Positions 1-64,000 of a stretch of 64,000 bases of DNA are shown in pieces (the first letter of the stretch is position 1; every line of letters starts with the position of its first letter). The position numbers and the translations under genes are program-made. The DNA is taken from the NCBI GenBank assembly GCA_024403965.1, contig JAKSQU010000001.1:8957-72956 (forward strand), in the 5' to 3' direction. Below the pieces are notes generated by a model. It did not search any database. It saw only the letters and a program-made list of their open reading frames with translations, and was not told the origin of the DNA. Source of the stretch: Ruminococcus sp. (GTDB lineage Bacteria > Bacillota > Clostridia > Oscillospirales > Ruminococcaceae).

Positions 1-300
1 GTGAACATCGCAGAGTCTGAGAAGATTCATGCCAAGAGTATCTGATGCATGAGTATTTATCGGGTCTCTGAAGAAAAGAAGAACGTCAACCTCGTTGCAT
101 GAAAGAAGTGCAAGTATCTGTTCAGCACCACTCTGACCACTGAGATATTTGACAATCGGAAGACCGGTTGCCTCACTTACCTGTTTACCGGTAGTATTTG
201 TTGCAATAAGGGAGTGCTTTGAAAGAATTCCGCAGTATGCACTGCAAAACTGAACCATAAGTTCTTTTTTTGCATCGTTTGCAATGATAGCAATTTTCAT
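1..300 (-). CDS. mgsA: Methylglyoxal synthase-like protein, runs off the window edge; catalytic residues appear degenerate
   Basis: Manual translation from ATG at 300 (absent from ORF track): MKIAIIANDAKKELMVQFC...LIATNTTG...LLFFRDP...LLRLCDVH, an MgsA pattern. Lies downstream of minD, a common clostridial arrangement. Confidence 0.8.
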   Translation of the reverse strand, partial: MKIAIIANDAKKELMVQFCSAYCGILSKHSLIATNTTGKQVSEATGLPIVKYLSGQSGAEQILALLSCNEVDVLLFFRDPINTHASDTLGMNLLRLCDVH

Positions 301-376
301 TTATATGTCCTTTCCCCGCTGTTGCGGATACTGTAATTTAAATATAACACTCTCAGATTTTGCGGAGAGATTTATT

Positions 377-1114
377 TTATGATGTCTTGACTGTAAGAGG
401 TACGAACTCACCGCCGAGTCTTTTAGCTATAGCATCAAAAGCCCTCAGCGCATCAGAATCAGGAGAAATCGGATTGCCCTTTCCTGTAGCAACAGTCATC
501 TTGAAATCATCAGGAATAACACCGATAAGCTGAACACCTACAGTATCAATGATTTCATCAAGATTTGAAACAAGAGCCTCACCGATAACCTTTTTGCTTA
601 TCTTGTTAATGATAAGACGCTGACTCTTATTGCCTCTGTTATAGAATTCATCTGACATAAGTGCTGCATCTCTGATGCAGATAGGGTCAGGAGTTGAAAT
701 AACAAGAATAAGATTTGCCTGCTCAACAATATCAAAAACGTGTGAGTTGATACCTGCACCGGTATCGATAATAATATACTCAAAATATTTTTTTACTGAA
801 CGGCAAATATCAACAATCTGCTCTGCAGTAACAGGTGTAAGAGTTTTAGGTGCGCAGAGAATATTGAGATTAGATGCCATTGGTACCTGAGCAACAGCTT
901 CAAGAGCTGATTTTTTTCCGTTTAGAACATCACCAAGGTCAAATTTGATTTCGTTTTCTATACCGAACATGATATCAAGACATCTCAGACCGAAATCAAG
1001 TTCAATAAGAAGAGTTCTGTGACCCTGTTTGGCAAGAGTGTATCCGAGTCCGGCACAGATACTTGATTTACCTGTACCACCCTTGCCTGATGTGATTGCA
1101 ATCATCTTAGACAT
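377..1114 (-). CDS. minD: Septum site-determining ATPase MinD
   Basis: Deviant Walker A SGKGGTGKS; DFGLRCLD; IIDTGAG; 245 aa. Confidence 0.85.
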   Translation of the reverse strand: MSKMIAITSGKGGTGKSSICAGLGYTLAKQGHRTLLIELDFGLRCLDIMFGIENEIKFDLGDVLNGKKSALEAVAQVPMASNLNILCAPKTLTPVTAEQIVDICRSVKKYFEYIIIDTGAGINSHVFDIVEQANLILVISTPDPICIRDAALMSDEFYNRGNKSQRLIINKISKKVIGEALVSNLDEIIDTVGVQLIGVIPDDFKMTVATGKGNPISPDSDALRAFDAIAKRLGGEFVPLTVKTS

Positions 1115-1306
1115 TGAATTTCCCTTTCCAAAATCCGTGTTTCAGATAAAGTATCTGAACGCTGAAATACAGAGAGATTATTAAGAATTTTTCTTAGTAT
1201 TCAAATATCATCATGTGCGATGAATATAAAAAATAATCAGAAAACGTTAAAAAATCCATCTGCGTGCGGATTCATATCTCCATACTAATAAAATTATCTA
1301 TAATGT

Positions 1307-1335
1307 ATTATATCACATATAGTTTTAAATGTCAA
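1307..1335 (-). promoter_or_regulatory. SigA-type promoter for minD-mgsA, giving a ~185-nt leader
   Basis: TTGACA-17 bp-TATAAT with TG extension on the minus strand. Confidence 0.75.
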
Positions 1336-1422
1336 AGCACTTTTCAATATTAAATGAAAAATTGTATAATTCGGTGTATTTCATTTGCTATTATTGTACA
1401 TTTCCTACAATAAAATACCTGT

Positions 1423-1929
1423 TTATTCAATTGAATTTAAAGCCTGAGTGATATTATTAACAGTTTTTTCAATGTTTTTTCCGTTTTCATCAATGATGAT
1501 ATCGGCATATTTTTCGTATAGCGGACATCTTTCAGAGTATAAATCAGATAATTTCTGACCTTTTCTGATAACTACTCCCCTGTTTTTTATGTTTCCGAGT
1601 CGGTATTTCAGCTTGTTATAGTCGAGTTTCAGGTAAATAACAGTGCCGATTTCACATAAATGTTTCATTGCTTCTTCACCGTAAACAACACTTCCGCCTG
1701 TAGCAATAACTGATTTGTCTGCTTTCAGCTTTTTAACAACTTTGTTTTCAGTTCCGATAAATCCGTCGATACCTTTTTCTGAAATAATATCTTTAAGAAG
1801 TTTATTTTCATTTTCCTGAATGACAATATCTGTATCAACAAAGCGGTAACCGAGAATTTTTGCGAGAATTACGCCGACTGTACTTTTTCCTACGCCCGGC
1901 ATACCGATAAGAACAATGTTATTTTTCAT
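1423..1929 (-). CDS. aroK: Shikimate kinase
   Basis: GMPGVGKST P-loop; FVDTD; IATGGS; ERCPLY. Confidence 0.9.
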   Translation of the reverse strand: MKNNIVLIGMPGVGKSTVGVILAKILGYRFVDTDIVIQENENKLLKDIISEKGIDGFIGTENKVVKKLKADKSVIATGGSVVYGEEAMKHLCEIGTVIYLKLDYNKLKYRLGNIKNRGVVIRKGQKLSDLYSERCPLYEKYADIIIDENGKNIEKTVNNITQALNSIE

Positions 1930-2053
1930 AATATCTCCCCTTTTTATATTTTGTTATATTGTAGCTTATTTGCTGTGATTTGTCAACATTACAGAAAAAC
2001 AGTTGAAACCAAAAAGATTATATGATATAATGCTTTTTGAAGAAGGTGAAGAA

Positions 2054-3010
2054 ATGTCGGCAAATCCGTTTAAGTATTCTTTAGATAACAAACGTTATCA
2101 CACGCTGAATTATTACAATAAAACCAAATATGGCAATAAGCTGTATAAAGCAGTAATTGAATGCGGTTTTACCTGTCCGAATATTGATGGTTCAAAAGGT
2201 TTCGGCGGATGCATATTCTGTGACGGCGGAAGTGGTTATTTTACTGCACCTGAACTGAATATAAAAGAACAGATTGAGAATGAATTCAGAAGAATTTCGT
2301 CAAAATACGGAGAAAACGTATCACTTACTGCATATTTTCAGGCGAATACAAATACATATGCACCTGTTGAAAAACTGCGAGAGATTTATTATACAGCACT
2401 TGAATTTCCTTATGTAAAAGCTGTATCAATCGGGACTCGCGGAGATTGTCTTTCGGAAGAAATACTTGACCTGTTAAGTGGACTTAATAATAAAACAGAG
2501 CTTACAGTTGAACTCGGAATGCAGACAGTGCATGAAATAACCATAAACCTGATAAACAGATGCTGTACACATGAAGAATTTCTTGATGGTTACAACGGGC
2601 TGAAAAAGAGAAATATCAGAACCTGTCTGCATATAATAAACGGTCTTCCTTTTGAAACTGAAGAAATGATGCTTGAAACTGCTCGTCAAACCGCACAGCT
2701 GAAACCTGATGCAGTAAAATTGCAGATGCTCCATGTTATAAAAGGGACAAAGCTTGCTGAAATGTATGAAGACGGCATGTCGGAACTGCTTTCGAAAGAA
2801 AAATACATAGACATTATCGTAAAACAGCTTGAATTACTGCCAGAAGAAACAGTAATCGAACGAATTACCGGTGACGGAGATAAAAGCAAGCTCATTGCAC
2901 CTAAATGGAGTACTGATAAAATATCTGTACTCGGCGGAATTGACAAGCGCATGGCAGAACTTGATACATGGCAGGGCAAAAAATATATTGATTCATCAGC
3001 TAAGCATTGA
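2054..3010 (+). CDS. Radical SAM protein, YhcC/YtqA (TIGR01212)-like
   Basis: CPNIDG-x6-CIFC cluster motif; YFQANTNTY; IERITGD. Start placed at ATG 2054 after the AAGGTGA RBS. Confidence 0.85.
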   Translation: MSANPFKYSLDNKRYHTLNYYNKTKYGNKLYKAVIECGFTCPNIDGSKGFGGCIFCDGGSGYFTAPELNIKEQIENEFRRISSKYGENVSLTAYFQANTNTYAPVEKLREIYYTALEFPYVKAVSIGTRGDCLSEEILDLLSGLNNKTELTVELGMQTVHEITINLINRCCTHEEFLDGYNGLKKRNIRTCLHIINGLPFETEEMMLETARQTAQLKPDAVKLQMLHVIKGTKLAEMYEDGMSELLSKEKYIDIIVKQLELLPEETVIERITGDGDKSKLIAPKWSTDKISVLGGIDKRMAELDTWQGKKYIDSSAKH

Positions 3011-3029
3011 TTTTAGCTCAATACCACAC

Positions 3030-3070
3030 AAAAAAGCTCCTGTATGAGATATCAGAGTACAGGAGCTTTT
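3030..3070. terminator. Bidirectional intrinsic terminator
   Basis: AAAAGCTCCTGTA ... TACAGGAGCTTTT inverted repeat with A/T tracts on both sides. Confidence 0.8.
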
Positions 3071-3629
3071 ACTATTCAATTGTTAGTTAGGAAAGACAGA
3101 ATAAACTGTCTGAACGACTTTCATCGTTTTGCTGAATTAACCTTCGGACTCACCCTTTCGGTATTAGTGTTCGATAAGATTCATTAATTTTTTCATGATA
3201 TCAGCAACCTTTTTCTTCATTTAGGTCTGGATAAGCTTAAGTTAAAAAACTTCAAGCATAAATTTTTATCTCATTGGACTCAACCTTTACTCTATATTTT
3301 TTCAGTATTTAAAGACAAATTGTCAGAAATTTCAGATAATCCTGTATCTAAAAAACAATATTGAATTTTAACTGCAATGTAAAGCTGAATGCCGTTATTA
3401 TTAATCGAATTACTCACAATTTATTATGTATTATTCAGAACAAGCGTAAAGCCTATATTCTCTCTTTGAAAATTCAATTATTAACCATTGACACCGGCTT
3501 TTAAAGAATGACTAAAAGAACTTTCCACCGGACTCACTTTCCTTTCCGCATAAATTAAATTTACTTTGAGTTTATTCTCAAAACCAAGCAAACTGAGCTT
3601 TGGGAACTTTTTTCTGTTTCCCTTTCCTT
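3030..3629 (-). ncRNA. Candidate ~600-nt noncoding or micro-ORF RNA with three AAAGG..TGAGTCC repeats
   Basis: Consensus promoter at 3636-3664, terminator at 3030-3070, no ORF of 60 aa or more in between, several hairpins. Confidence 0.5.
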
Positions 3630-3635
3630 GAGTAT

Positions 3636-3664
3636 ATATTAACACAATATTTGTGAAAAGTCAA
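3636..3664 (-). promoter_or_regulatory. SigA-type promoter pointing into the ORF-poor 3030-3629 region
   Basis: TTGACT-17 bp-TAATAT with extended -10 TG. Confidence 0.7.
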
Positions 3665-3765
3665 TAGTAATTTTCAAGATTCTTGAAACAAATAATAAAC
3701 TTTGTTATATTATACAATACAAATGCTGTTCTGATATGCAAAATAACCAATGTATTTATTACCAC

Positions 3766-3794
3766 TTGCATTTTACATAAATTTGTTGTATAAT
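3766..3794 (+). promoter_or_regulatory. SigA-type promoter for the DUF1292 gene
   Basis: TTGCAT-17 bp-TATAAT. Confidence 0.65.
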
Positions 3795-3894
3795 GATTTA
3801 GACACGTTAATTAAAACGTGTTATCACTCCGTAAAGTTTTTATTAACGGAGCAACGATGTATCAACAATGGCTTATGCCGGAACGGAGACTATT

Positions 3895-4212
3895 ATGTCT
3901 GAAATGAACGAATACACACCTGACCTTTTTGAACTTGTTGATGATGAAGGCAACAAGAGAAATTTTGAACTTATTGATGCGGCTGAAATAGACGGAGAAG
4001 AATATTTTGCACTTGTTCCGTCAGCAGAAGATGAAAACTTCCTTGACGAAGACAATGACATCGTTTTCCTTAAAACAATTGAAGAAGACGGCGAAGAAAT
4101 CCTTGCATCAATTGATGATGACGATGAATTTGAAAGAGTATCAAAATTCTTCCTTGAACGTATTGCAGATATGCTTGCAGACGATGATTTTGATGACGAT
4201 GTTGAAGATTAA
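3895..4212 (+). CDS. DUF1292-family small acidic protein
   Basis: LVDDEGNKRNFELID...YFALVP...LASIDDDDEFERV pattern; start after GGAG. Confidence 0.8.
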   Translation: MSEMNEYTPDLFELVDDEGNKRNFELIDAAEIDGEEYFALVPSAEDENFLDEDNDIVFLKTIEEDGEEILASIDDDDEFERVSKFFLERIADMLADDDFDDDVED

Positions 4213-4302
4213 TCACTAAGATTTAAGAAAAAGTCATCTTTTTTTATAAAAAAGTCTTGATTTTTTTGAAAGTATATGTTATAATACATATGTCAATTGA
4301 AT

Positions 4303-4480
4303 ATACTGCCTTGTTCGAGTATTTATAGTTTTTATAATCCAACACATTTTACAAGGGAATTCAGCTCCGTATGTGGACTGCAGACCTCCCGTCCTGCGGA
4401 AGAAGGGAGCGAGAATCATTCGGGCGTTTACCCACCTGCTTCGTGCGGGTTTTATTCGCTATAAGACGGCAAGGCGGTGA
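4303..4480 (+). ncRNA. ssrS: 6S RNA
   Basis: Closing stem ACTGCCTTG(4305)/CAAGGCGGT(4477); Firmicutes 6S motifs GGGAGC, CCCACCTG, GCGGGTT; own TTGATT-17-TATAAT promoter (4257-4285) and downstream terminator. Confidence 0.85.
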
Positions 4481-4491
4481 GTGTTTAAATC

Positions 4492-4519
4492 AGCCGGAGT
4501 TTTTTGCTTCGGCTTTTTT
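4492..4519 (+). terminator. Intrinsic terminator of 6S RNA
   Basis: AGCCGGAG ... CTTCGGCT followed by a T tract. Confidence 0.75.
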
Positions 4520-4564
4520 GTCATATACGGAAAATCGGGAATATAATAATACGGAGGTGCTGTT

Positions 4565-4912
4565 ATGGATATTCCCGTGTTTATTGCTTTAGTAATTCTT
4601 TTTGTTATCTGTATTCTTGAAGTGTTTTTTCTTTTAAGATGTCCTAAAATTAAACAGTTTCCTGTTTATCTTTTGATAAGTCTGTATGGAAGTGATGAAG
4701 ATATAGAGCAGATTTTAAGCTATACAATTTATCTTCTCAGCAATGATACAGACGGATTCAGAAGAGTTTTTTTATTATATGAAGAACTTACAGACAGTCA
4801 GAAGATGCTTTGTGAGAAGTTTTGCAGTGAAAATACATCTGTATATCTTGTAAAAACTGAAAATATTGAAAATTTCTTGCCGAAAATAATTGATTTTAAT
4901 GAAAAAATATAG
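4565..4912 (+). CDS. Hypothetical protein with N-terminal membrane anchor
   Basis: GGAGGTG RBS; hydrophobic N-terminus; 115 aa. Confidence 0.65.
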   Translation: MDIPVFIALVILFVICILEVFFLLRCPKIKQFPVYLLISLYGSDEDIEQILSYTIYLLSNDTDGFRRVFLLYEELTDSQKMLCEKFCSENTSVYLVKTENIENFLPKIIDFNEKI

Positions 4913-4956
4913 TATAATATATAAGTAGTCTTAATTTTTATGCATGGAGGGAGAGA

Positions 4957-7227
4957 ATGGAACAAAAGCTTTTGCATCTTGAAGGTACTGTTGAAGAGAT
5001 TCACTATAAGAACGAAAACAACGGATATATTGTTCTTGATCTCGATGCAGGCGGTGAACTTGTTACAGTTGTCGGAGAACTTGGTGATATTGAAGAGGGC
5101 GAAGGTCTCATAGTTGAAGGAAATTATGAACAGCACCATCGTTTCGGACCACAGTTTAAAGCAGAATACTGCGAAAGAAAACTCCCTGACACTGTAATTA
5201 ATATCGAAAAATATCTTTCGTCAGGTGCAATAAAAGGAATTGGTCCCGGACTTGCAAAAAAAATAGTAAATGTATTCGGCGACAGAACGCTTGATATAAT
5301 GGAAAAGGAACCTTACAGACTCTCGGAGGTCAAAGGCATTTCTTCCGGCAAGTGTGATGAAATAGCCGCCGAGGCACGAAAGCTGTTTTCTCTCAGATGC
5401 ATAATGTCATATCTTTCTCAGTACAGCATAAAATCAGGATTTGCAATGAAGACATACAGAAAGTATGGTGCCGATGCACTTGAACTGATAAAGCTGAATC
5501 CTTATCTGCTTTGCAGTGACAGTATTGAACTTGAATTCAGCAAGGCTGACAATATTGCACACGATCTGCATATTCCTGCAAATTCGGATAAAAGAGTGAT
5601 TGCGGGACTACAGTATATTTTAAGAGCAAACACAGCACTTGGACATTCCTGTCTTCCGCTTGATACCTTGCTCCCTAAGGCTGAAAAAGTGCTGAGCATA
5701 AGTGAAAAGGATTTTTACAGCTCATATAATGCCGCACTTGATGATAATGAACTTTTTGAATATATAAAAAATGAGAGAGAATATGTTTATCTCCCTGATT
5801 ATTATTATGCAGAAAGCTTTATTTCAGACAGAATTCAGATACTGAGTGATTTCACATCACCTGAGGATTTTGATTTTGACGCTCTCATAGATATTGAGGA
5901 AGAAGAAAAAGGTATTCAGTACGAAGAAATACAGCGTATGGCTATAACTTCTGCTGTATCAAAAGGACTTATGATACTGACAGGCGGTCCGGGTACAGGT
6001 AAGACAACTACTCTTAATGCTATTATTTCAATATTTGAAAAACGTGGAAAAAGAGTACTCCTTACAGCACCGACAGGACGTGCTGCAAAGAGAATGTCTG
6101 ATCTGACAGGCTATGAATCAAAGACAATTCATCGTCTGCTTGAGGTTGCGTATGACAAATCAGGCAGACTTACATTTGTTCACAATGAGAATCATCCGCT
6201 TGACTGCGATGTAATTGTGATTGATGAGATGTCAATGGTTGATGTAATACTTTTTGAAAAGCTTTTACGAGCATTAAGGCTTGGCTGTAAAATAATTATG
6301 GTTGGTGACTGTGATCAGCTGCCGTCAGTTGGTGCGGGAAATCTTCTTGGTGACCTTATAGCAAGTAACTGCGTAACTGTTATTAAACTTAAAGAAATTT
6401 TCCGTCAGGCAAGAAAAAGCTGTATTGTCACAAATGCTCATAAGATAGTTTCAGGTGAACTTCCTGACCTTTCACGAAAGGACAGCGACTTTTTCTTCTT
6501 TCAGAGAAAAAATGTTGATAAAGCATCCGAACTTCTTGTTGACCTTATTAAAACAAGACTTCCTAATGCCTATGGCTATAGTCCTGTTGATGATATTCAG
6601 ATAATTGCACCTTCAAGAAAAGGTCTTCTCGGTACAGTTGAACTGAACAAGCGTTTACAGGATGAAATAAATCCACCGAGTGATAAAAAGCTCGAATTCA
6701 AGGGAAAAATATATACATTCCGTATCGGTGACAAGGTTATGCAGAATCGTAATAATTACGATATTGTATGGCATCAGGATGATAAACAGGGTACGGGTAT
6801 TTTTAACGGCGACATAGGAAAAATAGTAAATATAAATATGCTGACAAAGTCTGTAACAATCGATTTTGATGGCAGAGTGGTTTCATTTATGTTTGAAAAT
6901 GCTGACCAGATAGAACTTGCTTATGCTGTTACAGTACATAAAAGTCAGGGCAGTGAATTTGAAGCAGTTATTATTCCCCTGCTCGATTCATTTGAAAAGC
7001 TTTGTTACAGAAATCTGCTTTATACAGCGGTTACAAGAGCAAAGCGTCTTCTGATAATCATAGGTTCAGAAGACGATGTATCCAGAATGGTTGAGAACAA
7101 CAGAAGAACAAGACGTTACACCTGTCTGAGAAGTATGCTTGCAGGCGGAGCAGTTGTTGAAAATGTACCGCAGGCGGTGCTTAATGACCCTCAGCTTTCA
7201 GAAATACTGCAGATGCAGGATGAATAA
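4957..7227 (+). CDS. recD2: RecD2-type ATP-dependent DNA helicase
   Basis: N-terminal OB/HhH region (IKGIGP); GGPGTGKTT; IDEMSM; AYAVTVHKSQGSEF; LYTAVTRAK. Confidence 0.95.
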   Translation: MEQKLLHLEGTVEEIHYKNENNGYIVLDLDAGGELVTVVGELGDIEEGEGLIVEGNYEQHHRFGPQFKAEYCERKLPDTVINIEKYLSSGAIKGIGPGLAKKIVNVFGDRTLDIMEKEPYRLSEVKGISSGKCDEIAAEARKLFSLRCIMSYLSQYSIKSGFAMKTYRKYGADALELIKLNPYLLCSDSIELEFSKADNIAHDLHIPANSDKRVIAGLQYILRANTALGHSCLPLDTLLPKAEKVLSISEKDFYSSYNAALDDNELFEYIKNEREYVYLPDYYYAESFISDRIQILSDFTSPEDFDFDALIDIEEEEKGIQYEEIQRMAITSAVSKGLMILTGGPGTGKTTTLNAIISIFEKRGKRVLLTAPTGRAAKRMSDLTGYESKTIHRLLEVAYDKSGRLTFVHNENHPLDCDVIVIDEMSMVDVILFEKLLRALRLGCKIIMVGDCDQLPSVGAGNLLGDLIASNCVTVIKLKEIFRQARKSCIVTNAHKIVSGELPDLSRKDSDFFFFQRKNVDKASELLVDLIKTRLPNAYGYSPVDDIQIIAPSRKGLLGTVELNKRLQDEINPPSDKKLEFKGKIYTFRIGDKVMQNRNNYDIVWHQDDKQGTGIFNGDIGKIVNINMLTKSVTIDFDGRVVSFMFENADQIELAYAVTVHKSQGSEFEAVIIPLLDSFEKLCYRNLLYTAVTRAKRLLIIIGSEDDVSRMVENNRRTRRYTCLRSMLAGGAVVENVPQAVLNDPQLSEILQMQDE

Positions 7228-7243
7228 ATAAAGGAGAACTAAA

Positions 7244-8263
7244 ATGGCAAATACTGATATCGGAATAGATTTAGGTACTTCCAATATAGTAATGACAATG
7301 GGCGATAAAGGAGTAGTTCTCAGCGAACCATCTGTTATTGCATACAATACCCGTACTGAACGTGTTCTTGCTGTCGGAAAGGAAGCCTATGAAATGATAG
7401 GCAGAAATCCGGATTACATAGCAGTTAAAAGACCAATCAGCGAGGGTGTAATTTCCGATGATGACCTTGCTCACAGTATGATTCGTGAGTTTATTCTCAA
7501 GGTATCAGGTCATCAGCTTATAAAACCGAGAATAATTATATGTGTACCTTCATTCATTACTGATATTGAAAGCAGGGCTGTAGTTGAGGCGGCAAAAAGT
7601 GCAGGTTCAAGACAGGTTTATCTTATACAGGAGCCTATTGCAGCTATGATAGGTGCAGGTGTAAATATTACAAAGGCTAAGGGACACATGATAGTTGATA
7701 TAGGCGGCGGTACTACTGATGTTGCAATTGTTTCTATGAATGGTGTTGTTACATCACATACAGTTAAGGTTGCAGGAAATTCAATTGACCGCTCAATTAT
7801 CAAGTATATGCAGAATAAATATAAGCTGCTTATCGGTGAGAGAACTGCAGAAAAGGTAAAAATCGAACTCTGCAATCTCTATGACCCTAATGATGAAATC
7901 ACATATATGGTTAAGGGACGCAGCCTTTTAAAAGGACTTCCTGCACAGGTACTTCTTAGTGAAACAGAACTTTTCGAGGCAATTGAGGATGACACCTTCA
8001 CTATTATGGAGGCTATAAAAAAAGTGCTTGAGGATGCTCCACCTGAACTTGTAGGAGATATCTATGATAACGGACTTCTCCTTACAGGCGGCGGCGCATT
8101 GCTCGGAGGACTTACACAGCTTATCAAACGTACAATCGGAATAAACTGTCTGATTGCAAAGGATTCGATAAACTGCGTTGCAAAGGGCACAGGACTTGCC
8201 TTCGACAGAATGACTACTCTCCTTGACGGATTTGAGTCAGCGGCTGTCTATAAATACAGGTAA
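7244..8263 (+). CDS. mreB: MreB/Mbl-family actin-like rod shape protein
   Basis: IGIDLGTSN; DIGGGTTD; LTGGGALL. No adjacent mreC/mreD, so probably an Mbl-like paralog. Confidence 0.85.
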   Translation: MANTDIGIDLGTSNIVMTMGDKGVVLSEPSVIAYNTRTERVLAVGKEAYEMIGRNPDYIAVKRPISEGVISDDDLAHSMIREFILKVSGHQLIKPRIIICVPSFITDIESRAVVEAAKSAGSRQVYLIQEPIAAMIGAGVNITKAKGHMIVDIGGGTTDVAIVSMNGVVTSHTVKVAGNSIDRSIIKYMQNKYKLLIGERTAEKVKIELCNLYDPNDEITYMVKGRSLLKGLPAQVLLSETELFEAIEDDTFTIMEAIKKVLEDAPPELVGDIYDNGLLLTGGGALLGGLTQLIKRTIGINCLIAKDSINCVAKGTGLAFDRMTTLLDGFESAAVYKYR

Positions 8264-8269
8264 TCAGTT

Positions 8270-8956
8270 ATGGGCAGCAGTAATGATAAGCAGAATCAGA
8301 GTATAAAAAAATCGGAAAGAAAAAAATCTCCGACATCAGCAGCTCAAAAGATTCTTATTTCTTTTTGTGCTTTTATGCTGCTTTTACTTGTAGTAATTCT
8401 GATTTATGCGATAGTGATAGAAAAGAATACAAAGATAACAACAAATCCTGTAGACTCCTTATCAACTACACAGACTCATGCGCTTACAACTTCTGCCAGA
8501 TATACAAGCACCACAACTGCATTAACAGTATCTGAAACAAGCACAGATACTGAAACATCAGCATCGACATCTTACGAAACAACATCATCAGTTTCAGCAT
8601 CGTCAGTACAAACGACAGCAGTGACGACGAAAAAAATTACAGGTATCAAAGAATATACAGTGCCTTTTGAAATACAGCTGCCGCAGAATTACAGCGGTAA
8701 TTACACAATAAAAATCATTTATAATTACAAAGGTACAGTAATAACGATATCAGACATAAAACTGCCGGGAGATACTTCTGTAAAACAGGAGCTTACTTCC
8801 CTTACGGCTGACGAAGATGTTTCAGCCGATATTTATCTGATTAACAATACAAACAGTCTTCGTGCACTGATAGGAAATGCAAATTTTGATTTTGCACATT
8901 CATCTGCTGAATACAGCGGATTTGATATAACAAGTGCTTTTGAAGCTGTTCAATAA
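8270..8956 (+). CDS. Single-pass membrane protein with Thr/Ser-rich linker and small C-terminal beta-rich domain
   Basis: Basic N-terminus, TM helix, ~65-aa T/S tract, ~100-aa C-terminal domain. Confidence 0.7.
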   Translation: MGSSNDKQNQSIKKSERKKSPTSAAQKILISFCAFMLLLLVVILIYAIVIEKNTKITTNPVDSLSTTQTHALTTSARYTSTTTALTVSETSTDTETSASTSYETTSSVSASSVQTTAVTTKKITGIKEYTVPFEIQLPQNYSGNYTIKIIYNYKGTVITISDIKLPGDTSVKQELTSLTADEDVSADIYLINNTNSLRALIGNANFDFAHSSAEYSGFDITSAFEAVQ

Positions 8957-8984
8957 TGAAATTATAATTCAGGAGGATAATAAA

Positions 8985-9788
8985 ATGAAAAGACCAGTAG
9001 CAATTCTTGCATCTTTACTTACAGCAGCAACATGCATGACAGCTTTCACTTCATGCGGTGATGACAGACTTTATATGCCTGACCTTTCAGGTATTGATTT
9101 TGAAAAAGCAAAGGAAGAATTTGATTTTCTTGAGCTTACAATTTCAGCAGAAGCACAGAGCAGTACAACTCTTAAGGGCAAAATTATGGAGCAGAGCATC
9201 AGACCTGGTGCTAAAATAACAGAAGGACAGAATGTACTTCTTACAATCAGCTCAGGTGAAGATACTCCAAGAGTATTCAAGGATGGTGTTGATACAGGTG
9301 AAACTGTTCCGCCTACAACTGAATTAACTACAGAAATTATTACTACAACAGCTGTATCAACAGAAGAAGTACCTACAACAACTGTACTTGAACCTGGAAT
9401 GTTCGTTATGCCTAATTTCAGAGGTGTACTTCTCTCAGAGGCAGTTGAGGAATATGGTGACAAGATTAATTTCCAGATTAAAGAATATACAGACAGTGAC
9501 CTTGCACCAGGTCAGATTGTACGTCAGGATGTAACAGAAGGAACACCATGTGACAGCGGTACAACTCTTTATGTAACAATTGCAAACGGTGCATTCAGCG
9601 GCGGCAATCTTACACAGCAGGAAACAACTGAAACATATGACTATGATTATAACAATGGTTATGATAATTCATGGGGATATGATAACAGCTATGATTATAA
9701 TGATTATGGTTATGATTACAACAACTATGGCTATGTCAACGGCTATGATAATTCATGGGGATATGACAACGGCAACTACGAATGGTAA
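8985..9788 (+). CDS. Lipoprotein with two PASTA domains and a Tyr/Asp/Asn/Gly-rich tail
   Basis: AGGAGG RBS before ATG 8985; lipobox FTSC; PASTA motifs MPDLSG...GKIMEQS...LTIS and MPNFRG...GQIVRQD. Confidence 0.8.
   Translation: MKRPVAILASLLTAATCMTAFTSCGDDRLYMPDLSGIDFEKAKEEFDFLELTISAEAQSSTTLKGKIMEQSIRPGAKITEGQNVLLTISSGEDTPRVFKDGVDTGETVPPTTELTTEIITTTAVSTEEVPTTTVLEPGMFVMPNFRGVLLSEAVEEYGDKINFQIKEYTDSDLAPGQIVRQDVTEGTPCDSGTTLYVTIANGAFSGGNLTQQETTETYDYDYNNGYDNSWGYDNSYDYNDYGYDYNNYGYVNGYDNSWGYDNGNYEW
9660..9765 (+). repeat. 23-bp direct repeat TATGATAATTCATGGGGATATGA (9660 and 9743) within the NGYDNSWGYDN repeats
   Basis: Both copies read directly in the sequence. Confidence 0.85.
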
Positions 9789-9849
9789 TAAAGTGATTAT
9801 TTCCGAAAAATCGGTTATAATATAAAAAAGAAATAAGGAGTTTGAAGAA

Positions 9850-10677
9850 ATGAGCGAATCATGTACACATGATTGTTCAAGCTGTGCAAGTGCAGGAAAC
9901 TGCAGCAGTAATCCTGCAAGTATGCTTGAAGAACCAAACAAGATGAGTAAAATAGGTAAGGTTATCGGTATTGTCAGCGGTAAAGGCGGCGTAGGAAAAA
10001 CAATGGTATCTTCCCTTCTTGCTGTATCAATGCAGAGAATGGGCAAGAATGTCGGTGTTCTTGATGCTGATATTACAGGTCCGTCTGTTCCTAAGGCATT
10101 CGGTATTCACGGCAAGGCAGATGCCTGTGAATTTGGTATAATCCCTGCTAAGTCAAAGATGGGACTTGACATTATGTCAATCAATCTTCTCCTTGAAAAC
10201 GAGTCTGATCCTGTTGTATGGAGAGGACCTGTTATTGCAGGGGTTGTAAAGCAGTTCTGGACAGATGTTATCTGGAAGGATGTTGACTATCTTTTCGTAG
10301 ATATGCCGCCTGGAACAGGAGATGTTCCTCTTACAGTATTCCAGTCACTTCCTGTTGATGGTATTGTAATTGTAACATCACCACAGGAACTTGTTTCAAT
10401 GATTGTTGAAAAGGCTGTAAAGATGGCACAGATTATGAATATTCCGATCATCGGTATCGTTGAAAACATGAGCTATTTTGAATGTCCTGACTGCGGCAAA
10501 CGTCACAGCATATATGGTGAAAGCCATATTGACGAAATTGCATCACAGTACAACATTCCTGTACTTGCAAAGTTACCTATTGACCCGGAACTTACAAAGC
10601 ATTGTGACCAGGGTACAATCGAACTTTTCGAAGGTGACTGGCTCAATGATGCTGCTGAAAAAATTGCGGATATGTAA
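9850..10677 (+). CDS. Mrp/NBP35 (ApbC) Fe-S carrier ATPase
   Basis: SGKGGVGKT; WRGP; DMPPGTGD; ENMS..CPDC; Cys-rich N-terminus. Confidence 0.92.
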   Translation: MSESCTHDCSSCASAGNCSSNPASMLEEPNKMSKIGKVIGIVSGKGGVGKTMVSSLLAVSMQRMGKNVGVLDADITGPSVPKAFGIHGKADACEFGIIPAKSKMGLDIMSINLLLENESDPVVWRGPVIAGVVKQFWTDVIWKDVDYLFVDMPPGTGDVPLTVFQSLPVDGIVIVTSPQELVSMIVEKAVKMAQIMNIPIIGIVENMSYFECPDCGKRHSIYGESHIDEIASQYNIPVLAKLPIDPELTKHCDQGTIELFEGDWLNDAAEKIADM

Positions 10678-10686
10678 AAAAATATA

Positions 10687-10756
10687 GTTCCCGTATATGA
10701 TGTACGGGAACCTTTTTGTATTAAGAAAAGCCACAGCACTGATTTATGCTGTGGCT
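10687..10756. terminator. Two adjacent hairpins terminating convergent genes
   Basis: GTTCCCGTA/TACGGGAAC with T tract, and AGCCACAGCA/TGCTGTGGCT. Confidence 0.7.
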
Positions 10757-10764
10757 GAATTTTT

Positions 10765-11832
10765 TTATACTGTAGCGTAAAGATTTGTTTCCCATGCAGG
10801 AATATAAAGCTGATGTCTTATATAAAGCTTGTACGCAGGATTGAGTTTTTTGATAAGGAGCGGCAACTCAAATATATCTTCATTTCTGTGATAAAGAGAA
10901 ACCATCATCTTCGGAGTGTTATGTGCAATATTTATTGCAGAACCCCAAATAGCCTCACGTTCAAAGCCTTCTACATCCATTTTGATAATTGTTGCATATC
11001 TCTTGCCGCCAAGAACGCTGTCAACTGAACGTGCAGTAATCATGTTGTCAGATGCAGCAGAAATAGCAGACTGTCTTCCGGCCTTTGCAGCAAACGGAAG
11101 TTCAGTATCAATACACCATGCAGCAGCATTGTGAGCGTATACATTAGGCATACCATCAATAAACTTAGTAAGCTTTTTGTAATTCTTCTTATCCGGCTCA
11201 AGTGCATAAATTGCGGCATACTTACCATGTGTAAACTCAAGGATTTCCTTGATAGTATCGCCATTGTAAGCACCTAAATCAACATAAACCTCATTAAGAC
11301 CCGGCTTAATGATTTTTTTGTAGATTTCAGCCTTGGTAGTTGTTACTTCACTGAGATATTCGATTTTACCGCTTATCTTGAAATTAATGATATTAGCGTA
11401 AACCTTTCTTGAATAGTCATCAGCAAGGCTGTCAAAAACCTTCTGAATCTGTTCAGCGTGTTCAACGCAGTATTCATAAGTGAACAAGCCGTTTCCTACA
11501 ACCGGAACATCCGGAACATAAAGAGTATGCTTTTGAGCAATTTCGTGTATTTTATCAACTATTTCCTGATAACCTGCCGCAAAAGCAAGCACAACAACGA
11601 AATCATCAACAGACTCTTCAATTTCAGAGAGCTTGTGTACACGGAATCCCTCAAATGAATGACCTCTTACAAAATCATCACTTGCAAAAATACCTGAAAC
11701 AACGATGCCCTTACTTCTGAAAACATTCATTATTTTCAGAGCACCATCACCCATTCCGTATATAAAAATTGGTCTTTCTTCAGCCTTTAATCTTTCCCAG
11801 CAGGACTGCTTTTCAGTAATAAAGGAGAGCAT
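10765..11832 (-). CDS. FkbM-family SAM-dependent methyltransferase
   Basis: VDLGAYNGD; ALEPD; IKMDVEGFE; SLYH. Confidence 0.85.
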   Translation of the reverse strand: MLSFITEKQSCWERLKAEERPIFIYGMGDGALKIMNVFRSKGIVVSGIFASDDFVRGHSFEGFRVHKLSEIEESVDDFVVVLAFAAGYQEIVDKIHEIAQKHTLYVPDVPVVGNGLFTYEYCVEHAEQIQKVFDSLADDYSRKVYANIINFKISGKIEYLSEVTTTKAEIYKKIIKPGLNEVYVDLGAYNGDTIKEILEFTHGKYAAIYALEPDKKNYKKLTKFIDGMPNVYAHNAAAWCIDTELPFAAKAGRQSAISAASDNMITARSVDSVLGGKRYATIIKMDVEGFEREAIWGSAINIAHNTPKMMVSLYHRNEDIFELPLLIKKLNPAYKLYIRHQLYIPAWETNLYATV

Positions 11833-11860
11833 TATATCACCCCGTAGATAGTATTTTTAA

Positions 11861-12295
11861 TTAAACATCGGCATTAATGCCGTCATCGTGACAATCACAG
11901 TGCATATCTTCATGCATACCATCGCCATGTGGTGCATATCCCATCATATCACGGCCTCTGATACCATATCTGTCACGAACAATATTGAGATGCTTGTCAA
12001 AAAGGTCAGAAACCTTACGAACATCCTTGATGCAGTGAATTTCCTTTGTAGGAGTATCAGCATCCTTGCTGTAAATAACAAGAGTACCACAGCCGAATAA
12101 TCTCTGACCAAAAGGCTTTTTGATTTTTTTATCAATAATCTTATAAAGGTCTATTTCATCCTCATCCACGCTTAAAAAACCTGTGCGTGTGATAAACTTT
12201 GATTCTGTAAGGAAGTAGCGTGTAAAAGAAAGCGGAAGTCCGAAAATTGTACGCTTTTTGTCTGTCCAGACATATTTGATTTCATCTTTTTTCAT
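11861..12295 (-). CDS. Bacterial PH-domain (bPH_2) protein with His/Asp/Cys tail
   Basis: FTRYFLT...TGFLS...QRLFGCGTL motifs; C-terminal HGDGMHEDMHCDCHDD. Confidence 0.75.
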   Translation of the reverse strand: MKKDEIKYVWTDKKRTIFGLPLSFTRYFLTESKFITRTGFLSVDEDEIDLYKIIDKKIKKPFGQRLFGCGTLVIYSKDADTPTKEIHCIKDVRKVSDLFDKHLNIVRDRYGIRGRDMMGYAPHGDGMHEDMHCDCHDDGINADV

Positions 12296-12454
12296 TAAGA
12301 AAACCTCCTTTTGCGAAAAGAATATGTATACCTGTTTTCATGACAAATACATGTTTTGTCAAGTGGTATATAACAATACTATTTTATATTTTACCATAAA
12401 AAAGACAAATAGTCAACTATTTAATAAGAAATTTCGGTAGAAATTTGGCGGAAC

Positions 12455-12494
12455 AAAAAAATTAGTGCCTCCGCTGTAAAAGCAGAGACACTAA
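12455..12494 (-). terminator. Intrinsic terminator after the ECF/anti-sigma operon
   Basis: TTAGTGCCTCCGCT/AGCAGAGACACTAA imperfect stem followed by T7 on the minus strand. Confidence 0.65.
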
Positions 12495-12543
12495 CTATAT
12501 TGAACTTTCTTTTGTAAACTTTGAGCGAGTTATCGTTCTTTTT

Positions 12544-14052
12544 CTATTTTTTGTTTTGTTGTTGTTCTTCTGAAATGCTTGTTTCTGCTTTTTTACTTTC
12601 TTCTTCAGCCTGTTTTCTGTATTTTTCTTCTGTTTCTCTTGTGATTCTTGCGTCTTCTTCTGCGATAATTCTTTTCATTTCTTCCTGTAATCTTTGCTTT
12701 TCTTCAAGTTCTTCAGCTAAAGCTCTGTCTGATTCGTAAATGTTTTCGGAGAATGTTTGTAAATCCTTTAATTTAAATTCCGACTTATCAACAGGATAAT
12801 CAGATTTGATTACTATTTTAGGAGTAATATAGCTTGAAAATAACAGGAATGATAGTTCTGATGAATGGTAAATTTTTAGCTGTGAACGATTTGATACATC
12901 ATATGGTGTATTTATTGTTCCGATAATACCCATATCTTTTTGTTCGTATCTGTGAATTTCAAGATTATTAATCGGAGAAAGATTTGTGCTGTCTGTTTTT
13001 GAATTTGAAGTATACGGCATCATATAAACGCTGTTTGGCGTTACATTATCAGTTTGTATATCTGTTTTTTCAAAGCCCAATACATTCGTTTTCTGCATAG
13101 CTGATGTGCCGTCACAGTATACTGCCCTGTTCCATAATTTCATGCTGTATTTGGGTGCATATAATTCAAGGTCATTGCCATTTTCATCGAATGTAACCAT
13201 ATCATAATAGTATTTGTCAGGAACGTCATTTTTATTATAATAGAAAATATAGCTTGCAAGTTTGAGTATTTCATCGTCAGCTTTGAAAAAACATTCCTGT
13301 ACGAATGATGCGGCTGTAACTGCATTGCTTTCTTTGTCTGTAAGATTTCCGTATCTGTCATTTGATAAAACAGCTGATGCCATTATATCACATGATTCGT
13401 TTTCATAAACAGTTTTGTTGTCGTTTGTCTCTGCTGAATATTTTTCGATATCTCTAAGAGTGAATTTTGAACCTGTGTCTGCAATTGCCAGTATATTTGA
13501 TTCTGAATAGGTATCGCAGTATTCAACAGCATACATCTGATTTGTAAGGGTGTCCCCTATTGTTCGGATATATAATCTTACTCTGATATCTTCTGCGCTT
13601 GAATATTCAAACGGACATGAATAAAGCGGAGTGATAATTACATCATTCTTTACATATTCATCAAGAGAAATATCATATATTCGGTAATCGCTTATATCTT
13701 CTGTAGCATTTTTGAAATCTCTTAAAACCGAATTGAAAGCACGGCCGTTTGTTGAAGAACTGAAATTTGAAAGAGCCTCTCTGAAAGCTGTTGTTTTCGG
13801 CAGAATACCTATGCAGAATACCGCACAGGCGGCAAAAACACCAAATTTTATGAAAGGAGCATAATTCCGTCTGCCCGTAATATTTTCAAGACCTGTAACG
13901 GTGAACTCGCTGTCTGTAAAAACCGAATCCTCGTCAGGAAACGCTCTCGCAATGATTTTATCCAGACAATCTACATTATCTGAAAGCTCGTTCATTTTGT
14001 CTGTGAGCAATTTTTCAACATCCTTGTTTGTATTGATATCATTTGATTTCAC
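12544..14052 (-). CDS. Putative transmembrane anti-sigma factor with large extracellular domain and charged coiled-coil tail
   Basis: Starts 2 nt after the ECF sigma stop codon; ~65-aa cytoplasmic N-terminus; one TM helix (FGVFAACAVFCIGIL); ~370-aa ectodomain; E/K/Q-rich end. Confidence 0.65.
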   Translation of the reverse strand: MKSNDINTNKDVEKLLTDKMNELSDNVDCLDKIIARAFPDEDSVFTDSEFTVTGLENITGRRNYAPFIKFGVFAACAVFCIGILPKTTAFREALSNFSSSTNGRAFNSVLRDFKNATEDISDYRIYDISLDEYVKNDVIITPLYSCPFEYSSAEDIRVRLYIRTIGDTLTNQMYAVEYCDTYSESNILAIADTGSKFTLRDIEKYSAETNDNKTVYENESCDIMASAVLSNDRYGNLTDKESNAVTAASFVQECFFKADDEILKLASYIFYYNKNDVPDKYYYDMVTFDENGNDLELYAPKYSMKLWNRAVYCDGTSAMQKTNVLGFEKTDIQTDNVTPNSVYMMPYTSNSKTDSTNLSPINNLEIHRYEQKDMGIIGTINTPYDVSNRSQLKIYHSSELSFLLFSSYITPKIVIKSDYPVDKSEFKLKDLQTFSENIYESDRALAEELEEKQRLQEEMKRIIAEEDARITRETEEKYRKQAEEESKKAETSISEEQQQNKK

Positions 14053-14054
14053 CG

Positions 14055-14639
14055 CTATTCACCTGCCTTTTCATTTAATACTGATATAGCCTTCTGGTAC
14101 CTTGATTTTACGGTAGATTCGGGGCATTTCATGATTTTTGCGATTTGCTTGAATGTTAGCTCTGCACAGCATTTTAAAACGACTATCTGTCTTTGCTTGT
14201 CGTTTAAATGTTTCATGAGCTGATTTATGTAAATACTGTCTTCGACAGTTTGTTCTGCATCGCCGTAGCTCTGAATAACAAAGCTCGTATTATCTCTTTT
14301 ATGTCGTCGGCGAAGTTCAAAAGCAACGTTGCGTGCTAAAGTGAGAATATAGCCTTTACCGTCTCCCTTTGAAGAATTGAAATTTTTTGTTTGTGTCAGT
14401 CGGATAAAGGTTTCTGAAACGCAATCCTCGGATAAATGGTAGTCTGATGTAATACTGAAAGCTACAGCAAACACACTTTGCTTAAACATATGATAAAGCT
14501 CTGCAAGGCATTCTTTGGAAGATGAACATTTCTCTATGAGAATATTAACATCGTCTGCCTTTTTTTCAGCTTTTTTGAAATTAAATAAAGACGAAATGGC
14601 TCGGTCACCTCCGCTGATTGATTTTGTTTCTACAGCCAT
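14055..14639 (-). CDS. ECF (sigma-70 group 4) RNA polymerase sigma factor
   Basis: Region 2 SEDCVSETFIRL...LARNVAFE; region 4 LTFKQIAKIMKCPESTVKSR; 194 aa. Confidence 0.9.
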   Translation of the reverse strand: MAVETKSISGGDRAISSLFNFKKAEKKADDVNILIEKCSSSKECLAELYHMFKQSVFAVAFSITSDYHLSEDCVSETFIRLTQTKNFNSSKGDGKGYILTLARNVAFELRRRHKRDNTSFVIQSYGDAEQTVEDSIYINQLMKHLNDKQRQIVVLKCCAELTFKQIAKIMKCPESTVKSRYQKAISVLNEKAGE

Positions 14640-14734
14640 AAACTCACTCCTTTTCTCTGAGACAGCGAAATATCGGCATATTTGCGCAATTTTAATACCG
14701 ATACGAAATTACTGCGTCAGGATATTTTGAAAGC

Positions 14735-14774
14735 TTTCATATATAAGTGATTTTAAGCGGCAAAAAAGACGAAA
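14735..14774 (-). promoter_or_regulatory. Putative ECF-dependent autoregulatory promoter (CGTCTTTT...TCACTTA)
   Basis: 34/40 identical, with identical spacing, to the element at 23358-23397. Confidence 0.7.
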
Positions 14775-14978
14775 AATTTTTCAGTTTTTTTTGAAAATCA
14801 CATCTTTATTATTTATAGCTGTATATGTTTTTTATATACACATCTCATAACTTGTTTTATGAAGTAAAATAACCATATGAAGAATGTGCATATATGTATT
14901 GTAACATTATTTTGTGATAAAAGCAAGAAAATCTTTCATTTCTATTGACAATTAATGAATATTATGGTGTCATATAAC

Positions 14979-14998
14979 ATATGAACAACCATTCATAT
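14979..14998. promoter_or_regulatory. ArsR/SmtB (CzrA/CadC-like) operator
   Basis: ATATGAA-N6-TTCATAT inverted repeat between the TTGACA at 14945 and the metal ATPase start; weaker copy at 14875-14893. Confidence 0.7.
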
Positions 14999-15016
14999 TT
15001 GAAAGGACAGTGACAT

Positions 15017-18010
15017 ATGGAAAAGGACTATTCTATTATTAATCTTACAAGTGCCGAAACAGGTTCTGCAATTGAAAATGCTGTCAATAAGCTTGAAGGC
15101 ATAGAATTTGCTGTTATTAACTTCCCTGTTCGCAAATTAAAGATTATGGGAGATTTTTCTGATAGTATTATTGATGTTATAAATGATACTGTATCTGCTG
15201 TTTCACCGGGCACTGAGATAGTTCCTGTGCTTGAATCAGTTACAAAGCTTTTTGAGATAAAGAATCTTGACTGTGCACACTGCGGTGCTGAGGTTGAGGA
15301 GGCTGTCAAAAAGATTGACGGTGTAGATGAGGTAGTATTGAATTATCCTTTAAAGAAACTGAAAATTACTGCACGTTTTTCTGATGAACTCATAGATGAA
15401 ATCTATAAGACAGCATCAAAGGTTGAGCCGGATATAGAGATTATCCCCTATTCTGCAAGAAATTCACAGAGAAAAAGCATGATTAATGAAATTATTTCAG
15501 AACTTAACGAAACATCTGCTGTTAAGAATGTTCCGGAAATAAGACAGTTTTCTATCGAAAACCTTGATTGTGCACACTGTGGTGCTGAAATTGAGGAGGC
15601 TTTGGGAAAGCTTGATGGTGTAGAGTCGGCATCACTTAATTTCCCTATGAAAAAATTCAAAATCAAAGCATTATTCACTGATGAACTTATTGAAAAAATG
15701 CAGAAAACTGCATCTGAAATAGAACCGGGAGTTGAACTTATTGAGTTAAACAAAAAGGAAAAAAGCAGAGCAGAAGATATTGTCAGAGAACTTGATGAAA
15801 AAGCTAAAATACAGCAGAAAGCTGTAGCTGAAACATCTGAACAATCAGAAGAAACCGAGATAATTGAGGAGCATTCAAAGGAACACTGTGAAGAACCTGA
15901 ATTCGTTGATGAATATAAGGAAATTCTTGGTGACATGTACAATGATGCACCTATTACAATTAAAAAACGTGTTAAAACAGTTAAAACTGAAACTGCTGTT
16001 TCTGAGACAAATGAAATTAAGGAAAATGAATCTGCTGTAAAGGCTGAATCAGAGAATGAAACTGAAAATACTGTTGTTTCAGAAATAAAAGCTGAAAGTC
16101 AGAATACTTCAGCTGTGCTTTACGAAGAAACAGAAGAAGACGATGAAAAAGGAACAGTTTCAATTGAATTTGCACAGCTTGTTCTCGGAATTATTGTTTT
16201 CATTGGCGCAGTTATCTGTAAAAAGGTTGCGGATTTCTTCCCTGTTACACTGGCATTGTTCATTATTTCATATCTGCTTTTAGGTATAAATGTTTTAAAG
16301 GCAACAGTAAGAAATGTAAAGGCAAAGAAATTCTTTGATGAAAAGTTCCTTATGACAGTTGCAACGATCGGTGCATTTATTCTTGGTGATTTCCCTGAGG
16401 CTGTCGGAGTTATGCTTTTCTACCGTATCGGTGAACTTTTTGAAGACTATGCGGTTTCAAAGAGCCGTAAAGCAATTACAGAAACAGCATCACTTAAAGT
16501 TGACGAGGCTGATATTCTTGTTGACGGTGAATTTGTAAGAAGACCATCAGAAGAAATTAAAGTCGGTGATATTCTCAGAATTAAAGTCGGAGAAAGAATT
16601 GCGGCTGACGGTGTGGTTGAATCAGGAAAGTCAAGAATTGATACATCTGCAATCAATGGTGAACCTGTTCCTGTTACAGTTCGTGCAGGTGATCCTATTT
16701 ACTCAGGCTGTATCAATCTTACAGAAGGTATTACAATCAGAACAACAGCATCTGCTGATGAATCAATGGTAGCTAAAATTGCCGAGGCTGTTGAAGATGC
16801 ATCTGCATCAAAGCCTTCAATTGAACGCTTTATTACAAGATTTTCAAAGATATATACACCTGTTGTGCTTATCATAGCACTCATTACAGCAATTGTTCCT
16901 TCGATTGTCACAGGTGAATGGCAGAAATGGATATTTGCAGCACTTACATTCCTTGTAATCAGTTGTCCTTGTGCACTGGTGCTTAGTGTACCGCTTGCAT
17001 ATTTCTCAGGTATAGGTGCCGCATCAAAGCTTGGTATTCTTTTCAAGGGCGGTACATCAATTGAGGCACTTGCAAAGGTAAAGGCAATTGCATTTGACAA
17101 AACAGGAACACTTACTAATGGTACATTTACAGTAACACAGGTACAGTCATTCGGTGTACTTGGAAACAGACATCTTCTTCAGATTTGCGGCAGCTGTGAG
17201 GTTGCATCAACACATCCTGTTGCACAGAGTATTGTTGAATACTGCAACAGAAACAAATTAAAGCTTGGTGAACCGGAAAAGGTATCAGAAATTGCAGGCA
17301 GAGGTGTTGAGGCGGTTGTAAACGGCAGAACAGTTCTCTGCGGAAACGAAAGAATGATGCGTGAATATAATGTAGCAATTCCAAAGGGACAGCTTGCAGA
17401 AAGCGGCAGTGTAGTTTACATTGCAGTAAACGGCAAGGCAGAAGGCCGTGTGGTAGTTTCAGACTCGCTGAAAAAGACATCATCTGATGCAATTGCACAG
17501 CTTAATGCAATGGGAATTCACACAGCTATGCTTACTGGTGATAAGAAGGAAAATGCCAATATAACTGCTCAAAAGCTTGGAGTTGAAACAGTAAAGGGTG
17601 AACTTCTTCCTGATGAAAAGTTAAAGGAAATTGAAAATTTACGTTTCACATATGGTCCTGTAATGTTTGTCGGTGACGGAATAAATGACGGACCTGTACT
17701 TGCAGGCGCAGATGTTGGCGGAGCAATGCAGAGCGGTTCAGACCTTGCACTTGAGGCAGCAGATGCAGTATTTATTAATTCAGAGCCTGAGTCAGTGGTA
17801 TATTCAAAGAAAATCGCAGACAGAACACAGAGCATAGCATATCAGAACATCATATTTGCACTTGTAATAAAAGCGGCAGTACTTGTTTTCGGTTTACTTG
17901 GTATGCCGAGTATGTGGTTTGCGGTATTTGCAGATTCAGGTACAGCAATGCTGCTTGTACTTAATTCAGTAAGAAATCTTTCTGTAAAACAGTATAAATC
18001 GGTAAAATAA
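15017..18010 (+). CDS. Heavy-metal P1B-2 ATPase (Zn/Cd/Pb export, CadA/ZntA-like) with three HMA domains and an acidic linker
   Basis: Two LDCAHC HMA repeats plus one degenerate repeat; CPC in M6; DKTGT; HP; GDGIND; Lys in M7 and Asp/Gly in M8. Confidence 0.9.
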   Translation: MEKDYSIINLTSAETGSAIENAVNKLEGIEFAVINFPVRKLKIMGDFSDSIIDVINDTVSAVSPGTEIVPVLESVTKLFEIKNLDCAHCGAEVEEAVKKIDGVDEVVLNYPLKKLKITARFSDELIDEIYKTASKVEPDIEIIPYSARNSQRKSMINEIISELNETSAVKNVPEIRQFSIENLDCAHCGAEIEEALGKLDGVESASLNFPMKKFKIKALFTDELIEKMQKTASEIEPGVELIELNKKEKSRAEDIVRELDEKAKIQQKAVAETSEQSEETEIIEEHSKEHCEEPEFVDEYKEILGDMYNDAPITIKKRVKTVKTETAVSETNEIKENESAVKAESENETENTVVSEIKAESQNTSAVLYEETEEDDEKGTVSIEFAQLVLGIIVFIGAVICKKVADFFPVTLALFIISYLLLGINVLKATVRNVKAKKFFDEKFLMTVATIGAFILGDFPEAVGVMLFYRIGELFEDYAVSKSRKAITETASLKVDEADILVDGEFVRRPSEEIKVGDILRIKVGERIAADGVVESGKSRIDTSAINGEPVPVTVRAGDPIYSGCINLTEGITIRTTASADESMVAKIAEAVEDASASKPSIERFITRFSKIYTPVVLIIALITAIVPSIVTGEWQKWIFAALTFLVISCPCALVLSVPLAYFSGIGAASKLGILFKGGTSIEALAKVKAIAFDKTGTLTNGTFTVTQVQSFGVLGNRHLLQICGSCEVASTHPVAQSIVEYCNRNKLKLGEPEKVSEIAGRGVEAVVNGRTVLCGNERMMREYNVAIPKGQLAESGSVVYIAVNGKAEGRVVVSDSLKKTSSDAIAQLNAMGIHTAMLTGDKKENANITAQKLGVETVKGELLPDEKLKEIENLRFTYGPVMFVGDGINDGPVLAGADVGGAMQSGSDLALEAADAVFINSEPESVVYSKKIADRTQSIAYQNIIFALVIKAAVLVFGLLGMPSMWFAVFADSGTAMLLVLNSVRNLSVKQYKSVK

Positions 18011-18129
18011 AATTAAAGCCTGGGAATGATTGAATTATTCTCAGGCTTTTCATTATATACCCTTATAAACTAAATATCATTGACAATGCCACTCCCCTGT
18101 GTTATACTATAAATCGTGAGATTTCTCAC

Positions 18130-18173
18130 TGACAGTTCGATTGCACCATCCTGTCATTAAACAAAACCAGGGC
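18130..18173 (+). ncRNA. preQ1-I riboswitch aptamer
   Basis: P1 TGACAG/CTGTCA with TTCG..CCATC loop and A-rich tail AAACAAAACCAGGGC; directly upstream of queD, behind a TTGACA-17-TATACT promoter. Confidence 0.85.
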
Positions 18174-18205
18174 TGATGAAATATAATTATTTATAGTATC
18201 ATTAT

Positions 18206-18235
18206 GCCCCTCTGTATGTGCAGAGGGGCTTTTTT
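18206..18235 (+). terminator. Riboswitch expression-platform terminator
   Basis: GCCCCTCTG/CAGAGGGGC plus T6; the aptamer 3' GGGC can pair with GCCC as an antiterminator. Confidence 0.85.
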
Positions 18236-18247
18236 AGGAGATTTTAT

Positions 18248-18673
18248 ATGTATATTCTGAAAACATCTGCATCATTTGACAGTGCGCATTTCCTTGCAGA
18301 CTATAATGGAAAATGTGCTAATCTGCATGGTCACCATTGGGTGATTGAAATTGAAGTAGGGCGTGAGCTTCTTCAGTATGAAGGCGAAAAGCGTGGTATG
18401 GTTATTGATTTCGGTGATTTGAAAAAAGAAGTACGTTCAGTTGCAGACAGCTTTGACCATGCTTTTATTTATGAGGAAAATTCTCTTCGTCCCGAAACTG
18501 TTAAGGCGCTTGACAATGAAGGATTTCGTCAGATACCTGTTCCCTTCCGTCCTACTGCTGAGAATTTCGCAAAACATTTTTATGACATTCTGAGAGATAA
18601 AGGAATTCCTGTTCTGCGTTCTACTGTCTATGAAACACCTGATAACTGCGCATCTTATGAGGTGCAGAAATGA
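18248..18673 (+). CDS. queD: 6-carboxytetrahydropterin synthase
   Basis: FDSAH; CANLHGH; PTAEN; VYET; start after AGGAG. Confidence 0.92.
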   Translation: MYILKTSASFDSAHFLADYNGKCANLHGHHWVIEIEVGRELLQYEGEKRGMVIDFGDLKKEVRSVADSFDHAFIYEENSLRPETVKALDNEGFRQIPVPFRPTAENFAKHFYDILRDKGIPVLRSTVYETPDNCASYEVQK

Positions 18674-19344
18674 ACGGTAATCTAATCTTTCCTGTAGCGG
18701 AACATTTTGTAAGTATTAATGGTGAAGGACAGGCTGTCGGTGAACTTGCACTGTTTATTCGTTTTTCAGGCTGTAATCTTGAATGCAGTTACTGTGATAC
18801 TAAATGGGCTAATCTTCCCGATGTACATGTTGAACTTTTGTCTGCTGATGATATATGCAAACTTGCATTAAGCTGTAATATTCATAATATTACGCTTACA
18901 GGCGGTGAACCGCTTTTACAGAAAAACATTTCTGTTCTGATAAATGAACTCGGAAAGCTTGGCTTTAGAGTGGAAATTGAAACAAACGGCAGTATTTCGC
19001 TTAATGAATTCTGTAAGTCAGAATTTCGTCCTTCTTTTACTATGGATTACAAACTGCCTTCGAGTCTTATGGAAAAGTATATGTGCAATGATAATTTCAA
19101 TTTACTGAACATGAATGATACAGTGAAATTTGTATGCGGTGATTTGTCTGACCTTGAACGTGCTTTGCAGATTATTGAAGAATTTACTCTTACAGAAAAA
19201 TGCAAGGTATATTTAAGCCCTGTTTTCAGCAAAATACAGCCGTCAGACATGGTTGAGTTTATGAAAAAACATAAAATGAATGGTGTAAAATTACAGTTAC
19301 AGTTACATAAATTTATATGGGAACCGAATGCGAAAGGAGTATGA
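18670..19344 (+). CDS. queE: 7-carboxy-7-deazaguanine synthase (radical SAM)
   Basis: SINGEG; CNLECSYCDT; TGGEP; ETNG; QLHK. Confidence 0.92.
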   Translation: MNGNLIFPVAEHFVSINGEGQAVGELALFIRFSGCNLECSYCDTKWANLPDVHVELLSADDICKLALSCNIHNITLTGGEPLLQKNISVLINELGKLGFRVEIETNGSISLNEFCKSEFRPSFTMDYKLPSSLMEKYMCNDNFNLLNMNDTVKFVCGDLSDLERALQIIEEFTLTEKCKVYLSPVFSKIQPSDMVEFMKKHKMNGVKLQLQLHKFIWEPNAKGV

Positions 19345-19347
19345 CGA

Positions 19348-19908
19348 ATGATTGACAAAAAAGCTATAGAAGAACATATCCGTGGAATTCTCATTGCTCT
19401 TGGTGATGACCCTGACAGAGAAGGTCTTGCTGAAACTCCTGAGCGTGTTGCCCGTATGTATGAAGAAGTTTTTGAGGGTATGAACTATTCAAATCATGAG
19501 ATTGCTGAGATGTTCAGCAAAACATTTGAAAGCTCGGATGATTCGTCAGCTGTTGTAGTGCGTGACATTGAGATTTTCAGCTATTGTGAACATCATCTGG
19601 CGCTTATGTATGATGTGAAGGTGAATGTTGCTTACATTCCGAAAGGAAGAGTAATAGGTCTGAGTAAAATAGCAAGAATATGCGATATGGCAGCAAAACG
19701 TTTACAGCTGCAGGAACGTCTTGGTTCAGATATTGCGGATATTATCGCTGAGGCAACAGGTTCGGATGATGTCGGAGTCGTCATAAGCGGTACACACAGC
19801 TGTATGACCGCAAGAGGAATAAAAAACACATCTGCACAGACAATAACGCATACAATGCGTGGAAAGTTTCGCACCGACTATTCACTGCAGAATTTAATAT
19901 CAAGATAA
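19348..19908 (+). CDS. folE: GTP cyclohydrolase I
   Basis: ETPERVA; CEHH; GLSK; QER; HSCMTARG. Confidence 0.93.
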
Positions 19909-19920
19909 GGAGAACTTAAA

Positions 19921-20604
19921 ATGAAAGCACTTGTTTTGTTCAGCGGAGGACTTGACAGTACAACCTGTCTGGCACTTGCTGTTGAAAAATACGGAGCATC
20001 TGAGGTTATGGCTCTTGCAATTTATTATGGCCAAAAGCATACAAAGGAAATAGAATCAGCTGAGAAAGTTGCAGAGTATTATGGTGTTACACTTAAAACG
20101 CTTGACCTTGCACTGATATTTGCAGATTCAGACTGCACACTTTTAAAGGGCAGTAACGGAGAAATTCCAAAGGAAAGCTATTCGGAACAGCTTAAAAAAA
20201 CTGACGGAAAGCCTGTTTCTACATATGTTCCGTTCAGAAACGGACTTTTTCTTTCATCTGCATCAAGTATAGCACTTGCAAACGGCTGTGAGGTTATCTA
20301 TTATGGAGCACACAGTGATGATTCAGCAGGCAATGCATATCCGGACTGCAGTTCAGAATTCAATAATGCTATGAATACAGCGATATGGCTTGGAAGCGGA
20401 CAGCAGTTAAAGATAGAGGCTCCGTTTGTAAATCTTACAAAGGCAGATGTAGTAGCTGAGGGAATAAGACTTGATGTTCCATATCACCTGACATGGAGCT
20501 GTTACGAGGGCGGAGATAAACCGTGCGGTATGTGCGGAACTTGTCGTGACAGAGCAGATGCTTTTGCTAAAAACGGAATTAAAGATCCTGCACTTGACAG
20601 ATAG
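19921..20604 (+). CDS. queC: 7-cyano-7-deazaguanine synthase
   Basis: SGGLDS; TYVPFRN; YPDC; TWSCY; CGMCGTC. Confidence 0.95.
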
Positions 20605-20615
20605 GAGTGATTGAA

Positions 20616-21110
20616 ATGGAAGAAAGAAACAAGGAAAAAGAAGGTATTACCCTTTTAGGAAATCAAAATACAAAGTATCCGTCAGACTATGACAAAGCAG
20701 TGCTTGAAACATTTGAAAACAAGCATCCCGACAGAGAATACTTTGTTAAATTCAACTGTCCTGAATTTACAAGTCTTTGTCCTATAACAGGACAGCCTGA
20801 CTTTGCAACCATATATATTTCATATGTTCCGAAAATAAAAATGGTAGAGAGCAAATCGTTAAAGCTTTATCTTTTCAGTTTTCGTAATCATGGCGATTTT
20901 CATGAGGATTGTGTAAATATTATCATGAATGATCTTATAGAACTTATGGATCCTTTATATATTGAAGTGTGGGGAAAATTCCTTCCAAGAGGCGGTATTT
21001 CAATTGATCCGTACTGTAATTATGGCGAAAAAGGTACTAAATGGGAACAGGTTGCATGGGACAGACTTGTACACCATGATCTGTATCCTGAGAGCGTTAA
21101 TAACAGATGA
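20616..21110 (+). CDS. queF: preQ1 synthase (preQ0 reductase)
   Basis: [15 protein letters not shown]; ESKSLKLY; FHE; PRGG. Confidence 0.95.
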
Positions 21111-21187
21111 TTTTATATTGTTTTAACAATTAATCACCACTATTGATTTTTTTTAATCACTATGTTATAATAATATGGGTGATTAAA

Positions 21188-22525
21188 ATGAAAATATTAA
21201 GACGTTTATCGGCATTTCAAATTATTATTATAAGTTTTGCCTTAATTGTTCTGCTTGGTACAGGTTTGCTTATGCTCCCTATCTCAAGCAAAGAAAGAGT
21301 GGTTACACCGTTTCTTGACTCATTGTTTACTGCAACATCAGCTACCTGTGTAACAGGACTTGTTGTACAGGACACGGCTACTTACTGGAGTACATTCGGA
21401 AAATGTGTTCTTCTTACGCTTATTCAGATAGGCGGTCTTGGAGTTATTACAATCGCTATGTGGATTGCATGGATATCAGGACGAAAAATCGGTCTTATGC
21501 AGAGAGGCCTTATGCAGGAGTCGATTTCAGCATCAAATACTGGCGGAATTATCAGATTTACGTTATTTTCTGTAAAGATAACGCTTGCGCTTGAGGCTTT
21601 GGGAGCGTTTTTTCTGTCATTCAGATTCTGCAAAGAATATGGCTTGCTTGATGGAATAAAGTACTCTGTATTTCATTCAGTTTCAGCTTTCTGTAATGCA
21701 GGATTTGACCTTATGGGAACTAAGGAAAAATTTTCGTCACTTACAAGCGTTTCAAGTGAATGGTATCTTAATATCATAATTATTTTACTGATTGTTATCG
21801 GCGGTATTGGTTTCAATACATGGAACGATATTGTTGTCAATAAGTTCAAAATAAAGAAATACAGTATGCAGAGTAAGGCTATTTTACTAACTTCTCTGTT
21901 GCTTATTGTTATTCCGGCTGTTTATTTTTATTTCTTTGATTTTTCAGACAGCAGATGGTCTATGAGTACAAGTCATGGTGTACTTGCATCATTGTTTCAA
22001 TCTGTTACAATGAGAACAGCAGGTTTCAATACTGTTGATTTAAGTCAGATGTCTGGCGGTTCAACTGTAATTATGATTTTTCTCATGCTTATAGGCGGTT
22101 CACCTGGTTCAACAGCAGGTGGTTTAAAAACTACTACAGTTGCAGTTCTTTTTGCATCAACTTTTTCTGTATTCAGAAGAAACAAACAGACAAAAATGTT
22201 CGGAAGAAGTATTTCGGAAGAAACAGTTCAGAACGCATCGGCAATACTTATGCTGTATCTTATGCTGTTTATGGCATCTGCCGTGGGTATTTTCACAATC
22301 GAAGGTGTTCCGATAAGAGAATGTCTTTTTGAATGTGCATCAGCTGTAGGTACTGTAGGACTTTCACTTGGTCTTACAACACAGCTTTGCAGTGCATCAA
22401 GAATTATTATTATTTTACTTATGTTTATAGGCAGAGTGGGTGGACTTACTATGATTTATGCGGCTGTTTCAAAGAAACAGTCAGATGTTGCAAAACTTCC
22501 ACAGGAAAGAATTACAGTTGGATAA
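21188..22525 (+). CDS. ktrB: Ktr/Trk K+ uptake membrane subunit (KtrB/TrkH family)
   Basis: Four pore motifs TCVTG, FCNAG, RTAG, GTVG; GSTAGG; GRVG. Confidence 0.85.
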   Translation: MKILRRLSAFQIIIISFALIVLLGTGLLMLPISSKERVVTPFLDSLFTATSATCVTGLVVQDTATYWSTFGKCVLLTLIQIGGLGVITIAMWIAWISGRKIGLMQRGLMQESISASNTGGIIRFTLFSVKITLALEALGAFFLSFRFCKEYGLLDGIKYSVFHSVSAFCNAGFDLMGTKEKFSSLTSVSSEWYLNIIIILLIVIGGIGFNTWNDIVVNKFKIKKYSMQSKAILLTSLLLIVIPAVYFYFFDFSDSRWSMSTSHGVLASLFQSVTMRTAGFNTVDLSQMSGGSTVIMIFLMLIGGSPGSTAGGLKTTTVAVLFASTFSVFRRNKQTKMFGRSISEETVQNASAILMLYLMLFMASAVGIFTIEGVPIRECLFECASAVGTVGLSLGLTTQLCSASRIIIILLMFIGRVGGLTMIYAAVSKKQSDVAKLPQERITVG

Positions 22526-22538
22526 AAGGAGAAATGTT

Positions 22539-23186
22539 ATGAAATCAGTTTTAATTATCGGTATGGGCAGATTCGGTACTCATATTGCACAGGAACTTTA
22601 TAATATCGGTCATGAAGTAATGGCAATTGATGTAAATGAAACAAGAATAAATAATGTAATGAATATTGTTACAAACGCTCAGATTGGAGATGCATCGGAT
22701 ATTTCACTGCTTAAATCAATCGGTGTACGCAATTTTGATGTGTGTATAGTAACAGTTGCAGAGAATTTTCAGACATCACTTGAAGTAACATATCAGCTTA
22801 AAGAACTTGGTGCGAACTATATAGTATCAAGAGCGGCAAATGAATCACAGCGTAAATTTCTGCTTAGAAACGGTGCAGATGAAGTTGTATATCCAGAGAA
22901 ACAGCTTGCGTCATGGGCAGCTATCAGATACACAGCTGACCATATTCATGATTACATACAGCTTCCTGGTGAATATTCAATTTATGAAGTTGACATTCCT
23001 GACAAATGGTTAGGTCACACAATCGGAAGTCTTGATATCAGAAGAAAATACAATGTCAATATCCTTGCTGTAAAGGCAAACGGAAAACTTAATCCTGAGA
23101 TTACTCCAGACACAGTATTTCGTGATGGAGAAACAATCTTAGTACTCGGCAGTGAAAAAATGCTGAAGAAGTGGTTCCATTTATAA
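22539..23186 (+). CDS. ktrA: Ktr/Trk regulatory RCK subunit
   Basis: IGMGRFG RCK_N; GADEVVYPE; RCK_C domain. Confidence 0.85.
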   Translation: MKSVLIIGMGRFGTHIAQELYNIGHEVMAIDVNETRINNVMNIVTNAQIGDASDISLLKSIGVRNFDVCIVTVAENFQTSLEVTYQLKELGANYIVSRAANESQRKFLLRNGADEVVYPEKQLASWAAIRYTADHIHDYIQLPGEYSIYEVDIPDKWLGHTIGSLDIRRKYNVNILAVKANGKLNPEITPDTVFRDGETILVLGSEKMLKKWFHL

Positions 23187-23198
23187 TCAATAAGATGT

Positions 23199-23234
23199 AA
23201 AATCGGTTTGAGACTATCTCAGACCGATTTTTTT
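23199..23234 (+). terminator. Intrinsic terminator
   Basis: AAAATCGGTTTGAG/CTCAGACCGATTTT followed by a T tract. Confidence 0.75.
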
Positions 23235-23357
23235 AATATTTAATAGAATGCAAAATTAAATACAAATACATGAATATTATAATTCAATATTAAAAGCTAT
23301 AAACATTACACAGATTAACAACAACATAATTGTGCAAGTGTACAAATTTGATTTGAA

Positions 23358-23397
23358 TTTCGTCTTTTTTGCCTTTGAAATTCACTTACTTATGAAA
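23358..23397 (+). promoter_or_regulatory. Putative ECF-dependent promoter, copy of the 14735-14774 element
   Basis: TTTCGTCTTTTTTGCC-N8-TCACTTA-N2-TATGAAA, ending ~10 nt before the AGGAGG RBS. Confidence 0.7.
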
Positions 23398-23418
23398 ACT
23401 ATTTTTAGGAGGTTTTTT

Positions 23419-25638
23419 ATGAAAAAATTAATTACATTTCTTTTAGCAATTGCAACGATTTCAATGGGTGCAGGCTGTACCAAACAGGACAAACCATCCG
23501 AAACGATTCAATCGGAAATGCTGTCTCTCAAATCCGCCGATATAAATATGGCGGATGATTTTTCAGAAATTCTCTGCACAGATATTCGTGACAGGGACTA
23601 TTTCATATTCGGCAAGCTGAATTCGGGTGAATACAGCGGATATATTACCAATACTCAATTTGCTGAGAAAAAATCTTTTATATTTTCTCCACATGAAGAT
23701 GAAGTAATTAAAACCGCCGCATTGATGAAATCAAGAAAAACAGCTGTTCTCACTACCCTTGACGAAGAAACATTTATATACACATTTGACAGTAATGGGA
23801 ATATCGAAAACACATATAATCTTGGTGAAATCTTGTCGCCTGATGACTATTTTACAGAAATGATCTATGCAGAGGACGGATTTTATATCAATATAAATCG
23901 TGAAAGTCTTGTGTACATTGATGCAAACGGTAATTTCAAAGGAAATGTTGATACAGGCAGACGAATTGTTTGTGGAATTGTTAATGACAGCAACGGTTCT
24001 CCAGCTGTCCTTATGAGCCAAAACAGTAATATGTTTTTAGGTACGCTCAATAATGGGAACATTACAGAAGAAGTTGAATGCGGTGAGCTTACCGACTATA
24101 CACAAGCCATATGCGGTGGTAAAGGTGATTACAGAATATCTGCTGTACTTCCAAATGGTTTGCATGGTTTAAAAGATAATAAATGGGAAAAGCTTTCTGA
24201 TTTTTCGGAGAATGATTTCAGAACAAGTGATATTCTTGATATTGAAATGGTAAACAATGATGAATATACTGTTCTGTTGAGAGAGATTAACGGTAAAACA
24301 TCAATGAGACTCTTATCTCAACGTGATATTTCGGAGATAAAAACTAAAAATATCATAAAGTTAGCTAACGTTGCAATAAGTGAATATGATCCGTACAATG
24401 AACTTATTAAGAAATATAATTCTGAAAGTGAAGATAATAAGATAGAAGTTGTAAACTATCGTTCAGAGCTTATTGAAGATGCGATACGTTCACTTGACCT
24501 TGATATAATTTCAGGCAATGCACCAGATATTGTTCTTTTCAATTCTTATGCTCCGGTAGAAAATTTTGGAAATAAAGAATCTCTTTTTGTTGATATGTAC
24601 AAGCTTATTGACAACGATGCGGAAATAAACAGAAATGATTTCCTCGATGGATTTCTTGAAAGCTTGGAAACAAATGGAAAACTGTTGCAGATAGCACAAT
24701 CTTTTGGTGTGAATTCGTATATGATAAAAGAAAAATTTGCAAATGGCTTAAACTCATGGAGCCTTGACGAATTAGAGAAAATATATAAAGCGAATTCTGA
24801 AAATATGTTATTTACATATTCATCTCAGTATTTGGATATGAATTATATGCTTGATGAATTATTGGTTTTCTCTCGTTTTTATGATAAAGATACTGCTGAA
24901 TGTCGTTTTAATTCAGCTGAATTTATCGAAACAATGAAATTTCTAAAAAACAACAACATAGGTCTGGCACCAAATGCCGCAAGAAACACCGAAATCAACA
25001 GTGGAGCAGATTGTGATATAAATGCATTCAGAAAAGATGAAGTCCTTGTTCAGAAAACAGAAATATACGGATTCTCATATTTCAGAGAATATCAGCAGGT
25101 TTACAGTGACGAAAATGTTATTTTTATCGGTTTTCCAAGCGAGGATAATATTAATGCAATCTCTATGCCCATCGGCGGATATGGAATTATGGCTAATTCC
25201 AAAAATATCGAAGGAGCATGGGATTTCCTGAAATATTATTTATTCAGCGAGGACAGCAACAACTACTATGAAAATTCTTCCAATTTCTCAGGATTAGAAA
25301 AATACTATAAAGAACAGCTTGATTATTTCTGTACAAGTCATACATATATAGATTCTGAAACTGGTGAAGAAAAGAATAGTGACGAATATATATACTATCC
25401 GCCTGATAGTTCAGATGAGTTTGTAACAGTAGAATTGCAACCGTTTACTGAGAAGGAATCCAGAAGAAATGATGAATTTATACGAGCAGCTTTAAAGAAT
25501 TCAATAAAGTCTGATGTTCAAATTCAAGATATTGTAACAGAAGAAACAGCAGCTTATTTCGCTGATGAACGTTCAGCTGAGAAAACTGCTGAAATAATTC
25601 AAAATCGTGTCAGTATTTATCTGAGTGAACAATCTTAA
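23419..25638 (+). CDS. Large orphan extracellular solute-binding lipoprotein (N-terminal beta-rich region plus sugar-binding SBP-like domain)
   Basis: AGGAGG RBS; lipobox GAGC; DIISGNAPDI; FIGFPS; GAWDFLK; IIQNRVSIYLSE. No adjacent permease genes. Confidence 0.8.
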   Translation: MKKLITFLLAIATISMGAGCTKQDKPSETIQSEMLSLKSADINMADDFSEILCTDIRDRDYFIFGKLNSGEYSGYITNTQFAEKKSFIFSPHEDEVIKTAALMKSRKTAVLTTLDEETFIYTFDSNGNIENTYNLGEILSPDDYFTEMIYAEDGFYININRESLVYIDANGNFKGNVDTGRRIVCGIVNDSNGSPAVLMSQNSNMFLGTLNNGNITEEVECGELTDYTQAICGGKGDYRISAVLPNGLHGLKDNKWEKLSDFSENDFRTSDILDIEMVNNDEYTVLLREINGKTSMRLLSQRDISEIKTKNIIKLANVAISEYDPYNELIKKYNSESEDNKIEVVNYRSELIEDAIRSLDLDIISGNAPDIVLFNSYAPVENFGNKESLFVDMYKLIDNDAEINRNDFLDGFLESLETNGKLLQIAQSFGVNSYMIKEKFANGLNSWSLDELEKIYKANSENMLFTYSSQYLDMNYMLDELLVFSRFYDKDTAECRFNSAEFIETMKFLKNNNIGLAPNAARNTEINSGADCDINAFRKDEVLVQKTEIYGFSYFREYQQVYSDENVIFIGFPSEDNINAISMPIGGYGIMANSKNIEGAWDFLKYYLFSEDSNNYYENSSNFSGLEKYYKEQLDYFCTSHTYIDSETGEEKNSDEYIYYPPDSSDEFVTVELQPFTEKESRRNDEFIRAALKNSIKSDVQIQDIVTEETAAYFADERSAEKTAEIIQNRVSIYLSEQS

Positions 25639-25660
25639 TTCTTTAACAAAATAAAAGAAA

Positions 25661-25696
25661 ATCCCAGTATTTAGCCAATGACTAAATACTGGGATA
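25661..25696. terminator. Bidirectional terminator between the SBP gene and tRNA-Lys
   Basis: ATCCCAGTATTTAG/CTAAATACTGGGAT inverted repeat. Confidence 0.7.
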
Positions 25697-25703
25697 TAAC
25701 TCA

Positions 25704-25779
25704 TGGTGAGACATGAGGGATTTGAACCCTCGACCCTACGCTTAAAAGGCGTATGCTCTACCGACTGAGCTAATGTCTC
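25704..25779 (-). tRNA. tRNA-Lys (TTT)
   Basis: GAGACAT/ATGTCTC acceptor stem; anticodon arm TACGC-CTTTTAA-GCGTA; encoded CCA; own TTGACT-17-TATAAT promoter. Confidence 0.95.
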
Positions 25780-25955
25780 ACAACAGATATTATTATACCA
25801 AACTTATCAGGAAAAGTCAAGCAATTTTTAGTTTTTTTACATATGCGTTAATATATTCTTTGCTCAGTTGAATAATAAGTGCATGATGACGATTTATCAA
25901 AAAGTGCTTGACAATTTAAGAATAACGTGATATAATAATTAAGTCGTTGAACGAT

Positions 25956-26032
25956 GTGCTTGTAGCTCAGCTGGATAGAGTGACTGGCTACGAACCAGTA
26001 GGTCGGGGGTTCGAATCCCTCCAGGCACGCCA
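25956..26032 (+). tRNA. tRNA-Arg (ACG)
   Basis: GTGCTTG/CAGGCAC acceptor stem; ACTGG-CTACGAA-CCAGT; TTCGAAT; CCA; own TTGACA-17-TATAAT promoter. Confidence 0.97.
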
Positions 26033-26176
26033 AAACCCATCATTTATGATGGGTTTTTTATTTTGTATAAAAACTGTATAATTATTTTTCTTTAGTACTT
26101 GACCTTTTCTGTAAAATGGTGTAAAATAATAGTATATCAGCAGATTATAGTCTGCAAATTTTGGAGGTAATTAAAA

Positions 26177-26758
26177 ATGGCTAAGAATTTTATTGTTGAA
26201 ACATCTGCTCGTCACGTTCATGTTACTCAGGAACATCTTGAAGTTCTTTTTGGCAAGGGCTATGAGCTTACAAAGAAGAAGGATCTTTCACAGCCTGGTC
26301 AGTTTGCATGTGAAGAAAGAGTTACAGTTATTGGACCTAAAAAGGAACTTGCTGGTGTATCTATTCTCGGACCTGTTCGTCCTGAAACTCAGGTTGAGCT
26401 TTCAGCTACAGATGCTCGTTCAATCGGTATTGCTGCTCCTATCAAGGAATCAGGAGATATTGCTGGTTCAGGTGCATGCAAGCTCGTTGGTCCATGCGGC
26501 GAAGTTGAACTCAGTGAAGGTGTTATCGTTGCTAAGAGACACATTCACCTTACTCCTGCTGATGCTGAAGAACTCGGTGTTGTTGACAAGCAGGTTGTAT
26601 GGGTAAAGGTTGCTACACCTGAGAGAAGTGCTGTTCTCGGTGACGTTGTATGTCGTGTGTCTGACAAGTATGCTCGTGCTATGCACATTGATACTGATGA
26701 GTCAAATGCAATCGGTGCTCCAAGAGAGCTTTACGGCGAAATCGTTGAAATCGGCTGA
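26177..26758 (+). CDS. pduL: PduL-type phosphate acyltransferase, stand-alone
   Basis: SARHVH; LSQPGQFA; KRHIH; MHIDTDESNA. Confidence 0.9.
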   Translation: MAKNFIVETSARHVHVTQEHLEVLFGKGYELTKKKDLSQPGQFACEERVTVIGPKKELAGVSILGPVRPETQVELSATDARSIGIAAPIKESGDIAGSGACKLVGPCGEVELSEGVIVAKRHIHLTPADAEELGVVDKQVVWVKVATPERSAVLGDVVCRVSDKYARAMHIDTDESNAIGAPRELYGEIVEIG

Positions 26759-26829
26759 TTTTAGTCTTTTGAGTGCACAGAAAACAACTGTGCACTCTTT
26801 TTTTATTATTATTTTAAAGGAGAATAAAT

Positions 26830-28101
26830 ATGTCTGTACCATTAGCCGATAAGATTCGTCCTAAATCACTTGAAGATGTTGTAGGACAGGAGCATCTTCT
26901 TGCAGAAGGCAAACCGTTACGCAAAATCATTGACAGTGGAATAGTTCCTAATATGATTTTTTATGGTCCGTCGGGAGTCGGAAAGACCACAGTTGCCCGT
27001 ATTATTGCTGAAAACTGTGGAATGTCACTTTATAAACTTAACGGAACAAATGCATCAATTTCTGATATTAAAGATGTTGTTGCGGATATTGGTACATTCG
27101 GTTCGGAAAATGGTATTCTTCTTTATCTGGATGAGATTCAGTACTTGAATAAGAAACAGCAGCAAAGTCTGCTTGAATATATCGAAAACGGCGATATAAC
27201 ACTTATTTCGTCAACTACAGAAAATCCGTATTTTTCAGTATATAACGCTGTAATAAGCCGTAGTACAGTATTTGAGTTCAAGCCTGTAACAGCACAGCAG
27301 CTCTCCCCTGCTATTCGTCGTGCATTTCGTATTATTTCAGAAGAGAATGGATATACAGTTGATGCTGATGACAGCATAATTGAAAAAATTGCGTACAGTT
27401 GCGGCGGAGATGTACGAAAAGCAATGAATACCGCTGAACTTGCTGTTGTATGCGGAGAAATGTCAGAAGGAAAAGTTACGGTTACAGAGGATTCACTTAA
27501 AATTCTTGCACAGCGCAGTAATATGCGTTATGACAGAGACGGTGACCAGCATTATGATATACTTTCAGCATTGCAGAAATCAATCCGTGGTTCTGATGAG
27601 AATGCGGCTCTGCACTATGCAGCAAGACTTATTGAGGCGGGAGATATTATTTCACTCACCCGTCGTCTGCTTGTTATTGCTGCTGAGGATATCGGACTTG
27701 CATATCCTCAGGCAATAGCTATAGTAAAAGCGTGTGTTGACTCTGCACTGCAGCTTGGACTTCCTGAGGCTCGTATACCGCTTGCAGAGGCAATAATACT
27801 TCTTGCAACAGCTCCGAAATCAAACAGCGCTGAATCTGCTATAGATGCGGCAATAGAAGATTTACGTTCATGTGATGCACTCGATTTTCCACGTCATTTA
27901 CAAAATAAGCACTTTGACGGAAAAGGTGCTGCTGTAGTCGGACAAAATTACAAATATCCTCATTCATATAAGAATCATTATGTAAAACAGCAGTATCTTC
28001 CTGACGCACTTGTCGGACACGTTTATTATAATTATGGTGATAATAAACAGGAACAGTCTGCTTATGCATACAGACAAAAAATTCTCAGTGAAGCTGATTA
28101 A
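26830..28101 (+). CDS. rarA: Replication-associated recombination protein A (AAA+)
   Basis: PLADKIRP; GPSGVGKTT; TTENP; SALQKSIRGSD; EDIGLA; YKYPH. Confidence 0.93.
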   Translation: MSVPLADKIRPKSLEDVVGQEHLLAEGKPLRKIIDSGIVPNMIFYGPSGVGKTTVARIIAENCGMSLYKLNGTNASISDIKDVVADIGTFGSENGILLYLDEIQYLNKKQQQSLLEYIENGDITLISSTTENPYFSVYNAVISRSTVFEFKPVTAQQLSPAIRRAFRIISEENGYTVDADDSIIEKIAYSCGGDVRKAMNTAELAVVCGEMSEGKVTVTEDSLKILAQRSNMRYDRDGDQHYDILSALQKSIRGSDENAALHYAARLIEAGDIISLTRRLLVIAAEDIGLAYPQAIAIVKACVDSALQLGLPEARIPLAEAIILLATAPKSNSAESAIDAAIEDLRSCDALDFPRHLQNKHFDGKGAAVVGQNYKYPHSYKNHYVKQQYLPDALVGHVYYNYGDNKQEQSAYAYRQKILSEAD

Positions 28102-28310
28102 CTAAAAATAAAACACCGCACAAAGCATTAATCTGATATTCTTTGTGCGGTATTTATTTTTTCAACAGACAGATAGTGCTGTTTTCCAATAAAATCAAGA
28201 AAAACAGATTTTTTCGTTTAAAATTAACAAATCATTTTATTAGTACGCTTTTGTCTGCTGAAATGCTTGACAAAATAACTGAAAAGTGATATAGTAATTA
28301 AGTAATGTAC

Positions 28311-28335
28311 AATTGTTCACCACAAACGGACAATT
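28311..28335. promoter_or_regulatory. Inverted-repeat operator downstream of the promoter (candidate ThrR-type site)
   Basis: AATTGTTC-N9-GGACAATT, just 3' of TTGACA(28267)-17-TATAGT. Confidence 0.55.
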
Positions 28336-28370
28336 TTAAAATTTGCATTCTTTAGATGAGGATTATTTCT

Positions 28371-28814
28371 ATGGAAAACAAATCTCAGCTGATAGTTGCT
28401 GATTCAAGAATACTTCCCGATGTATTTACGAAGGTACTGGAAGTAAAAAAGCTTATGGCACAGAAAGGCGAAAAAAGTTTTGTTTCTGCCTGCCGCAGAA
28501 TCGGTATATCAAGAAGTGCTTATTATAAATATAAGGACAGCGTGTTCTCATATGAGGAGCTTTTTACTCAGAAGATTGTTAATTTATATCTTCTGCTGAG
28601 TGATACTCCTGGTGTATTGTCAAGCGCACTTGTATTTTTACATAATCTGAATGCTAATATTCTCACTGTTAATCAGAGTATTCCTGTTGATGGTGCGGCA
28701 CAGGTGAATATTTCACTAAGGCTTTCAGATGATTCCGACACACAGCTTGCCGGATTAAATTCAATTACTCAACTCGACGGTGTTCTGGAAGTAAAAATTC
28801 TGTCTGCCGAGTAA
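28371..28814 (+). CDS. ACT-domain transcriptional regulator (ThrR/YszB family)
   Basis: LPDVFTKVLEVK; GISRSAYYKYKD HTH; ACT motif GVLS...NILTVNQSIP; precedes hom. Confidence 0.8.
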   Translation: MENKSQLIVADSRILPDVFTKVLEVKKLMAQKGEKSFVSACRRIGISRSAYYKYKDSVFSYEELFTQKIVNLYLLLSDTPGVLSSALVFLHNLNANILTVNQSIPVDGAAQVNISLRLSDDSDTQLAGLNSITQLDGVLEVKILSAE

Positions 28815-28833
28815 TTTACGGAGGTTTTATTTT

Positions 28834-30027
28834 ATGTCAGTCAAATTTGCAGTTTTAGGTCATGGTGTTGTAGGTTCAGGTGTCGTTGAGCTTTTCTACA
28901 AGAATAAGAATAGCATTGAAAAACGTGCAGGAACTGAAATGGATGTCAAGTATATACTTGATTTAAGAGAATTTCCTGATTCTCCGTACGCAGACAAATT
29001 TACAAAGAATTTTGATGATATCCTTAATGATGATGAAGTAACAGCTGTTGCTGAATGTATGGGCGGTGTTGAGCCTGCATTCACATTTGTAAAGGCTTGT
29101 CTTGAAAAGGGCAAGAGTGTTTCAACATCAAACAAGGAGCTTGTTGCTGAAAAAGGTGACATTCTTCTCCAGGCAGCTAAAGAACATAACTGTAATTTCT
29201 TCTTCGAAGCAAGTGTAGGCGGTGCTATTCCGATTATCAGACCGCTTCATCGTTGCCTTGCAGCTAATGATATTACAAAGATTGCCGGTATCCTTAATGG
29301 TACAACAAACTTTATTCTTACAAAAATGTATAATGAAAATATGGCATTTGCAGATGCCCTTTCACTTGCACAGCAGCTTGGTTATGCTGAAAAAGACCCT
29401 ACTGCTGACGTAGAAGGTCATGATGCCTGCAGAAAAATCTGTATTCTTTCATCACTCGTTTACGGCAAGCATGTTTATCCGTCAAGTGTTTACACAAAGG
29501 GTATTTCAGATGTTGAACTTTGTGATGTAGCAGCGGCAGATGTTCTTGGATATGCAATAAAGCTTGTTGCATCTGTTACAAAGCTTGAAAACGGCAAGAT
29601 TCTTCCATCAGTAATGCCTACACTTGTAAGCTATGATAATATCATGTCAGGTGTAAACGATGTATTCAACGCAGTTCTTGTTTATGCAGATGGTGTTGAC
29701 AAGACAATGTTCTACGGCAGAGGTGCCGGTAAGCTCCCTACAGCAAGTGCTGTTCTTGGTGATGTAATCGAGGCTGTTAAGCACAATGTAACAGTATTCT
29801 CACAGAGCTGGGAATCTGTTGAAGATAATTCATTTGTTGAAAGCATCGACAGTTACAAGTCACGCTGGTATTTCAGAGTACCTGTAAATACTGTTATTGA
29901 AGACGTTGAAACATACGAACACGAAAATGGAATTTCATTCGTTATTTCCAATGAACTTACATTTGCTGAAGCAAAGGCAAAAGCTGAAAAGCTTAATGCA
30001 GTTGCATTCATACCTGTAATGGAATAA
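28834..30027 (+). CDS. hom: Homoserine dehydrogenase
   Basis: GHGVVG; FEASVGGAIP; GILNGTTN; GYAEKDPTADVEGHD; GRGAG. Confidence 0.95.
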   Translation: MSVKFAVLGHGVVGSGVVELFYKNKNSIEKRAGTEMDVKYILDLREFPDSPYADKFTKNFDDILNDDEVTAVAECMGGVEPAFTFVKACLEKGKSVSTSNKELVAEKGDILLQAAKEHNCNFFFEASVGGAIPIIRPLHRCLAANDITKIAGILNGTTNFILTKMYNENMAFADALSLAQQLGYAEKDPTADVEGHDACRKICILSSLVYGKHVYPSSVYTKGISDVELCDVAAADVLGYAIKLVASVTKLENGKILPSVMPTLVSYDNIMSGVNDVFNAVLVYADGVDKTMFYGRGAGKLPTASAVLGDVIEAVKHNVTVFSQSWESVEDNSFVESIDSYKSRWYFRVPVNTVIEDVETYEHENGISFVISNELTFAEAKAKAEKLNAVAFIPVME

Positions 30028-30091
30028 TAAATATATACATAAAAAACCGCTTTTGCTAAGGATAACAAAAGCGGTTTTAATTTTTTACTGA

Positions 30092-30628
30092 TTAATAATT
30101 TTCAGCGTTTACTTCAAAATAGCTCTTTGGATGTGCACAAGTCGGACATACTTCAGGTGCCTTTGTGCCAACAACAATATGACCGCAGTTACGACATTCC
30201 CAAACCTTAACCTCGCTCTTAGCGAATACTTCCTGTGCCTCTACATTGTGAAGTAATGCACGGTAGCGTTCTTCGTGATGCTTTTCAATAGCACCTACAA
30301 GGCGGAACTTAGCAGCAAGTGCAGGAAAGCCTTCTTCTTCAGCTGTCTTAGCGAATTCTTCGTACATATCTGTCCACTCATAGTTTTCACCATCAGCAGC
30401 AGCTTTAAGGTTTTCAGCAGTATCGCCAATACCGTTTAATTCCTTGAACCACATTTTAGCGTGTTCTTTTTCATTCTCAGCTGTCTTTAAGAAAAGAGCA
30501 GCAATCTGTTCAAAACCTTCTTTTTTAGCCTTTGATGCGAAATAAGTGTACTTGTTTCTTGCCTGAGATTCACCTGCAAAAGCAGCCTCAAGATTTTTTT
30601 CCGTCTGTGTGCCGGCATACTTGTTCAT
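30092..30628 (-). CDS. rbr: Rubrerythrin
   Basis: AFAGESQA; EKEH; EKHH; C-terminal CRNCG..CPTCAHP. Confidence 0.93.
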
Positions 30629-30801
30629 ATTAGTTTTCCTCCTGTTGTAAAAAATAATTACGGCTGATAAATAATAAATATTTATCTGTCATATTTTATT
30701 ATACCACAAATAAGATAAATTTCAATAGAATAAAAAGATTTTGTGTTATAAAATTTTTATAATACAAAAGCTGTGCATAAACATACACAGCTTAATGATT
30801 A

Positions 30802-31035
30802 TTATTCAAAAGAATCAAGGTCAATTCCAGCAAGAACGTCTTTTAATGCAACGAGTTCATCAGCTGTAAGTGTTACACCCTTGCCCATTCTTGAGTGATC
30901 GGGAGCCCATTCACGAATATCGTATTTAGGTTCATGGTCATTCCAGCTAACCATGTTAAGTTCTTTTCTCCATCCCTTTGCGTTTTCGCCAATAACACCG
31001 ATTTCCTCAGTGATTTCAAATTTAAGTTCAGCCAT
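30802..31035 (-). CDS. YdbC/PC4-like ssDNA-binding protein
   Basis: GWRKELN.VSWN..PKYDIREW...MGKGVTL. Confidence 0.85.
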   Translation of the reverse strand: MAELKFEITEEIGVIGENAKGWRKELNMVSWNDHEPKYDIREWAPDHSRMGKGVTLTADELVALKDVLAGIDLDSFE

Positions 31036-31133
31036 TGTTAAAAGTTCCTTTCTTTATTTAGTTTATATCTATGGTTTTAAACCAATATGAATTATAACAT
31101 AAAAAAACAGATTTGTCTATACTTTGATTGAAT

Positions 31134-31826
31134 TTAATCAAGTTCATTAATTTCCATATAAATACGCTGCATCTGCATATCAGTTTCTGCAATTCTTTCA
31201 GCACATTCTTTTAATTCTTCTGAAATTTCAGGAGTAATCTGTGCAGACGGCTTGTATTTAAGCTGATGTTCAAGACTTGCCCAGAAATCCATTGCAATTG
31301 TTCTTATCTGAATTTCAACAGGTGCATACTGTTTGTAGCTTGACATATAAACAGGCACATTCACTATCATATGATAACTTCTGTAACCGCTTGGCTTAGG
31401 GTGTTTTATGTAGTCTTTTCTTTTGATAACAGTAAAATCGTCACGTCTGCTTAGCATTTCAACAAGTGAATATATATCACTTATGTAGTAACAGGTTACT
31501 CTTATTCCTGCGATATCAAGCAGATTTTTCTGAGCAGACTCAGCTGTCATTGGCAGACCTTTTTTTTCAAGCTTTTTCATTATTGACTGAGGCGATTTTA
31601 ATCTGTCTTCAATATTGTGAATAGGATTTCGCTGAAATTTCAGGCTGAATTCTTCATCAAGGATTTCAAGATGTGTTTTTACAACTTTAATTGCTGAGTC
31701 ATAAAGATGTCCGAGCTGCATGAAATCATAGAAAATTCTTGCAGCCTTTTCACGAAGAGATGCATTGTCTTCAAATGGTGCGGGTAAATTATTGATAGAT
31801 TCGATATAAAAGTCCATTTCTCCCAT
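31134..31826 (-). CDS. Small alarmone synthetase (RelP/RelQ-like GTP pyrophosphokinase)
   Basis: RLKSPQS; DIAGIR; SGYRSYH; EIQIRT; WASLEH. Confidence 0.9.
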   Translation of the reverse strand: MGEMDFYIESINNLPAPFEDNASLREKAARIFYDFMQLGHLYDSAIKVVKTHLEILDEEFSLKFQRNPIHNIEDRLKSPQSIMKKLEKKGLPMTAESAQKNLLDIAGIRVTCYYISDIYSLVEMLSRRDDFTVIKRKDYIKHPKPSGYRSYHMIVNVPVYMSSYKQYAPVEIQIRTIAMDFWASLEHQLKYKPSAQITPEISEELKECAERIAETDMQMQRIYMEINELD

Positions 31827-31854
31827 GAATAATTCTTCCTTTCGTTAGTATGAT

Positions 31855-32838
31855 TTATTCGTCATAATCTCCGAAATCATAATCAGTATAGTCATTATCC
31901 GAGTAATCATAGTATGAATAGTCGTCATCACTGTCACTTATCGTAACAGGTGAACCGCCGAAGCCTGCAATAATTTTATTCAGTGCACCAATGTAATCAT
32001 CATTAGCAGCAATTGATGCAGCGGCAGAAATAACTTCCTGTTTTTCGGGTGGGATTTCTTCCCCATTGTATGCTGTTACAGTTCTTGTTTTTTTGTCAAA
32101 CAGAATAATATATCCGTCTTCATCTGAATAACGGCGTTCAAAGTAACTTTTTGCAGTATCTTCATTTGATACTCTCGTTTTATTGTGTGTTGCAATATTT
32201 GTCCGGCTGTCTGGACAGCTTTCAAGGGAATGACTAAAGCTTTTTGCTGTATCTTCAGAGAAAATATTAGCATTGTCGATTATGTTCTTAGGGCATTTTT
32301 CAGCCAGTTTAAGCATAATCATAATTGCGTCTTTGTATTCATCAACAACAAGATGCGTAGTTGCCTTGTAAAGCTCATCATTCTCTGATGTTTCATCAAT
32401 AAATCTCTGACACTGTCCGGTTTTATAAAGAATATCTGTATTATCTCCATTATTAATCAGGAAAACCATACCACTGCCTACATCGTCAAACAAATCGTTG
32501 TAAATCAGAGCAGAATATTCTTCCGGAGTAAATCCCTTTAAATCATCAGCAATGACAACAGCGGTATTAAGAAGATAGTTTTTATAAAGATAATCAGCAT
32601 AATCATTACATTCACTGTATTCAGTAGCAGTAAGAGTGCCTACAGTATCATAAATATATGCTCCGTTCTGAATTTCTATAAGTGAAGATTTTTCAGCGAG
32701 TGCCGGATCAGGTTCTGTGGTTGGCTCTGTAGGATCCGGAAATGTAACGGATGAAACCATTTGTGTTCCTTCATAACAACTGCACAATAAAAGTGATGCA
32801 GAAATAGCAGAAACAGCTAATAATAATTTTTTTTTCAA
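31855..32838 (-). CDS. Lipoprotein with tandem TPM-like domains and an Asp/Tyr tail
   Basis: Lipobox LCSC; two repeats opening YIYDTVGTL / IIDNANIF; C-terminal DDDYSYYDYSDNDYTDYDFGDYDE. Confidence 0.6.
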   Translation of the reverse strand: MKKKLLLAVSAISASLLLCSCYEGTQMVSSVTFPDPTEPTTEPDPALAEKSSLIEIQNGAYIYDTVGTLTATEYSECNDYADYLYKNYLLNTAVVIADDLKGFTPEEYSALIYNDLFDDVGSGMVFLINNGDNTDILYKTGQCQRFIDETSENDELYKATTHLVVDEYKDAIMIMLKLAEKCPKNIIDNANIFSEDTAKSFSHSLESCPDSRTNIATHNKTRVSNEDTAKSYFERRYSDEDGYIILFDKKTRTVTAYNGEEIPPEKQEVISAAASIAANDDYIGALNKIIAGFGGSPVTISDSDDDYSYYDYSDNDYTDYDFGDYDE

Positions 32839-32950
32839 AAAAATCAGTCCTTACTCTTGTATTCTCTCTTATATTTTAGTATAATTTAATAGAAAAATCA
32901 AGTCTAATCTTAAAAAAAGTTTTTTAAAACTATTTATCAGGGAGAATTAT

Positions 32951-33763
32951 ATGGATTATTGTATAAAAGGTACGGATATTATTGTTTCACAAAATGATTT
33001 TGACCTTGATGAAACACTTGACTGCGGACAGGCTTTCAGATGGCGAAAGGTTGAATCAGACTATGAGTGTACATATGAAGGCAGTTTTCTGAATAAATCA
33101 CTGCTTATTTCCAAAAAAAGAGAGAATGAGTTTATTTTTCATAACACAGATGAAAATGATTTTTTAGGCACATGGAAGGATTATTTTGATTTAGATACTG
33201 ATTATTCAGAGCTTAAAAAGCAGTTTTCAGAAGATAAAACACTTTCAGAGGCATGTAAATTTGCAGGAGGTATACGTCTTCTTAAACAGGATAGCTGGGA
33301 ATGCCTTATTTCTTTTATCATTTCACAGAACAACAATATCCCACGAATAAAAGGTATAATAAACAGACTATGTGAACATTTCGGCGGATTTCCTACTTAT
33401 CAGCAGATGTCTTGTGAAACAGCAGACAGTCTTGCATTTTTAAGAAGTGGTTTTCGTGCCAAATATCTTGCAGATGCATCACAGAAAACTGCTGATGGCA
33501 CAATAAATCTTAAAGCTATAGCTGAAATGCCGATTGATGAGGCAAGAGCTCAGCTGAAAAAAATATGCGGAGTAGGTCCTAAGGTTGCAGAATGTGTACT
33601 TCTTTTCGGAATGTACAGAACAGAGGCATTTCCGGTTGATGTGTGGATAAAGCGTGTTTTACAGGAATATTATCCTGACGGATTTCCGAAATTTGCGGAA
33701 AAAAATGCCGGAATAGCACAGCAGTATCTTTTCCATTACATAAGAAACTGTAAGGAGAAATAA
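32951..33763 (+). CDS. ogg: 8-oxoguanine DNA glycosylase/AP lyase (OGG1-like)
   Basis: TLDCGQAFRW; SFIISQNNNI; HhH GVGPKVAECV; FPVDVW. Confidence 0.88.
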   Translation: MDYCIKGTDIIVSQNDFDLDETLDCGQAFRWRKVESDYECTYEGSFLNKSLLISKKRENEFIFHNTDENDFLGTWKDYFDLDTDYSELKKQFSEDKTLSEACKFAGGIRLLKQDSWECLISFIISQNNNIPRIKGIINRLCEHFGGFPTYQQMSCETADSLAFLRSGFRAKYLADASQKTADGTINLKAIAEMPIDEARAQLKKICGVGPKVAECVLLFGMYRTEAFPVDVWIKRVLQEYYPDGFPKFAEKNAGIAQQYLFHYIRNCKEK

Positions 33764-34624
33764 ATGAAGGTTTTAAATGGTGTAAAATTCAGCAATAAAG
33801 ATTCTGAATTTATAATATGCAATCCTGATAAAAGAGTAAAAGAGACGTTTTTTTACATTCAGGAAACAGGCTGTCTGAAAAAAGAAGACTCATCACTTCT
33901 TACTTCACATGAAGAAGAAATGTTTATGATACTCGCAGTAATAAGCGGACGTGGTGAGCTTTTATATAATGGTGAAAGGCATTCAATTGCTGAGGGGGAC
34001 TGTTTTTTTATTGATTGTTCAGTTCCGCACAGCTTTGAGAGTTCAGATGATGATGCATGGGAAATCATGTGGTTTCGTTTTAACGGCAGTACATCCAGAC
34101 AGTATTACGAATACTTTTCAGATATATCGAAGAATATATTTCATCCTGATTTTTTTGACAAGGCTGTAGGCTTAATCACAGCTGTTTTAAATGAATGCAA
34201 AGCGAAAGAAAAGAGATCGGATGCTGTTGTTTCAAAACTGATTGTTGATATGCTTACATTTGCACTTACTGAAAATGATTCTGAAAGAAAGTATGACACA
34301 GGACTTAAACAAAAGCTTTCTTCAATTAATGCATACATAGAAGAACATTTCAGTGAAGACCTTACACTTGAAAAGCTTTCATCAACTTTTTATATAAGCA
34401 AATACTACCTTACAAGAGAATATAAAAAAATATACGGAAAGACCATATTTCAGCATATAATAACTGCAAGAATAAATTATGGCAAAAGACTTCTCAGATT
34501 TTCTGATAAGTCTGTTGAAGAAATAGCGCCTATTTGCGGATTCAATGACCAGAGTTATTTTGCACGACAGTTCATGAAAAATGAAAATCAGACATGTTTT
34601 TCATACAGAAAAAAATGGCGATAA
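33764..34624 (+). CDS. AraC-family transcriptional regulator
   Basis: N-terminal cupin; C-terminal HTH with CGFNDQSYFARQF. Confidence 0.9.
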   Translation: MKVLNGVKFSNKDSEFIICNPDKRVKETFFYIQETGCLKKEDSSLLTSHEEEMFMILAVISGRGELLYNGERHSIAEGDCFFIDCSVPHSFESSDDDAWEIMWFRFNGSTSRQYYEYFSDISKNIFHPDFFDKAVGLITAVLNECKAKEKRSDAVVSKLIVDMLTFALTENDSERKYDTGLKQKLSSINAYIEEHFSEDLTLEKLSSTFYISKYYLTREYKKIYGKTIFQHIITARINYGKRLLRFSDKSVEEIAPICGFNDQSYFARQFMKNENQTCFSYRKKWR

Positions 34625-34654
34625 AAAAAGAGAGCGAATAAGCTCTCTTTTTTT
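34623..34654. terminator. Bidirectional terminator (araC-family gene / rnpB)
   Basis: A7-GAGAGC/GCTCTC-T7. Confidence 0.8.
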
Positions 34655-34668
34655 ACCTGAAACAGAAG

Positions 34669-35012
34669 GACCAGACGCATGAGCATGTGTCTGTCGTGGG
34701 CGGGCATTTATCCGCTCGTATCGGCGCCGATAAGCACAAGCCGTCATTACTTGTTATCCGCCGAGCAGACGTTAATAATAACAAGCACCAATAGACGTTG
34801 CATCGGATAGGGTTTACATGGCAGTACAGTCTCCTGTACTCCGGTGAGCTCTTACCTCGCCTTTCCACCATCACCATTCATAAAGAATGGCAGTATATCT
34901 CTGTTGCACTTGCCCTAAGGTCACCCTCGGCTGCTGTTAGCAGTTACCCTGCTCTGTGATGCCCGGACTTTCCTCATAAACTAAAACGTTTCCGCTACCG
35001 CATAGTCTGCTC
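34669..35012 (-). ncRNA. rnpB: RNase P RNA, type A, with atypical 3' catalytic strand
   Basis: GAGGAAAGTCCGGG, AGTGCAACAGA, GGTAAGAGC and TAAACCC motifs; P1 GAGCAGAC/GTCTGGTC; promoter TTGACA(35049)-17-TAAAAT. Confidence 0.9.
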
Positions 35013-35026
35013 ATTTGTATATTTTA

Positions 35027-36529
35027 TCATTTTTCGTCATTGTTGTCAAGTGATTTTTCTGAAATATTAATCTGCTTAATTGTACTGATTCTGCTGTTGA
35101 GCATTTCAGAAATTTGCAGACCATCAGAAATGTTCATTGCTCTTACCATGCAGTGTTTATGTTCTTCTGAACCAATTGAGATGCTTACAGAACAAAGACC
35201 GCTCATTTTCTGCAGAAGATTCTGCTGAATTTCAACCTTAGTTATATTACTGATTGGTGATGTAACAGTATAAAAATTAGTCCATTTTGAATATCTTATA
35301 AGAATATTATCTTCATAAACTGAAATTCCGCTTGTATTAAGAGCTGCTAACTTAACAATAATAAGCCATAGAGAAGGAATTTCAAGCATTATGGATACGA
35401 AGAAAAGTAAATCATAGAATTGCGGAAGATAAAATGAAATTTTATCAAATAAAGGCAGAATTATTATTGATGCAACTAAAGGCAGAAGAAGATATGAAAG
35501 AAATCCTGATTTCTTAGTCCTATAGTCACCTTTTAGTTTGCCTTTTATTTTTATTGGTTCAAGTTCTTTTCCTAAGTTTTTTTCAAGTATTACAGGTATA
35601 ATTACAGGCAAACGGTTTGTTGTACTGCCATATCCTGAACAGCTTATATGAATTGCTACTGCACTAAACATTTTCATAATAAGGTTTTGCCTGTAATCTG
35701 TATAGTTGATATGCCTGAAACAGATATGACTTTCAATATGATTGTAAATTCCGTGAGATACTTTGAAATACCTATTGTCATATTCGACCTTGAATCTTAA
35801 ATATCTTGCAACATTTACGATAAATGAAATCAGCCATGAAAAACCAAAGAATGAACCTACAACAATCGCAACAGACGGTATATGAATAATCCAGCGATTA
35901 GTCAGCTTTTCTGTTTCTGATGTGATTTTGCTTAATGACAGTGTAATTATATCCTGTGCAATGTCACCGCCCTTAAACAGAAAGATTATAATGTAGATAA
36001 TTCCTGAAAATCCGCTTGAGAACAGATATGAGAAAATAAGGATTGAAAAAAGAGACGGCTTTGGGATTTCTGTTGTTTTCTGATTATCAGATTGAACTTT
36101 GAAATTCTTTTCTATTTCACTGCAAACCTGTTTTTTTAAAAGCAGTTTTAAATCAGCACTTCTGAAAATACCGGCTCTTGTATCGCAATGTACACGGTAT
36201 GCTCCGAATAATGAAAGATGCATTGGACTTTCAATCGTAAATGTACTGATACTTGAAACTGGAATTATCGTTTTTACTTTAATCAGAATTCCTTCTTTGT
36301 GAATGATATTATCTTCATTAATATCAATTTCAGACAGGAACCATTGTATTATACCGAAAATAAGGATTATTGCAAGTATTAAAACATCAAACCATGCGCC
36401 CTGAATCCAGTTATAGAAAAAATCCTTGTTAAACTCAAGATTTCTCAGATTTCTGATTAAAGGAAAAATAAGGAGCCATATATTCTTTACAGAGTATTTC
36501 AGAATACGAAGAGGATGTTCGTGATACAA
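35027..36529 (-). CDS. YdbT-like membrane protein with bacterial PH domains
   Basis: Alternating TM pairs and bPH-like segments (QNLIMKMF, QNLLQKMSG); paired with a YdbS-like gene. Confidence 0.75.
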   Translation of the reverse strand: MYHEHPLRILKYSVKNIWLLIFPLIRNLRNLEFNKDFFYNWIQGAWFDVLILAIILIFGIIQWFLSEIDINEDNIIHKEGILIKVKTIIPVSSISTFTIESPMHLSLFGAYRVHCDTRAGIFRSADLKLLLKKQVCSEIEKNFKVQSDNQKTTEIPKPSLFSILIFSYLFSSGFSGIIYIIIFLFKGGDIAQDIITLSLSKITSETEKLTNRWIIHIPSVAIVVGSFFGFSWLISFIVNVARYLRFKVEYDNRYFKVSHGIYNHIESHICFRHINYTDYRQNLIMKMFSAVAIHISCSGYGSTTNRLPVIIPVILEKNLGKELEPIKIKGKLKGDYRTKKSGFLSYLLLPLVASIIILPLFDKISFYLPQFYDLLFFVSIMLEIPSLWLIIVKLAALNTSGISVYEDNILIRYSKWTNFYTVTSPISNITKVEIQQNLLQKMSGLCSVSISIGSEEHKHCMVRAMNISDGLQISEMLNSRISTIKQINISEKSLDNNDEK

Positions 36530-36531
36530 GG

Positions 36532-36978
36532 CTATATCTCCTCCACTTTTCTGCTGTTTGCAGATGAAACTGCAAGTATTTCATCTGCATCTTTTTTATT
36601 CAGAAAAATAAGTCTTTGCTGTCCGCCGTATACAAAGAAAACAATGAAATTCATACCGGTGTGTTTGGAAAAAGGACTGCTAATAAGTGCATAATACTGT
36701 ATTGCAGAAAAACGTATAGACTGATGTGATTTTATGAATACACCGCTTGTTCGTATAATTTCATTATCTGTAACAAGATATTTAATTGTTTTGAAAAGCA
36801 TAGGAAAATATATAAATGCCAGAAATAAAGCTATTGCAGATATAGAAAATGCAACAATATAAGAAACAGAAAGAATTGGTATAAATAATAATGCAGCGGC
36901 TGAAATCAGAGATGCTGCCATAATTATTAATAACTGAAGTGTGGATAAACCTTTTTTGTCAGGTGAATATTCTTTCAT
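36532..36978 (-). CDS. YdbS-like small membrane protein with PH domain
   Basis: Two TM helices, then YLVTDNEIIRTSGVF..IQY..SPF. Confidence 0.75.
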   Translation of the reverse strand: MKEYSPDKKGLSTLQLLIIMAASLISAAALLFIPILSVSYIVAFSISAIALFLAFIYFPMLFKTIKYLVTDNEIIRTSGVFIKSHQSIRFSAIQYYALISSPFSKHTGMNFIVFFVYGGQQRLIFLNKKDADEILAVSSANSRKVEEI

Positions 36979-37065
36979 AATTCGCCTCCTGATTGATGTT
37001 CTTTTTTTATTGTACCATAAATATTTTGTATTGTAAATATTATTTTAAGAATTGAGGGCATATTT

Positions 37066-38361
37066 ATGGATATACTTGAAAGAATAAATCTGTTTCTGTG
37101 GGATAATATTCTCATATATTTACTTTTATTTACCGGATTAGTCTGTACAATAAGAACAGGATTTATACAGTTAAGGCTGTTTCCATTTCTTTTCAGCAGA
37201 AAAAACAGCAAAAACAAAGGAATTTCGCAGTTCAAAACATTTTCAATGTCACTTGGCACTGCTATGGGAACCGGAAATATAACTGGTGTAGCAGCGGCAT
37301 TGTCTGTCGGAGGTGCAGGTTCGGTTTTCTGGATGTGGGTATCTGCCTTTCTTGGGATGGCACTTGTATACGCTGAAAACAGCTTGTCAGCAAAATACAG
37401 TACTAAGAAATGCAGAGGTGCTGTTGCTTATTTGAAATACGGCATTAATTCACCGATGACAGCCTTGTTTTTTGCAGTAATGTGTATTTGTGTTTCATTT
37501 GGTATGGGCGGAATGGTTCAGATTAACAGTTTCTGTGAGTCACTTGCAGAATGTACAGAATATAACAGACTAATCATGTTTATTATAGCATTTGCAATCA
37601 TAGTTATTGTGACAGGCGGAGGTGTAAGACGTATAAGCGGTGTTGCACAGTTTATTCTTCCTTTTGCATCAATTCTATATTTTTCAGCTTGTATTATAGT
37701 GATAATCAGCAATTCGGAACATTTGTTATCTGCTGTTTCAGAGATTTTTACAGATGCTTTCGGAATCAAACAGCTTGTTTGCGGTACTGCCGGATATACT
37801 GTATCAAAAGCTGTGTCAACCGGAATACGACGCGGCATTTTTTCAAATGAGGCAGGACTTGGAAGTTCGTCAATATTACATAGTGCATCTGAGAGTGATG
37901 ATTCTTATGCACAGGGAATGTGGGGAGTTACGGAAGTATTCATTGACACAATGGTATGCTGTACACTCACTGCACTTACTTTGATTTGCAGCGGCAGTAC
38001 AGTAAATATAACTGAATGTTTTTCATCAGTATTCGGTAGATATTCTTCCTGTTTCATAACAACTGAGCTTGGAATATTTGCTTTTTGTACAGTAATAGGA
38101 TGGTATTACTGCGGAGAATGTGCATATATCTATTTGTCAGACGGATTTGGAAAGAAATTTTTTACACTTGTTTTTTCTTTTATTGCATCACTTGGTGCAG
38201 TTGTGTCAGTTAAAACTGTGTGGACAGTTTCAGATATTTTTAACGGGTTAATGGCACTTCCTAATGTTATATGTTTGTTAATTCTTTCAAAAGAACTCAG
38301 AATATATTCTAATAAAAACGCCGGAATTAAATGTTGCAAGAAAACATTTCATAAGCATTGA
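37066..38361 (+). CDS. Alanine/glycine:cation symporter (AGCS family)
   Basis: GTGNITGVA; GAGSVFWMW; RRGIFSNEAGLGS; FIDT; NGLMALPN. Confidence 0.9.
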   Translation: MDILERINLFLWDNILIYLLLFTGLVCTIRTGFIQLRLFPFLFSRKNSKNKGISQFKTFSMSLGTAMGTGNITGVAAALSVGGAGSVFWMWVSAFLGMALVYAENSLSAKYSTKKCRGAVAYLKYGINSPMTALFFAVMCICVSFGMGGMVQINSFCESLAECTEYNRLIMFIIAFAIIVIVTGGGVRRISGVAQFILPFASILYFSACIIVIISNSEHLLSAVSEIFTDAFGIKQLVCGTAGYTVSKAVSTGIRRGIFSNEAGLGSSSILHSASESDDSYAQGMWGVTEVFIDTMVCCTLTALTLICSGSTVNITECFSSVFGRYSSCFITTELGIFAFCTVIGWYYCGECAYIYLSDGFGKKFFTLVFSFIASLGAVVSVKTVWTVSDIFNGLMALPNVICLLILSKELRIYSNKNAGIKCCKKTFHKH

Positions 38362-38386
38362 CATAATCTGTTTTTTTCGGTATAAT
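38358..38386 (+). promoter_or_regulatory. SigA promoter for rnj, giving a ~330-nt leader
   Basis: TTGACA-17 bp-TATAAT. Confidence 0.75.
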
Positions 38387-38726
38387 ATATATGTATGAAT
38401 GTAATCTGAACTAAGTATCAGTTCAATTTGACTTTATTGGCATAAGCCATTAAATATATAAGGATTTTAGAAACAACTTATTTCTAATCCGTTTTTCTAT
38501 GCTTCAGAAAGTTAATTAAACCGTTGTTTAACGTCTAGCGGATTTCATTGTGCGGTTAAAGTGTCTTCTGCTTTTTATTACCTTTACAGTATTATATTAT
38601 CCTGTTCTGAAGTAACTACATAATTTTAAGGATACTGCACCGAAACGTTTTGTGTAGTTATCCGTTCCGAACAGTATGTTATTACACAATAATGTTCTGT
38701 TTCATGTCAGAAAGTGAGGTCACATA

Positions 38727-40532
38727 GTGAGCGAAAACGAAAAGTCAAAATCAAACGGCAGAAAGAATGTGTCTGCCAGAACAAATCAGAATCAGAAAAC
38801 TGCTAAAAGAAAAAATGCTGATGATAAAGCTGTTGTAAAAAAAGGCAGACCATCTCAGCAGAAGGAAGTTAAAAGAACTCCCGTAAGAATCATTCCGCTT
38901 GGCGGACTTAATGAAATCGGCAAGAATATGACAGTATTTGAATGTTCAAATGATATGTTTATTCTTGACTGCGGTCTTGCATTCCCTGATACAGATATGC
39001 CTGGTGTTGATATCGTAATTCCTGATTTTACCTACGTTGAAAGAAATGCTGATAAGGTCAGAGGTATTGTTATTACACACGGACATGAAGACCATATAGG
39101 CGGTCTTGCATATCTTCTTAAAAAAGTCAATGTTCCTGTATATGCAACAAGACTTACAATAGGTCTTATTGAAGGAAAACTCAAGGAACAGGGACTCAGC
39201 GGTAAGGTTTCACTTAATATTGTTGAACCGAGAAAAACTGTTAAAATGGGTTGCATGGCTGTTGAGTTTATCAAAGTAAATCATTCAATTCCGGATTCAG
39301 TAGGTATGGCAATTCATACTCCTGCGGGCGTTATTGTTCACACAGGAGATTTTAAGGTTGACTATACACCTGTTGACGATGCAACTATTGACCTTGCACG
39401 TTTTGGTGAACTTGGAAGTAAGGGTGTACTTGCTCTTATGGCTGATTCAACAAATGCTGAACGTCCAGGTAATACTCATTCTGAAAAAACTGTCGGTGAA
39501 TCATTTGACAAGCTGTTTCAGAAGGCAGAGGGAAAACGTATTATTATTGCGACTTTCTCATCAAATATTCATCGTGTTCAGCAGATTATCAATTGTGCAG
39601 TAAGATATAACCGTAAGGTTGCAGTTTTCGGCAGAAGTATGATAAATGTAATCAATACCGCAATTGAACTCGGTTATCTTGATGTTCCTGCCGGCGTAAT
39701 GATTGACATCGAAATGATGAGCCGTTATGAGAGCGAAAGAATTGTTCTTATTACTACTGGAAGCCAGGGAGAGCCTATGTCTGCTCTCACCCGTATGGCA
39801 ATGAATGACCATAAGAAAGTAAATATCACTCCTATGGATTTCATCATTATTTCAGCTACTCCTATTCCGGGCAATGAAAAGTTTGTAACAAGAGTGGTTA
39901 ACGAACTTATGAAGTCAGGTGCAGAGGTTGTATACGAGGCAATGTACGAGGTTCACGTTTCAGGTCATGCGTGTCAGGAAGAACTCAAACTCATGCAGGC
40001 TCTTACAAGACCTAAGTTCTTTATTCCTGTTCACGGTGAGCATAAGCACCTTAAAAAACACGCTGACCTTGCCTGTCAGCTTGGTATGGACAGAGAAAAT
40101 GTTATTATTGCAGAAATAGGAAATGTCATTGAAACTGACGGAAATACAATGAAGGTTGTATCACAGGTTCCAGCAGGAAGAATTCTTGTCGATGGTCTTG
40201 GTGTCGGAGATGTTGGTTCAATTGTTCTCAGAGACAGAAAGCATCTTGCACAGGACGGACTTATTATTATTGTAATCGGCATCGAAAGAGCAACAAATGA
40301 AATTGTTGCAGGTCCGGATATAATATCAAGAGGATTTGTATATGTAAGAGAATCTGAGGAACTCATAGATGAGGCAAAACTTCTCCTTACCGATACTCTT
40401 GACAACTGCTCAAGCAGTGAACTCAGAGAGTGGAATTCTCTTAAAGGAAAAATGCGTGATGCACTTTCAGATTATATTTATCAGAAGACTAAGCGCAGTC
40501 CTATGATTCTCCCTATTATCATGGAAACATGA
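38727..40532 (+). CDS. rnj: Ribonuclease J
   Basis: PLGGLNEIGKN; THGHEDHIG; HTGDFK; HVSGHA; PVHGE; basic N-terminal extension. Confidence 0.95.
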   Translation: MSENEKSKSNGRKNVSARTNQNQKTAKRKNADDKAVVKKGRPSQQKEVKRTPVRIIPLGGLNEIGKNMTVFECSNDMFILDCGLAFPDTDMPGVDIVIPDFTYVERNADKVRGIVITHGHEDHIGGLAYLLKKVNVPVYATRLTIGLIEGKLKEQGLSGKVSLNIVEPRKTVKMGCMAVEFIKVNHSIPDSVGMAIHTPAGVIVHTGDFKVDYTPVDDATIDLARFGELGSKGVLALMADSTNAERPGNTHSEKTVGESFDKLFQKAEGKRIIIATFSSNIHRVQQIINCAVRYNRKVAVFGRSMINVINTAIELGYLDVPAGVMIDIEMMSRYESERIVLITTGSQGEPMSALTRMAMNDHKKVNITPMDFIIISATPIPGNEKFVTRVVNELMKSGAEVVYEAMYEVHVSGHACQEELKLMQALTRPKFFIPVHGEHKHLKKHADLACQLGMDRENVIIAEIGNVIETDGNTMKVVSQVPAGRILVDGLGVGDVGSIVLRDRKHLAQDGLIIIVIGIERATNEIVAGPDIISRGFVYVRESEELIDEAKLLLTDTLDNCSSSELREWNSLKGKMRDALSDYIYQKTKRSPMILPIIMET

Positions 40533-40608
40533 TTGACTGCATAGTAACAATAAAACTGCTGTCTGACAGCATTCAGCAGTTTACCTGTGTTCCGAAAGGG
40601 GCTAAGTA

Positions 40609-42582
40609 ATGAAAAAAAGATTTCCGGCGGTGCTGTTTGCAATACAGATTTTCCTTATGGCTGATATTACTGCGGCACTGCTGATGACAAGCCGAAACAA
40701 TCTCGATATAAGAATACTTCTTTCTGCGGCATTTGCAGTTATTACGGCTGTAGCTGTCTATATGGTTTTCAGTTCGAGAAATTCAATGCAGAGAATTTCT
40801 GAAATGAATGACCATCTTGAAACAACTGCAGGAGAATTTATGACATCGCTTCCTACTCCTGTAGTGGTTATTGATGAAAAAAGCTGTATACTTTGGTACA
40901 ATCAGCTTTTTCAGGAGAAAATAAGTCTCGGACAGGATGCTTACGGAAATGATTTTGCGGCATATGTAAATATTGATCTGAATACACTCAAACTTATGAA
41001 GTCAGAGCATTGTGCCGTAAATGGCTGTAACTATAATATTATTGCCGAAAAGTATAATAAAGGCGATATGACTCTTTATGTGCTGTATTTCAATGATGAA
41101 ACAACACTTGTCAGCATCAAGAATGATTTTGATGCGTCACATCCTAATGTAGTTGTTATTACGATAGACAATTATGATGAGATAATGCAGAATGCCAAGG
41201 AAAGTGACAAGGCACAGGCATCATTTGAAACAGAAAAGCTTATTGAAACATTCATGAGTGAAACAAACGGCTTTATTAAAAGAACTTCTTCTAATTCATT
41301 TTATGCTGTAATAGAAAACAGACATCTTGACAAGATTATTGAAGATAAGTTCAAAATACTTGATTCTGCAAGAAATATTAAAATTGCAGGTAAGTATCCA
41401 CTCACATTTTCAATTGGTGTAGGTCAAGGTGCTGAATCTCTTGCAGAAAGTGAAAAAATTGCAAGACAGTGTCTTGATATGGCGCTCGGCAGAGGCGGAG
41501 ATCAGGCTGTAGTAAAAACAGAGAACGGATTCCGTTTCTTTGGCGGTGTTTCACAGGGAGTTGAAAAACGTTCAAGAGCCAAAACCCGTGTAATTGCAAA
41601 TGCTTTACAGGATTTAATTGCTAATTCTGATAAAGTATTTATAATGGGGCATCGTTTCGGTGATCTTGATTCTGTAGGTGCGGCAAGTGGCCTTGCAGGT
41701 GCAATAAAAATACTCGGCAAGGAAGTTTATATTGCTGTTGCAAGAAGTAAAAACCTTGCACTCAATCTTATTGAATATGTAGAAAGTGAATCAGGAGACG
41801 ATATCTTTATATCCAATGAAGATGCAGTTTCACTTATCGGACCTGAGGATCTGCTTATTGTTGTAGATACACACAATAAGGAATATATTGAAAGTCCTGA
41901 GCTTTACTCAAAGGCAAAGTCGGTGGTTGTAATTGACCACCATAGAAAAACTGTCAATTTCATTGATAATGCTGTCATCTTTTATCATGAACCATATGCA
42001 TCATCTGCATCTGAAATGGTCACAGAGATTATTCAGTATTTCAATGACGAGAATGACGGAAAGATAGACAGCTGTTATGCTGAGGCTCTTCTTGCAGGTA
42101 TAACACTTGATACAAAGAATTTTGTAATGCGTACAGGCGTAAGAACCTTTGAGGCTGCGGCTTTTCTTAAAAAGCTTGGTGCAGATACTGTTTCTGTTAA
42201 GCTTTTGTTCTCGAATTCGATTGATTCGTACAGAAGAAAAACTCAGATTGTTGCTGCGGCTAAGATACATAGAAACTGTGCAATAGCTACAGCAGATTTT
42301 AAATCAGATGATATCCGTCTTGTTGCTCCGCAGGCGGCAGATGAACTTCTCGGCATAACTGATGTTGAGGCGTCATTTGTAATTTACAAGACGGGTTCAA
42401 TAGTTAATATATCATCACGTTCACTTGGAGCGCTGAATGTTCAGGTAATCATGGAAAAGCTTGGTGGCGGCGGTCATCAGACTATGGCGGCGGCTCAGCT
42501 TGAAAATGTATCGTGTGATGATGCATACAAATCACTTACAAAAGCAATCGATGAGTATCGTAAGGATACTCCTGATGCATAA
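40609..42582 (+). CDS. gdpP: c-di-AMP phosphodiesterase (2TM-PAS-GGDEF-like-DHH/DHHA1)
   Basis: ALGRGGDQA; GH..DLDS; IDHH; GGGH; directly upstream of rplI-dnaB. Confidence 0.92.
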   Translation: MKKRFPAVLFAIQIFLMADITAALLMTSRNNLDIRILLSAAFAVITAVAVYMVFSSRNSMQRISEMNDHLETTAGEFMTSLPTPVVVIDEKSCILWYNQLFQEKISLGQDAYGNDFAAYVNIDLNTLKLMKSEHCAVNGCNYNIIAEKYNKGDMTLYVLYFNDETTLVSIKNDFDASHPNVVVITIDNYDEIMQNAKESDKAQASFETEKLIETFMSETNGFIKRTSSNSFYAVIENRHLDKIIEDKFKILDSARNIKIAGKYPLTFSIGVGQGAESLAESEKIARQCLDMALGRGGDQAVVKTENGFRFFGGVSQGVEKRSRAKTRVIANALQDLIANSDKVFIMGHRFGDLDSVGAASGLAGAIKILGKEVYIAVARSKNLALNLIEYVESESGDDIFISNEDAVSLIGPEDLLIVVDTHNKEYIESPELYSKAKSVVVIDHHRKTVNFIDNAVIFYHEPYASSASEMVTEIIQYFNDENDGKIDSCYAEALLAGITLDTKNFVMRTGVRTFEAAAFLKKLGADTVSVKLLFSNSIDSYRRKTQIVAAAKIHRNCAIATADFKSDDIRLVAPQAADELLGITDVEASFVIYKTGSIVNISSRSLGALNVQVIMEKLGGGGHQTMAAAQLENVSCDDAYKSLTKAIDEYRKDTPDA

Positions 42583-42600
42583 AAGAAAGGATGTAATAAA

Positions 42601-43047
42601 ATGAAGGTTATTTACTTAACAGATGTAAAAGGCTCTGGTAAAAAGGGCGAAATTAAAAATGTAGCAGACGGATATGCAAGAAATATGCTTATTCCTAAGG
42701 GACTTGCTGTAGAGGCAACTCCGAAGAATCTTAATGCACTCAAAGGACAGCAGGATTCAGCACAGCACAAGATTGACCTCGACATTCAGGCTGCTAAAGA
42801 GGCTGCTGAAAAGCTTAACGGCAAAAAGATTGTAATTAAGGCTAAGGCTGGTTCAAATGACAGATTATTCGGTTCAGTAACATCAGCTAATGTTGCTGAG
42901 GCTGTTGAAGAACAGATTGGTGTTAAGCTTGATAAGAAGAAAATCTCACTCAGCACAGATATTAAGAATTTCGGTTCATATACTGCTGTTATTAAGCTTT
43001 ATAAAGACATCACAGAAAAAATTGATGTTGAAGTTGAACAAGCCTGA
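42601..43047 (+). CDS. rplI: 50S ribosomal protein L9
   Basis: [21 protein letters not shown]; LFGSVT. Confidence 0.97.
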
Positions 43048-43058
43048 CAGGTGAAATC

Positions 43059-44417
43059 ATGGATGAAAATAATCTTTCTGTCTCCGCCAGAGAGCTGCCA
43101 CACAGCATCGAGGCGGAGCAATCCGTTTTAGGAGCAATTATTGCAGATTCATCAGTTCTTTCAACAGCTCTTGAACTGCTTAAACCTGAATACTTTTATA
43201 ATGAACAGCATAGTGCAATTTTCAGTATAATTGTAAGAATGTTTTCAGCAAGTGTGCCGATTGATATCGTTACACTTCTTAACGAAACTGAAAGACTTCA
43301 TATATTTGAAAATCCGACAGAGGGCAGAAAGTATCTTGGTGAAATTGCATCAATGCTCCCTACTACAGCAAATATTGAAAGTTACTGTAAAATTGTAGCT
43401 GAAAAATATTATATAAGAAGTCTGAGCTATGTGGCAAGGTCAATTCTTGATGATATTCAGACAGGTGAACATGATGCACAGGCTCTTCTTGATGCCGCAG
43501 AGCAGAGAATCTACGATATCAGACAAGGCAGAGATGTAAGAGGTCTTGTACCTATTTCAGAGGCTATTGCAGAGGCTTATGACAGACTTGGAAAAATTTC
43601 AGGTCCTGATAAGGAAAAGTTTGTTGGCGCAAGAACAGGATTTACTTTGCTTGACAGTATTACATCAGGTCTTAATAAATCTGACCTTATTATTATTGCG
43701 GCTCGTCCTGGTATGGGTAAAACATCTTTTGCAATGAATATTGCAGTAAATGTTGCAAGACGTTCTGATAAAGAGGTGGTTACATTCAACCTTGAAATGT
43801 CAAAGGAACAGCTTGCTACCAGAATTCTGTCAACTGAGGCACTTGTTGATTCAAATACACTTCGTAACGGACGTATCTCAGGTGATGACTGGGTTAACCT
43901 TGCTACAAGTGCAGGATATCTCAGCGGTCTTCCGCTTTATATTGACGATACGGCAAGTATGACAGTTCAGCAGATGAAAGCCAAATTAAGAAGAACTAAA
44001 AATTTAGGACTTGTAATTATTGACTATCTTCAGCTTATGGAGTCAACTTCACGTTCAGACAACAGAGTTGTTGTAATTTCTGAAATTACAAGACAGCTTA
44101 AGGTTATGGCAAAGGAACTTAATGTTCCTGTTATACTTCTTTCACAGCTTTCTCGTGCCGTAGAAGGACGTACAGATAAAAGACCTATGCTTTCTGACCT
44201 TCGTGAATCAGGTTCTATTGAGCAGGATGCGGATATAGTTCTTTTCCTTTATCGTGAGGCTTATTATAATAAGGAAAGTCAGAAACCTAATATTTCTGAA
44301 TGTATTGTTGCAAAAAACCGTCATGGTGAAACAGGAACAGTTGAACTTGTATGGAATGGTCAGTATACACGTTTCTCAAATCCTGAGTTCAGTGAAGTTC
44401 CTGCTGATATAGGCTGA
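43059..44417 (+). CDS. dnaB: Replicative DNA helicase
   Basis: PHSIEAEQSVLG; ARPGMGKT; IDYLQL; SDLRESGSIEQDAD; KNRHG. Confidence 0.97.
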   Translation: MDENNLSVSARELPHSIEAEQSVLGAIIADSSVLSTALELLKPEYFYNEQHSAIFSIIVRMFSASVPIDIVTLLNETERLHIFENPTEGRKYLGEIASMLPTTANIESYCKIVAEKYYIRSLSYVARSILDDIQTGEHDAQALLDAAEQRIYDIRQGRDVRGLVPISEAIAEAYDRLGKISGPDKEKFVGARTGFTLLDSITSGLNKSDLIIIAARPGMGKTSFAMNIAVNVARRSDKEVVTFNLEMSKEQLATRILSTEALVDSNTLRNGRISGDDWVNLATSAGYLSGLPLYIDDTASMTVQQMKAKLRRTKNLGLVIIDYLQLMESTSRSDNRVVVISEITRQLKVMAKELNVPVILLSQLSRAVEGRTDKRPMLSDLRESGSIEQDADIVLFLYREAYYNKESQKPNISECIVAKNRHGETGTVELVWNGQYTRFSNPEFSEVPADIG

Positions 44418-44418
44418 T

Positions 44419-45750
44419 ATGATAGAAAAAATTTACAGCTTTATTAAAGAGAACAGGCTTTTGTCAGAAGGAGATACCGTAGTATGCGGATTTTCAGGCG
44501 GTGCTGACAGTACAGGATTACTTCTTTCACTATATAAGCTGAGAGAACGTCTTAGTATCAATATTGAGGCAATACATGTAAACCATTGTCTCAGAGGTGA
44601 AGAAAGTGACAGGGATGAGAGATTTTGCGCCGATTTATGCGAAAGACTTAATATCCCTTTTAATGCTGTTTCATGTAATGTCAGAGAATATGCAAAATTA
44701 CATTCTCTTTCTGATGAAGAGGCGGCAAGAAAGCTGAGATACGGGATTTTTGAGAAATATTCCGTAGGAAAGAAAATTGCCACAGCACACAATGCCAATG
44801 ATAATCTTGAAACAGTTATTCTTAATATTTCAAGAGGTACTGCTTTAAAAGGAATTGCCGGTATTCCGGTAAAACGTGGCAATATAATAAGACCACTGCT
44901 TGCAGTAAGCAGAAATGAAATTGAAAGCTTTCTTTTTGCTGAAAAACAGAATTTTGTAACTGATAGCACTAATCTTTCTGATGATTATACACGAAATAAA
45001 ATAAGACATAAAATTATTCCGCTCATTTCTGAATTGAACAGTTCTGCAGTTGAAACTTCTGTTCGTTCACTTTCTGTTCTCAGAGATGAAAATGAACTGA
45101 TAGAATCAGAAACAGATACTGCTTATGAAAAATGCAGAAATGGAAACAAATTAACAGGTCTTTCTCAGTATCATCGTGTTATACGCAGAAGATGTATATC
45201 ACGTCTGCTTTCAGAAAATGGACTCCCCTATTCATCTCAGCGTCTTGAAGAATCTGACAATATTCTTGTGAACGGCGGAAAAATCAATGTATCAAAGGAT
45301 TTATATCTTATATCAGATGGTAATTCGTTAGAACTCAGTTGCATTGTCAAAGAAACTGAACAGGAATACACAGAAAAAGATCTTGTAATTGGTGAAAATC
45401 AGATTTATGATGACAAAACGCTTATCTGTGAACTTATTGAATGTGATAATTTGAAGAAAAATGTTCTTGTTAACAAAAAATTAACATTTTATGTGGCAGA
45501 TTATGATAAAATAATAGGAAGAGCTGTTGTCAGAAAACGTAAGTTCGGTGATAAAATTCAGCTCAAAGGAAGAAATTTTACTTCTTCCGTAAAAAAACTC
45601 ATTAATGAGACGGTTCCGTCTGAAAAACGCAGTAAACTGCATTTTATTGAGGATGAACATGGAACTGTCTTTGCTGAATGTATCGGAATAGCACAGCGTG
45701 TTGCTCCCGATGAAAATACTGTGCGGTTTCTGAAGATTTCAGTAAAATAA
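44419..45750 (+). CDS. tilS: tRNA(Ile)-lysidine synthetase
   Basis: SGGADS; AARKLRY; TAHNAND; IIRPLL; DSTN; RNKIR. Confidence 0.93.
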
Positions 45751-45761
45751 AAAAGATTGGA

Positions 45762-47687
45762 GTGAATTTTTTGACACCAAAGAAAAGTAAAGGCATATTC
45801 ACATATCTCCTAATTATCATTATTGCTATCTTTTGTTTTTACACTGTTATTAACAAATTGAGTGATGCACCTGATAAGACGGAGTATACATCAATAATAA
45901 GTCACTTTGATAATTACGAGGTTTCTTATTATGAACTTGACCTTGGCACAGGCGAACTGAAATATCAGCTTGAAGGCGAAGAGGTTAAGCACAGATACAG
46001 TGTACCTAATGTAAGTATTTTCCTTGATGATACTGAGAATTATCGTACAGAGTATAACAAGCTTCATCCGGATTCACCATTAAAACAGGATTACATCAAG
46101 ATAACAGACAGAACATGGCTCTATTCACTTATTCCTGTTCTTATGACAGTTACACTTGGTATTATTATTCTTGTTTTTATGATGAAACAGGCTGGCGGCG
46201 GCGGAAAAATTTCTACCTTCGGTAAGGCTAATCTTAAAAATGGTGCAAGCGCCAAGAAAGCTACATTTGATGATGTTGCCGGTGCTGATGAAGAAAAACA
46301 GGAACTTGAAGAAATAGTTGATTTCTTAAAGCATCCTAACAAGTATAAGGAAATCGGCGCAAAGGTTCCTAAGGGTGTACTTCTTCTCGGACCTCCAGGT
46401 ACTGGTAAAACTCTTCTTGCAAGAGCAGTTGCAGGTGAGGCAGGATGCCCGTTCTTCCCTATTTCTGGTTCAGATTTTGTTGAAATGTTTGTTGGTGTAG
46501 GTGCATCAAGAGTAAGAGATCTGTTTGAACAGGCTAAGAAACACGCTCCTTCAATCATCTTTATTGATGAAATTGATGCCGTAGGTCGTCACAGAGGTGC
46601 AGGTCTCGGCGGCGGACACGATGAAAGAGAGCAGACACTCAATCAGCTCCTTGTTGAAATGGATGGCTTCACAGGCAATGAAAGTGTAATTGTAATTGCT
46701 GCAACAAACAGACGTGATATTCTCGATCCTGCTCTTCTCAGACCGGGACGTTTTGACAGACAGATTGTTGTTGGATATCCTGATGTCAAGGGACGTGAAG
46801 AAATACTAAATGTTCACGCTAAGAATAAACCATTAGGTCCTGATGTAGATCTCAAGGTTATTGCTCAGACAACACAGGGATTTACCGGAGCTGACCTTGA
46901 AAATCTTCTTAACGAGGCTGCACTTCTTGCTGCAAGAAATGAAAGAATGTCTATTACAGAATCAGACATTGAAGAGGCAACAATGAAGGTTATCGCAGGT
47001 CCTGAAAAGAAATCAAGAATTGTTACTGAGCATGACAAGAGAGTTACAGCTTATCATGAGGCTGGTCACGCAGTAGCCGCATATAATCTTCCTACACAGG
47101 ATAAGGTTCATCAGGTTACTATTATTCAGCGTGGTATGGCTGCAGGTCTTACAGTAACAAGACCTGATAATGATGACAGACACGTTTCAAGAAATCAGAT
47201 GCGTGAAAATATCGTAATGCTCCTTGGCGGACGTGTTGCAGAAGAATTATTTATTGAGGATATCTGCACAGGTGCATCAAATGATATTGAACGTGCTACA
47301 TCAACTGCAAGAAACATGGTTACAAAATATGGCTTCTCTAAGAAAATCGGTACTGTTGTTTACGGCTCAGATAATGATGAGGTATTTCTTGGAAAAGACT
47401 ATGGTCATACAAGAAATTACAGTGAGGCAGTTGCAGCACAGATTGATGATGAGGTTCGTCAGATTATTGAAACAGCATACAGTGAATGTACTGAAATTCT
47501 CAAGGCAAATTCAGATAAAATGCATTTGCTTGCTAAATATCTTCTTAAATATGAGAAGATTGACGGCGAACAGTTTGATAAGCTTATGAAAGGTGAAATT
47601 ACAGAATCTGTACTCCTTGATAAGCCTGTTTCAGATGATAAGTTAATTGATATTGCAATTTCTGATTCCGAAAATTCAGCAGATTGA
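45762..47687 (+). CDS. ftsH: ATP-dependent zinc metalloprotease FtsH
   Basis: Two TMs; GPPGTGKT; IDEID; SRH; HEAGH. Confidence 0.96.
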
Positions 47688-47691
47688 TAAT

Positions 47692-47722
47692 AAAAATCCC
47701 GAAGTTGTCTTCGGGATTTTTT
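47692..47722 (+). terminator. Intrinsic terminator
   Basis: AAAAATCCCGAAG/CTTCGGGATTTTT. Confidence 0.8.
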
Positions 47723-47836
47723 CGTTTTGGTTACAAAGGATTAATATCGGGTTAAATTTATTGAATTATTAAGGCTTATGTGGTATAATTACATTACAGG
47801 CTGTTGGAATTCATTATTTATTATGGGGGTGTTTTT

Positions 47837-48256
47837 TTGAATTCAATACATCTTATTTTGTGTGCTGTGGCGGCAATTACTCTTGATTTATGTACACTTG
47901 TACTTATAATTACAGCATACAGAGAAAAGCGTTCAGCTAATAAGAACTGGGATTGGGTTGCAAATTCAATGGAACTTGCAGAACAAGGCATGACATATGC
48001 CTTAGGCTGTGATGAGGTGCTTATTGGAAGACATGCATCAGCTGACATTCGTCTTCCTGACCTGTCGGTTTCACGTTATCATGCCATGATGACTGTATCA
48101 AACGGAAGATGGACGATTAAGGATTTAAATTCAAAATCAGGTATTTTTGTAAATGGAAATCCTGTTCATGAAATTCTTCTTCATGAAAATGATGTAATAA
48201 AAATCGGAAACCGCAGACTTATTTTCAGAAAAAGGAGGGATAATAATGTACGCTAA
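47837..48256 (+). CDS. Membrane-anchored FHA-domain protein (FhaB-like)
   Basis: N-terminal TM; FHA motifs IGR, VSRYH, DLNSKSG; TTG start after GGGGGTG. Confidence 0.85.
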   Translation: MNSIHLILCAVAAITLDLCTLVLIITAYREKRSANKNWDWVANSMELAEQGMTYALGCDEVLIGRHASADIRLPDLSVSRYHAMMTVSNGRWTIKDLNSKSGIFVNGNPVHEILLHENDVIKIGNRRLIFRKRRDNNVR

Positions 48257-49538
48257 TCCTGTTGCATATGTTTTCTCCTGTATATTTGTTCTTCTTGCGC
48301 ATTCTGCAATGCTTGCTAATGCATTCTTTTATGGAAATTATAGTGATATAAAAGACCTTATTATCCTGGGCGGTGCAGTTGTTGCGCTTGATATAGTGTA
48401 TTTTATTGCCATACTTTTCTTTAAGCAAATTTCATATGCGGTAGACTTTTTACTAATTCTTATACTGAATATGAGTGTTATTTTTCAATCGTGTTTCGGC
48501 GGAGTTCATCTTGATATTAAGCATTATGTTACTTGTATTGCGGCATTAGTTTCTTGTAAGGCGGGATTTCTGATTTGCCGAAACTATAAAAAATTGCAGG
48601 ATAAAAAGTATATTTTCTATATCGGTATTTGTATCCTTATGGTGATGATTGTACTTTTTGCAGGCGAAAGAAGTATGTGGATAAAAATCGGTTCATTTTC
48701 AGTTCAGCCGTCTGAATTTATCAAACCGCTTTTTGTTCTTGCCTGTGCTACATCTGTAATGGATCAGCAGAAAAAACATAAGATTCTGTTTGTAAATGTA
48801 GTTTACGAAAATATAGCACTGTTTGCAATGACAGCTGTTATTTGCTTGTTTCAGTGGTGGTGCCGAGACCTTGGAAGTCTTCCTACATTTGTCGGAATTT
48901 ACTGCTGTGGATTTCTTCTGAGAATATGCTATCCGAAGGCTAAATTTTCAAGAAAAAAACTTATCTTTGCCTGTATAATACTTTTAATATTTTGTGCAGT
49001 TGCGTATAAATTTGCGCCTGAGTATGTTCAGCAGAGACTTCACGTTGATATTTGGAATGACAAGAATGGTGATGGATATCAGCAGTCACGTGCACTCATT
49101 GGTATTGCAAACGGCGGATGGTTTGGTGTAGGCCCTGGCAAGGGATATCTCCATAATATTCCCGCTTATGAAAGTGATATTGTTTTCTCTACAATCTGTG
49201 AGGAATGGGGACTTCTTTACGGACTTATGATGGTATGTGTAATACTGATAATGGTAGCTGTACCGCTTATAAATCCACCACGTTCATACTACCATGCGAC
49301 AATGTCAACTGGTGTGTGTGCGGCATTTGTTGTTCAGATGGCGCTGAATATTTTCGGTTCATGTAATCTTATTCCATTCACAGGTGTTACAATTCCATTT
49401 GTATCAGCAGGTGGTAGTTCTATGGTAGTAAGCGGATTTATGATAGGTATGCTTATTGCGTGTCAGTCCCCTGTTTTCAGAGAATCAGCATCTAATAAAA
49501 AACAGAAGGAAGTTCCTGCATGGAGGTGGTCAGAATGA
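48246..49538 (+). CDS. SEDS-family peptidoglycan glycosyltransferase (RodA/FtsW)
   Basis: SVQPSEFIK; DLG; GYQ; SDIVFS..EEWG; TGVTIPFVSAGGSS. Confidence 0.9.
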   Translation: MYANPVAYVFSCIFVLLAHSAMLANAFFYGNYSDIKDLIILGGAVVALDIVYFIAILFFKQISYAVDFLLILILNMSVIFQSCFGGVHLDIKHYVTCIAALVSCKAGFLICRNYKKLQDKKYIFYIGICILMVMIVLFAGERSMWIKIGSFSVQPSEFIKPLFVLACATSVMDQQKKHKILFVNVVYENIALFAMTAVICLFQWWCRDLGSLPTFVGIYCCGFLLRICYPKAKFSRKKLIFACIILLIFCAVAYKFAPEYVQQRLHVDIWNDKNGDGYQQSRALIGIANGGWFGVGPGKGYLHNIPAYESDIVFSTICEEWGLLYGLMMVCVILIMVAVPLINPPRSYYHATMSTGVCAAFVVQMALNIFGSCNLIPFTGVTIPFVSAGGSSMVVSGFMIGMLIACQSPVFRESASNKKQKEVPAWRWSE

Positions 49539-50902
49539 AAAGTATAAGACGCTGTCAGCATATTATCAGTCTGATTATTGTGCTTTTTATCATCGGCATG
49601 GCTGTTCTTGTATTAAAAATACAGCGTGAGGCATCATTTTATATGATGAACTCGGACCATCATGAGCTTGGATATGTTTATGACAGAAATGGTGATGTAC
49701 TCTTTGACGGAACAGGTGAGAATCAGTATCCGGAAAATTATTTTATTGATGTGGGTAATCTTATCGGTGATGATAAGGGGCAGATGACAAATACCCTTGT
49801 ATCAAAAAATATAGAAAAACTTAATAACTACAGTTTTACAGGCGGACTTATCAGCAATGGCGGACATGCATCAATATTTACAACAATTGACCACGAGGCA
49901 AATCGTGCAGTATATAATGCTTATGGTGCACAGAAAGGCTGTGTGACAGCGTACAACTACCTCACGGGTGAAATACTTGTTTCAACAAGTTTGCCGTCAA
50001 TTGACGTTACAAAAGGCTATGATGCTATCGAAACATTTGAATCAGGCACACTTATCTCAAAAACACTTTATGGTACTGTTCCTGGTTCAACTCAGAAGGT
50101 TTCAACTGTAATATCTGCTCTTGAAATAATGGGACAGGAAAGACTTTTTTCAAAAGCCTTTAACTGTGAAGGTCAGTATTTTAATCGTTCAGGTCTTAAT
50201 ATTGACTGCCATAACAGATATGGACACGGCTTGCAGAATATTCAGCAAGCTGTTGAGAACAGCTGTAATCCTTTCTTTGCACAGCTTATCGAAGACGATG
50301 ATATGCCACTTAACAGAGTGATTGACGCATACAGAAAACTTGGTTATGCTGTGAACGAAGAAGAAGTAAGCTATTTTGAGATTGACGGAATAGAATGTGA
50401 GAGAGCGTCCACAACGCTTACAGATTCATATGATTTTTCGACTCAGTGGGGATGTATCGGACAGGGTGAAACACTTGTAAGTCCTGTTCAGCTTATGATG
50501 TGGCAGAGTGCAATAGCAACCGGGACAGGAAGAATGACAATGCCGCATTTAATTGATCATTGTGTTGATGTAAATGGAAATGTTAAAGATTCAGCGAAGA
50601 TAGAATACAGCGAACAGTTGTTTTCTGTTGAAACTGCAAATACTATGAAACAGATTCTTCTTACAAATGGTGCAAATCATTACACATACTCAATAAGCGG
50701 TTATAATGTAGGTGTCAAGAGTGGTACAGCACAGGTTGATGATGGTGCAAATGAAAATTCACTTCTTGTAGGCTTTGTAGATGACCAGAACTTCCCTATT
50801 GCATTTTGTATTCTCATTGAGAAAAAGAATAACAGCTTTATAACAACAGAACAGATAACACAGATTCTTCTTGATAATCTCAGAAAAGATTTTACAATGT
50901 GA
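49535..50902 (+). CDS. Class B penicillin-binding protein (PbpA-like transpeptidase)
   Basis: SxxK (STQK), SxN (SCN) and KSGT motifs; N-terminal TM; overlaps the SEDS stop codon. Confidence 0.88.
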   Translation: MKSIRRCQHIISLIIVLFIIGMAVLVLKIQREASFYMMNSDHHELGYVYDRNGDVLFDGTGENQYPENYFIDVGNLIGDDKGQMTNTLVSKNIEKLNNYSFTGGLISNGGHASIFTTIDHEANRAVYNAYGAQKGCVTAYNYLTGEILVSTSLPSIDVTKGYDAIETFESGTLISKTLYGTVPGSTQKVSTVISALEIMGQERLFSKAFNCEGQYFNRSGLNIDCHNRYGHGLQNIQQAVENSCNPFFAQLIEDDDMPLNRVIDAYRKLGYAVNEEEVSYFEIDGIECERASTTLTDSYDFSTQWGCIGQGETLVSPVQLMMWQSAIATGTGRMTMPHLIDHCVDVNGNVKDSAKIEYSEQLFSVETANTMKQILLTNGANHYTYSISGYNVGVKSGTAQVDDGANENSLLVGFVDDQNFPIAFCILIEKKNNSFITTEQITQILLDNLRKDFTM

Positions 50903-51039
50903 AAATAAACAAAAAAAACAGAAATGCTTTGTATAAATCAACAAACTTTCACAAAAACTATTGTAAAAACGATAGTATAATGGTATAATATAACCATAAT
51001 ATTTATGCTTTGTTTTACAAAGCTTAAAGGAGGACTATT

Positions 51040-51567
51040 ATGAATACAACAATCTCAGCTAAGAAGATGCAGATTCCACAGAATTTCAAAGAATACGCAG
51101 AAGAAAGAATCGACTCACGACTCGGCAAGTTTTTCGGTGAAGACGCAGAGGCAAAAATTGTTCTCTCAGAAATGAAAAACCAGATAGTTCTTGAGCTTAC
51201 TGTTAAGTATAACAGTATTATTTTCCGTTCAGAGCGTAATGCAGAAGATAAGTTTGTTGCTCTTGATGATGCAATTGATAAAATTATCAGACAGATTCGC
51301 AAGAACAAGACAAAGGTTGAAAAGAAACTTAAGGATTCAGCTTTCAAGGAGGCATTTGCTTATCCTGTTCCTGAAACAGTTGATTATGAAGTAATTAAGC
51401 ATAAGAAATTCAAGATGCGCCCAATGGATATTGATGAAGCTATTCTTCAGATGAATCTTCTCGGACATTCATTCTTCATGTTCAGCAATGCAGAAACAGG
51501 TACAATAAACGTTGTATATAAACGTGATGACGGCAACTATGCTGTTCTTGAACCAGATAACGATTAA
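51040..51567 (+). CDS. hpf: Ribosome hibernation promoting factor (long HPF)
   Basis: RQIRKNKTK; PMDIDEAILQMNLLGHSF; VVYKRDDG. Confidence 0.93.
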   Translation: MNTTISAKKMQIPQNFKEYAEERIDSRLGKFFGEDAEAKIVLSEMKNQIVLELTVKYNSIIFRSERNAEDKFVALDDAIDKIIRQIRKNKTKVEKKLKDSAFKEAFAYPVPETVDYEVIKHKKFKMRPMDIDEAILQMNLLGHSFFMFSNAETGTINVVYKRDDGNYAVLEPDND

Positions 51568-51624
51568 TAACATTTAATTATGCGGAGCATTTGTGCTCCG
51601 CATAATTTTAGTCAGGAGAAAAAT

Positions 51625-52293
51625 ATGGATATTAATAAAAAATCAATAATAGAGAAACGTATAAAGAAAACAGGCGAAAATCTTGTAAAGAATAACATGG
51701 AGTTTCACTATGCTGAAACCAAGGAAGACGTATGTGATATTGTAAAGTCACTTATAAAAACAGGTGATGTAATTACAAATGGCGGTACAGTTTCCATGGC
51801 TGAATGCGGACTTTCAGATTTACTTTCATCATCAGAGTATAATTATCTTGATCGTTCAAAAATGTCACCTGAGGAAATTGCCGAGCTGTATATAAAAGCA
51901 TTTTCAGCTGATGTATATATTTCAAGTTCAAATGCGATTACTGAAGATGGTGTTCTGTATAACGTTGATGGAAACAGCAACAGAATTGCGGCTATAGCAT
52001 ACGGACCAAAGTCTGTAATTATCATTGCAGGATACAATAAAATTGTAAGAAATCTTGAAGAGGCAGAAATTCGTGTTAAACAAACAGCTGCTCCGGCTAA
52101 CTGTACACGTCTTAATTGTCAGACATACTGTAAGGAAACCGGTGAATGCATGTCACTTTCCAAGGCAGACAGACAAATGTCAGACGGATGCTCAAGTGAA
52201 AGCAGAATATGCTGTAATTATCTAATATCAGCACAGCAGCGTCATAAAAACAGAATTAAGGTAATAATTGTCGGTGAAGAATTAGGATATTAA
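51625..52293 (+). CDS. LUD-domain (lactate utilization/DUF1121-like) protein
   Basis: SSNAITEDG; NVDGNSNR; GP; NKIV; C-terminal Cys cluster. Confidence 0.8.
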   Translation: MDINKKSIIEKRIKKTGENLVKNNMEFHYAETKEDVCDIVKSLIKTGDVITNGGTVSMAECGLSDLLSSSEYNYLDRSKMSPEEIAELYIKAFSADVYISSSNAITEDGVLYNVDGNSNRIAAIAYGPKSVIIIAGYNKIVRNLEEAEIRVKQTAAPANCTRLNCQTYCKETGECMSLSKADRQMSDGCSSESRICCNYLISAQQRHKNRIKVIIVGEELGY

Positions 52294-52483
52294 TTGGCGA
52301 TACGCTTAAATTTGTTCTGGAATTCTTACTTTTTTATAAGCATACTAACGATTTATTGTATAAGACAATAAAATGTTTGACAAAGCATAATAATTGTGAT
52401 ATACTTATTTATGTGATAAGCTCACTTTAGCACACTACAGCTTAAAAGGTTTAAAGTGTCAAATTGAAAAGAGGAAAAATAAT

Positions 52484-53458
52484 ATGAAAGAAATATCAAA
52501 GCTTATGAATTACAGAACAGATGTAAAAGTGGTTGATGCCACACTTCGTGACGGAGGTCTTGTTAATAATTTCCGTTTCTCAGAAGAATTTGTAAGAGAT
52601 TTATATCTTGCTAATATTAAAGCGGGTGTAGATTACATGGAATTTGGTTACAGAGCAGACAAGGAAATGTTCGATGTTAATGAATTCGGTCCTTGCAAGT
52701 TCTGTGAAGATGATTATATTCGCTCAATCGTTGGCGAAAATCACACTGATCTTAAAATTGCTATTATGGCAGACGTTGGAAGATGCAACTATAAGAACGA
52801 TATTCAGAATCGTGTAGACAGCCCTGTTGACCTTATCAGAGTTGCTGCTTATATCAGCCAGATTCCTACTGCTATTGACATGATTGAAGATGCAAAGAAA
52901 AAGGGTTATGAAGTAAGCTGTAATATTATGGCTATTTCAAATGCACAGGAATCAGAAGTAAAGGTTGCTCTTGATCTTCTTGGCGAGTCCCCTGTTGATG
53001 TTTTCTACATCGTTGACAGCTTTGGTTCAATTTATCCTGAGCAGATGGCAAGAATTGCTGATACATATCTTAATGCTGCTGCAAAGTACGGCAAGAAGGT
53101 TGGTATTCATGCTCACAACAATCAGCAGCTTGCTTTTGCAAACACAATTGAGGCTGTTGGTGATGGTGTAGATTGGCTCGATGCTACATATTCTGCAATG
53201 GGACGTGGTGCAGGTAACTGTGCTATGGAACTTCTTCTCGGTTTCTTAAAGAATCCAAAGTACAATGTATATCCTGTATTCCAGTTCATTGACAAGCATA
53301 TGGATAAGCTTCGTCAGGAAGGTGCTGTTTGGGGTTATGATCTCCAGTATCTCCTTACAGGTCTTTTCAATCAGCACCCAAGAGCTGCTATTGAGTTCAC
53401 AAAGAACAAGAGAAGAGACTTTGCTAATTTCTACAAGGAAGTTTTATCACAGGAATAA
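52484..53458 (+). CDS. DRE-TIM metallolyase (4-hydroxy-2-oxovalerate aldolase-like catalytic domain)
   Basis: DATLRDGG; VDSFGS; HAHNN; GMGRGAGN-like AMGRGAGN. Confidence 0.8.
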   Translation: MKEISKLMNYRTDVKVVDATLRDGGLVNNFRFSEEFVRDLYLANIKAGVDYMEFGYRADKEMFDVNEFGPCKFCEDDYIRSIVGENHTDLKIAIMADVGRCNYKNDIQNRVDSPVDLIRVAAYISQIPTAIDMIEDAKKKGYEVSCNIMAISNAQESEVKVALDLLGESPVDVFYIVDSFGSIYPEQMARIADTYLNAAAKYGKKVGIHAHNNQQLAFANTIEAVGDGVDWLDATYSAMGRGAGNCAMELLLGFLKNPKYNVYPVFQFIDKHMDKLRQEGAVWGYDLQYLLTGLFNQHPRAAIEFTKNKRRDFANFYKEVLSQE

Positions 53459-53502
53459 TTATATAAAAAACTGCATCGGATTTAATCTGATGCAGTTTTT
53501 TA

Positions 53503-53611
53503 TTCGACATATTTCAGTTCAAATGCTACTATCTCGATGCATATTTGTTATTGTAAATCTCTGATTTATTTGATTATGACACTAAAATACGGTTTTCGAC
53601 AAATTGCGACA
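53503..53611. promoter_or_regulatory. Spo0A boxes upstream of the Spo0A-like gene
   Basis: TTCGACA (reverse complement of TGTCGAA) at 53503 and 53595; TGCGACA at 53605; promoter TTGCTT(53622)-17-TAAAAT. Confidence 0.65.
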
Positions 53612-53692
53612 AAAAGTTTACTTGCTTTTTTGTTTTTGATGTTGTAAAATAAAATTACAGTAGGAAAGTCAATTAAGGAGGAGAAAATAATT

Positions 53693-54457
53693 ATGGAAAT
53701 TAGTAGAATAAAAGTACTGATTGGAGACGACACAGCATCAAATGGTATACGACTTGCATCGCATCTCCGTGAAAAAGGCATTTATTCCTACACAAGAAAA
53801 CGTGATGAAAAGGTTATACTTAATGCAATACTTAAAGATAAGCCTGATATTGTAATAACCCCTTTGTCATATCCCGATTCTGATGCGGTTGTACTAATGA
53901 AAGAAGTTAATACTATGTCAAAGTATCAGCCGTCTTTTATCGTTGTTTCAGATGTGTATAACAGCTTTATTGAGCGTCAGCTTGCAGAAAACGGTGCAGC
54001 TTACTTTATCGCATCATCTTATGATTTAGAAACAATTGAATGCATTATCAGAAATATTTCCAGTAAGAGAGCCGAATCATGTGGTACAAACATTGAGGTT
54101 GCGGTTACTGATGTAATTCGTGAACTTGGTGTCCCTGCACATATTAAAGGATATCACTATCTCAGATGTGCGATTATGAATTCGATAAATGACTATCATC
54201 TTATGGATTGTGTTACAAAACAGCTTTATCCGTTTGTAGCAAAGCAGTATAACACAACGTCATCCAGAGTTGAAAGAGCGATTCGTCATGCTATTGAAAT
54301 TGCATGGGACAGAGGAAATGAAGAAGTAATCAATTCATATTTTGGCTACAGCATGACAAGCTATAAGGGCAGACCGACAAATTCAGAGTTTATTGCATTA
54401 ATAACAGACAGATTAAGACTTAAACTGAAAGCAGAATCTGAGATGAGAGTTAATTAA
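53693..54457 (+). CDS. Spo0A-like transcription factor with pseudo-receiver domain
   Basis: Spo0A C-domain [33 protein letters not shown]. The receiver phospho-Asp position is Pro and the conserved Lys is absent. Confidence 0.85.
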
Positions 54458-54530
54458 TTGCTGAAATAATAAAAAACGGCGTAGAAATTTAAAGGCTGAT
54501 GTACGTAAAAAAGTACATCAGCCTTTGGTT

Positions 54531-55031
54531 TTATATTTCAGCGAGAACTACTGTTCCCTTTTCAAGACTTTTCTGACAATCAATGTAACGTTGATTAGAA
54601 CTTCCTCTGAATTTAACTTCCCAGTCTTTAAGTTCTTCAACAAACTGACCATCTATGAGAATATCTGTTACAGAGAGTAAATCCCCCCAGCCGTTTTTAT
54701 CACGTTCAGCATATAGCTGTTCAAATGTGTAGCCTGTGTACGTAACAATATTAAGTCCGATTTTTTTTATCTGTCTTCCAAGTTCAGCAAGCTGTTCAGC
54801 CTGACAAAAAGGTTCACCGCCACTGAATGTTACACCATCAAGTAAAGGATTTCCTTTAATTTTTTCAAGTAGAAGACTTGTATCAGTTATCTCTCCCCCA
54901 TTGAAATCATGAGTCTGAGGATTGTGACAGCCTTTACAGTGATGAGGACATCCCTGTGTGAATACTGTAAATCTGAGTCCGTCGCCGTCAACGATTGAAT
55001 CGTTGACGGTTCCGGCAATTCTTAATTCCAT
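54531..55031 (-). CDS. nrdG: Anaerobic ribonucleotide reductase activase
   Basis: SIVDGDG; CPHHCKGCHN; SGGEP; RGSSNQ. Confidence 0.95.
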   Translation of the reverse strand: MELRIAGTVNDSIVDGDGLRFTVFTQGCPHHCKGCHNPQTHDFNGGEITDTSLLLEKIKGNPLLDGVTFSGGEPFCQAEQLAELGRQIKKIGLNIVTYTGYTFEQLYAERDKNGWGDLLSVTDILIDGQFVEELKDWEVKFRGSSNQRYIDCQKSLEKGTVVLAEI

Positions 55032-55040
55032 TATATCACC

Positions 55041-57359
55041 TTAAACGTTATGCTTTACACGGTCATGTTCCTCAGCACGCTTACCGTCATTAAAACGATC
55101 GAGTGTACCTACGAGATAACCTGTTATACGTCTTATTCTGTCAAATGAAATGTTGTTGCTATTGTCTTCACGTCCGCACTTAGGACAAGTACATCCGATA
55201 ATACCTGTGTATCCACAGCATGGATCACGGTCAACAGGATGATTGATTGCACCATATCCGATACCTGATTCCTTCATGCAGCGGACTAGCTTCTCGAATG
55301 CGCTGAGATTTTCGAGCGGATCACCATCAAGCTCAATGTAGCTGATATGACCTGCATTTGTAAGAGCATGGTATGGAGCTTCTATCTTAATCTTTTCAAA
55401 TGCACTGATTGGATAGTATACAGGAACATGGAAAGAGTTTGTATAGTAATCACGATCTGTAACACCTTCGATAATGCCGTACTTCTTTGCATCCATACGA
55501 ACAAAACGTCCTGAAAGACCTTCAGCAGGTGTAGCAAGCAGTGAGAAATTGAGACCGGTTCTCTTAGCTTCTTCATCAAGTCTGTTTCTCATAGCAGTAA
55601 TGATTTCTATACCAAGTTCACGTGCATCTTCATCTTCACCATGATGGTGACCGATAAGAGCCTTAAGTGCTTCAGCAAGTCCTATAAAGCCTACTGAAAG
55701 TGTGCCATGTTTAAGTATCTCTTCAACAGTATCATCTGCTGTGAGCTTTTCTGAGTCAATCCAGATACCCTGTCCCATAAGGAAAGGATAGTTTCTTACA
55801 CGTTTCTGACACTGGATATTGAAACGGTGCATAAGCTGATCTATTACTAATTCAACCTTTTCTTCGAGCATTTCAAAGAATAAGCCTACATTATGGTCAG
55901 CCTTGATTGCAATTCTCGGGAGATTGATAGATGTAAAGCTGAGATTACCTCTGCCTGTTACAATCTCTCTTGTAGGATCATAGTTGTTGCCGATTACTCT
56001 TGTACGGCATCCCATATAAGCAATTTCTGTATCGGGATTGCCCTCCTTGTAGTACTGGAGATTGTACGGAGCATCAATAAATGAGAAATTAGGGAAAAGT
56101 CTCTTTGCAGAAACCTTACAAGCAAGTTTAAATAAATCATAGTTCGGGTCATCAGGATTGTAGTTGATTCCCTCTTTGATTTTGAAGATGTGAATTGGGA
56201 AAATAGGAGTTTCACCATTTCCAAGTCCGGCCTCCTGTGCAAGAAGAACATTTTTTATAACCATTCTTCCCTCAGGAGATGTATCTGTACCATAGTTGAT
56301 TGAACTGAACGGAGTCTGTGCACCTGCACGGCTGTTCATAGTGTTAAGGTTATGTATAAGAGCTTCCATAGCCTGATATGTTGCTCTGTCAGTTTCCTTT
56401 ACAGCATTTCTTGTTGCAAATGCCTGGATTTTGTCAGCAGTTTCCTTATCAGTATATTTAAGAAGAAGTTCTGATTCCTTTTCTTTGTAACCGTTATTAT
56501 CAGCAAGAACAGGCTTTAAGTCGTATTTTTCAAGTAATTCTTTCTTAATGCTGTCAGCTGCGTCGAATTCGTTTTCAACACCGCCGATAAGAGAAAGTGC
56601 TCTTGCAATGTTCTGAATGTATCTTGAAGAATAAGTCTTCTTTACGCCTTCAGCCATAGCATAATCAAAGGTTGGTATACTCTGTCCGCCGTGCTGATCA
56701 TTCTGGTTAGACTGAATAGCAATACAAGCGAGTGCAGAATAACTGGAGATATCATTTGGTTCACGAAGATAACCATGACCTGTAGAGAAACCATTTGTAA
56801 ACAGCTTTATAAGGTCAATCTGTGAACAGGTTGTTGTAAGTGTGTAGAAATCAAGGTCGTGAATATGAATGTCACCATTTCTGTGAGCCTTTGCGTGTTC
56901 AGGCTTAAGAACGTACATCTCATAGTATTCCTTGGCTGAAACTGAACCATATTTGAGCATGGTTCCCATTGCAGTATCACCATCGATATTAGCATTTTCA
57001 CGCTTAATATCACTGTCCTTAGCATCACTGAATGTAAGTTCATTAAGAACACACATAAGCTTTGTTTTCATTTCACGTGAGCGTGTGCGCTCGTAACGGT
57101 AAAGAATATAAGCTTTTGCTGTTTTTGCATGACCTTTTTCAATGAGAGTTTTTTCTACGAGATCCTGAATTTCTTCAACCTTAGGAGTTTTTTTGGGATT
57201 TTCAGCCTCATAAAGCTTGCACACTTCGGCTGCAACCTCCATAGCAACATTGAAATCAGTGCCGCCGCACGACTGAGCAGCTCTGAAAATAGCATTAGCT
57301 ATTTTTTCAATGTTAAAAGGAACCTTACGACCGTCCCTTTTAATAATATGAATTATCAT
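55041..57359 (-). CDS. nrdD: Anaerobic (class III) ribonucleoside-triphosphate reductase
   Basis: ATP cone IKRDG; HIHDLD; MGCR; TPAE; YYTNS; RRITGYL glycyl-radical loop. Confidence 0.96.
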   Translation of the reverse strand: MIIHIIKRDGRKVPFNIEKIANAIFRAAQSCGGTDFNVAMEVAAEVCKLYEAENPKKTPKVEEIQDLVEKTLIEKGHAKTAKAYILYRYERTRSREMKTKLMCVLNELTFSDAKDSDIKRENANIDGDTAMGTMLKYGSVSAKEYYEMYVLKPEHAKAHRNGDIHIHDLDFYTLTTTCSQIDLIKLFTNGFSTGHGYLREPNDISSYSALACIAIQSNQNDQHGGQSIPTFDYAMAEGVKKTYSSRYIQNIARALSLIGGVENEFDAADSIKKELLEKYDLKPVLADNNGYKEKESELLLKYTDKETADKIQAFATRNAVKETDRATYQAMEALIHNLNTMNSRAGAQTPFSSINYGTDTSPEGRMVIKNVLLAQEAGLGNGETPIFPIHIFKIKEGINYNPDDPNYDLFKLACKVSAKRLFPNFSFIDAPYNLQYYKEGNPDTEIAYMGCRTRVIGNNYDPTREIVTGRGNLSFTSINLPRIAIKADHNVGLFFEMLEEKVELVIDQLMHRFNIQCQKRVRNYPFLMGQGIWIDSEKLTADDTVEEILKHGTLSVGFIGLAEALKALIGHHHGEDEDARELGIEIITAMRNRLDEEAKRTGLNFSLLATPAEGLSGRFVRMDAKKYGIIEGVTDRDYYTNSFHVPVYYPISAFEKIKIEAPYHALTNAGHISYIELDGDPLENLSAFEKLVRCMKESGIGYGAINHPVDRDPCCGYTGIIGCTCPKCGREDNSNNISFDRIRRITGYLVGTLDRFNDGKRAEEHDRVKHNV

Positions 57360-57376
57360 ACTTTGTAAATACCTCC

Positions 57377-57392
57377 AATCAATATATAGTGT
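57377..57392. promoter_or_regulatory. NrdR box (proximal)
   Basis: AATCAATATATAGTGT between the nrdD promoter (TTGACA-17-TATACT, 57416-57444 minus) and the RBS. Confidence 0.7.
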
Positions 57393-57564
57393 CTCCTTCT
57401 ATATGTTTCTATAATAGTATAAATCAAAATTCACTATTTGTCAATCGTGCATTTTGACAATGATTAGGTGATATTTGTGTTGAAATATAAGCGGTATTTA
57501 CATTTTTTGTTTTAAAAAATATGAAAAAAGCTATTTTTCGTTAAGTTTTCAACGTATGTTGAAA

Positions 57565-57602
57565 AAAGTTCTTCAACACAATATATTGTGTTGAAGAACT
57601 TT
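57565..57602. terminator. Perfect 38-bp palindrome: terminator of the upstream gene, centred on a perfect NrdR box
   Basis: AAAGTTCTTCAACACAATATATTGTGTTGAAGAACTTT; T tract on the minus strand. Confidence 0.65.
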
Positions 57603-57640
57603 GCGATTAACAAGATATGCTGTTACTGAAATATTAAGAA

Positions 57641-58507
57641 TTATTTAACAGTATGTGTCAGAATATAATCTGAAATCATTGAATAAGCTGTGCCGTTCAG
57701 TTTCGATGTTTCTTCATCGATATAAATCGGATCAAGTACACCTTCCTGATTTTTGAGAACTGTATTTGTATCTATACAGTAAACATCATTTGAATTTGCA
57801 AGTTTAAGGAGTTTTGAATTGTATTCATTGATAAGTTCATTTCTTGAATTATCTGTACCTTCAGCTTTTACAGGTAATAATTGCATAATATAAATGTTCA
57901 TATCAGGACGTGCTGAGTGAAGATTTTCTACAAGCTTTGAATAGCTTTCTATCATTTCATCAACAGGATCAGTTCCAATATCACTTCCAAGCATAATGTA
58001 AACATTATCAGGTTTTTTAATCTGAATTGTTTCATATGCATTTACAGTACCATAATTTGATGCTATTTTAGTTGAATTGCAGTTTAAAGCATTAAGAACT
58101 TCATTACCAATTATATCAGTAAATGGAGTGAAATTACCGATTTCAAGAAGTGTTGAATCAGTTATAAGACATGAACTGCTGTAATAATCTGAATCAGCAG
58201 CATCTGACTGTGGAACAGGATTTGTGATTTTTACTTTTGGAACTGTTGTTTCTTCTTCAGCATCTTCAACATCAGTATTTTCTTCTGTCTCCCCTGTCGT
58301 AGATTCAACTATTTCTGAATCTGAATTACCGAATTCTTTATCAAGAAAATCCGGATTCAGATTAGCAGTAACCATATATAATGCGAAAAATCCACCGAAA
58401 ACAAGAACACAAATCAGAATAAGTGTCCAGATACTGAATTTAACCTTTGGTCTTCCACGTTTTTTATTAGAAATTCTCTGTATATTTCTGTGTTTTGAAT
58501 TAGCCAT
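57641..58507 (-). CDS. Membrane-anchored SGNH/GDSL-like protein, catalytic residues degenerate
   Basis: TM plus acidic linker; blocks LITDS, MLGSD, INEYN; no DxxH. Confidence 0.65.
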   Translation of the reverse strand: MANSKHRNIQRISNKKRGRPKVKFSIWTLILICVLVFGGFFALYMVTANLNPDFLDKEFGNSDSEIVESTTGETEENTDVEDAEEETTVPKVKITNPVPQSDAADSDYYSSSCLITDSTLLEIGNFTPFTDIIGNEVLNALNCNSTKIASNYGTVNAYETIQIKKPDNVYIMLGSDIGTDPVDEMIESYSKLVENLHSARPDMNIYIMQLLPVKAEGTDNSRNELINEYNSKLLKLANSNDVYCIDTNTVLKNQEGVLDPIYIDEETSKLNGTAYSMISDYILTHTVK

Positions 58508-58770
58508 TATTAATTCTGACCCCTTTCAGATATGTCAATATATTAATTACATCATTTACCAATTCTGAAATGGTAATGAAATGTCGTAAAAAATCGAAAA
58601 TGCATTATAAAGATATTATACCGCATTTTTATGTTTTTTGCAAGTATTTTCAGATGTTTTTTTATTTTTATTTCTTTCTGTGATTTGCTATTGCATTATT
58701 TACCAAAATGAATTATAATATAAGTATAGGTAATGCGTTTTCCTTTAATCATGCATATGGAGGATTTTTT

Positions 58771-59133
58771 ATGATATGCGGCAGATGTGGAAATGAGATG
58801 CATCAGGGTGAATTTGCTATGGAAAAGGACGGAGTAGGACGTAAAGGTGCTTTTATCTATCCTGTTGCGGCTTTTTATAATGGCAAAGAAAAAATATGTG
58901 AGGCGGTTGGAGAATCAACACTTGGATATTACTGTGCTGAATGTGGTTTGCTTATAGGAGTATTTCCAATCACCTACCCTGTCGGATTTATTGGTAGGTA
59001 TGACAAAAATCTTGATGACAATATTGATGTACTGCCTAAGAAGAATTGTCCTGAGTGTGGTGCTGAGATTGATATTGATTATCCAAGATGTCCTGTATGC
59101 AATTATGATTATTTAAATCCACAAGAAGATTAA
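58771..59133 (+). CDS. Small zinc-ribbon protein (four CxxC motifs)
   Basis: CGRC, CAEC, CPEC, CPVC; GGAGG RBS. Confidence 0.7.
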   Translation: MICGRCGNEMHQGEFAMEKDGVGRKGAFIYPVAAFYNGKEKICEAVGESTLGYYCAECGLLIGVFPITYPVGFIGRYDKNLDDNIDVLPKKNCPECGAEIDIDYPRCPVCNYDYLNPQED

Positions 59134-59180
59134 TATGCTTGAAATACAGCTTTTAATAATATTAAACGGAGGTTTTAGAA

Positions 59181-59831
59181 ATGACTTACAAAGAAAGCTT
59201 TATCAAATTTATGGTTGATTGCGGAGTACTCACTTTTGGTGATTTTACTCTCAAGAGCGGAAGAAAGGCTCCTTATTTTATCAACTGCGGTAATTATAAG
59301 ACAGGTGCTCAGCTTGCTAAATTAGGTGAATACTATGCTGAGTGTATTCACGAGAATAATATACCTGTAGAAACACTCTTCGGACCTGCATATAAGGGAA
59401 TTCCACTCGCAGTATCAGCTGTAGTTGCTCTCAGCAACAAGTTTGGTATTGATGTTTCATACTGCTTTGACCGTAAAGAAGCTAAGGACCACGGCGAAGG
59501 CGGTATGTTTGTAGGAAAGACACTTACAGACGGAGAAAAGGTTGTTATCATTGACGATGTTATGACATCAGGAAAGGCTCTTCGTGAGTCTATGCCAAAG
59601 CTTAAATCTGCTGCTGATGTTAATGTAACTGGTATGGTTATTACAGTTGACCGTATGGAAAAAGGCACAGGAGAGCTTTCAGCTGTACAGGAAGTTAAGC
59701 GTGATTTTGATGTTGATGTATATTCAATTGTAAACATGGAAGATATCATTGAAGCTATCAGAAATGAAATTGTTCCTGGTAAGGAATATCTTGACAAGAT
59801 GATTGAATATCGTAATACTTATGGTGTATAA
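59181..59831 (+). CDS. pyrE: Orotate phosphoribosyltransferase
   Basis: FTLKSGR; LFGPAYKGIP; DRKEAKDHGEGG; IIDDVMTSG. Confidence 0.95.
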   Translation: MTYKESFIKFMVDCGVLTFGDFTLKSGRKAPYFINCGNYKTGAQLAKLGEYYAECIHENNIPVETLFGPAYKGIPLAVSAVVALSNKFGIDVSYCFDRKEAKDHGEGGMFVGKTLTDGEKVVIIDDVMTSGKALRESMPKLKSAADVNVTGMVITVDRMEKGTGELSAVQEVKRDFDVDVYSIVNMEDIIEAIRNEIVPGKEYLDKMIEYRNTYGV

Positions 59832-59848
59832 TTAAGTACAAAAAAAAT

Positions 59849-59880
59849 AAGGCGTTTCCGAAATTTCGGAAACGCCTTTT
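59849..59880. terminator. Bidirectional terminator
   Basis: AAGGCGTTTCCGAAA/TTTCGGAAACGCCTT. Confidence 0.8.
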
Positions 59881-59885
59881 AAATT

Positions 59886-61094
59886 TTACTTGAAAAGTAA
59901 TACCATGAATTGTGATACGAGTACTATTGAGATAAGAGCTACAGGATAAGTTGCTGCATATGCTGATGCAACATTTTCTGTACCTGCTGTACTGATAAGA
60001 GTACCAAGAGCAGGAGTTGATGTCATACCGCCTGTAATTGAACCGAGATTATTAAGAAGACTAAGCTTAAGTACATATTTTGCAAAGAGATAACCTGCAA
60101 GCATTGGAACAACTGTCATGATAATTCCATAAAGGAAATATACAGCTTCAAAATATGTTACAAACTTAGCACCGCCTGATACACCGGCACCAATTAAGAA
60201 GAACATAAGACCAAGTTCTCTGAAAACCTTAAGAGTTGAATCCTTAGGAGTAATAGAGATTTTGCCGATACGTCCGAAATGTCCGAAAATAAGTGAAACA
60301 AGAAGACATCCGCCTGTTGTTGAAAGCGAGAAATTGCCAAACTTGAATGCACCTACTGCAATACCAAGAACTGCGGCAAGTGCGAAAGGCATAATGCCGA
60401 AATCGTCCATTTCGATAAGCTTTTCATTTGAAGATGCCTTTTTCTTTGAATCTCCGCCTGCAAGAAGTTCTCTTTCCTTCTTCATATCAGCCTTTGTAAA
60501 CTTAGGAATAAGCTGAACAAAGAGTACAACACCGATTACACCAAAAATATAAGCAATTGCATATCCTACAGATACAACGCTCTGAAGTTCTTCAGTAACT
60601 ACAGCATCTTTTGCAGCTGAGAAACCAGGAGTACTTGTGAGTGAACCTGAAAGAATACCTGTGAGCATTGCTGTAAATTCATCATTTGGAAGTGATGTAA
60701 AGTTTCTGCCGATTAAAATACATCCTGCACAAGCAAGACCACCGCTTAAAATAATAATAATTGCAAGAAGTACATAAGATTTGAAATTCTTTTTGAAATT
60801 ACCAAAGAAATTCGGACCGGCAATAAAGCCGACTGCTGTAACAAAGAGAATAAGTCCAAGATTATCAATGATTTTGAGTGAATTTGTTACAAAGCTTGCA
60901 TTAATTTCTTCTGAAAGCTTGTCGTAGAAAAGACAGCCGTAAAGAAGAGCAGTAATGAAAACACCTGCTGTGCCAAGTGAAACTCCCTTGATTGTTATTC
61001 TGCCGAGAAGATATCCAAGAGCAGCAATAGTCAATACAGAAACGAGAAGAAATGAAACACCATGAATGGAAAATATCCCATTAAAAAACTCCAT
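59886..61094 (-). CDS. AspT/YidE/YbjL (AAEx) family transporter lacking TrkA-C domains; candidate succinate exporter
   Basis: Duplicated membrane repeats with GSLTSTP..YAIAY and GGMTSTP..YAATY motifs; downstream of the fumarate reductase genes. Confidence 0.8.
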   Translation of the reverse strand: MEFFNGIFSIHGVSFLLVSVLTIAALGYLLGRITIKGVSLGTAGVFITALLYGCLFYDKLSEEINASFVTNSLKIIDNLGLILFVTAVGFIAGPNFFGNFKKNFKSYVLLAIIIILSGGLACAGCILIGRNFTSLPNDEFTAMLTGILSGSLTSTPGFSAAKDAVVTEELQSVVSVGYAIAYIFGVIGVVLFVQLIPKFTKADMKKERELLAGGDSKKKASSNEKLIEMDDFGIMPFALAAVLGIAVGAFKFGNFSLSTTGGCLLVSLIFGHFGRIGKISITPKDSTLKVFRELGLMFFLIGAGVSGGAKFVTYFEAVYFLYGIIMTVVPMLAGYLFAKYVLKLSLLNNLGSITGGMTSTPALGTLISTAGTENVASAYAATYPVALISIVLVSQFMVLLFK

Positions 61095-61199
61095 TATTAA
61101 TCACTATTCTTTCTTATTTAATTTTTCGCTGAATTATTCAGCATTTTACGCTATAAAGTGTGTGCATTTCTGCACACACTTTTTATTTATATGAAATTA

Positions 61200-62801
61200 T
61201 TACTTCTTTCTTGCGTAGTGTGGAAGAAGCATTGGTGAAGCTGTTTCATTCTTTACACCAGCTGATTCAAGTTCAGTATTGAACTTTTCAATATGGTTAA
61301 GAGTAAGCTTATCAGGTGTGTTAACACCCTTAGCCTTTTCAGCTGCACACATACCTGCATTTCTGCCGAATACGATAACGTCAAGTAATGAGTTACCCAT
61401 AAGTCTGTTTCTGCCGTGGATACCACCGGCAACTTCACCAGCTGCATAGAGATTCTCAACATCTGTTGAACAGTCAACATTGATGTTAAGACCACCGTTC
61501 TGGTAGTGAAGTGTAGGATATACAAGGATTGGTTCCTTACGGATATCAATACCATACTTGCCGAACATTCTGAGCATAGCAGGAATTCTTTTTTCGATTG
61601 TACCTTCACCGTGCTTGTATTCAATCATTGGAGTATCAAGCCATACAGCCTTACCAAGATTTGTTTCAATACCCTTGTCACGAGCTGTACATTCACGAAT
61701 GATTGATGCAGCAGTTACGTCTCTTGTCTCAAGCGGATGCATGAATACATCACCATTGATATTAACGAGCTTAGCACCAAGTGAACGAACCTTTTCAGTT
61801 ACGAGTGCACCGAAAATCTGTTCAGGATAGCCTGTTCCTGTTGGATGATACTGAAGAGTATCAGCATAAAGAAGACTTGCACCTACTCTGTAACCGAGTA
61901 CGAGACCGTCAGCAGTAGCACCATAGTGGTTAGATGTCGGGAATCCCTGATAGTGAAGACGACCAGCACCGCCTGTTGCGATAATAACTGTCTTTGCTCT
62001 TGCTACAAGTAATTCCTTAGTTTCCATGTTCATAAGAACAGCACCTGCAGCCTTGCCGTTTTCGTCAAGAATGATTTCAACAGCAGCTGTAAAATCGATT
62101 ACAGGAATACCACGATTAATAACTTCATCACGAAGAGTTCTCATGATTTCAGCACCAGAGTAGTCCTTAGCAGCGTGCATACGCTTACGTGATGTACCAC
62201 CGCCGTGTGTTGTAACCATTGTGCCGTCTTCTTCCTTATCGAATTCAACGCCGAGCTTATTAAGCCACTGAATAGCCTCAGGAGCCTTAGTAACAAGCTT
62301 ATTTACGAGTTCAGGCTTAGCAGCAAAGTGACCGCCGCCAAAAGCATCGATAAAGTGAATTGCAGGTGAATCATTTGGCTTATCAGCAGCCTGAATACCA
62401 CCTTCAGCCATCATTGTATTTGCATCACCGATACGGAGCTTAGTAACAATCATAGCCTTAACGCCAGCTTCATCAGCTTCAATTGCAGCAGATGCACCTG
62501 CACCGCCGCCGCCGATAATAAGAACGTCTGTATCAAAATCAGGAGCAGAAAGGTCAACATCTGATGCAGAAATTCTGCTTGAACCCTGTAAAAGCTCTGC
62601 AAGCTGTGTAGGAACTTTGTCACCCTTATTAACACCTGCTGAGAGAACTGTGAATTCACCATCTTTATAGTCAGGATGGAATTCTGCAAGGAGAGCATCC
62701 TTTTCTTCTGCTGTCATTCTTGTAGGTTCAAGATCAGCGTTTGCTGCTCTCTTTTCAGCAACTACTTTTGCAAGTTCATTGAGTTTATCAATTTTATACA
62801 T
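61200..62801 (-). CDS. Soluble fumarate reductase/succinate dehydrogenase-family flavoprotein (TfrA-like)
   Basis: GGGGAG; AEGG; QYHPTG; TRD; HYQNGG; HGRNRLMGNSL. Confidence 0.85.
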   Translation of the reverse strand: MYKIDKLNELAKVVAEKRAANADLEPTRMTAEEKDALLAEFHPDYKDGEFTVLSAGVNKGDKVPTQLAELLQGSSRISASDVDLSAPDFDTDVLIIGGGGAGASAAIEADEAGVKAMIVTKLRIGDANTMMAEGGIQAADKPNDSPAIHFIDAFGGGHFAAKPELVNKLVTKAPEAIQWLNKLGVEFDKEEDGTMVTTHGGGTSRKRMHAAKDYSGAEIMRTLRDEVINRGIPVIDFTAAVEIILDENGKAAGAVLMNMETKELLVARAKTVIIATGGAGRLHYQGFPTSNHYGATADGLVLGYRVGASLLYADTLQYHPTGTGYPEQIFGALVTEKVRSLGAKLVNINGDVFMHPLETRDVTAASIIRECTARDKGIETNLGKAVWLDTPMIEYKHGEGTIEKRIPAMLRMFGKYGIDIRKEPILVYPTLHYQNGGLNINVDCSTDVENLYAAGEVAGGIHGRNRLMGNSLLDVIVFGRNAGMCAAEKAKGVNTPDKLTLNHIEKFNTELESAGVKNETASPMLLPHYARKK

Positions 62802-62813
62802 TTTTGCTCCTCC

Positions 62814-63497
62814 TTACTTTTCGATATCTCTGTGATTGTACATATCCTTGAGTTCCTGAACGCTGTCAACAGCCTTTGACATGAGTTCAGCCATTTTCTC
62901 ATCATATATACCTTCGTTGATTTCGTTTACACGATCTGCAAGATGCTCACATTCAGGAGCAATATATTTACCATTAAGACGTCTTGCAAGCATAGCAACC
63001 TGTGGATGTGAAATACCGGCAGGGCAACGTGAAGAACAAACGCCGCACATTACGCAGTCAAATGATTCTTCAGCACACTTTTCATATTCGCCTCTCTGAG
63101 CATATGCAATGTACTGCATAACATTGAGTTCCTGTGTACATGCTTTTGTACAAGCGTTGCATCCGATACAGCTGTAAATTTCAGGATAAAGCTGCATCAT
63201 AACCTGCATATCAGGCTTGATTTCATTAATTTCATAAACTCTTTTTTCAAGTGGGAAGAAAGGAAGTGTAGCAACGTACATACCTTCTTCGATTTCTGTC
63301 TGACAAGCGAGACAGCCGTGAAGCTGTGATTCACCCTTGATTCTGTAAATTGTAGCACATGCACCGCAGAAACCATTACGGCATCCGCATCCTCTAACGA
63401 GTTCATATCCTGCATATTCCATAGCAGTCATAATTGTGAGTCCTGACGGCACCTGATACTTTTTGCCGAACAGGTATATATTTAACATATTTTCCAT
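62814..63497 (-). CDS. Fe-S subunit ([2Fe-2S] plus 2x[4Fe-4S]), FrdB/TfrB-like
   Basis: CRNGFCGAC..LAC; CIGCNACTKAC; CVMCGVCSSRCP. Confidence 0.85.
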   Translation of the reverse strand: MENMLNIYLFGKKYQVPSGLTIMTAMEYAGYELVRGCGCRNGFCGACATIYRIKGESQLHGCLACQTEIEEGMYVATLPFFPLEKRVYEINEIKPDMQVMMQLYPEIYSCIGCNACTKACTQELNVMQYIAYAQRGEYEKCAEESFDCVMCGVCSSRCPAGISHPQVAMLARRLNGKYIAPECEHLADRVNEINEGIYDEKMAELMSKAVDSVQELKDMYNHRDIEK

Positions 63498-63515
63498 GTT
63501 ATTAACTCCTTATCA

Positions 63516-64000
63516 TCAATATTCATCAGGAAGTTCGCCAAGCTCATCGTAACGGAAAACAGGACCGTCCTTACATACATACTTGTTGCCGATGTTGCAG
63601 CGTCCGCATTTTCCGACACCACACTTCATGCGAAGTTCCATAGTGGTATATACCTGAGTTTCCTTGAATCCAAGTTCCTTAAGACCTTCAAGAGTAAATT
63701 TAATCATAATCGGAGGACCGCAGACAAGAACAGTTTTGCTTGTAGATGGTGCAAGTTCCTTTACATATGTAGGAACAAAACCTACATGACCATCCCAACC
63801 TTCCTGAGCGTTATCGATAGTAAGATTAACTTCGATACCGTCATCCTTGAGCCACTCGTCAATAATTTCCTGATAATCAACAAGATCATCCTTAGAACGT
63901 GAACCATAAACAATCTGAACATTTCCGTAGTTTGCTCTGTTGTCACGAACATAATTGATTACAGAACGGAGCGGTGCAAGACCGATACCGCCTGCGATAA
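63516..64000 (-). CDS. FAD/NAD(P)-binding [2Fe-2S] oxidoreductase, FlxA/AsrB-like; 5' end lies beyond the window
   Basis: Manual extension: AGGIGLAPLRS...YGSRS...GFV...CGPPIMIKF...MKCGVGKCGRC...VCKDGPVF. Confidence 0.85.
   Translation of the reverse strand, partial: IAGGIGLAPLRSVINYVRDNRANYGNVQIVYGSRSKDDLVDYQEIIDEWLKDDGIEVNLTIDNAQEGWDGHVGFVPTYVKELAPSTSKTVLVCGPPIMIKFTLEGLKELGFKETQVYTTMELRMKCGVGKCGRCNIGNKYVCKDGPVFRYDELGELPDEY

Follow-up and report, generated by a model that had tools for sequence, protein, structure and literature searches.

Bacterial RNAs with related features

Ribosome protection gives rise to stable mRNA in the case of Bacillus thuringiensis cryIIIA, which carries the SD-like element known as STAB-SD (PMC4113751), and, by the same principle, in that of Bacillus subtilis hbs (PMC5737220). 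The B. subtilis yrzI/spyTA transcript is a very stable RNA of approximately 500 nt encoding multiple small peptides, its protection being due to a ribosome on an SD of exceptional strength (PMC12067863). The Ruminococcus RNA described here has in common with these systems SD-like elements that match the 3′ end of 16S rRNA over an unusually long complementary stretch, and the arrangement that distinguishes STAB-SD, namely an SD-like sequence near the 5′ end that is not a start site, is found in it as a conserved AAGGAAAGGGA. It differs from them in the presence of two to six such elements (more in distant versions), here called modules, along the whole RNA, in the fixed spacer UGA(G/U)UCC, which the modules share and which reaches GGAUCA of the 16S rRNA, and in ORFs of 2–16 codons; the sequences are also dissimilar. 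The yrzI/spyTA peptides, of 49 and 17 residues, were compared by length only with those of 9–16 residues specified by the Ruminococcus RNA, and yrzI/spyTA is proposed to be the nearest precedent for ribosome stabilization of the latter. In STAB-SD-type stabilization, 30S subunits on the element block the 5′-exonuclease RNase J1 and prolong mRNA half-life; the high word depth of the Ruminococcus RNA contigs compared with their flanks (see below) bears on such protection only indirectly.

Dual-function small RNAs, such as Staphylococcus aureus RNAIII/hld, B. subtilis SR1/SR1P and Escherichia coli SgrS/SgrT, are similar to the Ruminococcus RNA in being stand-alone, structured and abundant molecules of a few hundred nucleotides that have a promoter and a terminator to themselves and contain a short ORF that is conserved. 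However, several ORFs rather than one are present in the Ruminococcus RNA, and its repeat is purine-rich and SD-like, unlike the C-rich anti-SD loops of RNAIII and RsaE. The layout of its shortest ORFs, with an SD, AUG, one to three sense codons and a stop, is that of minigenes (lambda bar and the axe-txe regulatory minigene; PMC2490762, PMC8708949), but known minigenes are single elements in phage or operon RNA, whereas those of Ruminococcus, which are minigene-like by sequence, are arrayed on a conserved chromosomal RNA. With CsrB/RsmZ it shares a variable number of short purine-rich repeats and the character of an abundant, non-messenger-like RNA, but not the GGA-in-loop signature, GGA being absent from the module consensus and from module 2, too. 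Finally, the large structured Firmicutes RNAs ROOL, OLE, GOLLD, HEARO and raiA, and also 6S RNA, resemble it in size class, in covariation-supported long-range helices and in high expression, and the conserved locus itself includes the 6S RNA gene at a distance of approximately 700 nt. In contrast to all of them, the Ruminococcus RNA matches none of the 4227 Rfam models, and to our knowledge none of these RNAs carries an array of ribosome-binding sites and small ORFs (sORFs).

The locus and its transcription unit

The window, i.e. the whole stretch of 64 000 nt that was analysed, derives from a metagenome-assembled genome (MAG; 76% complete, 1.98 Mb, 39.6% GC). The candidate RNA gene lies in a gap of 857 nt (3011–3867) flanked by two plus-strand genes.

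2003–3010, plus strand: radical-SAM gene (TIGR01212, MnmL/YtqA), upstream flank of the 3011–3867 gap
3868–4212, plus strand: DUF1292 gene, downstream flank of the gap
4300–4484, 3′ of the DUF1292 gene: 6S RNA (Rfam model match, 63 bits)
3636–3664, minus strand: sigma-A-type promoter (−35 TTGACT at 3659–3664, 17-nt spacer, TG at 3643–3644, −10 TAATAT at 3636–3641)
3030–3629, minus strand: the RNA, approximately 600 nt; evidence from RNA-library contigs, promoter, terminator and conservation
3073–3083, minus strand: conserved ACAAUUGAAUA, directly ahead of the terminator (terminator region, 3030–3083)
3032–3070, minus strand: stem of the intrinsic terminator, with a U-run to 3030; strongest 3′ hairpin of the computed fold

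The relatives of the DUF1292 product point to Ruminococcus and, within it, to the R. flavefaciens group. DUF1292 is the sole constant neighbour gene of the RNA locus, always divergently transcribed, and 6S RNA was found downstream of it in the window and in all seven homologous loci scanned. MnmL/YtqA is a neighbour of the RNA only in the window and in its closest relative, L034, while the gene 3′ of the RNA, which is convergent in the window, varies among genomes. The idea that the radical-SAM neighbour may be a peptide maturase was discarded, the protein being MnmL/YtqA and its linkage being limited to these two loci. A leader-peptide attenuator was also excluded because there is no downstream gene: the RNA ends at the terminator, and its 3′ neighbour is, as stated above, convergent and variable.

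The promoter was found exactly as a preliminary description of this DNA had given it, with TTGACT and TAATAT separated by 17 nt and preceded by TG in the extended position, and its form TTGAC(A/T)-N17-(TGTG)-TA(A/T)TAT is near-invariant (39 of 42 unique homologues); the predicted transcription start is at approximately 3629 on the minus strand. The strong terminator claimed at 3030–3070 was recovered as a hairpin and U-run prominent in the fold, which had been overlooked by the terminator scan because its loop is 13 nt long; at the equivalent place relatives have canonical GC-rich terminators with many pair types. Likewise, the unit is devoid of long ORFs, as had been noted, none exceeding 54 aa and the 54-aa ORF beginning within the promoter. 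The palindrome reported just upstream of the −35 element is present where it had been placed (3672–3688), but is not conserved in relatives.

Contigs from metatranscriptome assemblies of two studies cover the unit and confirm the discrete expressed unit that had been postulated between promoter and terminator, the contigs themselves being strand-blind. That of run X1 spans 3143–3612 with a word depth of 1031, compared with 3–12 for the flanking contigs, and that of run X2 spans 3058–3612 with a word depth of 65, compared with 3.5 for the flanking contig, word depth being a rough guide to level and contigs carrying neither strand nor true level. Two separate contigs (3229–3612 and 3068–3217) were obtained from run X3 and one (3225–3483) from the horse-gut run X7. 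On the promoter side the X1, X2 and X3 contigs all end 17 nt short of the predicted start, at 3612, and contig cover is absent at 3613–3823 and at 2562–3047, where lack of cover does not equal silence. The RNA is a stand-alone, expressed and strongly transcribed unit, apparently very abundant. Promoter, terminator and sORFs indicate that the minus strand is the one probably transcribed. The X1 contig is fused to the Illumina read-1 adapter at 3143, 3 nt past module 3, and the presence of the same adapter at the 3′ side of a contig with 6S RNA, of which the orientation is known, provides a weak hint for the minus strand.

Conservation and distribution

The RNA region is present in 28 of the 36 same-genus genomes searched, in which the conserved sequence falls in three blocks, with one motif per block. 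Longer versions (0.55–1.2 kb), located solely via DUF1292 synteny, are found upstream of DUF1292 in other Oscillospiraceae MAGs; they share with the genus RNA its promoter and 5′ leader and, like it, contain several modules, and those of 1.1–1.2 kb contain up to 9–11 modules. A covariance model built on hairpin P2 and module 1 matches this genus alone among the 150 genera of the family that were searched. With Rfam 15 (4227 models) no match was obtained in 3011–3867 at E values up to 1, or in the RNA region of seven homologous loci at E values up to 0.1, where only the 6S RNA downstream of DUF1292 was recognized, and literature searches returned no description of this Ruminococcus RNA. As judged from these sequence comparisons, the RNA is a previously undescribed family of Ruminococcus and some relatives, and the suggestion in the preliminary description that it is undescribed stands.

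Secondary structure

The model of the 5′ half consists of five helices that were built manually and counted on 31 sequences. Its 39 pairs are 95.5% paired, compared with 31–47% when the partners are slid, and 21 of the 39 show compensatory changes, with 0 of 500 shuffles as good; the helices of this half are supported by covariation. The structural elements are as follows.

3602–3622, minus strand: hairpin P1, GGGAAAC/GUUCCC, of variable length
3559–3593, minus strand: hairpin P2, with an outer stem, a conserved internal loop CUUGG-NN and an inner stem UUGAG/CUCAA; compensatory changes
3378–3504, minus strand: long-range helical domain, in which the sORF1 3′ half and stop region pair approximately 110–140 nt downstream, enclosing a hairpin at 3437–3462
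3269–3352, minus strand: block B, with hairpins CAGG/UCUG and GAC/GUC followed by module 2 and its mini-ORF; 80–85% identity across the genus
3113–3128, minus strand: conserved 3′ hairpin AACGA-UGAAAG-UCGUU, 98% paired over its 7 pairs, G-C being replaced by A-U and U-G by C-G

In P2 the compensatory changes comprise AUCUAC/GUAGAU and, in the inner stem, GC/AU/CG replacements. In the long-range helix, UGAAGCCG inside sORF1 pairs with CGGCUUCA approximately 140 nt downstream, and the helix extends through pairing of the sORF1 stop region, GUAAUUGGAUU, with AAUUCAAUUAU, 9 of these 11 pairs covarying. The 3′ hairpin and the terminator covary as well. Of the hairpins previously proposed, UUUGAG/CUCAAA, which corresponds to the inner stem of P2, and ACGAU-GAAA-GUCGU are conserved with compensatory changes, but AGACAG/CUGUCU is not conserved in relatives. 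A local hairpin within sORF1 (AAGCC-GGCG-GGCUU) was rejected, being broken in L041 and L045 while the distal pairing is kept, and a 5′–3′ closing helix between AGCUGAAUUUAC and GGUAAUUUAGCU, suggested by RNAalifold, was dropped because L012, L014 and the window carry uncompensated changes. A possible pseudoknot between UUGG of the P2 internal loop and CC(A/G)(A/G) of module 1 would be compatible with most sequences, but not with L082. The fold of the window RNA itself is modestly more stable than that of shuffled sequences (z = −2.2).

Repeat modules and the 3′ tail of 16S rRNA

From 42 unique homologues the module consensus was found to be an R-rich tract followed by U-G-A-(G 81%/U 19%)-U-C-C-(A/G)-A-U-G-R-R-A, with two to six modules per RNA in the genus. 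The 3′ end of the genus 16S rRNA, the tail of which was read from L031–L033, is GGAUCACCUCCUUUCUA, and the complement of the module covers nearly the whole of its single-stranded 3′ tail, GGAUCACCUCCUUUC.

3602–3628 including P1, minus strand: conserved SD-like 5′ leader AAGGAAAGGGAA, running into hairpin P1
3530–3546, minus strand: module 1, GAAAGGAAAGUGAGUCC, putative ribosome-binding site of sORF1
3275–3289, minus strand: module 2, GUAAAGGUUGAGUCCAAUGAGA, ahead of the mini-ORF AUG AGA UAA
within 3164–3213, minus strand: degenerate module AAAAAGGUUGCUGAUAUC, ahead of sORF2
3146–3159, minus strand: module 3, GAAAGGGUGAGUCC, start-less, just 3′ of the sORF2 stop; duplex, −15.5 kcal/mol

The three motifs for which complementarity to the 16S 3′ end had been claimed (modules 1, 2 and 3) lie at the coordinates given for them, and are the best-pairing stretches of the RNA with the genus tail: a 22-nt sliding window yielded them as the three best duplexes (−18.7, −15.5 and −12.3 kcal/mol, in descending order of strength). 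For comparison, the duplexes of 1180 gene starts average −10.3 kcal/mol, with a first percentile of −17 kcal/mol. The module 1 duplex (−18.7 kcal/mol) is in the top 0.25% of the gene starts, and its version in relatives reaches −23.0 kcal/mol. By duplex energy modules 2 and 4 are average SDs, and so is the 5′ leader (−10.1 kcal/mol), within which the start-less conserved element complementary to the 16S 3′ end occupies positions +2 to +13 of the predicted transcript.

The clustering of the motifs is beyond chance. In the 1.98-Mb genome AAGG-N0-5-TGAGTCC occurs five times on both strands, three of which are in this RNA, and the density of TGAGTCC is 3.6 per kb in the RNA family and 0.021 per kb in the genome (approximately 170-fold enrichment). 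In 40 other genus genomes this form of the motif, searched with a pattern that also admitted TGATTCC, is almost confined to the locus, with two to three copies each, while GAGUCC was found in the spacer of none of the 1180 ordinary gene starts. The ‘same extra G’ that the preliminary description had attributed to all repeats is strongly preferred, being present in the middle of UGA-G-UCC in 97 of 124 unique modules, but simple anti-SD pairing leaves the preference unexplained, so that another ligand may read the module.

The corresponding modules of the distant versions are GTGATCC, GTGAATCC and GTGATTCC; they keep the bases pairing with GGAUCAC of the 16S rRNA, while the middle base varies or is missing. 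The pairing flanks are also retained in the variants GAUCC, GAAUCC, GAUUCC and GAGUCC at orthologous sites, and the distant variants fit a bulge opposite GGAUCAC. L034 contains three tandem module units of 71 nt, and start-less modules share a downstream ...AAUUUAG with AUG-bearing ones. No complement of GAGUCC was found in the genus 16S rRNA outside the 3′ tail, and the own genome encodes no antisense or partner RNA in which the complement of the module (GGACUCAC...CCUUUC) is complete. A possible pairing between the module and the anticodon stem-loop of initiator tRNA, which is no more than a lead, is better than that of 200 shuffles; it would require opening of the stem and is lost in the GAUUCC variants. 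The module variants do not support tRNA T-arm mimicry or the K-loop ideas.

Small reading frames

The micro-ORFs are positioned as previously described. They are not incidental, given the conservation of frames, lengths and start codons.

3481–3528, minus strand: sORF1, GUG start, 15 codons, MESSFSHSLKAGVNG; conserved frame after module 1
3266–3274, minus strand: mini-ORF AUG AGA UAA, following module 2
3164–3196, minus strand: sORF2, MKKLMNLIEH; conserved frame after the degenerate module

In 34 of 42 homologues sORF1 is 16 codons long, the peptide in relatives being ME-x4-QQREAGGLAE, and its start codon is ATG or GTG in every homologue. Its variable codons 3–6 contain no in-frame stops, whereas 14 and 6 stops occur in the two remaining frames (naive P = 3e-4). 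In L023 the sORF1 frame is shifted with the nucleotides kept, and the sORF1 peptides differ among the distant versions. sORF2 has 9–10 codons in 37 of 42 homologues, with a 3-nt indel separating two forms, and starts with ATG, GTG or TTG in 38 of 42; its stop is found 14–15 nt before GAGUCC of module 3 and 1–4 nt before the purine tract of the latter. Related 10-codon peptides (MK..RY..I) are present in the distant versions, with a module 11 nt past the stop.

The ORFs that follow the later modules (modules 2 and 4) have 2–4 codons in 52 of 66 cases, against approximately 22% expected by chance. These mini-ORFs are mostly AUG-AGA-N-stop, AGA being the second codon in most copies and the third codon being free, and the modules are usually one base ahead of AUG or GUG. 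The long helix takes in codons 9–16 of sORF1, and AGG-UAC of sORF2 belongs to a hairpin. Much of the apparent conservation of the peptides thus falls on paired nucleotides, and both sequence and spacing could be fixed by RNA structure alone. The conserved frames, lengths and start codons favour the view that translation is initiated at the modules in the ordinary way, rather than that 30S subunits are only parked there.

Proposed function and alternative explanations

Taken with moderate confidence, the best explanation is that the locus is an undescribed minus-strand RNA gene of approximately 600 nt, the product of which would be a structured, ribosome-loaded carrier of several sORFs. A shared translation-initiation module, formed by the purine tract and then UGA-(G/U)-UCC, would pair with the 16S tail. 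Ribosomes loading at the modules would translate sORF1 (15–16 codons), one to four mini-ORFs of 2–4 codons, and sORF2 (9–10 codons), while a 30S subunit could be retained at the start-less module 3, right after the sORF2 stop. The RNA would owe its stability and abundance to the ribosomes bound to it and translating it, and since the 3′ half of sORF1 lies in the long-range helix, this helix would have to be opened whenever sORF1 is translated. The cellular output may be the peptides, a translation-controlled RNA switch, the RNA itself, or the engagement or titration of ribosomes or tRNA.

An unlikely explanation, though one with several points in its favour, is a plain micro-peptide operon, in which the RNA would be only a messenger, the modules merely strong ribosome-binding sites, and the function would reside in the acidic peptide of 16 residues and in the basic/hydrophobic one of 9–10; these could, for instance, interact as a pair in the way that toxin and antidote, both small, do in B. 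subtilis yrzI/spyTA. This reading is supported by the conservation of frames and start codons, by the recurrence of sORF2-like peptides (MK..RY..I) in distant versions and by the spyTA precedent. However, more than 400 of the approximately 600 nt lie outside the reading frames and are nevertheless conserved and structured, the sORF1 peptides are not kept across the wider family, and mini-ORFs of 2–4 codons and start-less modules yield no useful peptide; moreover, no processing or export genes are linked to the locus, the constant neighbours of which are only DUF1292 and 6S RNA. More speculative, and distinctly unlikely in our opinion, is the proposal that the RNA is a ribosome-directed counterpart of the neighbouring 6S RNA, that is a decoy occupying 30S subunits at 3–10 extended SD/minigene modules, which extends the 30S sponge idea of the preliminary description. 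By analogy with the lambda bar minigenes, futile cycles of 2–4 codons might also tie up initiator tRNA, tRNA-Arg or peptidyl-tRNA hydrolase capacity, so that the RNA would set the free pool of the translation machinery, with the long-range helix at sORF1 as the on/off switch. We know of no decoy RNA occupying 30S subunits in any bacterium, AGA is an ordinary codon in a Firmicute of approximately 40% GC, and the pairing strength of modules 2 and 4 does not exceed that of an average SD. Consistent with a decoy are the very high apparent abundance, the several modules per RNA (2–6 in the genus, up to 9–11 in distant versions), the start-less module, the conserved AUG-AGA-N-stop with its free third codon, and the documented effects of short AGA-containing minigenes (PMC2490762, PMC8708949).

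That the RNA is an untranslated sponge for an RNA-binding protein or small RNA reading the purine tract and UGAGUCC, with AUGs and short frames as by-products, is to be considered very unlikely. UGAGUCC is near-invariant with G preferred and absent from normal gene starts, the number of modules varies as in CsrB-type RNAs, including the three tandem 71-nt units of L034, and the ...AAUUUAG sequence is common to start-less and AUG-bearing modules. Against a sponge, start codons swap only for other start codons and frames are kept, and no complementary partner is encoded elsewhere in the genome. A CsrA-type sponge, in particular, is excluded: a search of 41 genus genomes for CsrA (PF02599) gave no hit, the controls E. 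coli, B. subtilis and Thermotoga maritima being positive, and module 2 lacks GGA. Highly improbable is a precursor cut into several small RNAs, each starting or ending at a module, which the preliminary description had also suggested. It would agree with the discrete, adapter-joined end at 3143, 3 nt after module 3, observed in one run, and with the two separate contigs of run X3; however, run X2 assembles 3058–3612 in one piece, run X1 gives 3143–3612 as one piece of uniform depth across modules 1 and 2, and the long-range helices argue for an intact molecule. Finally, a decayed protein gene, which had been named beforehand as a possible explanation of the region, a mobile-element remnant or chance clustering can be practically dismissed: conservation is in blocks with compensatory pairs, indels outside the sORFs are not in threes, the locus is single-copy in its own genome, phage and plasmid collections searched with the RNA region gave no match, and the motif is enriched approximately 170-fold.

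Occurrence in gut bacteria

Bacteria of the R. flavefaciens group have a key part in fibre degradation in rumen and hindgut. In metatranscriptomes from the gut, the RNA is apparently one of the transcripts that they make in greatest abundance, although it lacks annotation and corresponds to no RNA family. It represents a new family for RNA annotation and a likely confounder in analyses of rumen and gut metatranscriptomes. A fold supported by covariation, conserved micro-ORFs and an array of far-reaching 16S-tail modules with a fixed spacer are not known together. If the modules act on ribosomes, the RNA would offer a natural system for the study of extended SD pairing, of RNA stabilization by ribosomes, of the effects of minigenes and, possibly, of the way in which the translation machinery is titrated. 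Direct testing is possible because the RNA is carried by cultured strains, namely ATCC 19208, YL228, YAD2003, MA2007, MC2020, Y1 and YRD2003, which include named R. flavefaciens strains.

Genomic neighbourhood of the new RNA

The ~600-nt minus-strand RNA lies among the following features of the window:
2003-3010, +, radical-SAM gene described as 'YhcC-like', matching the TIGR01212 tRNA-modification enzyme MnmL/YtqA (315 bits)
4300-4484, +, 6S RNA, directly 3' of the DUF1292 gene
4565-4912, +, 115-residue ORF between 6S RNA and RecD2

The 6S RNA immediately follows the DUF1292 gene in the window and at relatives' loci L006, L034, L061, L089, L091, L100 and L102, and because the DUF1292-6S pairing persists even in distant relatives, the new RNA, DUF1292 and 6S RNA form a single conserved locus. 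On the other side, the terminator of the radical-SAM gene is back-to-back and common to the new RNA. The 115-residue ORF is weakly conserved (28-38% identity in a few relatives) and gives no match in Pfam or NCBIfam.

Within the DUF1292 leader (3824-3851, +), an anti-SD-like UCACUCC is able to pair with a downstream ACGGAG, forming the hairpin CUCCGU/ACGGAG, and an upstream ORF of 16 codons extends into the start region of DUF1292; these features may provide translational control of DUF1292.

Properties of the modules

The module consists of a purine tract and UGA-(G/U)-UCC, usually followed by R-AUG. Its consensus is complementary to the anticodon stem-loop of the initiator tRNA:
9636-9712 of its own genome (contig not recorded), initiator tRNA-Met(CAT), ARAGORN

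GAGUCC pairs with GGGCUC and GGGU with ACCC, the predicted duplex (-21.6 kcal/mol) beating 200 of 200 shuffles, and the conserved AUGAG that comes next on the RNA is complementary to CUCAU of that stem-loop's loop.

In the closest relative, three tandem ~71-nt units (L034:1580-1750, -), each bearing GAAAGGUGAGUCCC-AUG-AGA-UAA, bring the modules of the RNA to six, which points to tandem duplication as the route by which modules multiply.

At L023 (genome G024), a one-base deletion puts sORF1, the short reading frame after module 1, out of frame (MEETLNSSVKPAGLLSRRN), and the nucleotides downstream are identical to those of relatives; the frameshift is either an assembly error or a sign that RNA sequence outweighs peptide.

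A possible discrete RNA end

The very deep RNA contig of metatranscriptome run X1 (3143-3612) carries an Illumina adapter junction exactly at 3143, 3 nt past the start-less module 3, suggesting an abundant shorter RNA species in that sample; the contig of a further run, X2, continues through 3143 to the terminator.
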